A stretch of DNA of 60,000 bases from Lytechinus pictus (taxonomy: Eukaryota), in NCBI RefSeq assembly GCF_037042905.1, contig NC_087251.1, positions 44,642,001 to 44,702,000 on the forward strand, written 5' to 3'. Under the pieces are notes generated by a model that ran no database searches, was not told the origin of the DNA, and was given only the letters and a program-made list of their open reading frames with translations. The position numbers and the translations under genes are program-made. Below, one piece after another: positions 1 to 60,000 of this stretch; position 1 is the stretch's first letter, and each line of letters starts with the position of its first letter.

Positions 1-33
1 CCTCCGTACTGGAGACCAAATGCCGAGATCACG
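1..33 (+). CDS. ZFYVE1: ZFYVE1/DFCP1 internal coding exon, 3' part (PPYWRPNAEIT); the exon begins before the window
   Basis: Matches the 'PAYWRPNSQI' segment that precedes FYVE-1 of ZFYVE1. Donor gtaaga at 34; phase 0 joins the exon at 1563. Confidence 0.85.
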
Positions 34-1562
34 GTAAGATTCCAATTTTGCCCCCCTTTTTTCCAGCATCACTGTTTTATTCACTTTTACTGCCTAATGA
101 ATGCCAATGACAGAGAATGAACGTCATGTTCTTGACCTCCCAATCTCTTTATTCATTTATTTATTTCATATTTCCAGTTTTATTTTAACAGGGTAGCCTC
201 TTCAGTTGACAAACATGCTATCACTGGGGGCCCTGTTGAGGTGCTCATGATATTTATAATGTTCTTTCTCTTTTTCTCCTCCCTATTCAAGACCGACATA
301 AAAAGTCAGTGAACTTCATTGTGAATGACCCCACCTCCCAACTTGTATTAGTTCTTGTTTGAGTTTTTTCTTCTTAATCTTAACTAGTCTCTCTTTCCTT
401 CCCATTCACCACATTGTCAATTTGTTCCCTATAAATACCTATTTCTATCCAAAAAAAAAAGATTTGAGGTGTCTATACCCCAAATTGGCTAAAATTTGAA
501 GAAAAAAAATTGCCCGTTATTAATTTGTAAACTACTCTTTATAAACTTCCTTCAACAATGTAACTTTATGCCTTCTCATTGTCAATGACAGTTTAATAAG
601 AGTTTTTTTCACCTTGGTTACTTGATTGATTTAGTCTCTTATATATACAACCTGTTTTATTGTACATACTCAATCAATAACAATGATCTAGATTAAATAT
701 GGAAAAATTTGAACTCCTAATAAATGACTGTACTCGGAGTTCTATTTCTGTCTTTTTACTCAATGATGTAGTAATAATGGATCTAGTAAGACCATTCCTA
801 AACCCAGAAGCCAGTATCGAACATGCCATATCTCACACATTAGACATGACACTCCTGCATGAGGGACTCTTGCTTATCCCCCAAATCTCTTTTTCACACC
901 TGTATCACAGTCATGCTTCCCTATTTTGAATCTCAGGCATCTCTGCAATGTCCAAGACTTTATACCATTGTCCATACCTATAATTTAACTATGAGCATTT
1001 AAAGGGTCAAAGTATGAGTACTGTAAGCATTTTATTCCTGAGGTTGGAGGTCCTATAATTTCATGCTTTTGTGGTAATTTTCCACATCGTAGGAAATTAA
1101 ATAGAAAATTGCCTATGTTTTAAAGTTCATTCAAGTTTAAATGTATGTGGTAATTGGGTACCCTGAAAATATTGTAGCATAGTGAGTAGTACCGGTACCT
1201 TGACATGTATTGCTTAGTTCGATTGTAAGGGGTTTTATATTTGGAGAAGTATTTTGAGGAGTACGTCAGTTCGCTGGGAGCTGCGATGATGTGCAGTTGT
1301 AAGATGTAAAGTGAATAAAAATAAAAGTCTTCATCAAAGATCTCCCATGTTGTGTCCTTTGTGGTGGTGTGAGCGAGTGATCTGATATGATTTCAGAGGA
1401 ATGAGAGAGACAGAGAACGATCTCACGTTGCAGAGTGTTTTTGTCAGAGAATCTGCCGAAAATGAGATGCATGAGTAATGAGAAGCGTGGACAAAGTGAA
1501 TAAAGAGGTATTAGGCTCTACATATGAAAGTATAATTATATATCCCTTTTTCAATCCACCAG

Positions 1563-1737
1563 GCCTGCTATAGATGCGGCAAGAAGTTTGACGAGACGGA
1601 GAAGTTACATCACTGCAGGGAATGCGGGGAGGGATTCTGTGACGAGTGCTCACAGCATCAGCTACCGGTCCCGGAGAGAGGATGGGGACCCAAGCCTGTC
1701 AGGGTCTGTGATGGATGCTATCAAAAGAAGACATCGG
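1563..1737 (+). CDS. ZFYVE1: ZFYVE1 exon encoding the first FYVE finger (ACYRCGKKFDETEKLHHCRECGEGFCDECSQHQLPVPERGWGPKPVRVCDGCYQKKTS)
   Basis: Acceptor ccaccag (1562) and donor gtagga (1738). HHCRxCG and RVC FYVE motifs, plus the PVPERGWG signature of ZFYVE1. Confidence 0.95.
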
Positions 1738-2524
1738 GTAGGAGCTTTTACTATTCATAATACATGCGGGCAAATTGCGCCCTTAATGTGGCGTCAATCC
1801 TTCGTGTTAATCCTGAGAGATTGGTTGACCACCGTTGGTTGACCGCACCATGTATTAATCACCACCCTTGTTTCTCTTGCAAAGTTATCACAAACCTCAT
1901 TTAAACGATACAGTTCTGCGGGGATGACTTGGCATATGCTCCTGCGACATTTGCTCTGGTCCTGATGTCTCAGTATCTCAGCAGGCATAGGGTTAAAGTT
2001 GGGATTGTAGATTTTTGTATTCAGAATAATGTAAAAATAACGAGAAGGATTTATATAGTGTTTGAGGTTTGGTTTTGTATTTGGCTTAACGTGCAAATTT
2101 CCCATCGGAGCAATTGTCGCCGGAGCCAACGTCCTGGAACCCTCCTGGGGTCACGCTTGTAGATCAAGTGATCAATCCTTGTTCTTATCTGCACTTGGGA
2201 TTCATTGTTAAGTGACGTCGTTAGGGTTAAATATTTCTGTAATTTTTAAATTTCTCACTCGCGGTGCGTGCTATTCTCGGGAAAAGTTGTCAACTCATAA
2301 GGAAAAGAAGGCTTCTCAATATAACGCATGTTGATGACGCATGTATTATGAACCGCACATATTGAAACTGCATGTTTTGAACATTTTACTGCAGTCTCCA
2401 CTGGGAAATGCTGTTTCTTTCCTATTTTTGAGCAGTCCTCCCTATTTTCCAGTTACATGGATTGGGAGGTCTGTGTATGCTGTCAGGCATCCATATTGTT
2501 GAATTCACGAGAGGATAGGATAGT

Positions 2525-2816
2525 GGAGCGTCGTGGCCCAGTGAATTAGTCTCCGGCCTTTGAAACAGAGGGTCGTGGGTTCAAATCCCAGCCATGGCGT
2601 AATTTCCTTCAGCAAGGAGTTCATCCACAGTGTGCTGCACTCGACCCAGGTGAGGTAAATGGGTACAGGCAGGAAGTAACTCGTCAAAAATCTGTGTGCA
2701 CCTGAATAGGTAGCCTACATGTAGCTTAGCTGGTTAATAATAGTAGCAGGGCCCGATGGGAGAACAGTTTTCGGAACTGAAGTGGCTACCCTGGGTAAAT
2801 TTACCGTTATTATTAT
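2525..2816 (+). mobile_element. tRNA-derived SINE in a ZFYVE1 intron
   Basis: A-box tggcccagtg and B-box ggttcaaatcc; central cccaggtgaggtaaatgggtac block; (tta)n tail. A 3' fragment of the same family lies at about 14172-14240 (-). Confidence 0.85.
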
Positions 2817-2880
2817 ACTTGTACCTGATTGTGACATCAACCAAGTTCTGTAGAATGCAACGTTGTTTTCCTTACTCTAG

Positions 2881-3036
2881 ATGTTGGTGGTGGGAAGTTG
2901 CCTGCTATGGATGATCTCCAAGCCGAGCTAGAGAGTGCAATGACTGAAGAGCCGCAGCCGGTCATGGCCAGGAAGGTCGGAGAGGTCCTCCAGACAACCT
3001 TGGGCGTCATCGGAACTGCAGTCAACTACCCTGCAG
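2881..3036 (+). CDS. ZFYVE1: ZFYVE1 inter-FYVE linker exon (…VMARKVGEVLQTTLGVIGTAVNYPA)
   Basis: Acceptor ctctag (2880) and donor gtgaga (3037); phase 1-1, 156 nt. Resembles the ZFYVE1 'ARKVGEAVQNTLG' segment. Confidence 0.93.
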
Positions 3037-3764
3037 GTGAGATATTCAGGCTTATTCATCAAATCATTCATATATGGATCAGTCAATGATCATGGTAATA
3101 GGCAATGATAATGGATATGATACCTTGACACATTACTTAAAACATACTTTAGAAAAGCTATATCATTAGCGGTTTAGAGCATAAGTGACGTCAAATGCAT
3201 TGGGAGCTGAGAATAAATCAAAATTGATGAGTTTGCATACTTTTCCCCTTATAAACCATACTAATAGATATATGCTGTGGATCGATGATTTGACAGTCGT
3301 TTATTAAATGAAGAAATCTGTAAATCTGTGAAGATTGCTGTGTATGTATTCTCATTTCCTGAAATACATATGAATAATTTTTCAAAACTCAAGTGAAATT
3401 TTTATTTTATTATTTGAACATTGAAGTTTGGAGTTTTCCATGACAGTATTACCTGATAGAATGGTATGGAATGAAACCTCTCTTGAAGCAGACAAGAAAG
3501 ATGGTCTATGTGGACTAGGGGCCTGTTGCATAAAAGTTACTGTTATGTTGACTGTAACATCAAATGGTAATTTCCATAGTAACACTGCACAATGGCCAAT
3601 CAAAATAAAGCATTTCATGGAAATTACCATCGGATTGCAAAAATTACCATGATAATAACTGTTAGTACATATTTTATTAAGAAATGCAGTCCTTATGGAC
3701 AGAGGTTCTTTCTTTATTAATGTCAATAACGTAGGTTTATCTGTATTCTGTTTCAATCCACCAG

Positions 3765-3997
3765 GTATGTTGATCGAGGCTGCCAGGCCGGCATACTGGA
3801 TCCCTGACAGCGAGATCACACACTGCATAGCCTGCAAGGAGGAGTTCACCCCCAAGCTCAAGATCCACCACTGCAGAGGCTGCGGACAAGGCGTGTGCGT
3901 CGACTGCTCCGTGAGCAGGCGACCGGTGCCCTCTAGAGGCTGGGACATGCCAGTCAGGGTGTGCAGCCTGTGCAATGCCAAGGAAGGACAACTCTGA
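3765..3997 (+). CDS. ZFYVE1: ZFYVE1 last coding exon, second FYVE finger, stop TGA 3995-3997
   Basis: AARPAYWIPDSEITHCIACKEEF…HHCRGCGQGVC…PVPSRGWDMPVRVCSLCN; acceptor ccaccag at 3764. Confidence 0.96.
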
Positions 3998-5578
3998 AAT
4001 GCTGGGCGGAGGATGGACGGGAAATGGCATGGGTGGGATTCCAAATTGCTTATGCAGCAACACCCAACCTAGCATCATACTGTCCTTACTGGGTGATCAT
4101 AAAAGATGAGCATGACCAAGTCTCTGCATTTTTAAATGCAATACTTCATGCTAGCTTGAATGGCAACAGAAGCAGAAAGGTACCCAGTGGATTCTGGCAG
4201 CAACTTTCGGCCTCTTGTTAGTCACTGGACCTTTCGAGTATTGTGGCTCTTTTTCCAATGGCATAGAGCAGATTATATTGTGGAGTACGTTAAAAGGGTC
4301 AAGATAGGTTGAAAATCAAAAGGCTTAATCGATAAAACATATTTTGAAAGGCCTTAGAGATATTTTACTGTTGCCCCGTAGAACAAATTAAAAGACCGAG
4401 GCAAACGACCTGACATGGTGAGTGACGCGACTGGTCACTCATAACAACTAACATCACCTAACTAACTAACCATTTTGATAGATAAAGTATGAAGTATGGT
4501 TATGGGGTCACAACCATTGGCCCACACACTCATCAAGTTATGGGTTATATCAATCAGTATTATTGAAAGTTGAATAGGAGGTGGAAAAGATTCAACAGCT
4601 TCAATTTTTCAATCCATTTACAATTATAGCAATGTATAAACATTTTTGAGGTGTATATGTGTGTGTGTGTTGATGAATCTTTGCATATATACTATCAAGT
4701 TGCAGAATACCACTAATTTTGGGCTACCTGGTAATGCATATATTGTATGGTTGTACCACTGTCTCTTGAAGTTTATAATCCTGCAAATGCTGTTATATGT
4801 CTATGCTCATTATTAAAGGCTTCATACAACAGAGGATGTAACAATTAGATCATCTTAGATGGAGTGAGTCTAGACTACACTTGTAAGAAACATTTATTTT
4901 GTTCAGATGTTGGTATGTCAAACTTTGTCCAACACAGAGTCTATACATTCGAAAAGCATCCATCCGTTTCTCCAGGCTTCAATTTCAGTTCTGAGTAGGC
5001 ACATGCCAGTGGATACAAAGTACAGTTCTCCAAAGTTACGCAAAGGTTTCCTGAAGGAGGTGTTTTTTATTGATCTGGAGTTCGCTTAAATTTGATGACT
5101 TCGTTCATTAATTTTCCTTTTCTTAGGATCATTCATTGAACGATTTCTTAGTATGGTTCGCTTATGTGATAAGTAATTTCACATCCCGTTGGAGGTCAGA
5201 TTTCAATTAAAGAATATCACAGTCGTTCTTTCTTCTTAAAGTTTATGTTGACATAACCAGTTCATCAGTTATTCTCTGGTGGTGATTCAATTTTCTTTTC
5301 AAGTGCAATATTCTGTAGATATAATGGACATGACTAAATTATAGATGACCACTCGTAATTAAACTTGCCATTAATTTTTGTGTAGTTTCAATTGTTTTAT
5401 ATATTTTAATGAAATGGATGCTATTGATATGAAATTGATGATAAAAAAAGAATTTCATTGTTACATTCATATTAGATTAAACACACAGATTAAGTCATGC
5501 TGTACCTTGTTTACACAATTGTTCAGCATTTTATTGGGATAATTTGCTAACATTTTGTGATTTCTCATATATATACGT

Positions 5579-5623
5579 GTCATAGGTATATGTCATAGGT
5601 ATATGTCATAGGTATATGTCATA
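5579..5623. repeat. 13-bp tandem repeat (gtcataggtatat) x3.5
   Basis: Read directly from the sequence; lies just upstream of AATAAA at 5632-5637, a candidate ZFYVE1 polyA signal. Confidence 0.9.
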
Positions 5624-6288
5624 TATTTCCAAATAAAAATGTAAGGTGAAATGGGGAGATTCAAGAATGTTGCCGTTTTGTGTATTTTCATAATGTATGA
5701 ATAACCATATATTGAAGCAGAAGAAACTATATATTTCATGGACTGAAAGGTTTGCTGAGATAGACATGTGTAAAGTATATTACAAACAAATGATGTGTAT
5801 CTGTGAATGTGTGGTGTAATAGCTTGGGTGATTGAAAAACTGCGGCCATGAGAACAAAAAGCATATCGTTATGAATCTCTTATCTATTGGAACTAGATGG
5901 TCCTCATAGAGAGCCTTTTCAAAATGCAGAATTCACCAATTGCACTGGCCAAAGGTGAAAAAAAGAAAAACAACAAAAAGCTACACATTGCTTTTGTATG
6001 AATGTGCATGTATATTTCTACCTACTTAGTGTAAGAATATACATACTTGATATTGACAAGAAGCTTGTGGGCCTTATTCCACTTGCTAGTTCAGTGTGAA
6101 ATATACATTTTCACCACTTAATATTTTTGTGTCATTGTGGATCATGAAATGCTAATATAACTCACATACATCTCACTATTAAATGTCGCTCAATCGCATC
6201 ATTACAACACTAGTGCAAATATCTAAGGAATTGCTAGCTTACAAAATATATTCGAACTATAAGCTAAAGATCATCATTTACATGTAGC

Positions 6289-6625
6289 GGAAGCGTCGTG
6301 GTTTAGCGATTTTGACTCTTGCCTTGCAATCAGAGGGTCGTGTGTTCGAATCCCACCACGGCCTAGCGTCCTTTGGCAAGGTGTCAATCCACACTGCCAC
6401 TCTAAGTCCAGGTGTTAAATGGGTACCCAGTAGGATGTGAAAGCCTATGCAGTATGCCTGGCAATCAAGTCTTGGAACTCTTGTCGGAATGCTCCCCCGG
6501 GAGTAGAGTAGAGTAGCGCTTACTTTGCATGTGGGCATGCCAGGATCTAATGACCGGGGTAATATCTGTAAACTGCTTAGTGACGTTCCGATGTATTAAG
6601 CGCTATATAAAAGCGGATAATTATT
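6289..6625 (+). mobile_element. tRNA-derived SINE, full length
   Basis: B-box gttcgaatccc, block ccaggtgttaaatgggtacc, 3' end aagcgctatataaa; reverse-complement match to 25004-25344. Confidence 0.85.
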
Positions 6626-7134
6626 AGTGCCATCCCCTTCAAAGAGGTTGTTGGCTATGCACCCCCATTGCCTTCTGTTATGAACCCTTTTTCGAACTTC
6701 TTCATAAATTCTTCAGTTAGATACATGTACATTTATTTTAAATTTGCTTTTTTTTCAGATTATCATCATTTCAAATGGTATCATTCCCTTTTTTTGTTTC
6801 TGTCTTTTATTTCCAGTTCCACTCGAATGTTGCTTAATTACTTTCGTTTTTTATCATTTTAATGTGAGCTTAGGCTTTATATTTTCACATGATCTTCGGG
6901 TGTCATATGAAATGAGGAAATGGGCTTTTAATATATTGTAATCTGGTTGATAGAAGAACAATATGAAATGAACATTTCTTAGAATGGTTTACTTCCAATA
7001 ACACTTACCCATGGAGATACTAATCTCCATGTCTTAACCATTCAGCTGGTACATCGACTTCATATCTTTCTTCTGCATTCATTTTAGCCCCATTAACAGT
7101 TTTTGGAAGAGCTTCTTTTATTTTGAAAGCTTTA

Positions 7135-7295
7135 TACCTCGGTCACATTTGCTCTACGGCGGCCATACGGCAAGTCGAAAACAGCCGTTTAAAATTTGTT
7201 TGTACCAGCTATATATAGTGGGGTTTGGATAAAAATGAATAAAACGGCTGTTTTTGACTTGCCGTACGGCCGCCGTGGCAAATGTGACCGAGGTA
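7135..7295. mobile_element. PIF/Harbinger-like MITE, family 'tacctcggtcacatttg'
   Basis: About 55-bp TIRs with TTA target duplication; four copies in the window. Confidence 0.85.
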
Positions 7296-7527
7296 TTAGT
7301 AATGGAATATTTTGGTTATCAAACAAATGACTTGATGCAATTCCTGCAAATTGATAGAAATGTATCTTGCTGTTTTGATGCAGATTCTTTTAACAGGGGG
7401 AACATTAAAATATTGATATACAGAGTATAAGTTTTTCTACTTTAAGGGCTCAAAGAAAATGTATTTAAGTTTCAAGCTGGATCATAGTTTTGCAGTGAAG
7501 ATTTTTAAACATACCATCCTTCTCCAT

Positions 7528-8166
7528 GGCCCTATCTCATAAAGAGTTGTGATTGATCAGATCAAACTCAACTATGGAAATCCAATAATGTCATGATTTT
7601 TCATACTGGAAATTAGCACAATGCCCTCTGAAAACAAAGAGAACACTGACTTGTACAAGAAAATGATGCACGTATGTGTATACACCATATTCATAGAACA
7701 CTTTGATTGGGGCCCCATCTTACAAAGAGTTACGACTGATCCAATCAATTGTAACTCTATGGGAATCCATCAGTGTCATAATTTCTTCTACAGGAAATGT
7801 GCAAATATGAAATTGTCCTTTGTAAACAAAGGAGAACACACCGAACTGTCAAGAAATCAATGAATTTATGGATATAGGCCTACATTCAGATGTAGAAAAT
7901 TTGTTGAGCAAAAATGCATTTTATATATTGACTTTGCTGGCTTTCCAGAGTTAATAATTAGATCAATCTTTATCTAATGTACACAATGCCCCTTTGGAAA
8001 CAAAGGTAAGTACACTGACTTGTTAAGACAATGATACATAGAGGAGTATATATCATTTAGTAGACTGTCTGAGCTGGTATTTGTGTTCATTCAAGATATT
8101 GGGGTTGTTGGCTTTTCATAGATGTGATTGATTAGATCGATTGCAACTCTTTGTAAAACAGGGCCC
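7528..8166. mobile_element. Nested or tandem Harbinger-like MITEs, family 'gggccccatcttacaaagagtt'
   Basis: Left TIR copies at 7528 and 7709, right TIR ending 8166; same family as 42963-43238 and 53904-54177. Confidence 0.7.
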
Positions 8167-11137
8167 TAGTCACTTCACACTACAATATATATCATCAAAT
8201 GAACAAAACACCAGTACTAAGAGTAATCATATTTTTACTAACAAAAATAAAATATATTGCAAATTCTTCTTTGTCAGGGTACATGTGTAAAATGTAGGAA
8301 AAAAAAGATCAGCAAAATAAAGAGAAGTTTATTCATGAATGAAATATATATATATTATTGAGATCTTGTGATATTGCTTAATGTCTGCTTTGTATACATT
8401 AATAGCATAAAGTATTGAGATTAAAAACAAAGCTCTAATTACACTTCCATCAGTGTGTCTTTGTGCATTATTTGTAATTTTCAGGTTTGTAACACCGATT
8501 ATGAAAGCATCTTTGATACCTATTCAAAACGGTGACACTCACACTAATTACATACATACATGTATGTTCAAATTGCACATTGCACAGTTGCAATTTTATT
8601 TCTCACAAAACTCCAATTGTGCATTAAGTGTCTCTAAGCACAGAGGCCCGGCGAATCCACAAAGGTGGCTTCAATCGTACCACAGTATGAACTGGACACT
8701 ATTAAAGTTTGATAATAAATGTGTGCTTTTGGCAAAGTGCGCTAAATTCATGCTTGGATGAAGCACAATAATACAGGAAATCTCCATAGTCCATGGTTTT
8801 GAACCAAGGAACTACCTTTGTGAATTCGGGAAAAAAATAGAGCAGTTGCAATAGATTGTAAAAGTAATGGAATAAGCAAGCTCTACAATGTTTTGGTCTC
8901 ATACAGCTAAATGGTGATGCATAAGTCCAATTCTATCAGAAATTTAGCACCATTATGACAAATGGAAAATTAACCTAATGATGAGATATCTTATCCCAAT
9001 GGCTATCATTATGAATATATAATTGATATCATTTGAAAGCTGAAATTAATTTACATGAGCAATGTGCAAAAAAAATGCTGTAACCTTAGTAATAAGCCAA
9101 AATTTAGGTCAATTGATGTCATCCCCCACATTTGTACATAGGCTATGTAGACTTGAATTAGTGATAGATCAATACGCCATCACACGTTCATAGATGTAAG
9201 GATCGCATTATGTTATATTCAAGGTTTTGACGTCCCCTCTGTGAATATAACTGCATTGTAATGTAAACTTGTTTTCTTAAAGCTACATGCAATATTTAAA
9301 ATAACAAGTGCTTATCAGTGGAAAAAATTATTTTACAATTACAATTTTGATTCAAAACACTTCATCATGATAAACACTTTAATTAATAAACTTTCATCAT
9401 CTTTTCAGTTCTCTATATAAAGAAAAGTAGGCGTCTCCTCATATTTTAATCATTATTTTGTCAATCTGCTCTCAATAAAAATCTTTTCTTCTTCCTATTG
9501 AGTACAGTCCGTCATTGGCATACCATGATGTAAAATCCAGGCTATACTGCCCTAATATAATGTACTTCAAATTACCAGTATCATCTCTTTTTCTGTAGTC
9601 AAAGTTGTCAAAATATGAAAAAAGTCGAAATAGGAGAAAGATTGTAATAATGTACATATAATAATAATAACCAAAAATAGGTGACTACATGCCTGTCTAA
9701 CTGAGCTAACAGTAAAATATGTACATGGGACTATACAGTGGAATGCTTTCCATTATCATTGCACTATTGCTGTTAAAGGTAGCATATTTCATCAAGGCAG
9801 TGATTTCCTTTCATGACCCCTTCACCATGGCAGTAAAAAAAATAATAATTAAACAAAATGCAGTTTACACTTAGCATCACACTATACTACAAAGACAGAT
9901 GATAGGATAAAATTATGAACACAGATGTCATTCTTGATGATTACACCAAAAAGAGTTACATTCAGATTTCACATGGGAGAATATATATTGATATGATGAA
10001 ATAAGTTGCTGCAATCATATGATGCACTAAATCAGTTGTCAATCCACTTTATTTAGTTCTTGGGGGAAAAAATTTGAATAAACCTAATTTCATATAATAA
10101 AATACAAATCAAGCGAGGATATGACATCAAGTTGCTCATTGACTATTCATGAAGATATGTCCAAAACTGTTTCAACAGAAAATGCAAAACTTTAAAATGT
10201 CATTACTTTGTTATTCCTTGTCCGATTTTGATCAAATTTTCAGTGTTTTGTTTGTCTGATTTTTCTTTATCTGGTCAAATCATATTTACTTCAGCCTGGA
10301 GTATCCCTTTAACATGATTTGACCATCGCAGTGATGCTTTTAACACTGCACGCAACTGGGTATATAAGTGTCAGAATACAATCTTTGTGAGACACATCCC
10401 CCTAATGACATTGTTACAAAGAAATTACATTGTTACAATGAAATACATTTTCTTCCCATCCCTGTTCATGATGATGGGAATCATAAACATTTATGATTGA
10501 CCCTCTATCAGGGACTCAGTTTTATAATAATGAAGGGAGCAATAAAAAGCTCTCCTAAAACTTTTAAGGGGAGCACTACAAAATGCTATTCTTTGACATA
10601 CATGTACAAGCCCGGGGAGCTCTCTTGTCCGATTACAAAATGGATGGAGGAACGTACACTAAGTTACAACCCACAACCAAAGGAGATAAACAATCAGATA
10701 TAGCTTTATGCAATATTTATCTCATTGAACTTTTTTTAAATTTCATTCTTGCTTAAAATATAATTGTGTGTTATTTATAAAACCTTGACAGAGAATGAGG
10801 CTTTCAAGGTTGACTCTAACAGTTGATCATTGACTGACACTCTTGTTAAGCAATTGCTGAGGCGAGTGATAATTCGCTATACCAAAAATGGATTAAGGAG
10901 AGCGTTAGCGAGTGATCACTCTCACTCCCCTTAAAACTGAGTCCCTGCTCTATGTCTCTTGTAAATGAAATATATCTACCACTATTGCAAAAAATATGAC
11001 ATGACTTAAAAATATATGGAAAAGTAAAAACCACTGAAGGCACGAAGGTAACTGGTTTGGCAAGCTTTGGCATCGTCTAAAGCAGCGTAACATATCTCCT
11101 GCTCATACCCAAATATGAAGTAGTGGCTGCAACACTT

Positions 11138-11166
11138 TCACCGCTTCTCGAATGCGAGCTCTTGTC
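11138..11166 (-). CDS. TRPT1: TRPT1 exon 7 (RQELAFEKR*), stop TGA at 11140-11138
   Basis: Acceptor ttttgtag on - (11167); phase matches exon 6. Confidence 0.75.
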
Positions 11167-11316
11167 CTACAAAATATATATAATAACATGTATGCACATT
11201 ACTATGAATGCATGTGATATCAAATAAATGATTAATTGATGTATTCAGAGAGAAAAAGAAAGAAAGAGAGAAATTGGCATAATTTAGTACAACTCTGTTC
11301 CTATTCTGTATCTCTC

Positions 11317-11440
11317 ATTATTATTATTATTATCATTATTATCATCATCATCATCATCATCATTATTATTATTATATTATTATCATTATTATCATTATCA
11401 TTACTATTATTATCATTATTATTATCACTATTATTATTCT
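11317..11440. repeat. (ATT/ATC)n microsatellite
   Basis: Read directly from the sequence. Confidence 0.9.
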
Positions 11441-11630
11441 AGTTATCATTATAATTATTTCATTGGGCATTTTGCATAATAAAAAGTCAAATAAATTTCA
11501 ATATATATATATTTCAGAACTTGATTCTGTGTGCTCCTGGTAAAAGATTGGTTAATTTGTGTTATTGGTTTATAATACCTAACAATCTTTATTAATAAAT
11601 AGAATGGATCATGAATAATATTCAACTCAC

Positions 11631-11738
11631 TTGGGTTGACTTGGAGCACTCTACGGAAGTATCGAGTCTGAAGAATCCCATTTCTGTCACCTGGAGATAA
11701 TATCACGCCATTCTTGGATAAGAAAAACTTGATGCCAT
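11631..11738 (-). CDS. TRPT1: TRPT1 exon 6 (DGIKFFLSKNGVILSPGDRNGILQTRYFRRVLQVNP)
   Basis: Matches the Tpt1 'DGIPFFRSANGVILTPG' motif; AG and GTGAGT boundaries. Confidence 0.95.
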
Positions 11739-12010
11739 CTATCATTGGTAGAAAAATAATGAAAAAGAAATTATACACCGATATCTTCAGATTTAGTCTT
11801 CTTATTCTGACTTACAATGTAACAACAGTTAATTTTATTCCTACTGGTTAATGGTATACCAAAAACACAAATGTGCTTTAATGCATGCATACCAAAATTA
11901 ATAAGGAAAGACCATGATGTGCATAAAAAAAGGTTTAAATTCTTTTTAAAGACTTTTCTTTTTAAAGACTTAATTAGTGATGCCATACAGGAAATCTGTG
12001 GCATAGCATA

Positions 12011-12171
12011 GGGGTCACGGAAGCAGAGGGGGGGGGGGGGGGGCTGGGGGGCTTAAGTCCCCCCCCCACTTTTTTCCAAAGCCGTGTACAAAAACATAAA
12101 AATGACCATATGATTGTGATTTTTTGCATGGTCAGCCTCCCCCCACTTTGAAAACCGTTCCGCGGCCCCTG
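12011..12171. mobile_element. Short G/C-tract MITE (hAT-like) in a TRPT1 intron
   Basis: Ends ggggtcacggaa … ttccgcggcccctg, flanked by the direct repeat tagcata. Confidence 0.6.
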
Positions 12172-13081
12172 TAGCATAAGTTTTGACTGTGCAAACAGAA
12201 TCTTCTAGTTACAAGTAACCAATTATTGTGTCATATGTAGATATATTCATATTTTCGACCTGTTTCATAAAACAAATAATACATAGGTTTTCAATTTGAT
12301 GAGTTTTGATGTGTCTGGGTTATTTACAGTGTTGTGCAAAGGCACTTGGCAAGCCTCTTTCTTGCATTAGAGTCCAAACACATGCTCTCACCTGTGAATT
12401 GTTTGTATCTCATTTTTAAAACAAATGGCAATTAAAGTCTAATAAATTTGATTATTAGACCAAAAGGAATCAAGCCATGCAGCATTGGAATTAGACCAAC
12501 AATATATAAGACCTACACTCATTCCGAAAAGAATACTCTACTTTCTTGCCTTTCCATTTCACTTCTATTTCTATCTACTTTTATCTCAGTCCTTCCAGGA
12601 CTTTACACATGGTGTACCGTAAACCACTTCCGCGATTGTTCATACCACCATGCAAACCTTCATCCAAAGTGACCATAAACCACATATTTGTATATTTCAC
12701 CTGTGAGAATCAAAAAAACTAGCACATCAATGATGTAGAGCTCATCCCGCATCTCACAACGAAATTTAACACAATTTTAATTTCAGCCCAGTTGACACTG
12801 TAGTGAATGATATTGGTGACATAAATTGAGGATATAGAATTGAAATTGATGAAGAAATGACATAGAAGCAATTTTTTGTGATCTATGAATAAATTTCATA
12901 TAAATTTAAGCATAAATAATTTTTTAGTCAAAATTTATTAACTCTTTGTAGAACCCTATAGTGAACCTCATGTAGCTCTCAGATGGAACAAAAATAATCA
13001 AAATCAATACGCCAGTACAATATGCCACGGCATAAGCTCATCTGGCACTTTGGGCCGGATGAGCTGAAAAAAATCACTTAC

Positions 13082-13138
13082 CTTGTATTGCTGCATGAAG
13101 ATCAATGAAAATCATAATTTGGCAGGACCTCCGCATTC
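13082..13138 (-). CDS. TRPT1: TRPT1 exon 5 (GMRRSCQIMIFIDLHAAIQ)
   Basis: SGMR motif spans the junction; canonical splice sites, phase 1-1. Confidence 0.95.
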
Positions 13139-14461
13139 CTGGAAGAGTAAATGAAAAACATGGTCTAAATAATTTCTCCTGTAGTATATTTCTTGTATAT
13201 GATTTGTTGTTGGCTCACGCCCCCCCCCCCCAATTATAATCATTATGGATATCCCATCAAAACAAGCCGCATCCCTTGCAAAAATTCATTTTCAGTTTGA
13301 TAGCAATCTTTGCGATGTCATCTATTGTGAAACAGAAGTCAGTATAAGTTAAATATAACATGATTCACCACTTTGGCCATATGTCACCACTGACAAATTC
13401 TAAATAAAACACCTTCATCTGATTTGTCTCAAAATTCAATCAATTTTCAAAGAGGACTGGGACAATACACTTTAAATCCAATTTCGTCCCTGTTGAACGG
13501 TGGCCAGATTCACCTCACACTCACAGCAATCTCCCATAACCCCTCCCTCCACGTTGCACAATTCAATGCCCAGGTGGAGGGGGCGGGGAGGGGGGGGGAG
13601 GCACTAACATATAATGGCAGTATGGGTATGTGCGACCCTTCAGAGTTCAGACCCCCCCCTTTTCACATCTTGCCGGCCATTTCCAAGCTTATCATATTCA
13701 CCCTTTTTCATTGACCAAGACCTTTCTCCCCCTTCCTATAAGGTTTGCAGTTCAAGAAATGACCCGTTCTCTGGTTTTATCTCTTGTTCTGAAAGCCTGC
13801 AAAATATCAAGATCCTGTTCATAAGGGTTCTCATGCAAGTAACTGCCAGGCATGCTTCGCTCCATTATGAACAAAACCACGCATACACTTTGTGCCAATC
13901 AACGTCGAGGAGCAGGCAACAGCCCTTCTCCGTTAATCGAGTGTGAAATTTAGAGTCGATGCATCATACGGTTTTGTCTTGATGTCCATAACACATTTCC
14001 CAAGCCCTTAATTTCAGGCTTTAATTATCAAGACCCATATTTCGTGTTAAATTCCAGTTCCCATGCACCTACATTTGCAGAGTACAATTTCATAATAATA
14101 ATAATGCTAATAATAATAATAATTATGATAATAGTAATAATAAAAATAATGATTATAATAATAAGAACAATGGTATATGTACCCAGGGTAGCCACTTCAG
14201 TTCCGTGAACTGTTCTCCCAACGGGCCCTGCTATTATAGTTACCCTTGCTTCTCATTTCGTAAGCAACTTCTGTTAAACATATAGTTTCAGATATAGGGG
14301 CCACACACCCCAATACTTTCAAAATCTGAGTCCCCCCTCCGTTCAGTGCATCCTTCGTTCTCATCCAAACCCTCCTTCACTTTCTTCTTCCAATACGAAG
14401 TCTATTCCAATAGAAAATAATTCAGATTTGAGTTCATTAAAAGATACAGTAAATTAGTTAC

Positions 14462-14534
14462 CGCTGATGACTCCGTCGGCTCCCGGCTCACCCTGAGCAA
14501 AGTGAATGTGAGTCCTATTCATCCTCCTGAGTCC
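14462..14534 (-). CDS. TRPT1: TRPT1 exon 4 (GLRRMNRTHIHFAQGEPGADGVIS)
   Basis: RxHIH catalytic/NAD-binding motif; canonical splice sites. Confidence 0.96.
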
Positions 14535-15262
14535 CTAGAAAGTAGAGGGGGGGGGGGAAGAATTAAATTCATTCAAAATTAGACTAAGACCTATCTTTTT
14601 AAATAATCTCCAAACATTCCCCCCTTTTTTCTTTTTATGTTGTTTTCCAAGCATTTCAGCTCTTGCAATGCAGAAGAATAAATGCACACACAGTTTTTGC
14701 ACTGCCGGTATATAAATTAGTCTATTTTCATTTTAATTAATATTACACTTAAAATACAGGGTTGATGATTATGCGGCATACTGATGGAAACAGTGGGACG
14801 TGAATAGGAGGAAAAAAGGATTGATTTGTGACATACATGATCAACTGTGAGGAACAACTGAATGAGTGAAAAATAAAATGAGAAGAGGAAGGGGTCCCAG
14901 AGAGGGGTATGACGGACTGGTGAGAGAGAGAGGGGGAGGGGGAGGGGTGAACTGTGAGGAACTACACAGATAGAGAAATGAATGTAAGAGAACAGATAGG
15001 AGGGTTGATAAAGAGAGGTAACGGGAGTTCATCTGTTGGGAAGAAAGAGAGAAAAGAAAGTGAAAAAAAAGAGCACATTCAAAATAATTGTTCTGAAATG
15101 AGTAGAGTATGCTCAAGATTATATTTAAAAAAAAAAATTCCTCTTAGTCTTCACTCAGCAGTTAAGAGAATGCTAATTATTATAATGTAGAACATGATTT
15201 GAAATTCTTCAGTGTGTATCCTTTGATGAGTTGGAGTACAGAAATTATTACCATACATGTAC

Positions 15263-15361
15263 CTCTCTATGGATCTGGTCCCAATGTCTGATAAAGGTTC
15301 CATGGATTACTGTTGGATAACGACTAGCATCAGTAATGGGCTCTAATTCCGGTTCAGGTAC
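15263..15361 (-). CDS. TRPT1: TRPT1 exon 3 (VPEPELEPITDASRYPTVIHGTFIRHWDQIHRE)
   Basis: HGT motif; 99 nt, phase 0-0. Confidence 0.96.
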
Positions 15362-15401
15362 CTGAAAGAGAAAAAGTCAAAACATACAAGATAGTATCTA
15401 T

Positions 15402-15866
15402 CCGGGGGGGGGGGGGGGCAAGTCAAATGTATTGTTGTACACATGCGTGACCAAATTACTTCCAAACACCCGGCCCCTAAACAAGTATTTTTCTCTGTGT
15501 GCAAAATAACCCCCTAAACAAGTTTTTCGTGGGCTTTATTTACACATTTTGGCCCCTTATCAAGTTGTCGCCAGAATATGACCCCGGGGAAAAGCTTGGG
15601 GAAAAACATATCCTAAACACGTTTGGCTAGTCTTTAAAAAAAAGCTTTGGAAAAAAAACACACCCTGAATAGTTTTGACCCCACGATTGACCATTAACCA
15701 GTCTTTTAAAACCACCCTTTTTCTTAAAAATCAGTGTTTTTGATACCCTTTACGAGTGCATGCGCTGCCCTCATCCAAAACTAAAAAAAAAACACCCCTT
15801 TAAACACGTTTTTAGGGTCATGCATGTGTACAGCAATATATTTGACTGCCCCCCCCCCCCCTCCGG
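15402..15866. mobile_element. Non-autonomous DNA transposon with ccgg(G)n termini
   Basis: About 50-bp TIRs (ccgggg…gcaagtcaaatgtattgttgtacacatgc / gcatgtgtacagcaatatatttgactgcccc…ccgg) and a 7-bp TSD tatctat. Confidence 0.8.
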
Positions 15867-16351
15867 TATCTATAATTTAAAGTTGAAGTATAAGTGTATC
15901 ATATGGTCTAGGGGTTCTGACTCACGTCTTTTGATCAGAGGTTCATGGGGTTGGATCCAAGCCATGTCATGCATGCTTTCCTTCAGCAAGAAATTTACTC
16001 ATATTGTGTTGCCCTCAACCCAGGTGTTGTGCATGTGTGTATCAACTAGGATTTATTCTTTGAATTAATGCACTGCACTGAGTGCTGAAAGTGGCAGCTT
16101 GAGCTGAAACCTGGGTACTAACAATATAGTGACTTTGAATAGCTTATTTAGATGATGCTAAAATAAATGCCTGTTGTTATTATCATTATTATTATTATCA
16201 TATATTATTATGATTAGTAGTAGTAGTATTATCATTATCATTATTATTATTATCATTACTACTATTATTATTAATTGTCATTTATTTGTTTCAATGTGGT
16301 GGCACTGATGGTGCCATTTTGAATCTTGATTAATGGAAAACCAAGCCTCAC

Positions 16352-16521
16352 CTCGAACGAATGTCCTTGGTTAGCACAGATCATCAGATCTCCCGTTTCT
16401 TCATGAGTTTTGAGAGAGAATCGCTGTTTCTCATTGGATGCTACGACCCTCCTGATATCTGCCTCTGTATAACCCTGGAACATCTTATGCGCCAAAAGAT
16501 CCTTGACCAGGACATATCCTC
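16352..16521 (-). CDS. TRPT1: TRPT1 exon 2 (GGYVLVKDLL…SNEKQRFSL…ICANQGHSFE)
   Basis: KQRF and ANQGHS Tpt1 motifs; canonical splice sites. Confidence 0.96.
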
Positions 16522-16993
16522 CTGTGTGATTGTCAACAGAACGGAATAAACAGAAAAAAATATATATGTATAGATCTACTACTGTTGAAAGACCTAGAGA
16601 TGAGTTAGGCGCAAATATTCACTACTGAATGATATGTGTCGTAGTTCTATAAGCTAAAACAACATAGATTATGCCAATTAGGATGCATTTCTGAGGTTGT
16701 TCGGGATATGATGGGTAAAAAGTGATGCCATGTGGAGTGTGACATCACCCCCCCCCCCATTTCAGCAATTATTGGGTGAAATATGTATCCTCCGATACTT
16801 TTGCTCTCTTATGTTACTTAGTTTTTGTAACAAGCGCATTTTTGTAATGAATTTCATCATTTTGTTACTATGTACAAAGCATATCTGACTTCTGTGTACT
16901 TCGAAACTATTAAATGCACGGGACAGAAAATTCTGCTATTATAGTGGTAGGCCTATGTATGTTTACCAAGAGATGTCATGAATGAATGTCTAA

Positions 16994-17432
16994 AGGCCTG
17001 GCCCACGGACACAAAACGTATTCATAACGGATAGACTACAGCGGACAAGCAAAATTTTGAGGTGGCTCCATCGGGTTTCATCCGCTCCAGACAATGGACA
17101 AATCGAAAATGGGCGAACAATGAAATCACAGTGGACAGTAGACCAAAAGCTTCAGTCTCTGTATTTTGGTTGTTCCGCTGAACTGCGTTGGCTCACTCAC
17201 CAATACATAGACTGAATGGGGATGATAGTAAAATGTCAGAAATTGTTGAATAAATTCCCAGAAACGACGGTTCTAAGTGGACAGATGCTTGATGGATATA
17301 GAGCATATGAAACATTTACGCAAAAAGTAGATGACGGATACATAATTTTTCCAACAGATGGCAAGATTCTTTTCAGTTTTACATCCTCTTTGCATCTGTA
17401 AGACTAGTATAAAGAGCAGTGGGACCAAGCCT
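16994..17432. mobile_element. Harbinger-like MITE in TRPT1 intron 1
   Basis: Imperfect TIR aggcctggcccac / gtgggaccaagcct with TAA duplication on both sides. Confidence 0.65.
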
Positions 17433-17544
17433 TAACTCAATATAGGGTTCTAACTTCTAACAGAGAAAAATATGAGAGACAGATAAATTTGGTTAATAAT
17501 AATTTAATTACACTCTTGTTTACACTATTTCATGAATTGCTTAC

Positions 17545-17623
17545 CTGGATAAATTTTAAAACCCCATTCCACTGCCTTGTGCCTTAAAACCAGCGACAGT
17601 CGTTTGGATAGTCTGACATCCAT
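17545..17623 (-). CDS. TRPT1: TRPT1 first coding exon (MDVRLSKRLSLVLRHKAVEWGFKIYP); tRNA 2'-phosphotransferase 1, 204 aa in total
   Basis: LSK.LS..LRH motif; donor gtaagc. An in-frame stop lies 15 codons upstream of the ATG. Exon lengths 79+170+99+73+57+108+29 = 615 nt. Confidence 0.93.
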
Positions 17624-17924
17624 ACCTGGCCTGAGTTGAGACTGGGTGATCTTGTTGTGAGAAGCTCACCGAGTTAACTACAAGTACCGGTACAATGTAA
17701 TTTCCAATGCAATAAAAAATACCAATCGCGATCAAGAATGAACTCGAAATTGTTCGTCAACAAGTTGTAAGTTGATATCCACAAATCAGACTGCATGCAG
17801 TTGGTAAAGTACAATACATTTGTAGCAGAGATCAATAGTACTGTATCAAGATGAAATTACGAATACGGTATATAATTTTTTATCTTGATCTTTCGACACA
17901 CCAAGAAATTCGTGCAGGAGAAAT

Positions 17925-18060
17925 CGGCGCCATTCAGTAATGCCATCCCGATCGATCCGATATATATACAGGGAGGGTGATTGCGCAATACATATTATGC
18001 CCCGCCCACTCTACATCAAAACGTAAACAAAGCTGTTCTCGGCGAACGGTTTTACAAAAG
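17925..18060 (-). promoter_or_regulatory. Candidate TRPT1 promoter
   Basis: Locally CpG-richer; perfect C/EBP-type palindrome attgcgcaat (17980-17989), GC box gccccgccc (17999-18007) and Fox-like gtaaacaa, about 350-400 bp upstream of the ATG. Confidence 0.4.
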
Positions 18061-19876
18061 CATTTTGGAATTACCGTTTGAAAGTTATGTACGACTGGCA
18101 CTGGCGTAAATCCGGTCCGAGCACTGGGGGGGGGGGGGGGGTGAAAGCAATATACTGACCTGAAAATTAACTTTTGGGGGACACCTAAATACAGGGCTAT
18201 ATGTATGCGGGCTATGTAACCGTGTACAAATCCTTTAATCTTTCAGTTAAAGGCCTCTCATGATTTTTTTCCAATGGCTATAATTGTAATGAATTTGTTG
18301 TGTTATTGAAATACAGTTAATATCAAAATGCGAGCGAGCAAATTTTCAGTAGTTGATCAAAGACTTGATGACCACAGTCGTACGTCTTTCATGATAGGTG
18401 TGATTGTTGTGACGCAAAGCTGGATTACAGTTAGTATCCAAATGCGAGCGAGCAAATTTTCCATACTTGTTTTGGTGGTAACTCAGTGGCGTCATGAATC
18501 CAAGACGGGCCCGGGTAGGCCCTCCGATCCTCTGCCCCCCCCCCCCCCCCCCGGAGGGAGACGACAAGATTTTGGGAAAGAGGAAAAAAGATAGTAATTG
18601 GGAAAGGAAATTTGGAAGAAGGATGGGCAAATCAGAAGGAAAAGTGATCGAAGGATCGAATTTGGGAAGGGAAAGTATTGGTTGAACATGCAGAGGGCAA
18701 TTCTATGGGGGAAAATGGACCACAATTTATTAATTTCCAGCAGAGTTTGGGGATGAAGTCCATGGATCTAAGGAAGCAAAATTGAGAAAGGGGGGAAGGA
18801 GAACCATAATTATATGGAAGGAGGAAAGTAAAAAAAATAAAAAGAAAGAGAGGATAGCTGTAAGATAAATGTAAATTTAAAGAAAACGGGACGAGAAATA
18901 TGTTTCCTTGTCTCTCTCTCCTACTTATACTTTCCTTCCTCTTTTTCCTGTCTCCTCTTTTTTATCTTCCAAATAAGTATATTCGACGGGGACCAAGCCG
19001 AGGACTGGAAGTGCATGGCTGTGTGTCAAGCCGGGATGATAATCAAATTAATACGTCTGGGAATAGATTATTTGTAGACAGATGCCGCAAAATAAATGTC
19101 TATAATCATCACTTTCATTTATTATTATCATAAATATTATTTTTGTTATCATTATTATTTAGGAAAGGGCTAAGGTATATAATTATGTGAGACAAAGAAG
19201 GTAAAAAAGTGGTGTGAGTTTCACCAGTTAAAGAGTTTGAGCGAAACTTGGTATGGGGGAGACAAAAAATGACAGAGGGCCAGAAGTGAAGTATAATGGG
19301 TCAAAAATTTAAAAAACTTCGAGCAAGTAAAATGTTTGACCGTCTTGATACAATACTAATCTTTGATATATCATTTTGACATAAAGATACTGCAGATACA
19401 AGCTAAAAGAGTTTGCCTGAACATGGTGAAAATGAGCTAAACTTAAGCAAGGTAATCCTACTCCATGTGGCGCTTTATATTTTTACCACAGCGCCATCTC
19501 TTAATATTGTACGACGAAGCTCGATGGTCAATTTTACCAACACCGAGGAGCTGTCATCCTCAGTTACCCTTTAAGATCTTACCCCTTCTGAAATTTTCAT
19601 AAAAAGTATTGACATAATTACAAATGTTCGCGAAATGCCACCCCTATGCAACCTTCAATTTCAACTAAAATGCGCACCCGCCCTCGGAATCAGCTCGGTC
19701 GCCCGGTCGCTACATAATATTTAAATTTTTTGTATATTCTTGTCCATGGCCGAGTCCATAGTCTAGTGAAAACAAAAGTCCATCGGCCATGGTCATGAAT
19801 AATATTGACTAAATCTGATCAGAGATTATCAATTCAGAGTTGCACGTATGTTATCCTCGGTTCTGTGACGATATAG

Positions 19877-20164
19877 TATTATTACCCCGGTCATCGGATT
19901 CAACGGTCATTCCCGCACACAATGCATGTGTGCACATCTTCCACTCCCTGGGGAGTATTCCAGTCAGTCGCCGGTGAGGCGCACACAGTACTGGACAAGC
20001 TTCAATGACTTTCACATCCTACCGGATACCCATTTAGCACCTGGGTCTAGAGTGGCAAAGTGCATGTGGATGAACGCCTTGCCAAAGGACGCCAGATCGA
20101 TCGGATTCGAACACACGACCCTCTATTTTCAAGGCGAGAGTCAGAACCACTACACCACGACTCC
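19877..20164 (-). mobile_element. tRNA-derived SINE
   Basis: Reverse-complement similarity to 6289-6625. Confidence 0.8.
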
Positions 20165-20803
20165 TGATGCCATGATTATAATGACATTTAAATTGAAAAT
20201 TTTAATGAATATTTCAAAACGGGCCAACAATTTTGATACAAATTTGTTGATTCACTATCTGAACAATAAAAAAAAACTAAGATGTAACTATTAAAATACA
20301 AGAGGGGGACAGTCCTTCTATTGTGTCTTGATGATGATGATCATTAGCATGTTTTTGTTCAGGTACGTAGATTTTAACGTGAGTGGTGCTTTCGTTTTCA
20401 ACAAAATAGAAAACAAGTAAATGCAATCACAACAAGCAAATTTCATTTTTTTTTTAATATACAAAGGTCATTAAGAAAAAAGTTATTTTTGCAAAGTCCG
20501 TCGCAGATTCAACGCTATCAATCTGCCAGCCCATTAGTATATGTTTAGCCTAAAATATAATTTTAACCCACACTCCCATGGAATGCTGACTTTATAATAC
20601 TTCCATATTAGTGGAAATTATTATGCACAGAACCAATTAATTCATAAAAATTAATTATATGTTTGTATTTCAATTTCCTTTCCCTTTCACAACTCAATTA
20701 ATATTTTTTACAACTTTTTGCAGCAGGATAAGAATAGTCTTTATTTGGTGTATTTATTTGACAACTGACACTCCAGAAAAGTATGTCCGTAGTCAAAACC
20801 CAG

Positions 20804-20984
20804 GTGGGTGTTTCATAAAGCTGTTCGTAAGTTATAAGAGCGACTTTAAGAACGACTGGTGATCCTTTCTTACGCGCTAAATAATCACCAACAAATAATG
20901 GTGAACGTCATTTACCACAAGAAAGGATCACCAGTCGTTCTTAAAGTCGCTCTTAACTTACGAACAACTTTATGAAACGGGCCC
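20804..20984. mobile_element. Harbinger-like palindromic MITE (CAG TSD)
   Basis: About 65-bp TIRs; second copy at 53731-53900. Confidence 0.85.
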
Positions 20985-22349
20985 CAGGTTTAACTAAACC
21001 ATGGCCAGCAGAATACCATCCTAAATGTCTTTACGAACTGCATATTCTACGTACACGTTGAATTTATGAAAACAGCCTAACAATATTTTCTCTTGTGCGT
21101 GTTTGTTGCGTCTATCCATTTAGGATGAAAATGGAAAATGATATACTCTGTAGGAAGATCTATGCATCAGTCGAATGTAATAAACACCATCGCAAGGACT
21201 GCGTGGTATAATAATGACGTTTTTCCTCGGGGCTTCTTCCCTCGGAATAATGGTACTACCAGACAAACCTCGAATAATTCCTTATATTAACTCATACCCT
21301 GGACTATATATAGCTAATTAATTAGCCCTAGCAGTCAGATAATAACACAATCACCTCCTGGAAGAAATACACGTGCAGATATAGCGGAGTATATTGCTAT
21401 CTATGCTATTGCAATATTGTTATTTTGGGCATTGATTTTGTTGGTGGGTGGAGGGTAATGAAATAGTTTCAAGTATATTTCAATTCCAATTCAATTTCAA
21501 TTCAATTTATTTCCACTTTAAAAAGCAACAATATATACAAATCAAGACAATGTTCTACAAAAAAAATGAAGGATTGAGCCGATGAGAGCACGGGAAGGCA
21601 AAATAGAGCGATTATGAAATGAAATAAGAAACATTGTTATGATGGAGAGAGAAAGAAAGATGCACTAGTGAAAAGGAAAGGTATATATAGAGAGATGAGA
21701 GAGAGAGCAAGGAAGTTAGTGAGTGATATAGGGAATAGACCTCTTTGGGGGAGAAGAGAGATATTGAGAGAGGGTGGCAGAGGGGGGGGGGGAGAAAGAG
21801 AGAGAAGAGGAATTGGGGGGGCTGAGGTTTGGGGCGAAAAGAAAAAAATATATATTATGGGTTTAATTCGTTGTGTAAAAAAATGTAGCAAGTTTTAGGT
21901 ACAATACAATTTCACAGAAAAAAGAAAAAACCCTCATACCTCAAAATTTCTCAATGTAATCATCTTCAAATGCTCATTTCGTTTTGTATACTAATTTTAG
22001 CTTCATCTTGTTTTTAGAGAGACTTTCATGATGCATATAGATAGCTTGTCAACACTTGTCTGACAACGCTAACAGCACTTGAAGAGCGAAGAACGTGACA
22101 TAAAGGGGGAATTGAGAGGGGCTGAAACTAGAATTAGATTCTACATTGTCATTTAAACTAGAATTGAGCATGTTATTGTGTTCACACGATGCTATACTGT
22201 CACATCGATGAAGCTAAAACGATACCGACCAAAGGGATTATGTTATTACCAATGACATACCATCAGTCGGTTTGGAGTCGGTTTCGTTGGTGTAACCGGG
22301 CATTTATACCAGAGTCACGTTGTAAAAACTGAACCTGAACGTGTCTCTC

Positions 22350-23400
22350 AATAGCAAGTTTTCGCACCGCCACTCAGAACGAATTCTAAAACACAGTAAA
22401 TGTATTGGAATTGCCCTTTTTAAATGACAATAAACAGCTTGGAGGACTTTGTCGGAATTTGGTGAACCGGAATTACAACAATTCGTCATAAGAGCTGACA
22501 AAAACGTCTGCAAATGTGTCGTTTGTCTACAGTCCAGGACGAAACTGCTGCTAGATTCACCAATTTTCGACAAAGACTTCTTGGTCGTTCATTGTCATGA
22601 AGGGCAATACATTTTCTATGTTCTTCAAAGCGTCCTGCGTCACGGTTTCGAAAACTTCCTAAAATATCAGCGAGGGACACGTGATACGTCTTTACCGTCT
22701 GTACAAGGAGATATCTCCTTGGTCTGTATGCAGACAGGGTCAAAATCTATATGCAGCAGAATGGCGCCAAAATCCCTAGCGGGAGCTTATTGGGGGTAAA
22801 TTGAGAATTTTCGCTCCAAGAAGCTCGACGGAATCAAGAACATGTAGCAAAAACCAAGAAAACTTTGTGGAAAATCGGTGAATTTAAATAGCAGTTTTGT
22901 CCTGGACTCTGGACAAACGACATACATGTACTTGGAATTTTTCATCAGCTCCGAACCTTATAGGACGAAACTGCTGTTCCTGTTCTCCAAATTTCGACAA
23001 AGACCTCCCAGCTGTTCTTTGTCATTTGACGGGCAATTTCAATACACGTCGTGCATTCTGGTACCCGTCGTGCGTCGCGAAGCTTGGAAGGAGAAGGACG
23101 CGGGAGGGGGGAGGAGGGGGGGGGGGGAGAAGGAAGATGAATTATGTCCACGCTCGGATGAATTATTCTGAGGAGGGCGTAATTAAAATGCCCGTCAAAT
23201 CACAACGGAAAAAATAGAGGTCATTGTCGACAATAATTGGTGGACCGACCGGGTCAGCACATCATCTTAAGATGCGGACCAAACATAAATTCTCAAATAT
23301 GTCGTTTGTCCAGACTCCAGGACGACACTGCTGTTTTGATTCACCGATTTTTTAAAGGCTGCTTTGTCATGAATGGCTTTTGACAAAGATTCTGTGCGTT
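22350..23400. repeat. Unclassified repeat with multiple direct and inverted sub-repeats (gtcgtttgtc…aggacgaaactgctg…ttttcgacaaag)
   Basis: The motif recurs in both orientations here and again at about 53370-53660. Confidence 0.55.
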
Positions 23401-23442
23401 ACAGAAAGCCTCTGTGAAATAATTGCTAAAATGTTCTATTTA

Positions 23443-23605
23443 TACCTTGGTCACATTTGTTCTACGGCGGCCGTACGGCGAGTCGAAAACAGCCGTTTTA
23501 TTCATTTCTATGTAAAGCACCTATATGTAGCTGGTACAAAAAAATGTTAAAACGGCTGTTTTCGACTTGCCGTACGGCCGCCGTAGAACAAATGTGACCA
23601 AGGTA
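23443..23605. mobile_element. PIF/Harbinger-like MITE (tacc…ggta family)
   Basis: Near-perfect TIRs, TTA TSD. Confidence 0.88.
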
Positions 23606-23749
23606 TTAAGCATCAGACCCATCATCAGTTTATGAAGGTAATTTATTTTTTAAAACTGTCTAATGGGCTCCCGGATAACTGAAAACTAGATTTGTATTTG
23701 GACAGTAAGAGTTCATCGACATCATATACTAGATCTTACTGACAGTTAA

Positions 23750-23901
23750 TACCTCGGTCACATTTGCTCTACGGCGGCCGTACGGCGAGTCGAAAACAGC
23801 CGTTTTATTCATTTTTATTCAACCCACCTATATGTAGCTGGTACAAAAAATGTCAATACGACTGTTTTCCACTCGCCGAACGGCCGCCGTGGACCAAGGT
23901 A
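23750..23901. mobile_element. PIF/Harbinger-like MITE (same family, deletion in right TIR)
   Basis: Sequence match to 23443-23605. Confidence 0.8.
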
Positions 23902-25003
23902 TTACCAAGGCTGACATGATTTATTACACTTATCACGCTTAATAATTGATTATGAAAACCTCAGGCAGATACGAGATTATTCGGGAACTTATAAATCTCC
24001 AGGTAATAAACCGTAATAGGAATAAAAAGATATCTTCTTCAGTTTGCTTCGTTCGCCTCTCTTTGAGCGTTGAGTTTATTTGTCGTTACACAAGTTTAAC
24101 AAAAGTAATAGAATAACTTTCCGATACACTAGGGCAAGACGTCCGGATTATTGTAGTGCAGATTAAATTACAGAGTCAAATATACGTTATCTTTTAATTG
24201 TAAAAAAAACAATTTTTTAACAAAGTAGTATTGCGTAGCGAATGAAGATTTGAATATAGAGTTGATAATTGTGATCTATACTTTACTAATATCGACTTAA
24301 AACAAACATTAAACTATCATAATTTTCTTATATTACATTCGATTTTGATGATTTTTTTTTCCGCATTGTATTTGTTTGATTTTTCTCCTTTTATTCAAAT
24401 CAACTTTTTGGGGGGTATAGATTAGATCTAGCCCTTTAAATGTCAATATACTACTCATCATACGCATTATCATCATCATGACACAATTTTTTAATTTGTA
24501 ATAGTGATACAATAATACGTATTTACTTTCTTTATCGTATATTATGTCACCTTTAAATGATTGTTATTGATTGATTGATTGATTGATTGCATTTATTCTT
24601 TTTTTTCATTCCAAAATTTAACAAATTTAACATATTACTCGGTTATGCTACAATATTTTAGAAATACAATCTAACTATCAATCACAATCATTATCATAAC
24701 TGTTATCTTCATTATTGCTAAAAAACCATTATAAGGAGGATTGTGGCATAATTATCATAGTTTGAATCATTACTACGATAGTTATTAATATGATTATTAT
24801 AATGGTTAGTGTTGTAAATATATATGATCACTGTCGTTACCATCACCATAAGCAGCAGCAGCATTCTTTTTTTTTTAACATTTCTTATGTAAGTTTGTTT
24901 TTTGGTTTAGTGTCTAACAGTTCCCTGTCCCCCTCTCTATTCCCCCATTCCTTTATACAGTTTTTCCGTTTATCTTTTCTTATCTATGTTTTCATATTCT
25001 TTG

Positions 25004-25344
25004 ATAATATTCCGCATTTATATAGCGCTTAACACATCGGAACGACGTCTCTAAGCGCTTTACAGATATATTATTACCCCGGTCATCGGATTCTTGCATG
25101 CCCGCATACAATGTATGCACCTTCTCCACTCCCTGGGGAGCATTCCAACAAGAGTTCTAAGACTCAATTACTAGGCATACTACATAGGCTTTCGCATCCT
25201 ACCGGGTACCCATTTAACACTGGGTGGAGAGTGGCAAATTGTGGATTGACGCCTTGCCAAAGGACGCTAGGCCATGGTGGGATTCGAACACACGACCCTC
25301 TGATTACAAGGCGAGAGTCAGAACCGCTACACCACGGCGCTTCC
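25004..25344 (-). mobile_element. tRNA-derived SINE, full length
   Basis: A/B boxes on - (tggtgtagcgg, gttcgaatccc); same family as 6289. Confidence 0.88.
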
Positions 25345-25484
25345 ACTATTATTATTATTATTCTTTGATGTTTTTAAATGTGTATTTAATGTGTATTTTT
25401 TTAAGTCCACAATTCTAACCACATTTCCCGCTTTCCTCACGCATAGAGACCTGCATATGTTATGCCTCTAATAAGAACTGTACT

Positions 25485-25710
25485 ATTATTATGATTATTA
25501 TTATCACCATTAGTAGTAGTATAGTAGTAGTATAACAATAATAATTATCATTATTATTATTACTATTATTATTATTATTAGTAGTAGTTGTAGTAGTAGT
25601 AGTAGTAGTAGTAGAAGTACAACAATAATAATTATAATTACTATTATTATTATTATCATTTTTATTAATAGTATTATTATCATTATTATTGTAATCATCA
25701 TTATTGTTAT
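25485..25710. repeat. (ATT/AGT)n low-complexity microsatellite
   Basis: Read directly from the sequence. Confidence 0.9.
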
Positions 25711-26860
25711 CGCTCTCAGCTCTAGTGTAATTTTCGGAACTCTTTCATTGTCTCCAATCTCCCAAGAGAACATAAAAATGATAACAGCGTGCATCCTCAT
25801 TCCCAGAAAGCGGTTGCGTCATTATTTCATTATATGCCCAACCATACCATGGCTAATCAATACCCCTTCGACAAACAACAACGCATGACACACCCATAGA
25901 GTTAAATACCTAACTCTATGGATACACCATCCTGATGCACTCAGGATTTTCATCATTATCTATTTTTGTCAAAAAGGGGAAACATATGGAATGTTACAAG
26001 CAGTTGAATGTGTATGATGGATAGGTGGGGGAGAAAGGCCCTTTAGGGGCGGCGCCTGATTTTTGGATGGGTGGGGGGGGGGGGCAACACAACACAAAGG
26101 TGACGTTTTTTCTTTCTCTCGATTAGATATAATAATAGGGGGATAATGTAACAGGCCTCCGATCTGGGGGGGGGGAGGTTAATTACTTTTAAAAACGCAT
26201 GGGGTCTGTTGCCCCTGTCGTCTGTCGCGCAACCCTTTGTTCATATTTGATATCTTTTATAACTGTTTATCAGCAGGATAATTTCATCGAGCAATACAAG
26301 TGCGGATTTCAACGATCATAACAATGCTTCAGTTTGTATCATAATTATAGACGTCTCTTGTAGACGTTATTTCTAAATTATATCCGATTTCTAGTTATAT
26401 CCTTTATCTTTCCGTCTCCTGCTTTAATCATCATTTACGATTAGGAACGAAAAGTCAATATACACTTATTAATTCTTTGACACTTGGCAGGCTAATGTTG
26501 CAATTGTGCACATTCGTACAATTATTATTCAACAATCGTAATAATAAGCTTTCTCGTTTAACTATATACTGGAGAAGCTAATAACTTAGATGCAAGTCTT
26601 GGATATTGTCTATATAATAACAATCAGTATCAATGGGACAGTATGTGAATCTAGATCAATAAAAATATCATTAAAAAATTATTTATTATTCCCCCAGAAT
26701 TACTTCAGCGCTGAAAGAGTTAAGGTAACAAAATTTAACTTCCGACAAACATTTTATTTGAACGAGCTTTCAATAGTAGTCGTGAGTTGATATGGAAGGA
26801 ACATATTTCATTGCGCATGACTGTGCCGACGTGATAATGTGCCCTGGAATCAATCAATTA

Positions 26861-27021
26861 TACCTCGGTCACATTTGCTCTACTGCGGCCGTATGGCAAG
26901 TCGAAAACAGCCGTTTTTTCATTTTTATACAAACCACCTATATGTAGCTGGTACAAAAAATATTAAAACGGCTGTTTTCGACTCGCCGTACGGCCGCCGT
27001 AGAGCAAATGTGACCGAGGTA
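26861..27021. mobile_element. PIF/Harbinger-like MITE (tacc…ggta family)
   Basis: TIRs with TWA flanks. Confidence 0.88.
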
Positions 27022-27422
27022 TAAATCGTTACATGAAGAGAGGATTCAGTATACTGTTATAAAATTATTTTGAGAGATTTGTTTTTATTGACATTCAAGA
27101 TACAGGCACAATATATTGTATAGTTGGTGAGTTGACTGGCAGAAAGCAAAATAATACAACCCAGGAACAATAACATGTAAAATATCACTGTAAACATGTA
27201 GGCCTACACTTTGTGGATCACGGTAAAGTTAATCAATCTATCAAATTTTGAATGTGTACATGTACCTTATCAAAGACGCACTTAATGGAATATCTTTATT
27301 TGAAAAAAAGAAAAATCTTGTATAAAACTCAAAGATTTTATTCGTTCCAATGAAAAATATCACCTTCCTTTTGACGTTTTTTAAAATAAGTTTTATGAAG
27401 CCAGTGTCAGTCTAAAATTTAA

Positions 27423-28000
27423 AGGTCAAGTTCACCCCAGAAAAAAAGTTGATTTAAATAAATAGAGAAAAATCAAACATGAATAACGCCGAAAACTTCA
27501 TCAAAATCGGATGTAAAATAAGAAAGTTATGACATTTTAAAGTTTCGCTTATTTTTCACAAAACAGTTCTATGCTCAACTCAGTGATATGCAAATGAGAG
27601 ACTTGATGATGTCACTCACTCCCTGTTTCTTTTGTTTTTTATTGTTTGAATTATACCATATTTCAATTTTCACGAATTAGACAATTAGGACCCCCTTGCT
27701 TGAACCACAAAATGTTAAAATAATGAAATTCCATGTAGGAATGAAAGTTTGTTTCACATGACAATGAGGAGAAAATCAAAATATTTCATATAATAAAATA
27801 CAAAAGAAATAGTGAGTGGGTGATGTCATCAGTCCCCTCATTTGCATACCGAACAGGATGTGCATATAACTGTTTTGAGAAATTAGGCGAAACTTTAAAA
27901 TGTTATAACTTTCTTATTTTATATCCGATTTTGATGAAATTTTCAGTGTTATTTTTTGTTGATTTTTCTCTTTCTATTCAAATCAGGTTTTTGTTGTCCT
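27423..28000. mobile_element. Kolobok-like non-autonomous element
   Basis: TTAA|AGG…CCT|TTAA ends and long imperfect inverted arms; related fragment at about 10100-10310. Confidence 0.7.
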
Positions 28001-29772
28001 TTAACAAATAGTCTTGTGTACGAATTTGCTCTTTTACCCTTTCCCCTGCGATTTTTCATCTCTTGAGCAAGGACTTCATTTAATTATGACATGACATGGA
28101 CCGCGGAAACGGGGGCGTAGGAGAGAGTGGGGCTTCAGCCCCATACTTTTTCCTTAAAATTTTTAGTGTAGAAAAACGTAAAAATTGCCCTAAATAGAAT
28201 ATCGTGATAATGTATATTCAGCCCCCTCCCCCACTATTCTTTCGCTGTCCTTGCGTGATCATGATGATGGAGGAAAATAATTAAGACAGTGTGATCACAT
28301 AGTCAGCCCTCCTTCTAAAAAGAGAACGTTAACATTTTAATATTGGCACGTAGGGGTAGCCTTAATGAGGAAATGAGCTCGCATTGTTTCCTCGCGCGGA
28401 AACGCAGGAATTTATTTAGATTGAGGAAATAATAATGGCGTATACAAATGATGCAGACAAATAATGCAGCTACACACGGAGAAGCCATGGAAGAGCTTGG
28501 AATTCAATATATGATGCGGTTTGGGTAGCAACCTGCGGAGTGTTAGTCATCACCTGGACCCGATGCTTCAATTCAATTAGAAAGATGATACGACGACAGT
28601 CTTCTCGCTTGACATCCTTCAAGAGTCCTTTTACTTGAAGAGTTGCGCCACAGATCTGATATATTTCCTGGATACAAACTGGTGTCGTGATATTTTTCCA
28701 TTGAAAAGGAGCAAGAAACAATCGAAGTCGTTGAGATTCATATATTTTTAATGTAAAAAAGCACCGCGTAATAATGCGTGAGAATTAAAGAACGAGTTAC
28801 TGGTCGTTTTTTTTTTCAGAAACACTACGAGGCAATACATCCACCAAATACCACCTAAGGAAAAAAATCTTGTCAGACTGAATTGCTGTGTATAAGCTCA
28901 TGTAGCTGATACTCCTGATGAATTTGAAAATCGATCTTGGAATACAAAACTCTTTTGTGGGGGGGGGGTGTAAAACAAATGTCTCTAATGCCAAAGTAGG
29001 AAGTCCTTTATCCGTTCCAGGTCTGAAATGTCACAAATATGGGCAAAAAAATTACTCCAGCCAATCACATAACACGGTTATTGTTGAATGACTTTCAGCA
29101 TGTTTAATTCAATTCTACATTTCTAAAACTTATAATACAATGAAGATAGCAACGCAGTAAGCAAAGTTTGTGACGAGTGCACCGTAACATAAGACAATAA
29201 AGACATAATACTTGTACTTAAAAAGTACAGTAGATAAAAAGGGGGAAAAATGAAAACAAAACAAAAAGAAAAAAAACCCAGAGCAACTTCATCCGCATGA
29301 TATCAAATGGAAAAATTAATTAATCGTAAAACCAACAACTTGCTTTATCTTTCTAAAATCCATTTTTAATCGTGTTAATATCAACGTAGCCCAGCTCTTT
29401 AATCTCTTATCACGTTGCATCAATTCATTCAAACTTCAAACTTTGAGGAACAGATCCTCCGATATTCAGTTGTGACAAGCAAGCAAAAAAAAAGTTTTCA
29501 ACAAAAGTTGTAGGTCATTTCGTCCACTTAGAATTTGACAAGGAAAAAAAAAGGTCCTCACTTGTGTATCAACGACATATTCCCATCCACAATATATGAT
29601 GTGGCTTTCAAGGGGGGGCACACTGCTGTAAGAACGGCATCAAGAGGGGGGGGGGCCTGGATCCGCCAGTGGTCCCCCCTTGCATCCTCATTTCTGCCCG
29701 TAACAACTTGGTCTTTACAACTCGGAACTAACCAGTAGCACTGGAGCGTTCGTATTAGATATATAGCTTCAA

Positions 29773-30262
29773 AGGGGAAGTTGACCCTGAATAAGAGTTT
29801 GTTGTAAAAATAGCAGAAAAAATAATAAAAAGTTTTATAAAGAAGGTTTGAGGAAAATCCATTAAAGATTAAGAAAGTTATAAGAATTTTTATTTTTGGA
29901 TTTGTGACGTGATAAACGAGCAGCTGCATATGTTATGTGATATGAAATGCATAAATTTCATTTTTTAATGGTTCATGATGACTTATTTTTGTTTTATTTT
30001 TAGGAACGGGTGTGTAATGATTTCTTTTGTATAATACTGAAGGTACAGTAAAAACCTTTTTCAATATTCTGAGAAAATGACCATTCAACGATTATTTTAC
30101 CATACGATATGTAGGAAAGCTGCTCGTATGTCACTGCAAATAATTAAAATTCTAATTACTTTTTAATTCTTTGATGGATTTTCCCCAAACCTTCGCCAAT
30201 ATATTCTATTATTTTTTTCTGCTATTTTTACAATAAACATTTTGTCAGGGTGACCTTCCCCA
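29773..30262. mobile_element. Kolobok-like non-autonomous element
   Basis: TIR aggggaagttgaccctga / tcagggtgaccttcccca with degenerate TTAA flanks. Confidence 0.65.
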
Positions 30263-31753
30263 TTTAGGGGTCGAACCATTGTTAACACACATTTAGCTTG
30301 TTCCGACGCCACTTTTCCGTAGGCCTATTCGTTACGTCTTGAACTACCGCTTTGTTTATTTGCGATAAATCATTCGTTAGGATTTGCAATATTTATTATA
30401 ATTGTTTTGTCGTGAAGCTAAATGGTTTTTGTAATCTAGTGGTGCAAAATTCTTTTCCTTTCTTTTCAATTACAATAATTATGTTTCCCCCGCTTTCAAT
30501 CGCTTAGAAGTAAGTTACTCTTATCAATATCATCATACATAAAGTAACTTGGCATAAAATGTACATGGCTGAATGTATCTACAAATGGTTTTACTCTGTC
30601 TGTTTGATATCGGTGTTCCTTTTTGCTTTAGTATATGCCTACACACGGCAGGAAACATGATTAGATGATGGTAAAGATTTACAAATGAAGTCCTTAGTAT
30701 ATATTTGGCGTATTTATTTAAAAATAATCTAAACAATCATGACATTGGTTTCTCGTGTCATGTAGGTTTGAGTTTATAAAAGGTTATGTTACTCACAATC
30801 GCAGTTATATTTTTCCACTTTTCTTCTAGCAACCATACATAGCGGAGCACGCTCGTTCTCATGAGGCATGCAAGAAAAACGATAAAAAGAAAGTTTATGC
30901 CAAATAGAATTTACAATAAAACCATTGGCAAAACTATTTTAAGAATTCATGAAAATAATTATAATACATATGTAAGAGTATATATGTACATTACCCTCAC
31001 ACAACACATGCGCACACACTCACACACACCCCTCCACACACCCATTCTAAACACTCACACGCATATGCACCCACCCTAGTTATACACACACACCCACACA
31101 CACCATATAAAGTCCCTCATCTATCTCCCAATACTGTTTTCATCGTCACTGTGTGCACGGGTCGCTATTTGCGGAATGGTTACATAATATGATAATTGAA
31201 AGTATATTGCCTAACTTTAATCCTCCATCAAATATTTCTCGAAAGCAGATGATATAATGGGACCGAGCCTTTGCTGAATTTGAGATGAATTTGTATAGGT
31301 GTGGATGAATTAATCGGAATCAGTATGCATATAGCATCGTGGTTGAATAACGAGTAGAGAGGCCCTGGGACAGCTCTCCAGTTCCATGATATGTCTAGAA
31401 TTTCACAAACAAGTTCGCCCCGAGATGAAGAGAGAAACAGGAATATTGTGTTTCGGGCTAGAATCAGAATAATCAGAAGGGTTTCGTATGTAAATAGAAG
31501 TGAATTTTGGATTTCAATGTTTGGTGGGTTTGTGAGTGTGCATGATAGAGAAATCGGGCGATTGATTTCCACGTGCAATTTGTTGAAAAATGATGATGTA
31601 GTGATCAAAACAAGTAGGGGAAGAAAGAGTGTAGAGATGGATGAAGGAAAATGTGAACTGATAATCATGCGGAAGATGTGGAGGATAAGTTGTGATTTGT
31701 TACTAGTTAGTTGAACTCCCTAGTTCAAAAGGAGTAACATGCCACTGTATATA

Positions 31754-32038
31754 CACTGTTAAAAAAACCTGATTTTGCAGAAAAAAAGAAAGAAGATTTT
31801 GCAAAAAGCAACAACAGAATCATTCTGTAAATTCATAAAACAGGAATTTTTCGCCAATTTAACAGGACAGGTCTGTTTAAAAAGGGGGAAAAGGGTGTTT
31901 TATTATAGGAAATTTGTAAGGTTCCATACACCAAATACCAATTTCCTGTAAGATTACGCAATCTGGTACGATTACAGGTGTTCTCGAGACTCTGCTGCAG
32001 GAACTTCTTTTATTTTAAGGATAAATTTTCTAACAGTG
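31754..32038. mobile_element. EnSpm/CACTA-like non-autonomous element (CACTG termini)
   Basis: cactgtta…taacagtg with 2-bp TSD TA; inverted copy at 52730-53029 has TSD CA. Confidence 0.8.
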
Positions 32039-34384
32039 TATGTGCCTCAAAGCATCGTCATAATTATATGTTCTATATTAAAGGGCACCGTTTTCATAGT
32101 TTTTAATGAAGATTGTCAGCACTGACAAGTCGTCATTCTATGACAGTTAACAGTGAGAATCCAATGCCTTCCCGGCCCGGGGGCCTTGAAACGATTTCCA
32201 AGAGGGTGGTGTTCTGGTTAAGAAAAAATTTGACTAGCAAAATTAATTTAAAAAAAAAAGGAAAACGGGACTTCACTCCCGAAGGAAGGTGATTTTCTTC
32301 AAGAAAAATTTGACAAGCATAACAATATCTTACGAATGAATGTTATTTTTTATTTAATTTTTTTTAATTTTAAGCAAAAAATAGGGGATGATATCAATTC
32401 CAAAAGTAGGATATGTGATTTTCATTAATAAAATTTGACAAGCTAAAAGAAAAATTACGAATGAATGTTTTTTTTTTTCATATCAATTACAATAAAAAAA
32501 AATGTCTTCACTTATTTTCGTCGATAGAATTTGACAAGCAAGCAAACACACACACACACAAACACCCATGGGTATTAAAAAAAAATTACAAGAAAAAAAA
32601 CACCAAAACAAAACAAAATCCGAATAGGTCTTCAATGCCGAACGAACGACAACTTTATCAAACTTATCACCCAAAGTGACATGTGACTCTGGTCTATGTG
32701 TTAATTTGGTAAACGAAGCCTAATGATATTCATTATAGCATACCAACCAAATTACCAGGGGGTACTCTATAATTTTTTTTTGCACCTTCTCTTCCCATGG
32801 CCATGTGCGTCTCAGGAAGTGAAAAAAAAATAGAATTTCACTGAAATTGTCAAAGCTACGGTGGCTGATTTGCGCCATTAAAAAAAGTATTTTCTAAATT
32901 ACGACGTTATATAGCCGTAATAGGGCGTTATAACGTTGTAATTTAAAAAAGAAATGAAAAATGGCGGAAATCAGCAACCGTACAGATTGGACATTTATAA
33001 TAGTCCAGCGTTGTTGACAACTTTCATGAAACACCCCTGGGTACGTATAAAAGCGATGTCAGCCTGTCTTTTCTGTGTCATCTCCATCCTAGGTTTACTT
33101 GCATACTAGTAGGCCTATATATCTAACATATTTTCAGTAAACTTGCCCTGGTTTTAATTTTTGAGACACACCTACTCGACTTCAAATCCTTGTAGATACC
33201 CTAAAAATAAAAAAATAAAAATAATAAAAAGATAAATAGAAATGAAAAAGAAGAGAAAAAGAAAAAAAAACGAATAAGAAATAAATAAATATTTGAATGT
33301 TACTTTATATTAATATATCTTCTTTTTTTTTTCAAAGAAAACAAACGTGAATAATACAATATTTATGATGGCGAAAATAGTCAAATTGACTGGTTGCCAA
33401 ATAAAAAGAAGAACACCCCTGTAACGTTAGCATTCAATTATCTATATTTATATTGTTTCTCCTCCAATATGCATGGCTGCTTGTTGAAACCCTCTCTTCG
33501 TTTGTTCCTTTCGTTGATGTTTTTTTCGCATACTACTCATTTCACTCATATTTTTCTACTTTCAATCTCAATTAGTTTCCTTATCATGACTGGTGCTTAC
33601 TACTTCTTTTATCCATTTTCTCTCCCCTTCTCTCCTTCTATTTATTGCGTTCTATATTGTTTGTCGGTGTCGTGTGCGCATGCGTATGCGTTTACATGAT
33701 TTGATGTCTTTCTTAATGTGTTTAGTTTTATAATTTTTAATGCTAATTCAGATTACAGGTATCCTCCCACTTTTATATTTATATGAATATATATTACGCA
33801 AGATTAATGCTAGTTAAAAAAAATGGAAAATAAAACTGAAATAATAAGTTAAACACAAATTATAACTGTTGAATACACGGGAGTAGAAGACTTATTAGAG
33901 ATAAAAGAGGGAAAGAGGGGTAAACACATCTGCGATGGGCGTGGCTGGATCCACTGTAATATATTATCGTTTATCGTTTTTTTTTTATAAATATTATTGA
34001 TTCATTGTTGATATATGTGTTATACAGTAATAATCGATAATAACAAACAATACAGGCCCCATTAACAAATACATGTATGTAATAATTGTATGTCCCAATT
34101 ATTACATACGTGTATTTGTAAATGGGGCTTTTATTCATCCCTTGATAATCGGTGTGAAACATTTTCTTGTCACTTTTTCCTAAACAGTTATGTTTATTCT
34201 TGAGATTCTAATTTGTATAATTTGGATCAGAAATTTATCTGACCGCCCAGCAAGTCAGTTTGGTTCGACCAAAATTACAGTATGAAATTGATCATGGAAT
34301 ATTCACAGTAGTAACATGTAGCTGTGTTCCCTTGTAATGTTTTAAACACGATATTTGTATTTTTTGTATTTTTTTTTGTATTAG

Positions 34385-35590
34385 TATTGATTGATTGCAT
34401 TTATTCTTTTTCATTCCAAAATTTAACAAAAGTTACAATGTATAGCAAAACACAAAAATATAATATACAGAAATGAAAAAAGGGAACCCACTGGAAAGCA
34501 AAGCTTGTTAGTATGGGTTCCCTGCAATAAATAGTTAATTAAAGTATATCTTTGATCAATGAAATTCAAATCGTAAATTAAAAAGGTTTGTACAATGAAA
34601 AAGAATACTAGTGGGGTCAAGCTTTTTATGCCTACTATGTTACAATTAACAAAAAATATTATATCATATATACCCCTGCTGTATAAAAAAAAAACATGAA
34701 TTCAGGAGTGTGTGAAGAGACAATCACTTGGACAAGACAGGACAAATACTAAAAGCAAAACAAAGACAAAAACAAAAAAGGCATACAAACAAAAACAAAA
34801 CAGGACAGAACAGGACAAGACAGAAAAAAAAGGAAAAGAAACAAAACAAAACACACTACAAAACATAGACAAACAGGAAAATAAGAAAAGCAATAGAACT
34901 AGACATTAAGGTGATAGGAGGAAGAGAGAGAGAAAAAAAAATGTGAGAGGGAGGGGGAAAGAGAAGAAGGAAGAAAATAAGAAGGGTAGAAGAACAAGAG
35001 GTGGTAGCTGCTTATACAGAAATGTTTAAGTTCTGGGGTTTATACCCAAGGATATGCACAATGTCTATGTCGACTAGAAAGAAAATCAGTATTTTCTTCA
35101 TCTCCCATACTCTGTCTGGAAAATCATCTGGAAAAAAATACACATGCAGAGTGTTTTGTCGAATTGTCAAAGCATGCATTGTATTTCTTCAACGGAAGGT
35201 CTTTATTTTCTTTCCGTATTTCTCTTCTCCATCGTTCATGAGAAAATATACGACCTTCATTATTATCACTTTCCAGTTATCATTTTATGTTACACTTGGG
35301 ATTTGAAAACATGGGTTGGGAGTATTTCATGAACGTGTTTGTGTTTACCGGTGATATAGAGTATGAAGGAAAGGCGTTAGATATTGCTTAAGAATGATAA
35401 CAATCTTGAAAAAAATAAAGACAGAAGGCCATTGCATTAGCCTTGCGATAGCAAGTTCCGATATTTCAGGGATATGTTTTTGTCTTTAACTGGCAAAGTT
35501 GTTTACTATTTTAGTAGATGAATCTTAATAATCTGTCCAGGCAATTTTTGTTTTTTATGCTCTTCATCATTAGTTACCGGACTCCCACAC
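34385..35590 (-). mobile_element. Probable degraded LINE 3' fragment with (TCAA)n tail
   Basis: The tail plus polyA-signal block ttgattgattgcatttattc…ccaaaatttaacaaa is shared with 24570-24626. The body is too degraded to translate and the 5' boundary is approximate. Confidence 0.4.
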
Positions 35591-36392
35591 TTTCATGAAC
35601 TACTTTTATGAGCTTTCACACTTTTATATAGTCCTAGTTTATTCATTCATTTCATTTATTGGTTTTATTCAACCAAGATGGCAATATGATGTTTTTACGA
35701 AACAGCCCTGAAACGTATCACAATGGGAAACAGATCTATATTAATATTTCAAGACAAACTATTCGCTTACGAAGCATCAAAAATATGTTTTTGATTAGAA
35801 TTTCCAGTTTCAAACGAAAGCTGATTCCATGTAGAGAAGAGACCCCTCATGGGAAAATAACAGATTCCCTCGTTCGTGTCGATTCTAGTGAGTAAAATTA
35901 AAACCAACCTGACACGTCCCCAATGAGATGTAAAGTTCGATTCGCGCCAAAGTAAGGCATGGCTGCGATGAATGAAGCAAAATGCCAATGATGTAATAAT
36001 CCTACATTAGTTAGTAAACATATTTACAAATCCCTTTTCATTTAACTTTCATTCAGAATTGATACTAAAAAGTGTTTCAAGATAGTTATAATGTCAATTA
36101 TTTAAAAGATGTTTTGCAATGGAATTTCTTGCAATCTTTTTGCGATTATGACGTGCATCTTTGACATCTGGAATCATTTAGTATCCCTGTACTTATTTGC
36201 TCCTGCTAGATTTTGTTTCAACATCGACAGTTCTATAACAAGTCATCGTGCTTAGTCAGTTCTGTAGGCATATCTTTACACCACACAACTGTAATTTCCC
36301 GAGAAGAATTTAATTATTCACCAAATCGAAAGCTTCCGGAAATTCTGAGTATATCAATTAAAAAGCCTTCTCTACATTCTTCTGCGTGTATA

Positions 36393-37696
36393 CAGTGCGT
36401 ATAAAAAAACGGGACAGATTTGAAAAGTCTATACAATTTTTGTTTCAAATTATGATGTCTATATTTTGGTGTTAATAGGTGCTCCGAAGTCATATCTTTC
36501 GAATGCCATTAAAAATATTTAGTTTCGTTCATGCTTGAGCGAACACGGAATGTTTTTGTTTGGGGTTAAAAAGGAGGCTTGCGCCAAAATAGCATAAAAT
36601 TATAAATATGATGATCGGACTTCTTGCTAATCAGCAGACCTCCTCTTAACCTATTCATTATCTTTGCCATAATTTTCAAATTATGCAGTCGAAATTCATT
36701 TTAAATCTGTTTATTTGCTTGTATTGTTCTGTTGTTGTTTCTTTTTGATATGTTCTCTTTTAGCTTTGAATATTCCTTCTTTAAGCTAAAACAAAAAAAA
36801 TTCAATCGAAGTATGGGATAGCATGTATTTTTGTTTCAAATCCTTTCATTGTGTGCTGCAAAGGCTATGGTGCCTATGGGCGGGGGCTCGGGTGCTCCCC
36901 CCAATAAAAAAAGGAAAAAAAGTGGAAAGGAAATAAAAGGAAAGATAGAAAGTGAAGTATGATTTATTTTCTGAATATTATGTCAAAATCTATCACAAAA
37001 TTTGATATTTTAATCAAAAAGTGGAAATTGTTTGCTCGCTCGCTCACAACTTTTTGATACATTTTATCCGATCTGCCATATCTAGCTCCTTCAAAATGGA
37101 CTCAATACACATTTGCCATTGAAAGACATGAATCCTTTCCTGTTTGTCCTGTCAAGCACATAATTGGTCAAGGGATCAATAGCCCCTTGAAAATAGGATT
37201 CATGTTTTTTAAAGATACCATAATTCGTTTCACATAAAAGGATTTGAATAATTACAAGTTCTTCCAATTAATAATGCAAATCTTCTTGCTTGGGTTGACA
37301 AAAAGTCTTCTTTACTTATGAAAGAAAATTCAAAGGTAAAAGAAGTTTGAATATTAAAAAAAAAAATAATAATTCAAGTAAATAAATGAATTTGTAAATG
37401 AAATTTGACAGCACAATTTGAAAATCATGGCAAAGATAATGAAAAGGTCAAAAGGAATTCTGCTGATCAGCAAGAAGTCTGACCATCAAATGTCTCATTT
37501 CTGCCATTTTGACGCAAGCCTCTTTTTGAGCCCCCGACAAGAACGTCCCGTGTTCGCTCAAGCATGAACAAAATTTATTTTCTTATATGGCATTTCAAAG
37601 ATAAGATTTCAGAGCTCCTATTAACATCAAAATAAAGATATCATAATTTGAAACAAAGTTTTTATAGACTTTTCAAAACTTTTTTTATACGCACTG
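36393..37696. mobile_element. Tc1/mariner-like non-autonomous element with about 300-bp TIRs
   Basis: TA|cagtgcgtataaaaaa … ttttttatacgcactg|TA, with long matching arms. Confidence 0.85.
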
Positions 37697-38319
37697 TAGT
37701 CTGAACAGTAAGTCAAATAAAGTACTGTATCTTCTGCGAAATCCAGACCGCTTTCATTTAAAATGCTCCACAATAATTGTCACGAATCGTGTTCAGCACG
37801 TTATAGTTTGTCTTTTTTAGAAGTATTAGTGAAATCGTTCCAAAATTACCTTTTCATTTCCAAGTGTGATCGGTGTCAAGGCCATTAGGTAATGATACCC
37901 TTGTAACTTCTCTCACAATCAAACCCAAGTGGTTCTACATCATGTTCCTTTTCTCTCAACCTTCAACTCTTCTCGACCTGCTAACAACATCTTTTGCAAT
38001 AATCATCATCCCACACAGCATTCTCTTCCGGCGCGCTCTCTCTCTCTCTCTCTCTCTTTCGTGTTTGCTTTTTTGAGGCCGCCCCTTTTGCTATTTTGAT
38101 CACACATCTGAAAGCATTCTTTGAAAACACACAATCGAGTTTAATGAATCGGCATCTACAGATGCAGCATTTTTCATCTAATGGCGCTCTTGAGCACAGC
38201 GATTATCATACGAATATTCCTAGTATATGTGCTTAATCGTTGTAAAAGGTATCAATTATTTAATGGTGATGGATTTCGCATAAGGGCACATTATGTCTCC
38301 CCACGTCACATTTCGATTA

Positions 38320-38403
38320 ATCAGGGCATGGACCTACTACTCTGACAGATAGGTCCATGATCAGGGCAAGGATATATCACCTCTGATATCTCCTTGATCA
38401 GGG
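38320..38403. repeat. Micro-array: three atcaggg direct repeats separated by two different 33- and 30-bp hairpins
   Basis: atcaggg|catggaccta-N13-taggtccatg|atcaggg|caaggatatatca-cctc-tgatatctccttg|atcaggg. Confidence 0.85.
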
Positions 38404-38594
38404 TAATAGCGATACAGGTTTAGTGAGTTATATATTTTCAAACACCATTGCTAGAAATCAACTGGCATTTTCTGAATTACCTCACGTTATAGGTTTGTGA
38501 TAGCTGAATTGGTGTAAAACCACGAATTTACCCGTCGTAGTTGTGGATTAAAACAGGATAGGAACCGCCATAGTTGGGGATTGAAAAAGGAAAA

Positions 38595-38626
38595 GTGCGT
38601 GGGTAGTTTATAAACTACCCACGCAC
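38595..38626. repeat. Perfect 32-bp palindrome
   Basis: gtgcgtgggtagttta|taaactacccacgcac. Confidence 0.95.
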
Positions 38627-38771
38627 CTCACGATCTGGAACATGCTTGTATCACATAATTTCTATATTTAGTGATTTATGCTCATGAAAGATGTTATCCT
38701 GCATTACATAATAGCACTATGTAGAGCGTGAACTACTATATAAATTTAGGTAAAATTTGTATTGTAACTTT

Positions 38772-40120
38772 TTTCATTTCATTTCATTTCGTTTATTTCC
38801 ATTTTCAACAATTACAGTTTATTTTGTACATTTTAACATATAAATAACAAAAAATATTTCAAGTATTCCTGTACAAAAATTATATTCAAGATTATTACAT
38901 ATCAGGTTGGAAATGGAGGAGGCTGCTAAAAAGCGGAGCTTGTAGAGTGCAGCCTCCTAATAAATATTCTTGTAGTTGCATAACATATAAAAATCAAAAT
39001 AACAACTAGAGCATGAACCAGTTAAATTAAAAGGAAAAAGGGGAAATTAAAATAGAAAAGGAAATAAGAAAAAGAGAGATTAAAGGTCTCCAGAATCCAG
39101 CCCCAGCACTCACAGACGGACCTCGTTGATCAACAGGAAAACGAAAGAGATGTAAAAGCGTACGTGACATGATAATCATGTTTGATTTAAAAAAAAAATA
39201 CAAGAGTTTGAGTGATGAAGAGTTAAATTCAATGGTTATCTTGGATAAATTTTTTGAACTTATATTTGAAAGAATTAAGGCTTGGTGATTCTTTGATGTT
39301 TTTATTAATAGTTCCGCAGAGTCTAGGGCCTTCAAAAGTAAAAATAGATTTTGCAAGGATGGTCCGGGGTAGTGGTAAATGGAATTCATCTGATTGACGT
39401 GTGGGATATTTGTGAAGAGTTTTGTTTTTGTTAAATGAAGAATTAAATATGAATGGTAACATATTATTGTTTAACTGATACATGAATTGACCTAAGTTAT
39501 ATTGGTACAGTGTTTTTATTTTTAGAATATTGTTGTTAAAAAACAACTCATCTGTGTGAGATCTCCAGGACAAGTTGAAAATAACACGCAATGCCTTCTT
39601 TTGTAAAAGTAATATTCTATCAAGGTAGGTTGAGTGTGTATTTCCCCAAACAATTGCTCCATAATTTAAATATGGTAAAATTAATGTTGAATAAAGCATT
39701 TTTAGGGAGGAAGTTGGAAGAAAGAATTGACTTTGTTAATAACACCAATATTGCGTGAAATTGTACGACATATAAAGTCAATGTGTGTTTTCCAAGATAA
39801 TTTGTTGTCTATTATGAGACCTAAAATGTTGTTGTAGTAACAACTTCAATGTCTTTATTGTCCAATTTGATATTAGATGGCAATTGTTCTAAAGAATTGC
39901 TAAAAAGCATGCATTTCGTTTTTTGTACATTAATTGACAATTTGTTAGCCCTAATCCATTGTACCAATTTATCCAGTTCAGTGTTCAGTACATTTATTAA
40001 AATATCGGGGTTAGGATGAGAGTATAGTACATTTGAATCATCTGCAAAAAGGACATAAGATAATATTTCAGAGGAGTTCTGGATGTCATTTATATAGATT
40101 ATGAATAAAAGAGGGCCCAG
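38772..40120 (-). mobile_element. 5'-truncated CR1/L2-group LINE (RT C-terminus pseudogene, 3' UTR and (GAAAT)n tail)
   Basis: LGPLLFIIYINDI…VLFADDSNV…NKLSINVQKTK, then frameshifted LYSTLILPYLNYGAIVWG…LQKKALRVI (39229-39699). Confidence 0.92.
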
Positions 40121-40941
40121 TCGAACAGAGGAAGCTTAAAGTAAATCCACGTAATTATTGGAGACTTAACGAAAGGCGCCACAAGTCGACATTTTTATCA
40201 TCAAACGTGCCAAGTCTCGAAAAAAAAATCTGTTTAATTATTTGTGTTTTGGATTTTTATAGACATATATTTTGTTTACCCATGTCATACCTATATATTT
40301 CCTTCAATATGCATAAAGTTAATCATCGTTATTCTGTTTGTTCTCCTTACTTTTCTTGTTAGTCTTATTCTCCTTCCTTTTTTCCTTCTCCTTTTCTTCT
40401 ACTCTTCCTCCTCAGTATTCTTATTCTTCTTTTTCTTCTTTCCCTTTTCTTCTTCTCTGTTTATCTTCTTCTACTCCTAAGTGTTCTTATTTTCATTTTC
40501 TTCTTCTTTGTAATTAATTCTTTTAATTCTGGCTCATATAGCTTCATAGTCCCATTAGTTGAAGTCGTATAATTATCGTATTGATATACAATGTCAGTAA
40601 AGATTATAATAAACGATATAAGCATATATACAGTCACTCGTAACTTTTAATTCAATTCAATTCAATTCTTTATTCAGTTTGCATTTAGATATAATGCAAA
40701 GTAATAAAAAGCAATATAAATCTTACAGAAATTAATGAAAAGCAGTGCAAAATAGAATATACATGTATAGTAAAGACAGTGTGAATGTGATAATAATTGG
40801 GCACTTTGTACTCTATAATAAGGATGAAAAAAAAACAGGAAGAAATTAAAAAGATAGATATAAGACTGAGCTTCAATCACACAAAGAATACAACTTCGGA
40901 TGAAAAAGCTCTATTTTGATATTGTAATATATCCCTGACAT

Positions 40942-41003
40942 GATGGCTCAGTTGTAGAGCGCCCGCCTCATGAACGGAAGGTCGTATGTTCCATCCCTGG
41001 CCG
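40942..41003 (+). mobile_element. tRNA-like SINE head fragment
   Basis: A-box tggctcagttgtagagc and a degenerate B-box. Confidence 0.5.
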
Positions 41004-41044
41004 ATATACTATACCAGAACGGGACCTTCTGTCTTCTTGCTAGA

Positions 41045-42042
41045 CAGTGCGTATCAATAAAGTTTACTCTTTGTCTCTGAAAAAGTCCTGGGAATTGACA
41101 AATAGACAACATTGGGATAATTTTCTCACATTTCTATTCTTGGGTTTTGGTCTCATCTATCAAATGAAAGTAAAAAGTTTGACAGAATGATACACGTGAG
41201 TGAGCACTGTCCATTTTTGTAAAGCTCGCAGAAATATGTTTGTGCGGAAATGCTCTTTTTCACGCTGTGTCAAGGAAATAAGACGAAAACAAATTGACCG
41301 TGCTGTACATTTTGCATACGTTTCTATTGCATTTTTAGCCAACTGAAATAAAACAGATACATTTGAATATTTTATTAAAAAAATTGCCACCCACATAAAC
41401 ATTTTAACCCTAGGTAAGCACAACCTTTCACCCTTTTTTGTGCCAGCTGGATCTGGGGATACAACTGAATGTAAACAAAAGTTTATTTCAGACATCTCCA
41501 GCAATTTTTTACTAAGTTTTAATAATTCAATGTGGGTTTACATTTCTTATTTTATTTTATACTTGTTTCTCAACACTTTCCCAAGCTTGGCAATGACTAC
41601 AGAATGAAGATCAAGCCTAAGCCATTTTTTTTTATACAAAAGCTCCTTGTAAAGCAGATATCATCACAATGGTCTCGATGTGTATGAGTGTGGGGGGGGG
41701 GGGGCGCAATGCCGCTCTATGACATTTTTGGTCAAGGATACCCGTTAAAAAGGTAAAAGATCTCTTAAAATCAAACTTCCTAGCTAATGTCCATGTGTTC
41801 TTCATGATTAACGTATACTTTTATTCACAATACTATTCCCAATTTGTGCGCAAATCATTTTTCACGAACTTTTTTAAAAGTAAGCGGTGCTCACTCAAGC
41901 GGAAAGATTTTTCGACGGTTATATCTTCATTTGCTTAAAGAGATCTGTACCAATGTCTAAGTGTGGAAAAAACTTCAGGATATTACAAATAAATAACTTT
42001 ACATGATAATTTCTAAGTGTAAACCTTTTTTTATACGCTATG
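41045..42042. mobile_element. Degenerate Tc1/mariner-like non-autonomous element
   Basis: Ends cagtgcgtatcaataaagtttac / gtaaacctttttttatacgct, similar to the 36393 family. Confidence 0.5.
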
Positions 42043-42962
42043 CGCTCATCAGCGTTTAGACTATAGAGAAGGGTAATGATAACATGTTATGTTGTATGAA
42101 TAAATTCTCTGTGTTATAGAAAGCGTCTGCGAAGAGATTGCTCAAACGCCCCATAATGATTATGAGCGGAAATGGTATATATTGGAAACCTTATCGGCCT
42201 TATACCAGTAGGGCCTTAGCCTTTTTGGGGGCATTCCGAGCTAAAAGCCTTTAAAGTTTTTCCATTTTTTATATATTGTAAAATTTGTGTCCTTTTCTTC
42301 GTTTCTGAATTCAATCTCGACACATGAGTTTAATTAATATGTTTTACACAATGTTAATTCAACTTCTGTGTCGAGATTGAATTGATATGTTTTACACAAT
42401 ACAGTATCAAATATTTTGATGAAAGATCAAAATATTTAGTTTCGTATGCATAAAACGTGTTAAGGACTTTTCGGCATATCGTTAAATGGACGCGTATATA
42501 TGCCAAAAGGGCTGTAACCGAAGCATCATTGGGTACAATGTCGCCCTATTTAAGGCCCTTTAACATATTTAGGGCAGACGGAAAAGCCGGGATACTCGTT
42601 TAGGGCTTTATGGAATTCATAATCATTTTGATAATTAAAACGAATTTTGACAAATTAAGGACATCATTTTAAAAAGCATGTCAAGATGTACACGATGATA
42701 TAAATATCTCAAATCACCCCAAAATTTGGTCTAGGCTCTTTTGGCATGAGGCCGACGATATGAATTGAAACGGAAGGGGATCAAGGAAATCTCAATGTAT
42801 ACTCGTTAGAAATGTTCATCTTTTACAAACGATACTCTCCGCGATACCCATTAGAGATGGATGCTAATGCGTTTATTTCTATTTTACACATATGTGTACA
42901 TGCATACATAGATCTAAATCACCCGGCGCTACAAGGACATTCTTTGTCATGCAGGCCTGCAT

Positions 42963-43238
42963 GGGCCCCATCTTACAAAGAGTTGCGATTGATCTGATCA
43001 ATCGCAAGTATGGAAAGCCAGCAAAGTCAACGTACAAAATGCAGGGTTTTTTTAAAGATGTTTTCGAGATAAGATGCATACTCACACAGCCAACGATGTC
43101 TTGGCCATTCAGTGTGCTTCTTTTTGTTTACAAAGGACATTGTGCAAATTTCCTGCAGAAAATAAATTATGATGTGGATGGACTTCCATATAGTTGTGGT
43201 TAATTGGATCAATCGTAACTCTTTGTAAGACGGGGCCC
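42963..43238. mobile_element. Harbinger-like MITE
   Basis: TIR gggccccatcttacaaagagttgcgattgatc / gatcaatcgtaactctttgtaagacggggccc. Confidence 0.85.
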
Positions 43239-43747
43239 TGATGTGCCTTGCACCCTAAAGTTGAAATATAGTGATAAGAGTGATAAGCCAGATGGAATAT
43301 CACCATACTTGGTTTTACCATATTCATCGTATCAAATAGGTATTTGGATGGACTTCGCATTTTAACTACTGCTCATCATTCCACGATCGAAATAAGACAT
43401 GTTTCTTTGTTATCGATCTCATACTTATATTATCATAATAATGCAAACAATGTTTTGGAATAATGTTTTTTTTCATGACGTGCTGTAGTATCTCAAGCGT
43501 AAAATGTACATTTCAATCATCATTACTCCGCAAACTATGCAGTCTATACCATGATTTTAATAATACGTTTAGTTAAGTTGATATTGATATTCATAAGACG
43601 CATGAGTAGGCCAAGTATCAGGAATATAATATATATATTTATAAAAGAAGAGGGCCCTTTGCATAACGTGTATTACAGCGCGTCATGTTCTATGTACACT
43701 TGTAAATAATTCAGCATCAACGCAAGACGTAGCTTCCATGTATCTCT

Positions 43748-43792
43748 TTATTACAAGCTTTCGGCCAATGGGGCCTTCATCAGGCCTATAAT
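43748..43792 (-). ncRNA. Minimal type I hammerhead ribozyme motif (family A, inverted copy)
   Basis: On -: gc CUGAUGA a ggcc-ccauu-ggcc GAAA gcuu gu. Confidence 0.78.
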
Positions 43793-44384
43793 GCATTGAA
43801 ACAAACAGAACAAACCATACAAATAAGGTCGAAATAACAAAGTAAATGTGTAACAAAGGGTACAGAACAGAAGGGTTACACTAAGATAACAAAAATAACA
43901 GAAATTAACAACAGAGGGGGTTGAGTACAGAACAGAAGGATTATAGTAAGATAACAAAAAATAACAACAGAGGGGGTAATGACTTGAACCCAAATACAAG
44001 ATACAATATTGAAACGAGTTATCATTTTACTTGAAACATTATCCTCATTTTTTCACAGTATTACCTACACAAGACTCACTACTCCTCCTGATGAACAGAA
44101 TCCCAAGTTAATTTCAATGCCGGTAAATACCTTGTCCTTTCACACACTTAAGTTTCCCAATCGTTTCTATTGTATTCCACCATCTCGTTCAAGTCATTAC
44201 CCCCTCTGTTGTTATTTTTTGTTATCTTACTATAATCCTTCTGTTCTGTACTCAACCCACTCTGTTGTTAATTTCTGTTATTTTTGTTATCTTAGTGTAA
44301 CCCTTCTGTTCTGTACCCTTTGTTACACATTTACTTTGTTATTTCGACCTTATTTGTATGGTTTGTTCTGTTTGTTTCAATGCA

Positions 44385-44428
44385 TTATAGGCCTGATGAA
44401 GGCCCCATTGGCCGAAAGCTTGTAATAA
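44385..44428 (+). ncRNA. Minimal type I hammerhead ribozyme motif (family A)
   Basis: CUGAUGA 44393-44399, stem II ggcc/ggcc, GAAA 44414-44417, palindromic AGCU in place of helix III; predicted cleavage after 44421. Confidence 0.8.
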
Positions 44429-44474
44429 AGAGATACATGGAAGCTACGTCTTGCGTTGATGCTGAATTATTTAC

Positions 44475-44476
<2 letters not shown>

Positions 44477-44506
<30 letters not shown>
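44477..44506. repeat. (TA)n tract between two tail-to-tail PLE ends
   Basis: Read directly from the sequence. Confidence 0.95.
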
Positions 44507-44508
<2 letters not shown>

Positions 44509-44556
44509 GAGATCAAGTGTATGGAGAGGGCCGTAGCAAGGTCAATACCTGTCTTC

Positions 44557-44590
44557 ATCAAGCTTTCGGGCACATGCCCTTCATCAGGAT
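44557..44590 (-). ncRNA. Minimal type I hammerhead ribozyme motif (family B) in the 3' pLTR
   Basis: On -: auc CUGAUGA a gggc-augu-gccc GAAA gcuu gau; stem I auc/gau. Confidence 0.82.
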
Positions 44591-44840
44591 CTAAACCAAT
44601 AAAATACAAAATATAGGCCTACTAATAACAATGGTAAATACAATACAATGCAATACATAACGGAGATAAGTAATTGTAGTCCATAAATAATAACCAATTA
44701 TACATGCAAGGTAATGGTAAGTCAATATGTAACGAAGTATAGAATATATAGTTACCGTAGGGTCCGTAAGTATAGTGTGTTGTTTATAGTAAAGTTAAGT
44801 GTGAAGTGAGGTCAGGTCATTATAGGGTGAAGAGGGTCGT

Positions 44841-45989
44841 TTATTGGTCGGCGTTTATACCACGTGGTCTTAATGTTTTGAGTTTGTGTATCCAATGAGA
44901 TTCCCTTTTCATGATGGTGTCGTGTTTCTTGTTTTTTACTATTTCGATGGCAGTGATGTTAATGTTGTGTACTGTATGCCCGGGAAGGTTGAAATGTATG
45001 GTGTACGGGAGGGTTTTGCTGTTGGGTTTGTTTTTGTTGTAATTGGTTACTTCTGATCTAGTGTTATTTAGTCGTGTGTATAGTGTTGTTTCAGTCTTTC
45101 CGACGTATTGCATGTTGCATTTAGTGCATGTTAGGAGGTAGATGACCCATGAGGATTTGCAGTTTATGTGATCGCGTATGTTGAATTTTTGTCCAGTGAC
45201 TGAACTTGTGAATGTCGTTGTTTCTTGGATGTGATAGTGGAGTGAACATTTTTTTGCTTTGCATTTGTAGAACCCTAGTTCTAGTGTTGACATGTCTGTG
45301 ATAAAGGTGCATGTCGTGTCACTGGTGTTATGATTATTTGTTTGGTTGTTTCTGTTGTGATTTTCTGTTTCCATTTGTGGTGATTTAGCGTTTACTAGTA
45401 AGTCGCGTAGTGATCTATTTCGGCGGAAGGATGTCATCGGGGCTCTGTGAAAGATGGTTTTCAGTGTGTCACTCTGTTCGATGAGTGGATAATGTTTATG
45501 GATGATGGAGGGTATTGTTGATGTGCCTGGTGTGTATGTGACAGAGAAGTGGATATTCGTAGAAGTTTGTTTCTTGTTTTTGATGAGAAGTTGTTCTCGA
45601 GGTATGATGGAGGCTTTTTGGATCTGTTCCGTTACCAAAGTGGTGTCGTACTGACGGCGTGTGAGGTGTGTCTCTAGTTTGGTCAGATGGTACTTTGTAC
45701 TGTCATCACCAGAGCAAATTCGTCTAACGCGGGTTGCTTGACTGAATGGTATACTGCGGAAGGTGTGTTTCGGGTGGCAAGAAGTTGGTAGAAGATAACT
45801 GTGTGAATCTGTCGGCTTGTTGTATAGTTCTGTATGAAGTGTGCCATTTTTTAGTTGAAGGAGTGTGTCGAGAAAGCAGACTTCTGAATTTGAGGATTCG
45901 AATGTGTATTTTATAGTGGAATGTCTAGTGTTGATGGTGTCCTGGAATTTCGCAAGAAGTCTAGGAGAGCCAGACCACATGAACTGTAT
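44841..45989 (-). CDS. PLE polyprotein C-terminal half: RT palm/thumb, Cys-rich linker and GIY-YIG endonuclease (uninterrupted but 5'-truncated; the ATG at 45980 is internal)
   Basis: FLDTLL…[12 protein letters not shown]…[24 protein letters not shown] (PLE RT); linker [24 protein letters not shown]…R…RESHWI…GIN. Confidence 0.93.
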
Positions 45990-46108
45990 ATGTGCCCGAA
46001 AGCTTGATGAAGACAGGTATTGACCTTGCTACGGCCCTCTCCATACACTTGATCTCGAATATAATTATGAAGGAGACCCGTACACGTACATCGCCAAGAT
46101 TGATCACA

Positions 46109-46110
<2 letters not shown>

Positions 46111-46202
<92 letters not shown>

Positions 46203-46203
46203 A

Positions 46204-46245
<42 letters not shown>
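46111..46245. repeat. Long interrupted (TA)n microsatellite
   Basis: Read directly from the sequence. Confidence 0.95.
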
Positions 46246-46249
<4 letters not shown>

Positions 46250-46554
46250 ACGCATGCACATTACAACGATTTTTTAAAAATGTTTATAAATCATAAGGTA
46301 GCAAGATGAGAGTGAAAACTATTTGTGATAAAGCAGAAAATCGAAAAGGACAAACTGCACTCCGAATAGAAAGGTCAATGCGTGCGCATACACTCACACG
46401 CACAAACACGCGCCCGCACACACACACCCACACACACACACACATGGGTTATTTATATGACGATATTACATTCCGCGTGTTAGACATAGATGAGACAAAA
46501 GAGACAAAGAAGTAATGCATTGCAGTTCCAACAAAGTTTATTTCCAAGTATTCT

Positions 46555-46593
46555 CCAAATTTTCGACGTAAACCTTGCAAGTCTTCGTCAGGG
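46555..46593 (-). ncRNA. Degenerate minimal hammerhead motif (family C, left arm)
   Basis: On -: cc CUGACGA a gac…guc GAAA auuu gg; stem II partly eroded. Confidence 0.55.
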
Positions 46594-46608
46594 ATACAAA
46601 GCTCACAG

Positions 46609-46647
46609 TCCCTGACGAAGACGTGAGGTTCACGTCGAAAAATTGGA
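46609..46647 (+). ncRNA. Minimal hammerhead motif (family C, right arm)
   Basis: CUGACGA 46612-46618, 7-bp stem II gacguga/ucacguc, GAAA 46637-46640, then aauu gg. Confidence 0.68.
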
Positions 46648-48104
46648 GAATACTTGGAAATAAACTTTGTTGGAACTGCAATGCATAACTTCTTTGTCTC
46701 TGTTATATTTATATGAATATATGAGTATTTTTTCATATTTATATGAATTTATGATACTTATATAGGTTATAATTCATTTTCCATGTTTTTTTTTTGCAGG
46801 AGTTTCTGCATTTTATTCATGAATCAATAACAAATGAAAAAATTGATACAATAATATAAATGAGTACATTTTTGTGTGACAATAAAAAATATAAATAATG
46901 TATAAAACTGAAAACTACATAGATAAAGCTTGTAAAATAGTAAAGTGGGTACAAAATGCAGGGGCCAGCTATAATAAGCAGGTAACTGCTTGAAACAATA
47001 GCAGCCATGAGGGTTCTGTTTGATGTAATAAATTTAACGAACACATCAATAATAGCTTGCAATATCTCGTCTTAATCAAATTCTTCCTACTAGATTTAAG
47101 GAGAGTTGATTTTGACAATTTGTTTCATGTCCTATTTATCAATTTTACCTTTTTAATTCCATTTCTACACGTATCTATATAATATCGCCTGTGTTTATTT
47201 TGTAAATACAAAATGCGAAAGACTGGAGTATGATTAATATTGAAGCAATCTCAGTCGTAGACTTCAGCAACGCCATAATAAATCATGGAATCATAAGGTG
47301 TGTTTCCAAGTGTAACCAATCAAATGTCCTCCCTTGTTGATAAAGAGTGCATAATCAAAATTACATTTCATGCAAGGCGTGACTGCATATTGAGATCCTT
47401 TTGAATCAATATTGCATGTAATTTTCAAATAGGTCAGGTTGCAATTGTGAGCAACTCCGCGGTCAAGATTTACACATGATTTTTATGCACTGCATTTCTC
47501 TGATATACATTGATAACTTATCATTGATAACTATCAGAATGATCATCAAATATTCATTTATGTCTACCCCGCCTTGTTACAACTATGAATGTTAAAGAAT
47601 ACAAAATAGGAGCCATGAAAATGGTCTAATTCTATTTATATGACAGCGTATCTCCACACAAAAGTCTGCTTTCTGGGTTTTACGCCTTCATCCATAAACA
47701 TAATTTGAATACTATGTTCACATTCATTGTTTTGTACTATGATATTGATGCGTATACATTATAATAAGAAATAGATGAAATGTCAACTTGAAAAAAATAA
47801 ATGTTAACTTAAATATACTAACGCACGTTGATCCATATGTTTGCATGTGAGTGATTGCGTGGGTTTTTGATTGTGAGCGTGAGTAGTTATGCGTGAGGGT
47901 GTGTATAATCGTGTGAGTCTTTTCCTAACGTGTATCACGTAGATGAAATTATTTACGTCTGGGACCGTCCTATCACCTCACCATCTGAAAAAAACCTGAC
48001 ATGAGGATCGAACCCGGAACCTTCATCAGCTCCTAGCATCCACAACAGTTTTATCCTCCAATGTATACCCTTCTCTGGTATTTTCACATCTACTTTAGAT
48101 TGGG

Positions 48105-48310
48105 TTAATAAATTGTGTTTTCCTTCTGCAAGAAATTTACCCACATGGTGCTGCACTCAACCCAGGTCTTTTAAATGGGTACCGGCAGGAAGTTATTCCT
48201 GAAAAAAACTGTGATCAGCAGAAACGGTATATAGACTAGCTTAGCCATAGTAATCTAGGAGCGCCTCGAGCACCTAACAAGGTGGACACGTGCACTTTAT
48301 ATACATCTGC
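48105..48310 (+). mobile_element. Degraded SINE body; a tRNA-like head fragment lies on - at about 47995-48040
   Basis: gctgcactcaacccagg…aaatgggtaccggcagg, as in the 2525 SINE. Confidence 0.6.
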
Positions 48311-49166
48311 TATTTTGATTTAATATGTGATTTAAAGCACTCAATCCCATCCCTATTAAAAACCACTCTCAACTAATGTTACCACGGCGTCAGTCACTGG
48401 TGAAGAGTCAACAAAATTGAGGTGGCAAACCCTTATGCACGGTGGGGGGGGGGGGGGGTCTCAAACGAGCGAGCGAGCCAACAAAACTAATGAAGACATT
48501 TTTTGGAAAAAAATAAAATCTAATTTATGAGTCAAAGGTAATATCCCATGCTTTACTGTTTCCCTTTCAATTCTCAAAATTTTCTGGTGTTTTCTTTCTT
48601 CTCTCTCTCTCTCTAGTTTGTGGATCTTCAGGTATGGGGCAACGGCCCTAAGCCCCCCCCCCTTCTATATGAAAATTGTGTCGGTCATTCTCGGGCGGAG
48701 AGTAGTTTTGAACAGTGTTAATGTTCTACGCTTTGTGTGATGCGAGTGCCTTTCAAATCAAGCCATTCAGTCTAAAATGCACATTACATAATTTTGGCAT
48801 GTCCAAAAATTACCTCAACACATTTATACCGTTTTCATAATTATGTTCTATTTTGATTGCGCAACGATGGCAAAGTCTGATACCATTACATCAGCTTTCT
48901 AAACGTAGCGAAAATTTAAATGTGGCAATCTTTCGCATTTACCTCTAAGCCTATGGACACAGGAGAATACTCATTTGTCCATATATTAACATCTACTAAA
49001 ATGTGAAATCTTCTCAGATTGACATTAGTGGTTTTAATAAAACTCTTGTAAATTGTTCTTCGTAATCAAGTTTAGCTTTATCGTCATTTTAGTCGAATAC
49101 GTAACAAAGGTTAAATGTGGTTGAATGGGACTCGATCAGACCTCGACACAGTTTTTTGGAGACTAG

Positions 49167-49228
<62 letters not shown>
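49167..49228. repeat. (TA)n microsatellite
   Basis: Read directly from the sequence. Confidence 0.95.
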
Positions 49229-51008
49229 CGAGACTTTTCACCACATGTACTTGGAAATGTATTTCGGTTACTCAGATCAATGCTACTGACTGCACTGTCT
49301 GTGGCGCCCAAAATAGCCCAAAAAGTCCCGAGGCAAATTTAATTAGTGAACTCGTCTGACAGTCAACAAAGTTACACATATTCCTCTCCTAGCAGCTCCT
49401 GTGTTAAAACTTAAATCAAAAGCATTTCATTTTTAAGGTGTTATAATTCATTTACCATTCGAAAATACTCATACACGCGCGCGTGCACACACACACACCC
49501 ACACACTTCCACACCCTTCAACATAAACATATCATCACACGCACTCTCACTTCTTCCCTAAACACAAGTTCGAATGTTTTATCACTATGTGAGGCGTTCT
49601 ATTATGATAAACGTATTTGACATTCATTGCCATACACACATGAACATATCTGATACCCCAAACACGTTCTTTATACATTATACAGGTAATAAATCAAATG
49701 AAACACATTTTAAAATTGATTAAAAAAAGATCGAGGCAATGAATATATTTCAAAAGACGACACAGCGGTAAATTCAAAAGTTTGCAAAAATATCATCCTC
49801 GATTAAAGTGTTCAAGCTCTGGTTAAAAATACGTCATTTCGGCGCCTTTTGGAACATGCGTCAATAATCTTCCATTCAATAAAAAAAAGATTGACTTCGG
49901 GGTAAATCATCAGATTTAGGACGCTCTCCAGAATTCCATGAGTACATTTAACCTCAAATTGATATGCAGTGATTTCTTTCGATCAGAGTATAGATGTGTG
50001 TGATCTTCAGTGAAGATTACTTTCCCTGGTATGGCAGTAATCCTAATGAAATCGACCCCCCCAAAAAAAAAAAAAGAGGAAAGAATAACGTCATATTTAT
50101 TGCTCTGCAGTCCGTTTAATAATAGTAATACTGATAATGAACAATAATAATCCGCTTTTATGTACATCGGGACGACACGTCTCTGAACATTTTAAAGAGT
50201 AAATTATTTTCAAGGTAATTGGATCCTGGCATGCCTGCACACAATGTAGGCACTTTCTCCACTCCCTGGGGAAGATTCCAGCAATAGTTCCCAAACTTAA
50301 TTGCCATGCATCATATGCGGCTGCAATGCGGCGATCCGAGGGAAGAGGGGCGTGCTCCTAATAACCTCGAATTTCAAATTTGGTATAGCAGCCTGTATGG
50401 AAGAGGGTCATCACGCTCCCCCCCCCCAACCCGGGAAAAAATATCTTCGATTGTAGTTCTGATTGGGTTCAGAAGTTCGTAATAAGGATTGAATCGTCTC
50501 CATTGGAATATGAAATAATATACACAAACCCTATTCTATCTTCATATCTACTTATGATTTGATTCTGTATTTCCGCGATATCAAATCATGAAATGAAATT
50601 ATGAAACGCGAATAATACGCTTCATTTGAATAATTACAAGAGACACACTCGGTTGAATATTATACACAATCAAATCAAACTCGTTTGGGTGATGAAGAAA
50701 AACAAACAAAATTCATTCTAATTGCCGATGGCCACCTCAAGATAGGGTTGAGTTCAGCTTGGAGACACCCCACCTAACTCGGGCCTCATCCTGCGAGGTA
50801 TTGTATGTTAGTCAAGAGGTTCGCTCGGGGATCGCTCGCTCGGACTGTTCATTTTTCAAGGGGTGTAAAAAAAGGGACGGGAAAGAAGGTGAGTTTGTTG
50901 AGAAAGAAAGGGAGAGGGAAGGAGAGCTGTTCTTCTTCCCTAGTCATCTTCTCCACTCCACCTATGATGGAGGAAGCATAGAATTATGATACAATTTAAA
51001 GCTCTTAA

Positions 51009-51603
51009 AGGGGAATCCAGCCTTGGCCATAAAATGTTGTGTTTGGAAGGAGAAAAATAAATAAAAAAGAATGGTGAAAATTTAAAAGAAATCGGTCAAG
51101 CAATATGAAAGTTATAGCTGCTTTAAAATTGAGATCACTATTAGTATGTAGATTTCAAATTGGCAACTGGGTAAGTACATTATGACAGGGGGCAAGGACA
51201 ACTTTCCCATAGGCCATGTACTTTATTATCAGGGATTTGTTTTTTTTTTCTAAGTACCCATTCTCCTGGGGCAGTGATCTAAATATAACCCAGGTAGTAT
51301 ATTGTTTAATGTCCTCATGAAAGAAAAATATAATTTGAAATAAAACTTTTGGGAAAAATGACATTTTAGCCATAATATGTATTGGAGTACACGGAAGAGT
51401 AGTCCTTGCCTTACATCACTATGACATCCCATATGCGGCCAATCTGAAGTTTCCATGAGTATAGTGATTACCAATATTTACAACTTTTAAAAATTCATAA
51501 CCTTCTTGTTATTTGTCCAATATTGTTCAAACTTTCACCTATCAACTTGTCTGATTTATCTTTTTCTATTAAAAACAAGTTTTTATTTGGGTTGGATTCC
51601 GCT
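51009..51603. mobile_element. Kolobok-like non-autonomous element
   Basis: TTAA|aggggaatccagcc … ggttggattccgct|TTAA. Confidence 0.75.
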
Positions 51604-52729
51604 TTAAAGGATGGGGTCGTTATGTTTCTCTCCTGGGTGCCCCACGAATATCCAATATAGTTCGGTATGAAATGAGGAAGGATTACAGGGAACACGATAT
51701 CCATCTTCATTGTGGTCAACTCTGATTGTTACACGAAGTTCTTGTCTAAGTTTTGACTCAGAAAATGCTTGTCTGACTTTCTTTCTATATTACACATATC
51801 ATTACGCATCTCAAAATCAATAATGCAGTCTGCACTCGTGCTCGTCAATCGCTGCAATATGCGGTCGTGCATTTGAGAGAGTACAGGTGTGTGTGGGTGT
51901 CGTGTGTGTGTGTTTATGTGGGAGGTCGGAAGGGTGATAGCAAGGATATTAATTTATTGTTAATTTCCTGATGATAACGATTTCTAATAATATTAGTCGC
52001 TTTTCCCTTTGAAAACGTGATATTACGAAAAGACATAGCCATACCGCTTTTCTTCCGACACGCCGTATTGATCGCGACGATATGCGTCTAGGAATTATAA
52101 TGAACACGCATGCTCTGGCGGTATTATGGGAGTTCGACTTCAACAGTCTTACTTATCCCAAGTTCGAGTTCATACTTGCATGAAACGTTTGAAAATAAAT
52201 TGGTTTATAACGTTGTTATAAAAGCATCAAATTCATCAATGATTGAATGAATGAAAAATGGAAATAACGGTTTTAATGACTAGTTAAACAACCGTATGAG
52301 AACTGTTGTTTACTGTATTCACTGATATTCTCTATCGGCACAATAACAGCACGACACCATCAGAACTGGTTTTGCACTAATTATTATTATCATTTTAACC
52401 ATTATCATTATTATCATATATATCATTATTGTTTTTTCATTAGTGCTATCATTAATATAATTACCATTCTTATTACTACTATTATTTTATTCATTCGCCC
52501 ATAAAAAACATACAAATTGTACAATGTAAATACAAAAATATAATTGTACAATGTTAATACAAAAATATAATTTGAATAAATAGAGTAAGCAGAGTAGCAG
52601 AAAAGAAAAAAAAGGTCAAAAAAATTGTTTCCCATGGCCCAGGGCTAAAAAAGTGAAATTCAATACTGTTGTCCAGAAGACATGTGAGCCCTCAAGGAAA
52701 ACCATTAAGAAAATATTGCACATTTACCA

Positions 52730-53029
52730 CACTGTTAGAAAATTTATCCTTAAAATAAAAGAAGTTCCTGCAGCAGAGTATCGATAACACCTGTAATCTT
52801 ACCAGATTGCGTAATCTTACATTATATCATGTAAAATTACAGGAAATTGGTATTTGGTGTATGGAACCTTACAAATTTCCTTAAATAAAACACCATTTTC
52901 CCCTTTTTAAACAGACCTGTTCAGTTAAATTGTAGAAAAATTCCTGTTTTATGAATTTACAAAATGATTCTGTAATTGCTTTCTGCAAAATCTAGTTTTT
53001 TCTGTAAAATCAGGTTTTTTTTAACAGTG
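52730..53029. mobile_element. EnSpm-like non-autonomous element, second copy
   Basis: Reverse complement of 31754-32038; TSD CA. Confidence 0.82.
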
Positions 53030-53221
53030 CAGTATATACAATTAATCAAATCAAATCAGAAGGTATGTACTGTACATCTAAACACATTTTTTAATTTACA
53101 AATTCTAAATGGAACCATGAACATTATCATTGTAGCTTGATAGACAACGTGAAAGGGGAAGCCGTCTAATAAAAACCGTGGAATGAAGTCAAGAGATGCG
53201 AGAGACAAGCTTCCCGATCAG

Positions 53222-54626
53222 GGGCTCGTAACACAAGAGTTAGCGATTAATCGTACGCTTGATTTTTACGATATATTGTACAATATAGTCAATGCAATCA
53301 ATCGTGGAAAAATGTTCTACGATCATAGCTAAGCTTTGTGTTACGGGTCCCTGGTAATACGAAGCTTGTCCACCGCGACGCAGGACGAATTCACGAACAC
53401 AGTAAATGTATCGAAACTGTCCGTCAAATGACAATAAACAGCTGGAAGGCTTGGTCAAAAATTGGTGCACCGGGACAGCAGTTCGTCCTAAGTCTCGAAG
53501 CAGATGCAAATACGTCGTTTGTCTATGCAGAGTCTAGGACGAATCTGCTGTTTTGCCTCACCATGCAATTTTCGACAAAGCCTTCTTGCCGGGTTGCTCA
53601 TTGTCAGGTAGGGCATTTGACAATACGTTTTTATGTTCTCGAAATCCTGCATCACGGTGCGAAAATCCCTGATTAAAAACAACCACGCGGCAAATCAGAG
53701 CGGTCCGCCGATGCGATGTATTATGACCTGGTGGATGTTTCATAAAGCTGTTCGTAAGATAAGAGCGACTTTAAGAACGACTGGTGATCATTTCTTTTGG
53801 TAAATGGTACACCATTGGCGATGGTTTAGCGCGTAAGAAAGGTTCACCAGTCGCTCTTAAAGTCGCTCTTAACTTACGAACAGCTTTATGAAACGGCCCC
53901 CAGGGCCCCCACCCCCACCCCCCTCTTACGAAGATTTACGATTGATCCGATCAACCACAACTATGGAAAGCCAACAACGCAAATATCTGAAATACATGTT
54001 TGTTCAAAGTGTTTTTTATGTATTCTGTATATTCATCATTTTCTTATAATTCAGTGTGCTTCTCTTTGTTTACAAAATACGTTGTGCTAAATCCCATTAG
54101 GAATAGATATGACATTGATGGATTTCCACACAGTTGAGGTTGATCGGATCAATCATAACTCTTTGTAAAACGGGGCCCTGGAGGTTTAGTTCTGTAATTA
54201 GGTAATGAGGTGACTTTATAGTACGAGTACCCTCTTACAAAAGAAAGCGATGCTCTATACGTGGGAAGCATCAAAGGTCGTTATCTCCCTTAGATCAAAC
54301 ATTGGTTTGGCAATTAGCGCAATTAATACGATTACGACGATCCTTGCTGACTGGAGTAGAGAATCACAGCGATATTTTAATCAAACAATTCTGAGTGTTA
54401 TAAAAGCTGTGTGCACAATTTACATTGACTGTACGATCACAACTTGTTTATTAAGAACCATGGAGCATATTAAGCATAGGATTTCTTGCGCTTTAAAAAG
54501 TTGATTACAAGCACCCACACTCACATATAAACCAGGGGTCCGTTGCAGAAAGAGTTGCAATCAATCGCAACTCTAAAAATGATTTTTTTACTTGCGTTTA
54601 AACGCAACTCTTTCTGCAACGGACCC
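53222..54626. mobile_element. Cluster of four Harbinger-like MITEs (53222-53350, 53731-53900, 53904-54177, 54536-54626)
   Basis: GG-starting TIRs with mostly CWG flanks. Confidence 0.8.
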
Positions 54627-56454
54627 CACACTCACATGCGTCGCAATCTCTATATCATCCTCTCTTCTCAGTCTCTCTCTCTCTCTCATACACGCACACA
54701 CACACACACACATAAACATTCACACCTTAACAAACACACACATGGGTCTAACGCACATTCTCCCACACACACTCACATCTTATATGCACGCGCTCTTAAT
54801 ACATATACCACACGTAAATATAGAATCCTCCCTGACATGCTACACACGCACACACCCATAATCTCTCTCCCCCTCTCTTCCCGTCTCCACCCTCTCTCTC
54901 TCTCTCTCTCTCGCTCTCTGCTTCAACTGAGAGATCGATCATGTTCTTCTTCGGGATCACACACCATGTCGTGAATTCCAAAATGCCATCTTTGGGGAAA
55001 ACGATTTTTCGACCAAATCGCCTATAAACATTTTTTTGTCACTTCGAAAACTTCCTCATCATGATTAACAGAGGCTCAGTTTACATCGACAATGCATATG
55101 ACTAGTTTTTAATCTTTTGAACCAAACTACAAATCATTGTCAATCATTTGTAACTTTCCTAATATTCACTAAATTTATTTATTAATCATGCTCTTTTTTG
55201 TTTGTAAATCTTTAGTCCCGACAGCTATTATGATTAAACAGCAATCTTTCATTTGTAGTCATATTCTTAATTTTACGTTAGCCGCTATGAAAACATGATG
55301 ATTCTGATTTTCTGAGTTTCTTTTCCTTGGGTTCATTTTATTGAAACGTGCTCACAATCCATAATATTTCAACACCACTATATCAATTTTCCAGTAATTA
55401 AAAAAATCTAAGAAGCCAAAACACACAAGGGGAGGAATCAAAGATCATCACCATTTTAGAATAAAAAAAAACATTGCGTGATGGAGCATGCCTCATCCTG
55501 GATATGAGCCAGGGTGTGTGTGTATACAGCGAGGACGGTTGGGTGAATATACATTGTATGGTATGTGTGCGTGTATACATTGCCAGCTGTATACTTTTTT
55601 TGAAAGAAAAAAAAAAGATCTTATAAACACCAAAACTTCATAAGAAGGAAGAATTGGGACTATATGGAAAGAGAAAGGGAGAGTGTGAAAGTTAACAAGA
55701 CTCATAAAAACAAATCGTCAAAAAAAAAAATGTGTCGATGCAGGAAGCTGCTAGCTGGATATCTTATAAACAATTACCAAACTCAATCCACCGAGAGCTT
55801 TTAATGCTTCAATATTCAAATGGTTTCTTTTCTTTCTTGTAAATCATATGAGCAACAACACGCGAGAGAAACAACTTTGGTAATCTTTCTTCAAACCGCA
55901 CTACTTTAAATTTGTACGATTTTTCATTTCGATCCATTGGCGTCCTCTTTACCGCTATCTTCCATGCGATTAAATCCTTTCACCACACGTACCTTCACGC
56001 TTCGTTTAAACTCATTTCAAAATGAAACACTTTCTCATTAGGGAATAATATTGTCGCTACGAAATTCTTCACGCGGAACTGGCTTTTGCAAGTGTTGTAT
56101 TCACATCCAGTATCCACATTTCGACAAAGCTTTCAATGTATCTCAGGGGCAGTGCCAGAATAATTTCTATAACGTGTGAGGCAAGATCACCTAACAATGG
56201 CGCCATTTTCTCCTGAACTGAATAACAAGAATATTATGTCGTTAAACAATTGAAATCTCTCCTTTTCATGCTCTTCATATTTCTTTCTTTCCCTTTCTAC
56301 TTTATTTTCACCCTTTTTTTTCTCCCCTTATCAGTAATCGGAAAATCATTGTGTGCGGTGGGGGCTCCCCTGCCCCCTTCGGCGACGCTATAGATTTATC
56401 TTCATTACAATACTTTGTAGGGTGTAAGCATAGTGCATTGTACGTCTTCAACTT

Positions 56455-56577
56455 TCAATATCATGATATCCTATGTACCTGGTATACGATTGATAATAAT
56501 TGTACATTTACAACTGTCAATATCAGGATATCCTATGTACCTGGTATACGATTAATAATAATTGTACATTTAACTGT
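56455..56577. repeat. 62-bp tandem duplication
   Basis: tcaatatca(t/g)gatatcctatgtacctggtatacgatt… x2. Confidence 0.9.
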
Positions 56578-56579
56578 GA

Positions 56580-56800
56580 TAAAAAGTTAGTGAACCCCTT
56601 CATAAAATGCACTCCTTAATGCTGAGTGTAAAATGTAAATAGCATCATACAATGTTCTGTGAGCCTATGGAAGCAAACTTGATTTAATGTAATATTTTAT
56701 CACCTGAAACCACAATTAAATATATAAAACATAGCAGAAATTGAAGACTAAAAAATATGTTCATTTTCGAGTGGGGTTCACTAACTTTTGAGCACCACTG
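56580..56800. mobile_element. Tc1/mariner-like MITE with eroded left end
   Basis: aaaagttagtgaacccc / ggggttcactaacttttgagcaccactg|TA. Confidence 0.7.
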
Positions 56801-56858
56801 TATATTGCGCAATATCTAAATGTATATAGTCAACTGCGCATGACAATAATGCAATTTT

Positions 56859-57072
56859 TATTATTACCCCGGCTATTATAGCTGTGCTGTCTACAGGCGC
56901 TCTGGCATTCGAGGAATTTCTTCATACCGGATACCCATTAACCTCACCTGGGTTGAGTGCAGCACAATGTGGGTAAATTTCTTGCTGAATGAAAACACGC
57001 CATGGCGGGGAATCGAACCCTCATCCCTCAGACTGAAAGATGAGAGTCATAACCGCTAAACCATGGCGCCCC
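56859..57072 (-). mobile_element. tRNA-derived SINE
   Basis: B-box ggttcgattccc on -; same central block as the other SINEs. Confidence 0.8.
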
Positions 57073-57094
57073 ACTTACGATTGAAAGAGACTAA

Positions 57095-58460
57095 GGGCCT
57101 TTTCATACGTGAATCTTGAATCATCATTGTAATCATGAATACAATTCGTCTTTAGAATCATCAGACCTTTCACACGCTCACTCGAAGACTGATTTGAATT
57201 CGAATTCCCGAGCGAAGGCGATATGTGTCCTTGGTAACTGACTGGTCAATCAAAGCACTGCATCGCAAATACAAACTCCGATGAGTGCATGACATTATTG
57301 TATTATCTATGGAAATTCTTGAATGGTCAAGTAAGCTCCGCCCCCAAAACGAAGATGTTTTGGAGGTCAAGCCTTTCACACGCAAAATTCGTACCGTAAT
57401 TTGAGTGAAACTCAACTGTAATTCACCTCCGGAGTAGAATTAGAACTCGTGATTGCGTTCGTTATTGTTCTAGTTTGGTTTCAAACGTGCAAAAAATTTG
57501 TCATTAGCCTTATTTTCACTGGAATCATCATTCAAATTCCGATTTTTTTTTTACCGTGTGAAGGGGCGGTAAGCCTCAAAACTTATTTTTTAAGCGGTTT
57601 CATGATTGAGGCAGTCTACATAATAGCTTTAATCAAATCTTCTTTCTTTATCTTTATCTTATATTTTTCTATTAAGCGCATAGAGACGCCCATGGGCAGT
57701 GATATGCGCTATATTATTATTATTATATTAAACCTATATACTGTTTATGAAACCCTCAAAGAGACTGGATATTTAAGCAGAACAGTGTTAGTGAAGATGA
57801 AAAACTATATCTATAAATCATATTAGAGAAATAAAGAGATGGAGACAGAAATAGAGAGAGGGAAGTCGTCGAGATTGAAAGTGTATGGTTAAAAAACGAC
57901 TTCTGAAAGAATTAGAGGCACAATAGGCAATCAAACAACGAGTAAAACAAATATGATTTTTTTAATGAATAAACGAAGGGAGGTAGCTCGGTAAATGCCC
58001 TTGACAATTCATCAAGGTACCAAATATTGGTAAGAGAGAGAGAGGGGGGGGGGTGAAAGAGAGAGAGAGAGGGGGGAGAAAGTGGGAGCAAACATGTTAA
58101 TTCCCCACGCTTTGTGATTCGTTTTTGTATACACGTTTAAAACTACATTCAGGCCTTTGTACATCAAAATTTCATTTGTAATCCCCATACTACTAGTATA
58201 CTGAAACTTATCGCCCTTTCACACCGGAAAAAAAATCATAATTCGTATACAGAGGATATCATTTGGGTGTGGAAACGACCCACAACGAACAACAACAACA
58301 ACTTAATTTGAATGATGATTCCAGTGAAAAATAAGGCTAGTGACGAATATTTAGCACGTGTGAAATCAAACTAGAATATGATTAGAATCACGACCGCTAA
58401 TCACAGTCATGATTAATCGTCATTACAATAATGATTGAAGATTCACGTGTGAAAAGGCCT
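57095..58460. mobile_element. Harbinger-like element(s) with TAA TSD; possibly two inverted copies (57095-57570 and 58212-58460)
   Basis: TAA|gggccttttcatacgtgaatctt … aagattcacgtgtgaaaaggcct|TAA; internal TIR-like ends at about 57570 and 58212. Confidence 0.65.
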
Positions 58461-59438
58461 TAAAACCTTTTCAGATTGCGCGCGTTTGAAATTTCATTAT
58501 CATGACTACTTTATTCTATTTTATTATCAGTCTCAGGACCGCAAATGATTAGGCAACCAGATCAGTATCGTATAGACGGGGTTGGTGGTGGGGCAATACC
58601 CCCACAATGTTCCACCACCTAGGGAAAAAGAAGAGAAAAAGAGACAAAATGAAGAAATATACTGTAAAGATCTATCTTAAAATCAGTTTTTCGCGTAAAA
58701 AGTTCAACGGCCTTGTGTTTTTCTCTTCTATTGCTCTCTTTTCCTATTTCATGCTATTTTGCCTGTCGGCCTTATATAAGGCCTTATGTGTGCCTCACGA
58801 GCTCTGTATGTTAGAACACAAATGTTGTATCTTTATACTGTGATGATTATATAATTTTGTTTTATCTATATTTGTGATGAGCTGCTTCATGAGTATGTGC
58901 ATTATCATTGGAATGTTTATATAGTATATATATTTTTTTTTTCATTATAATATTTAGTTTGGCTTGTGAAATAAAGATTAAACAAAGATGAATTGAATTG
59001 CATTGTTGAAAATGTTTTGCTTGATCGCTTCGGTTACTCGCTTTATTTTGAAAATCTTTTCCCTTACAGAGCGTTGGGCCCTTCAAAATATTTTTTTGCG
59101 CATATTTTTTTTTGCGTTTTACAAATTCGTTGAAAGGATATGATTGTATTCGCCTTCACCAAGACAATATACATCCCAATGAACACTTAGGTTTATCCTG
59201 CCAAAACCATTGTTACCGTAGATTTTCCCCTTAAATGTTCACTTGAGCTCAAGCCAATACCCAGTGTGGAAAAACCTTGCCCTTTAATTTAAATGAGGAA
59301 ACTTAATAAAATGCGAGATGCTCGTGGTTCCATATTCACCCCCCAAGAATGCAACAGACACATTAGGATGTTTGTATTCCGAACTATATTAGAACTGTTG
59401 AACCATTCATGAGCATGGATGATTATTTGCACGGTAAC

Positions 59439-59708
59439 AATTTAGATTTCGATAATTACTTTGTATTGACAAGGTCGTGCTAAAATAGGATTGCATGTTT
59501 GCAAACTGTGATAAAAGGATTATTAGATAAATGCTGGAAACCCAGATCGCATTCCTACGTTTCCGTATTCCAAATAGACAAGAAAGGTATCGAATAACAC
59601 AGATAGATTCGAGATATTATTCATTACGTGGGGGTCTTGTAGAGTGTAATGTGCATATGATCTTGATAAAATTAGGTTAAAAAAATATAATGTGTTTTAA
59701 TCTTTCTC

Positions 59709-59755
<47 letters not shown>

Positions 59756-59880
59756 ATCCTTTTATCACAGATTGCAAACATGCAATCCTATTTTAGCACG
59801 ACCTTGTCAATACAAACTAATTATCGAAATCTAAATTATGAAGGAGACCCGTACACGTACATCGCCGAGATTGATCACAC
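59439..59880. repeat. 84-bp inverted duplication (59439-59522 / 59754-59837) around (TA)n, followed by a 47-bp PLE-associated fragment
   Basis: Arms differ at 2 positions; 59834-59880 matches 46063-46109 with 1 mismatch. Confidence 0.88.
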
Positions 59881-60000
59881 ACACACACATTATTTTATTA
59901 TTTGATTTCTTAACGACAAATACAGAACGTGCGATTATCCGCAGGCTAAATTACCAATGCATTTGGTAGACGTGCTTTGGAGAATTGGGATTTATTAGAG

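Follow-up and report, generated by a model that had tools for sequence, protein, structure and literature searches.

The closest described counterparts of the motifs considered here are the minimal hammerhead ribozymes of Penelope-like elements (PLEs). Their published hallmarks are an unpaired nucleotide between A9 and position 10.1, a G10.1-C11.1 pair and an AGCU or AAUU palindrome, with a helix I of 4-5 bp, or 2 bp in D. virilis (Cervera and De la Pena, 2014; PMC4209133). Metazoan PLE minimal hammerheads have also been treated by Lunse, Weinberg and Breaker (RNA Biol, 2016), as relayed in the review PMC6765202. With regard to insertion, both strands of AT-rich targets are cleaved and extended by the PLE machinery, the tail is set by two internal start sites of the reverse transcriptase (RT), and the hammerhead is protein-assisted (Frangieh et al., 2024; PMC11167929). 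In addition, Craig et al. (2021; PMC8557442) describe insertions with an inverted 5′-truncated copy, a tail at one end and (TA)n targets, as well as a CX2-5CxxC linker.

The window, that is, the whole 60-kb stretch of Lytechinus pictus DNA that was analysed, contains a 3-kb stretch that very probably consists of three separate insertions, in or beside a (TA)n microsatellite, of three PLE families with a C-terminal endonuclease (A, B and C). The hammerhead motifs at this locus are real, and they are the ordinary, previously described 3′ ends of the three families, whose copies at the locus are dead, truncated leftovers. The first-pass annotation had counted five complete motifs and one half motif. 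Inverted-repeat analysis revealed that each motif pair represents the two arms of one inverted repeat, so that the five motifs, which are not independent, count as three insertions; these three events supply all five motifs and an additional half motif.

Hammerhead motifs and their recognition

As read from the sequence, each of the five motifs comprises CUGANGA, one extra A, a helix II hairpin and GAAA. In family A, C3 and U17 are located at 43783 and 43755 in the minus-strand motif, A(-), and at 44393 and 44421 in the plus-strand motif, A(+), whereas the minus-strand motif of family B, B(-), has them at 44587 and 44560; the predicted cuts fall between 43755 and 43754, after 44421, and between 44560 and 44559, respectively. 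Family C contributes a minus-strand motif, C(-), with C3 at 46591 and U17 at 46557, and a plus-strand motif, C(+), with C3 at 46612 and position 17 at 46644. The half motif starts at 45990 on the plus strand and belongs to a family B copy that was 5′-truncated inside helix II. All of these were found in the sequence where the first-pass annotation had placed them, and the cuts it predicted after 44421 (+) and 44560 (-) agree with hammerhead numbering.

A strict descriptor, demanding CUGANGA, 0-1 extra nucleotide, a helix II with a G-C closing pair and a minimum of 4 bp, GAAA, a palindromic A-N-N′-U and an H17 that is not G, gave three hits over the 60 kb, namely A(+), A(-) and B(-), and a relaxed descriptor, identical except for the omission of the helix III rule, gave four, with C(+) added; no descriptor site was found elsewhere in the window. 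Among 200 dinucleotide shuffles, the mean number of sites was 0 (maximum 0) for the strict descriptor and 0.005 (maximum 1) for the relaxed one. C(-) is missed by both descriptors, its helix II being broken by an insertion after 3 bp, and the palindrome of C(+) is mutated to AAAU versus the AAUU of its family. The extra A after A9 and the G10.1-C11.1 pair closing helix II are present in all five motifs, and the type I order around helix II is seen in the boxes of all five, four of which pass the relaxed descriptor. AGCU with U17 occurs in A(+), A(-) and B(-), and AAUU with U17 in C(-) and in the majority of family C. The original identification of the motifs as minimal type I hammerheads of PLEs, belonging to three separate families, is borne out. 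An additional A and a lacking helix III are not oddities but belong to the published hallmarks (PMC4209133).

An Rfam search of the 60 kb at the gathering score returned no hammerhead match, and none of the 14 matches obtained at E ≤ 10 between 43000 and 47500 was to a hammerhead. The relevant Rfam families, Hammerhead_1 (RF00163) and its relatives, have the catalytic core boxes in common with our motifs, but their models expect a helix III, which the motifs do not have. The blank result is therefore expected, and the motifs thus receive no independent model-based support from it. RNA reads amounted to 18-27 per run, too sparse to judge cleavage, with no pile-up of ends seen.

Three families of twin insertions

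The left arm of the family A insertion (43643..43989, minus strand), delimited by inverted repeat I1, is a 5′-truncated PLE 3′ end with a tail of about 56 nt on its outer side (approximately 43643-43698), and the right arm (43990..44476, plus strand; 487 nt) is likewise 5′-truncated and has a tail-less 3′ terminus abutting (TA)n; I1 pairs 43691-43989 with 44187-44485 (299 nt, 99%). The right arm gives a single uninterrupted alignment, at 98.8%, with the 3′ untranslated region of an element on contig C20, downstream of an uninterrupted frame of 1026 aa with Pfam matches to RVT_1 (E 2.1e-8) and GIY-YIG (E 4.7e-5). Family A is the youngest of the three. Over 131 nt, 41 of the 43 scored genome matches to its motif region are 100% identical, and these at least 41 identical copies, along with the uninterrupted frame, point to recent PLE activity in the genome. 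The core of A(+) consists of CUGAUGA, the extra A, a GGCC/GGCC helix II, GAAA, the AGCU palindrome and U17. As helix I has only 2 bp in the hammerhead register and the minimum-free-energy fold of the monomer buries the cut site in a competing 9-bp helix, cleavage activity is doubtful for this family.

The family B insertion is composed of a long arm (44502..45989, minus strand), which is 5′-truncated, has a short 3′ terminus and carries the 3′ part of an RT-EN frame and the hammerhead-bearing untranslated region, and of a short arm (45990..46111, plus strand), which begins in helix II and ends with a tail of about 43 nt before (TA)n. Inverted repeat I2 relates 44497-44575 to 45990-46068 (79 nt, 97%). 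A 395-aa frame (44841..46028, minus strand), whose first codons run into the inverted arm, encodes the C-terminal portion of a PLE polyprotein, with the RT thumb/linker and the GIY-YIG endonuclease. Its Pfam GIY-YIG match (E 5.8e-4, 20.5 bits) lies below the cut-off of 22.6, and it shares 51% identity over 185 aa with the family A polyprotein (E 2e-61). A PLE frame is linked to family B in the window and at 14 of 29 other B loci. B(-) has a GGGC/GCCC helix II and the AGCU palindrome, and the minimum-free-energy fold of the monomer is hammerhead-compatible, with a helix I of 3+4+4 bp containing an internal loop. The core shows no variation among 33 copies, and the B copies hold no informative change for covariation.

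In family C, the left arm (46458..46606, minus strand), defined by inverted repeat I3 and a flank comparison of 36 copies, has a tail of about 40 nt at its outer end, and the right arm (46607..46703, plus strand), defined by the family alignment, has a short 3′ end and a hammerhead with a 7-bp helix II; I3 pairs 46497-46575 with 46626-46704 (79 nt, 95%). Both copies in the window are mutated, and most copies of the family are very short, with heavy 5′ truncation. Among 28 C loci outside the window, none had a PLE frame within 1.5 kb (E ≤ 1e-5), and Pfam GIY-YIG was not found in C-type frames. At one locus (L065), a GIY-YIG remnant matching the family A endonuclease at E 8e-10 lies beside a C copy, and at another (L093), a C-type motif is found about 375 nt past the stop of a 718-aa frame with a Pfam RVT_1 match (E 4.8e-13). 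Since the longer copies reach this remnant and this RT frame, family C represents the 3′ terminus of an autonomous PLE family.

In family C, the extra A is 97% conserved among 35 copies, G10.1-C11.1 is G-C in 34 of 34 distinct copies, helix I has 3 bp, and the hammerhead structure is 93.9% paired. The covariation score was no better than that of shuffles (365 of 500 reach it; 35 copies), the single both-sided change was not above the shuffles either (232 of 500 reach it), and the core was not more conserved than the downstream non-ribozyme sequence (0.908 vs 0.951). The first-pass proposal that base pairing covaries may hold between the three families, whose helix II sequences differ yet still pair (n = 3), whereas the signal within family C does not exceed that of shuffles.

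All three families are multi-copy in the 811-Mb genome, with 234, 150 and 167 first-look candidates for A, B and C, respectively, and in all three, RT and GIY-YIG frames precede the motif on its own strand. The question raised by the first-pass annotation, whether A and C are ever linked to PLE frames, is thereby answered for both (C20 for A; L065 and L093 for C), and B is linked as well. The assignment to PLEs is based on the Pfam RVT_1 matches, the domain order of RT then GIY-YIG, and the insertion features.

All three insertions in the window are head-to-head twins of 5′-truncated copies with their 3′ ends outward, and in each twin one arm bears the optional tail and the other is tail-less. 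Each family has two alternative 3′ ends, and the tail measures 40-58 nt. In the genome-wide sample of 33 A, 38 B and 35 C ends, a tail was present at 17, 16 and at least 13 ends, respectively. Twins numbered 9 in A (18 of the 33 ends), 12 in B (24 of the 38) and 8 in C (35 sampled ends), with a single tail in 8/9, 11/12 and 4/8 of them, respectively (19/21 for A and B together). A (TA)n tract with n of at least 4 lies just beyond 32/33 A, 37/38 B and 24/35 C ends, and the distance from the hammerhead cut site to the short 3′ end is fixed at 55-59 nt in the three families. As the hammerhead sits in each pseudo-LTR near the 3′ end, a motif comes with any arm of sufficient length, and a twin supplies one on each strand.

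The A and B insertions lie 25 bp apart within one (TA)n tract, their common microsatellite target, a remnant of which is visible in the sequence between them (44477..44501), and a long (TA)n microsatellite (46112..46250), registered as direct-repeat family D1 and TA inverted pairs, flanks the B insertion. The idea of a PLE "landing pad" is upheld to the extent that A and B share this tract and that (TA)n is the usual target. The accompanying idea of working self-cleaving modules is overstated, in view of the 5′ truncation, the mutation of two of the five motifs and the finding of no direct repeat of family A, B or C between 43000 and 47500.

Comparison with described elements and a possible mechanism

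The published PLE minimal hammerheads (PMC4209133) resemble those described here in type I topology, CUGANGA and GAAA boxes, pseudo-LTR location, the occurrence of several sequence families per genome, and opposite-strand pairs 100-700 bp apart. They differ in that helix II, usually of 6-8 bp, has 4 bp in A and B (7 bp in C), and in that helix I of family A is very weak and faces competition from the 9-bp helix. The motifs are of a known kind, with nothing differing in kind from those already described. A likeness to endonuclease-positive PLEs (Neptune, Nematis, Penelope/Poseidon), drawn from insertion architecture and domains rather than from phylogeny, is seen in the truncation, the inverted partner, the mostly one-end tail, the (TA)n or AT-rich targets, and the C-terminal GIY-YIG with two core cysteines (PMC8557442; PMC11167929). 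Similarly, the Cys-rich linker of PLEs is matched by C-x4-C-x2-C in the C-type frame (L093) and by C-x4-C-x2-H in A and B, whereas the tail of 40-58 nt exceeds the 30-40 bp quoted for endonuclease-positive PLEs.

Judging from published PLE biochemistry, the GIY-YIG endonuclease of the element would cut both strands of AT-rich DNA, and the RT, primed from each cut, would begin synthesis at either of two internal positions that lie downstream of the hammerhead. Such two-strand priming with alternative start sites could generate both the inverted twins and the tail. A hammerhead without helix III would probably attain its active core only when its AGCU or AAUU palindrome pairs with that of a second copy, and it would presumably serve to process the multimeric RNAs transcribed from tandem master elements, perhaps assisted by protein.

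The accumulation of different PLE families at one (TA)n hot spot might in principle turn solo, individually inert hammerheads into working pairs, although we consider this unlikely. A(-) and B(-), whose positions 43783 and 44587 are separated by 804 nt, face the same way and have an identical core, AGCU in both and a compensatory difference in helix II; given this spacing, core and palindrome, a minus-strand read-through transcript could fold into a cross-family heterodimeric hammerhead. A bolder variant would assign the palindrome the main job of pairing two template RNAs in a dimeric RT-EN particle, which would fit the high share of twin members in A and B, but in vitro insertion still occurs with 5′-truncated templates from which the greater part of the motif is missing (PMC11167929).

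Alternative explanations and significance

Non-autonomous, retrozyme-type repeats spreading via small circular RNAs would be suggested by family C in particular, with its mostly very short copies and the absence of PLE frames from the 28 loci outside the window, and an origin of animal retrozymes from PLE pseudo-LTRs has been reported (Li et al., 2026, bioRxiv 10.64898/2026.07.22.740005). The non-LTR retrozymes of animals (Cervera and De la Pena, 2020; PMC7229834) likewise have hammerheads of type I in which helix III is short and palindromic. Retrozymes, however, form head-to-tail arrays and small circular RNAs, whereas the window holds inverted twins of truncated autonomous elements and no direct tandem of any family, and the long C copies continue into the GIY-YIG remnant and the 718-aa RT frame, which makes this reading very improbable. 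The ~100-nt-arm family C hairpin in particular, but also the other twins, could instead be hairpin-RNA or microRNA-like precursors: against the Rfam model MIR7994 (RF03818), 46533-46668 scores 56.3 and 53.9 bits on the two strands (E ~1e-9), and eight C twins were found among the sampled ends. These scores are far under the gathering score of 100 bits, long AU-rich perfect hairpins score anyway, and the hairpin arises as a side effect of twin insertion, so that a precursor function is highly unlikely.

Selection for a host-recruited ribozyme cluster or regulatory RNA locus might be read from five motifs in 3 kb and from the few RNA reads overlapping the region, but all motifs belong to dispersed repeats (150-234 candidates per family), mutations affect two of the five copies, core conservation is no higher than that of the flanks, and the (TA)n target preference accounts for the clustering; we regard host recruitment as extremely unlikely. 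The short core boxes and the lack of Rfam hammerhead matches could also be thought to indicate chance matches to a degenerate pattern, to which we assign a practically negligible probability: three strict sites were observed against none in the shuffles, the motif is equidistant from the 3′ end in three families of unrelated sequence, and all motifs match published extra features outside the boxes. The shuffle result and the family context refute a chance origin.

The three PLE insertions have little significance beyond annotation. A reading from sequence only did find PLE minimal hammerheads that Rfam models overlook, and the families provide a genome-scale illustration of PLE hallmarks, namely twins, one-sided tails, (TA)n targeting and the fixed 55-59-nt spacing. 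In the in vitro PLE system, RT starts alike on both strands (PMC11167929), whereas 19 of the 21 A and B twins are one-tailed, a small quantitative clue for models of two-strand priming.

Twin insertions of three PLE families in a TA microsatellite

The cluster of hammerhead motifs at 43700-46701 is made up of the truncated 3' ends of three Penelope-like element (PLE) families, here called A, B and C, which lie as twin insertions, i.e., head-to-head inverted pairs of 5'-truncated copies, in a (TA)n microsatellite. The five complete motifs of the first-pass annotation trace back to three events: the motif pairs are the arms of inverted repeats. A repeat search placed these arms at 43691-43989 and 44187-44485 for family A (299 nt, 99% identity), 44497-44575 and 45990-46068 for family B (79 nt, 97%), and 46497-46575 and 46626-46704 for family C (79 nt, 95%).

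Comparison of sampled copies revealed two alternative 3' termini in each family, one short and one that continues into a fixed tail, ~56-58 nt long in A, ~43-45 nt in B and ~40 nt in C. The tail was found on 17 of 33 ends in A, 16 of 38 in B and at least 13 of 35 in C. In twins, defined by a minus copy lying before a plus copy and by 3' ends that face outward, a one-arm tail was seen in 8 of the 9 A twins sampled, 11 of the 12 B twins and 4 of the 8 C twins. In addition, a run of at least four TA units followed the end in 32/33, 37/38 and 24/35 cases, respectively. The insertion boundaries were accordingly redrawn at ~43643-44476 for A (tail on the left arm), ~44502-46111 for B (right arm) and ~46458-46703 for C (left arm). 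Only a 25-bp (TA)n remnant lies between insertions A and B, and a (TA)n tract of ~140 bp directly adjoins B. The distance from the cut site to the short end is 55 nt in A, 58 nt in B and 59 nt in C. Separately, the 3' untranslated region of family A contains, in both arms (43860-43977 and 44199-44316), two internal direct repeats of 30-36 nt with 56- and 65-nt spacing.

Similar architectures are on record. Craig et al. (2021; PMC8557442) describe 5' truncation of PLEs together with an adjacent inverted 5'-truncated copy, a 30-40-bp tail that is often present at one end only, and (TA)n targets. A purified PLE protein was reported to cut and extend both DNA strands at AT-rich sites, and to reverse transcribe from two internal sites whose spacing equals the tail (Frangieh et al., 2024; PMC11167929). 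Since all features seen in these insertions and families fit the published descriptions of PLEs, the present insertions may have arisen by the mechanism proposed in those papers.

Hammerhead motifs: structure, conservation and activity

Reading 43500-46900 and six candidate stretches in the RNA sense confirmed the coordinates of the motifs. The family A motif comprises CUGAUGA, an extra A, GGCC-CCAUU-GGCC, GAAA and GCUU, with C3 at 44393 (+) and 43783 (-), and the family B motif has the same core with GGGC-AUGU-GCCC (C3 at 44587 (-)); another B copy, 5'-truncated, begins within helix II at 45990 (+). In family C, CUGACGA and the extra A precede a helix II that reaches at most 7 bp, after which come GAAA and letters of the AAUU type (C3 at 46612 (+) and 46591 (-)). 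The cuts that had been predicted after 44421 (+) and 44560 (-) agree with hammerhead numbering. A strict descriptor (both core boxes, no more than one extra nt, a G-C-closed helix II of 4 bp or more, a palindromic A-N-N'-U, and H17 other than G) matched A(+), A(-) and B(-) in the 60-kb window, and a relaxed one, lacking the helix III rule, additionally picked up C(+); C(-) was not matched because an insertion breaks its helix II, and neither descriptor matched outside these motifs in the whole 60 kb. As 200 shuffles of the full 60 kb, with dinucleotide composition preserved, gave a strict count of 0 and a relaxed mean of 0.005, the minimal-hammerhead motifs are real and far exceed chance.

The first-pass detection was correct and carefully described, and the motifs are of an already known kind, the PLE hammerheads. 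According to Cervera and De la Pena (2014; PMC4209133), metazoan PLE minimal hammerheads have a conserved G10.1-C11.1 pair, palindromic positions 15.2-16.2 and a short helix I, occur as several families per genome, and include dual motifs on opposite strands 100-700 bp apart; their cleavage in vitro was weak and confined to dimers or trimers. The hammerhead of the PLE studied by Frangieh et al. (2024; PMC11167929) cuts only with the protein and is dispensable for insertion in vitro.

Whether the window holds a cluster of working ribozymes is a separate matter, and here the evidence counts against it. No Rfam hammerhead match was obtained at the gathering score in the whole window, nor at E<=10 in 43000-47500. 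Across 35 aligned family C copies, the named structure was 93.9% paired vs 30-51% in slid controls; the covariation score was not above shuffles (365/500 at least as high), nor were both-sided pair changes, seen at 1 pair (232/500). The claim that the base pairing covaries holds only between families, in that helix II differs in A, B and C and pairs in each (n=3). Extra conservation of the hammerhead core was likewise tested in C with a negative result: the 13 core positions were on average 0.908 identical, vs 0.951 for the 25 positions downstream, as expected from neutral decay after insertion. In family B the core was invariant in 33/33 copies, as was nearly everything else, and these copies held no informative variation for covariation. 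Both window copies of C carry mutations. The helix I of family A is weak, with 2 bp in register, and its predicted monomer fold contains a 9-bp helix covering the cut site; a hammerhead-compatible fold was predicted for the B monomer. RNAcofold homodimers yielded a trivial intermolecular helix II duplex only and are uninformative on a hammerhead dimer. Moreover, the cluster has no same-family copies in direct orientation, only A(-) and B(-) on one strand.

Three runs of rRNA-depleted raw reads with the same species label placed 18, 18 and 27 reads on 43990-46070, with a depth of at most 4 at the hammerheads and no site with many starts or ends, a coverage too thin to bear on cleavage. The hairpin of the C twin (46533-46668) scored 56.3 and 53.9 bits on the two strands with the Rfam MIR7994 precursor model (E ~1e-9), whose gathering score of 100 is well above these values; the score is probably a generic effect of a long AU-rich hairpin.

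Genomic distribution and linkage to PLE genes

All three families are dispersed repeats. A search of the genome (811 Mb, 368 contigs) gave 234 first-look candidates for the family A 3' region, where 41 of the 43 matches scored showed 100% identity across 131 nt, 150 candidates for B (93-100% identity) and 167 for C, whose non-self matches were 79-93% identical. These identities, near 100% in A and 79-93% in C, indicate that A is very young and C old.

The first-pass reading had been staked beforehand on A and C being linked to PLE frames, and both are. On contig C20, an uninterrupted 1026-aa frame with RVT_1 (E 2.1e-8) and GIY-YIG (E 4.7e-5) domains, both above the Pfam cut-off, is followed ~600 nt downstream by the family A 3' region, and 6065 bp upstream there is another A 3' end in the same orientation, giving the pseudo-LTR arrangement. 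In the window, a 395-aa frame at 44841-46028 (-), located on the strand of the B motif and upstream of it, gave a sub-threshold Pfam GIY-YIG match (E 5.8e-4, 20.5 bits; cut-off 22.6) and shares 51% identity with the A frame across 185 aa (E 2e-61). A tblastn search of 90 loci with the A frame (E<=1e-5) matched, outside the window, 4 family A loci, 14 of the 29 B loci and none of the 28 C loci. The endonuclease link of C, absent from this first search with the A polyprotein, was revealed by longer copies. At locus L065, a frame ~450-750 nt upstream of the C motif can be aligned with the core of the A endonuclease (34% over 74 aa; pair E 8e-10). At L093, RVT_1 (E 4.8e-13) and a C-x4-C-x2-C linker occur in a 718-aa frame, and a C-type motif lies ~375 nt past the stop of this frame; a CX2-5CxxC linker is described for Neptune and Nematis by Craig et al. 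(2021; PMC8557442). We had also considered family C as a non-autonomous unit of ~0.4 kb with a fixed 5' end, which was rejected, as the L092 and L065 copies extend upstream into an endonuclease remnant. A search with a C-type endonuclease fragment gave 640 first-look candidates, of which 150 were scored. These fell into several identity bands, and the open frames reached 976 aa; the genome is rich in PLEs.

Additional observations on the element families

In the C20 element (C20:3873757-3882952 (-), joining L001, L091 and L002), ~1.9 kb separates the upstream A 3' end from the 1026-aa frame, and internal tandem repeats in this stretch read on the opposite strand as repetitive peptide-like frames. 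The region ~160-300 nt upstream of the C hammerhead has matches spaced ~20 kb apart on contigs C8 (17.46-17.91 Mb) and C6 (9.69-9.93 Mb), which suggests a C-related fragment inside a larger tandem or segmental repeat. Beside the C twin at L092, positions 1500-1590 look by eye like a tRNA or a tRNA-derived SINE.

In the right arm of A, reads of all three runs (depth ~4-11) match just the 64 nt at 44059-44122 (+), which are flanked by acceptor-like (...cag|) and donor-like (|gtaaat) sites, and continue into one constant unrelated sequence upstream and variable sequences downstream. These reads mismatch the window at 44066, 44067 and 44102, and hence originate in a related exon that is expressed at another place in the genome, rather than in the 100%-identical A copies; the A element may have captured an exon with its splice sites, or an A-like piece may have been exonised by a gene. 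In element B (-), 5 reads in 2 runs link 44590 to 44765. The 174 nt left out stop precisely where the B hammerhead begins on its 5' side, and their ends (CT..TC) are not splice-like. Rather than an intron, the probable source of this junction is a B subfamily that carries a deletion or differs in its 3' untranslated region.
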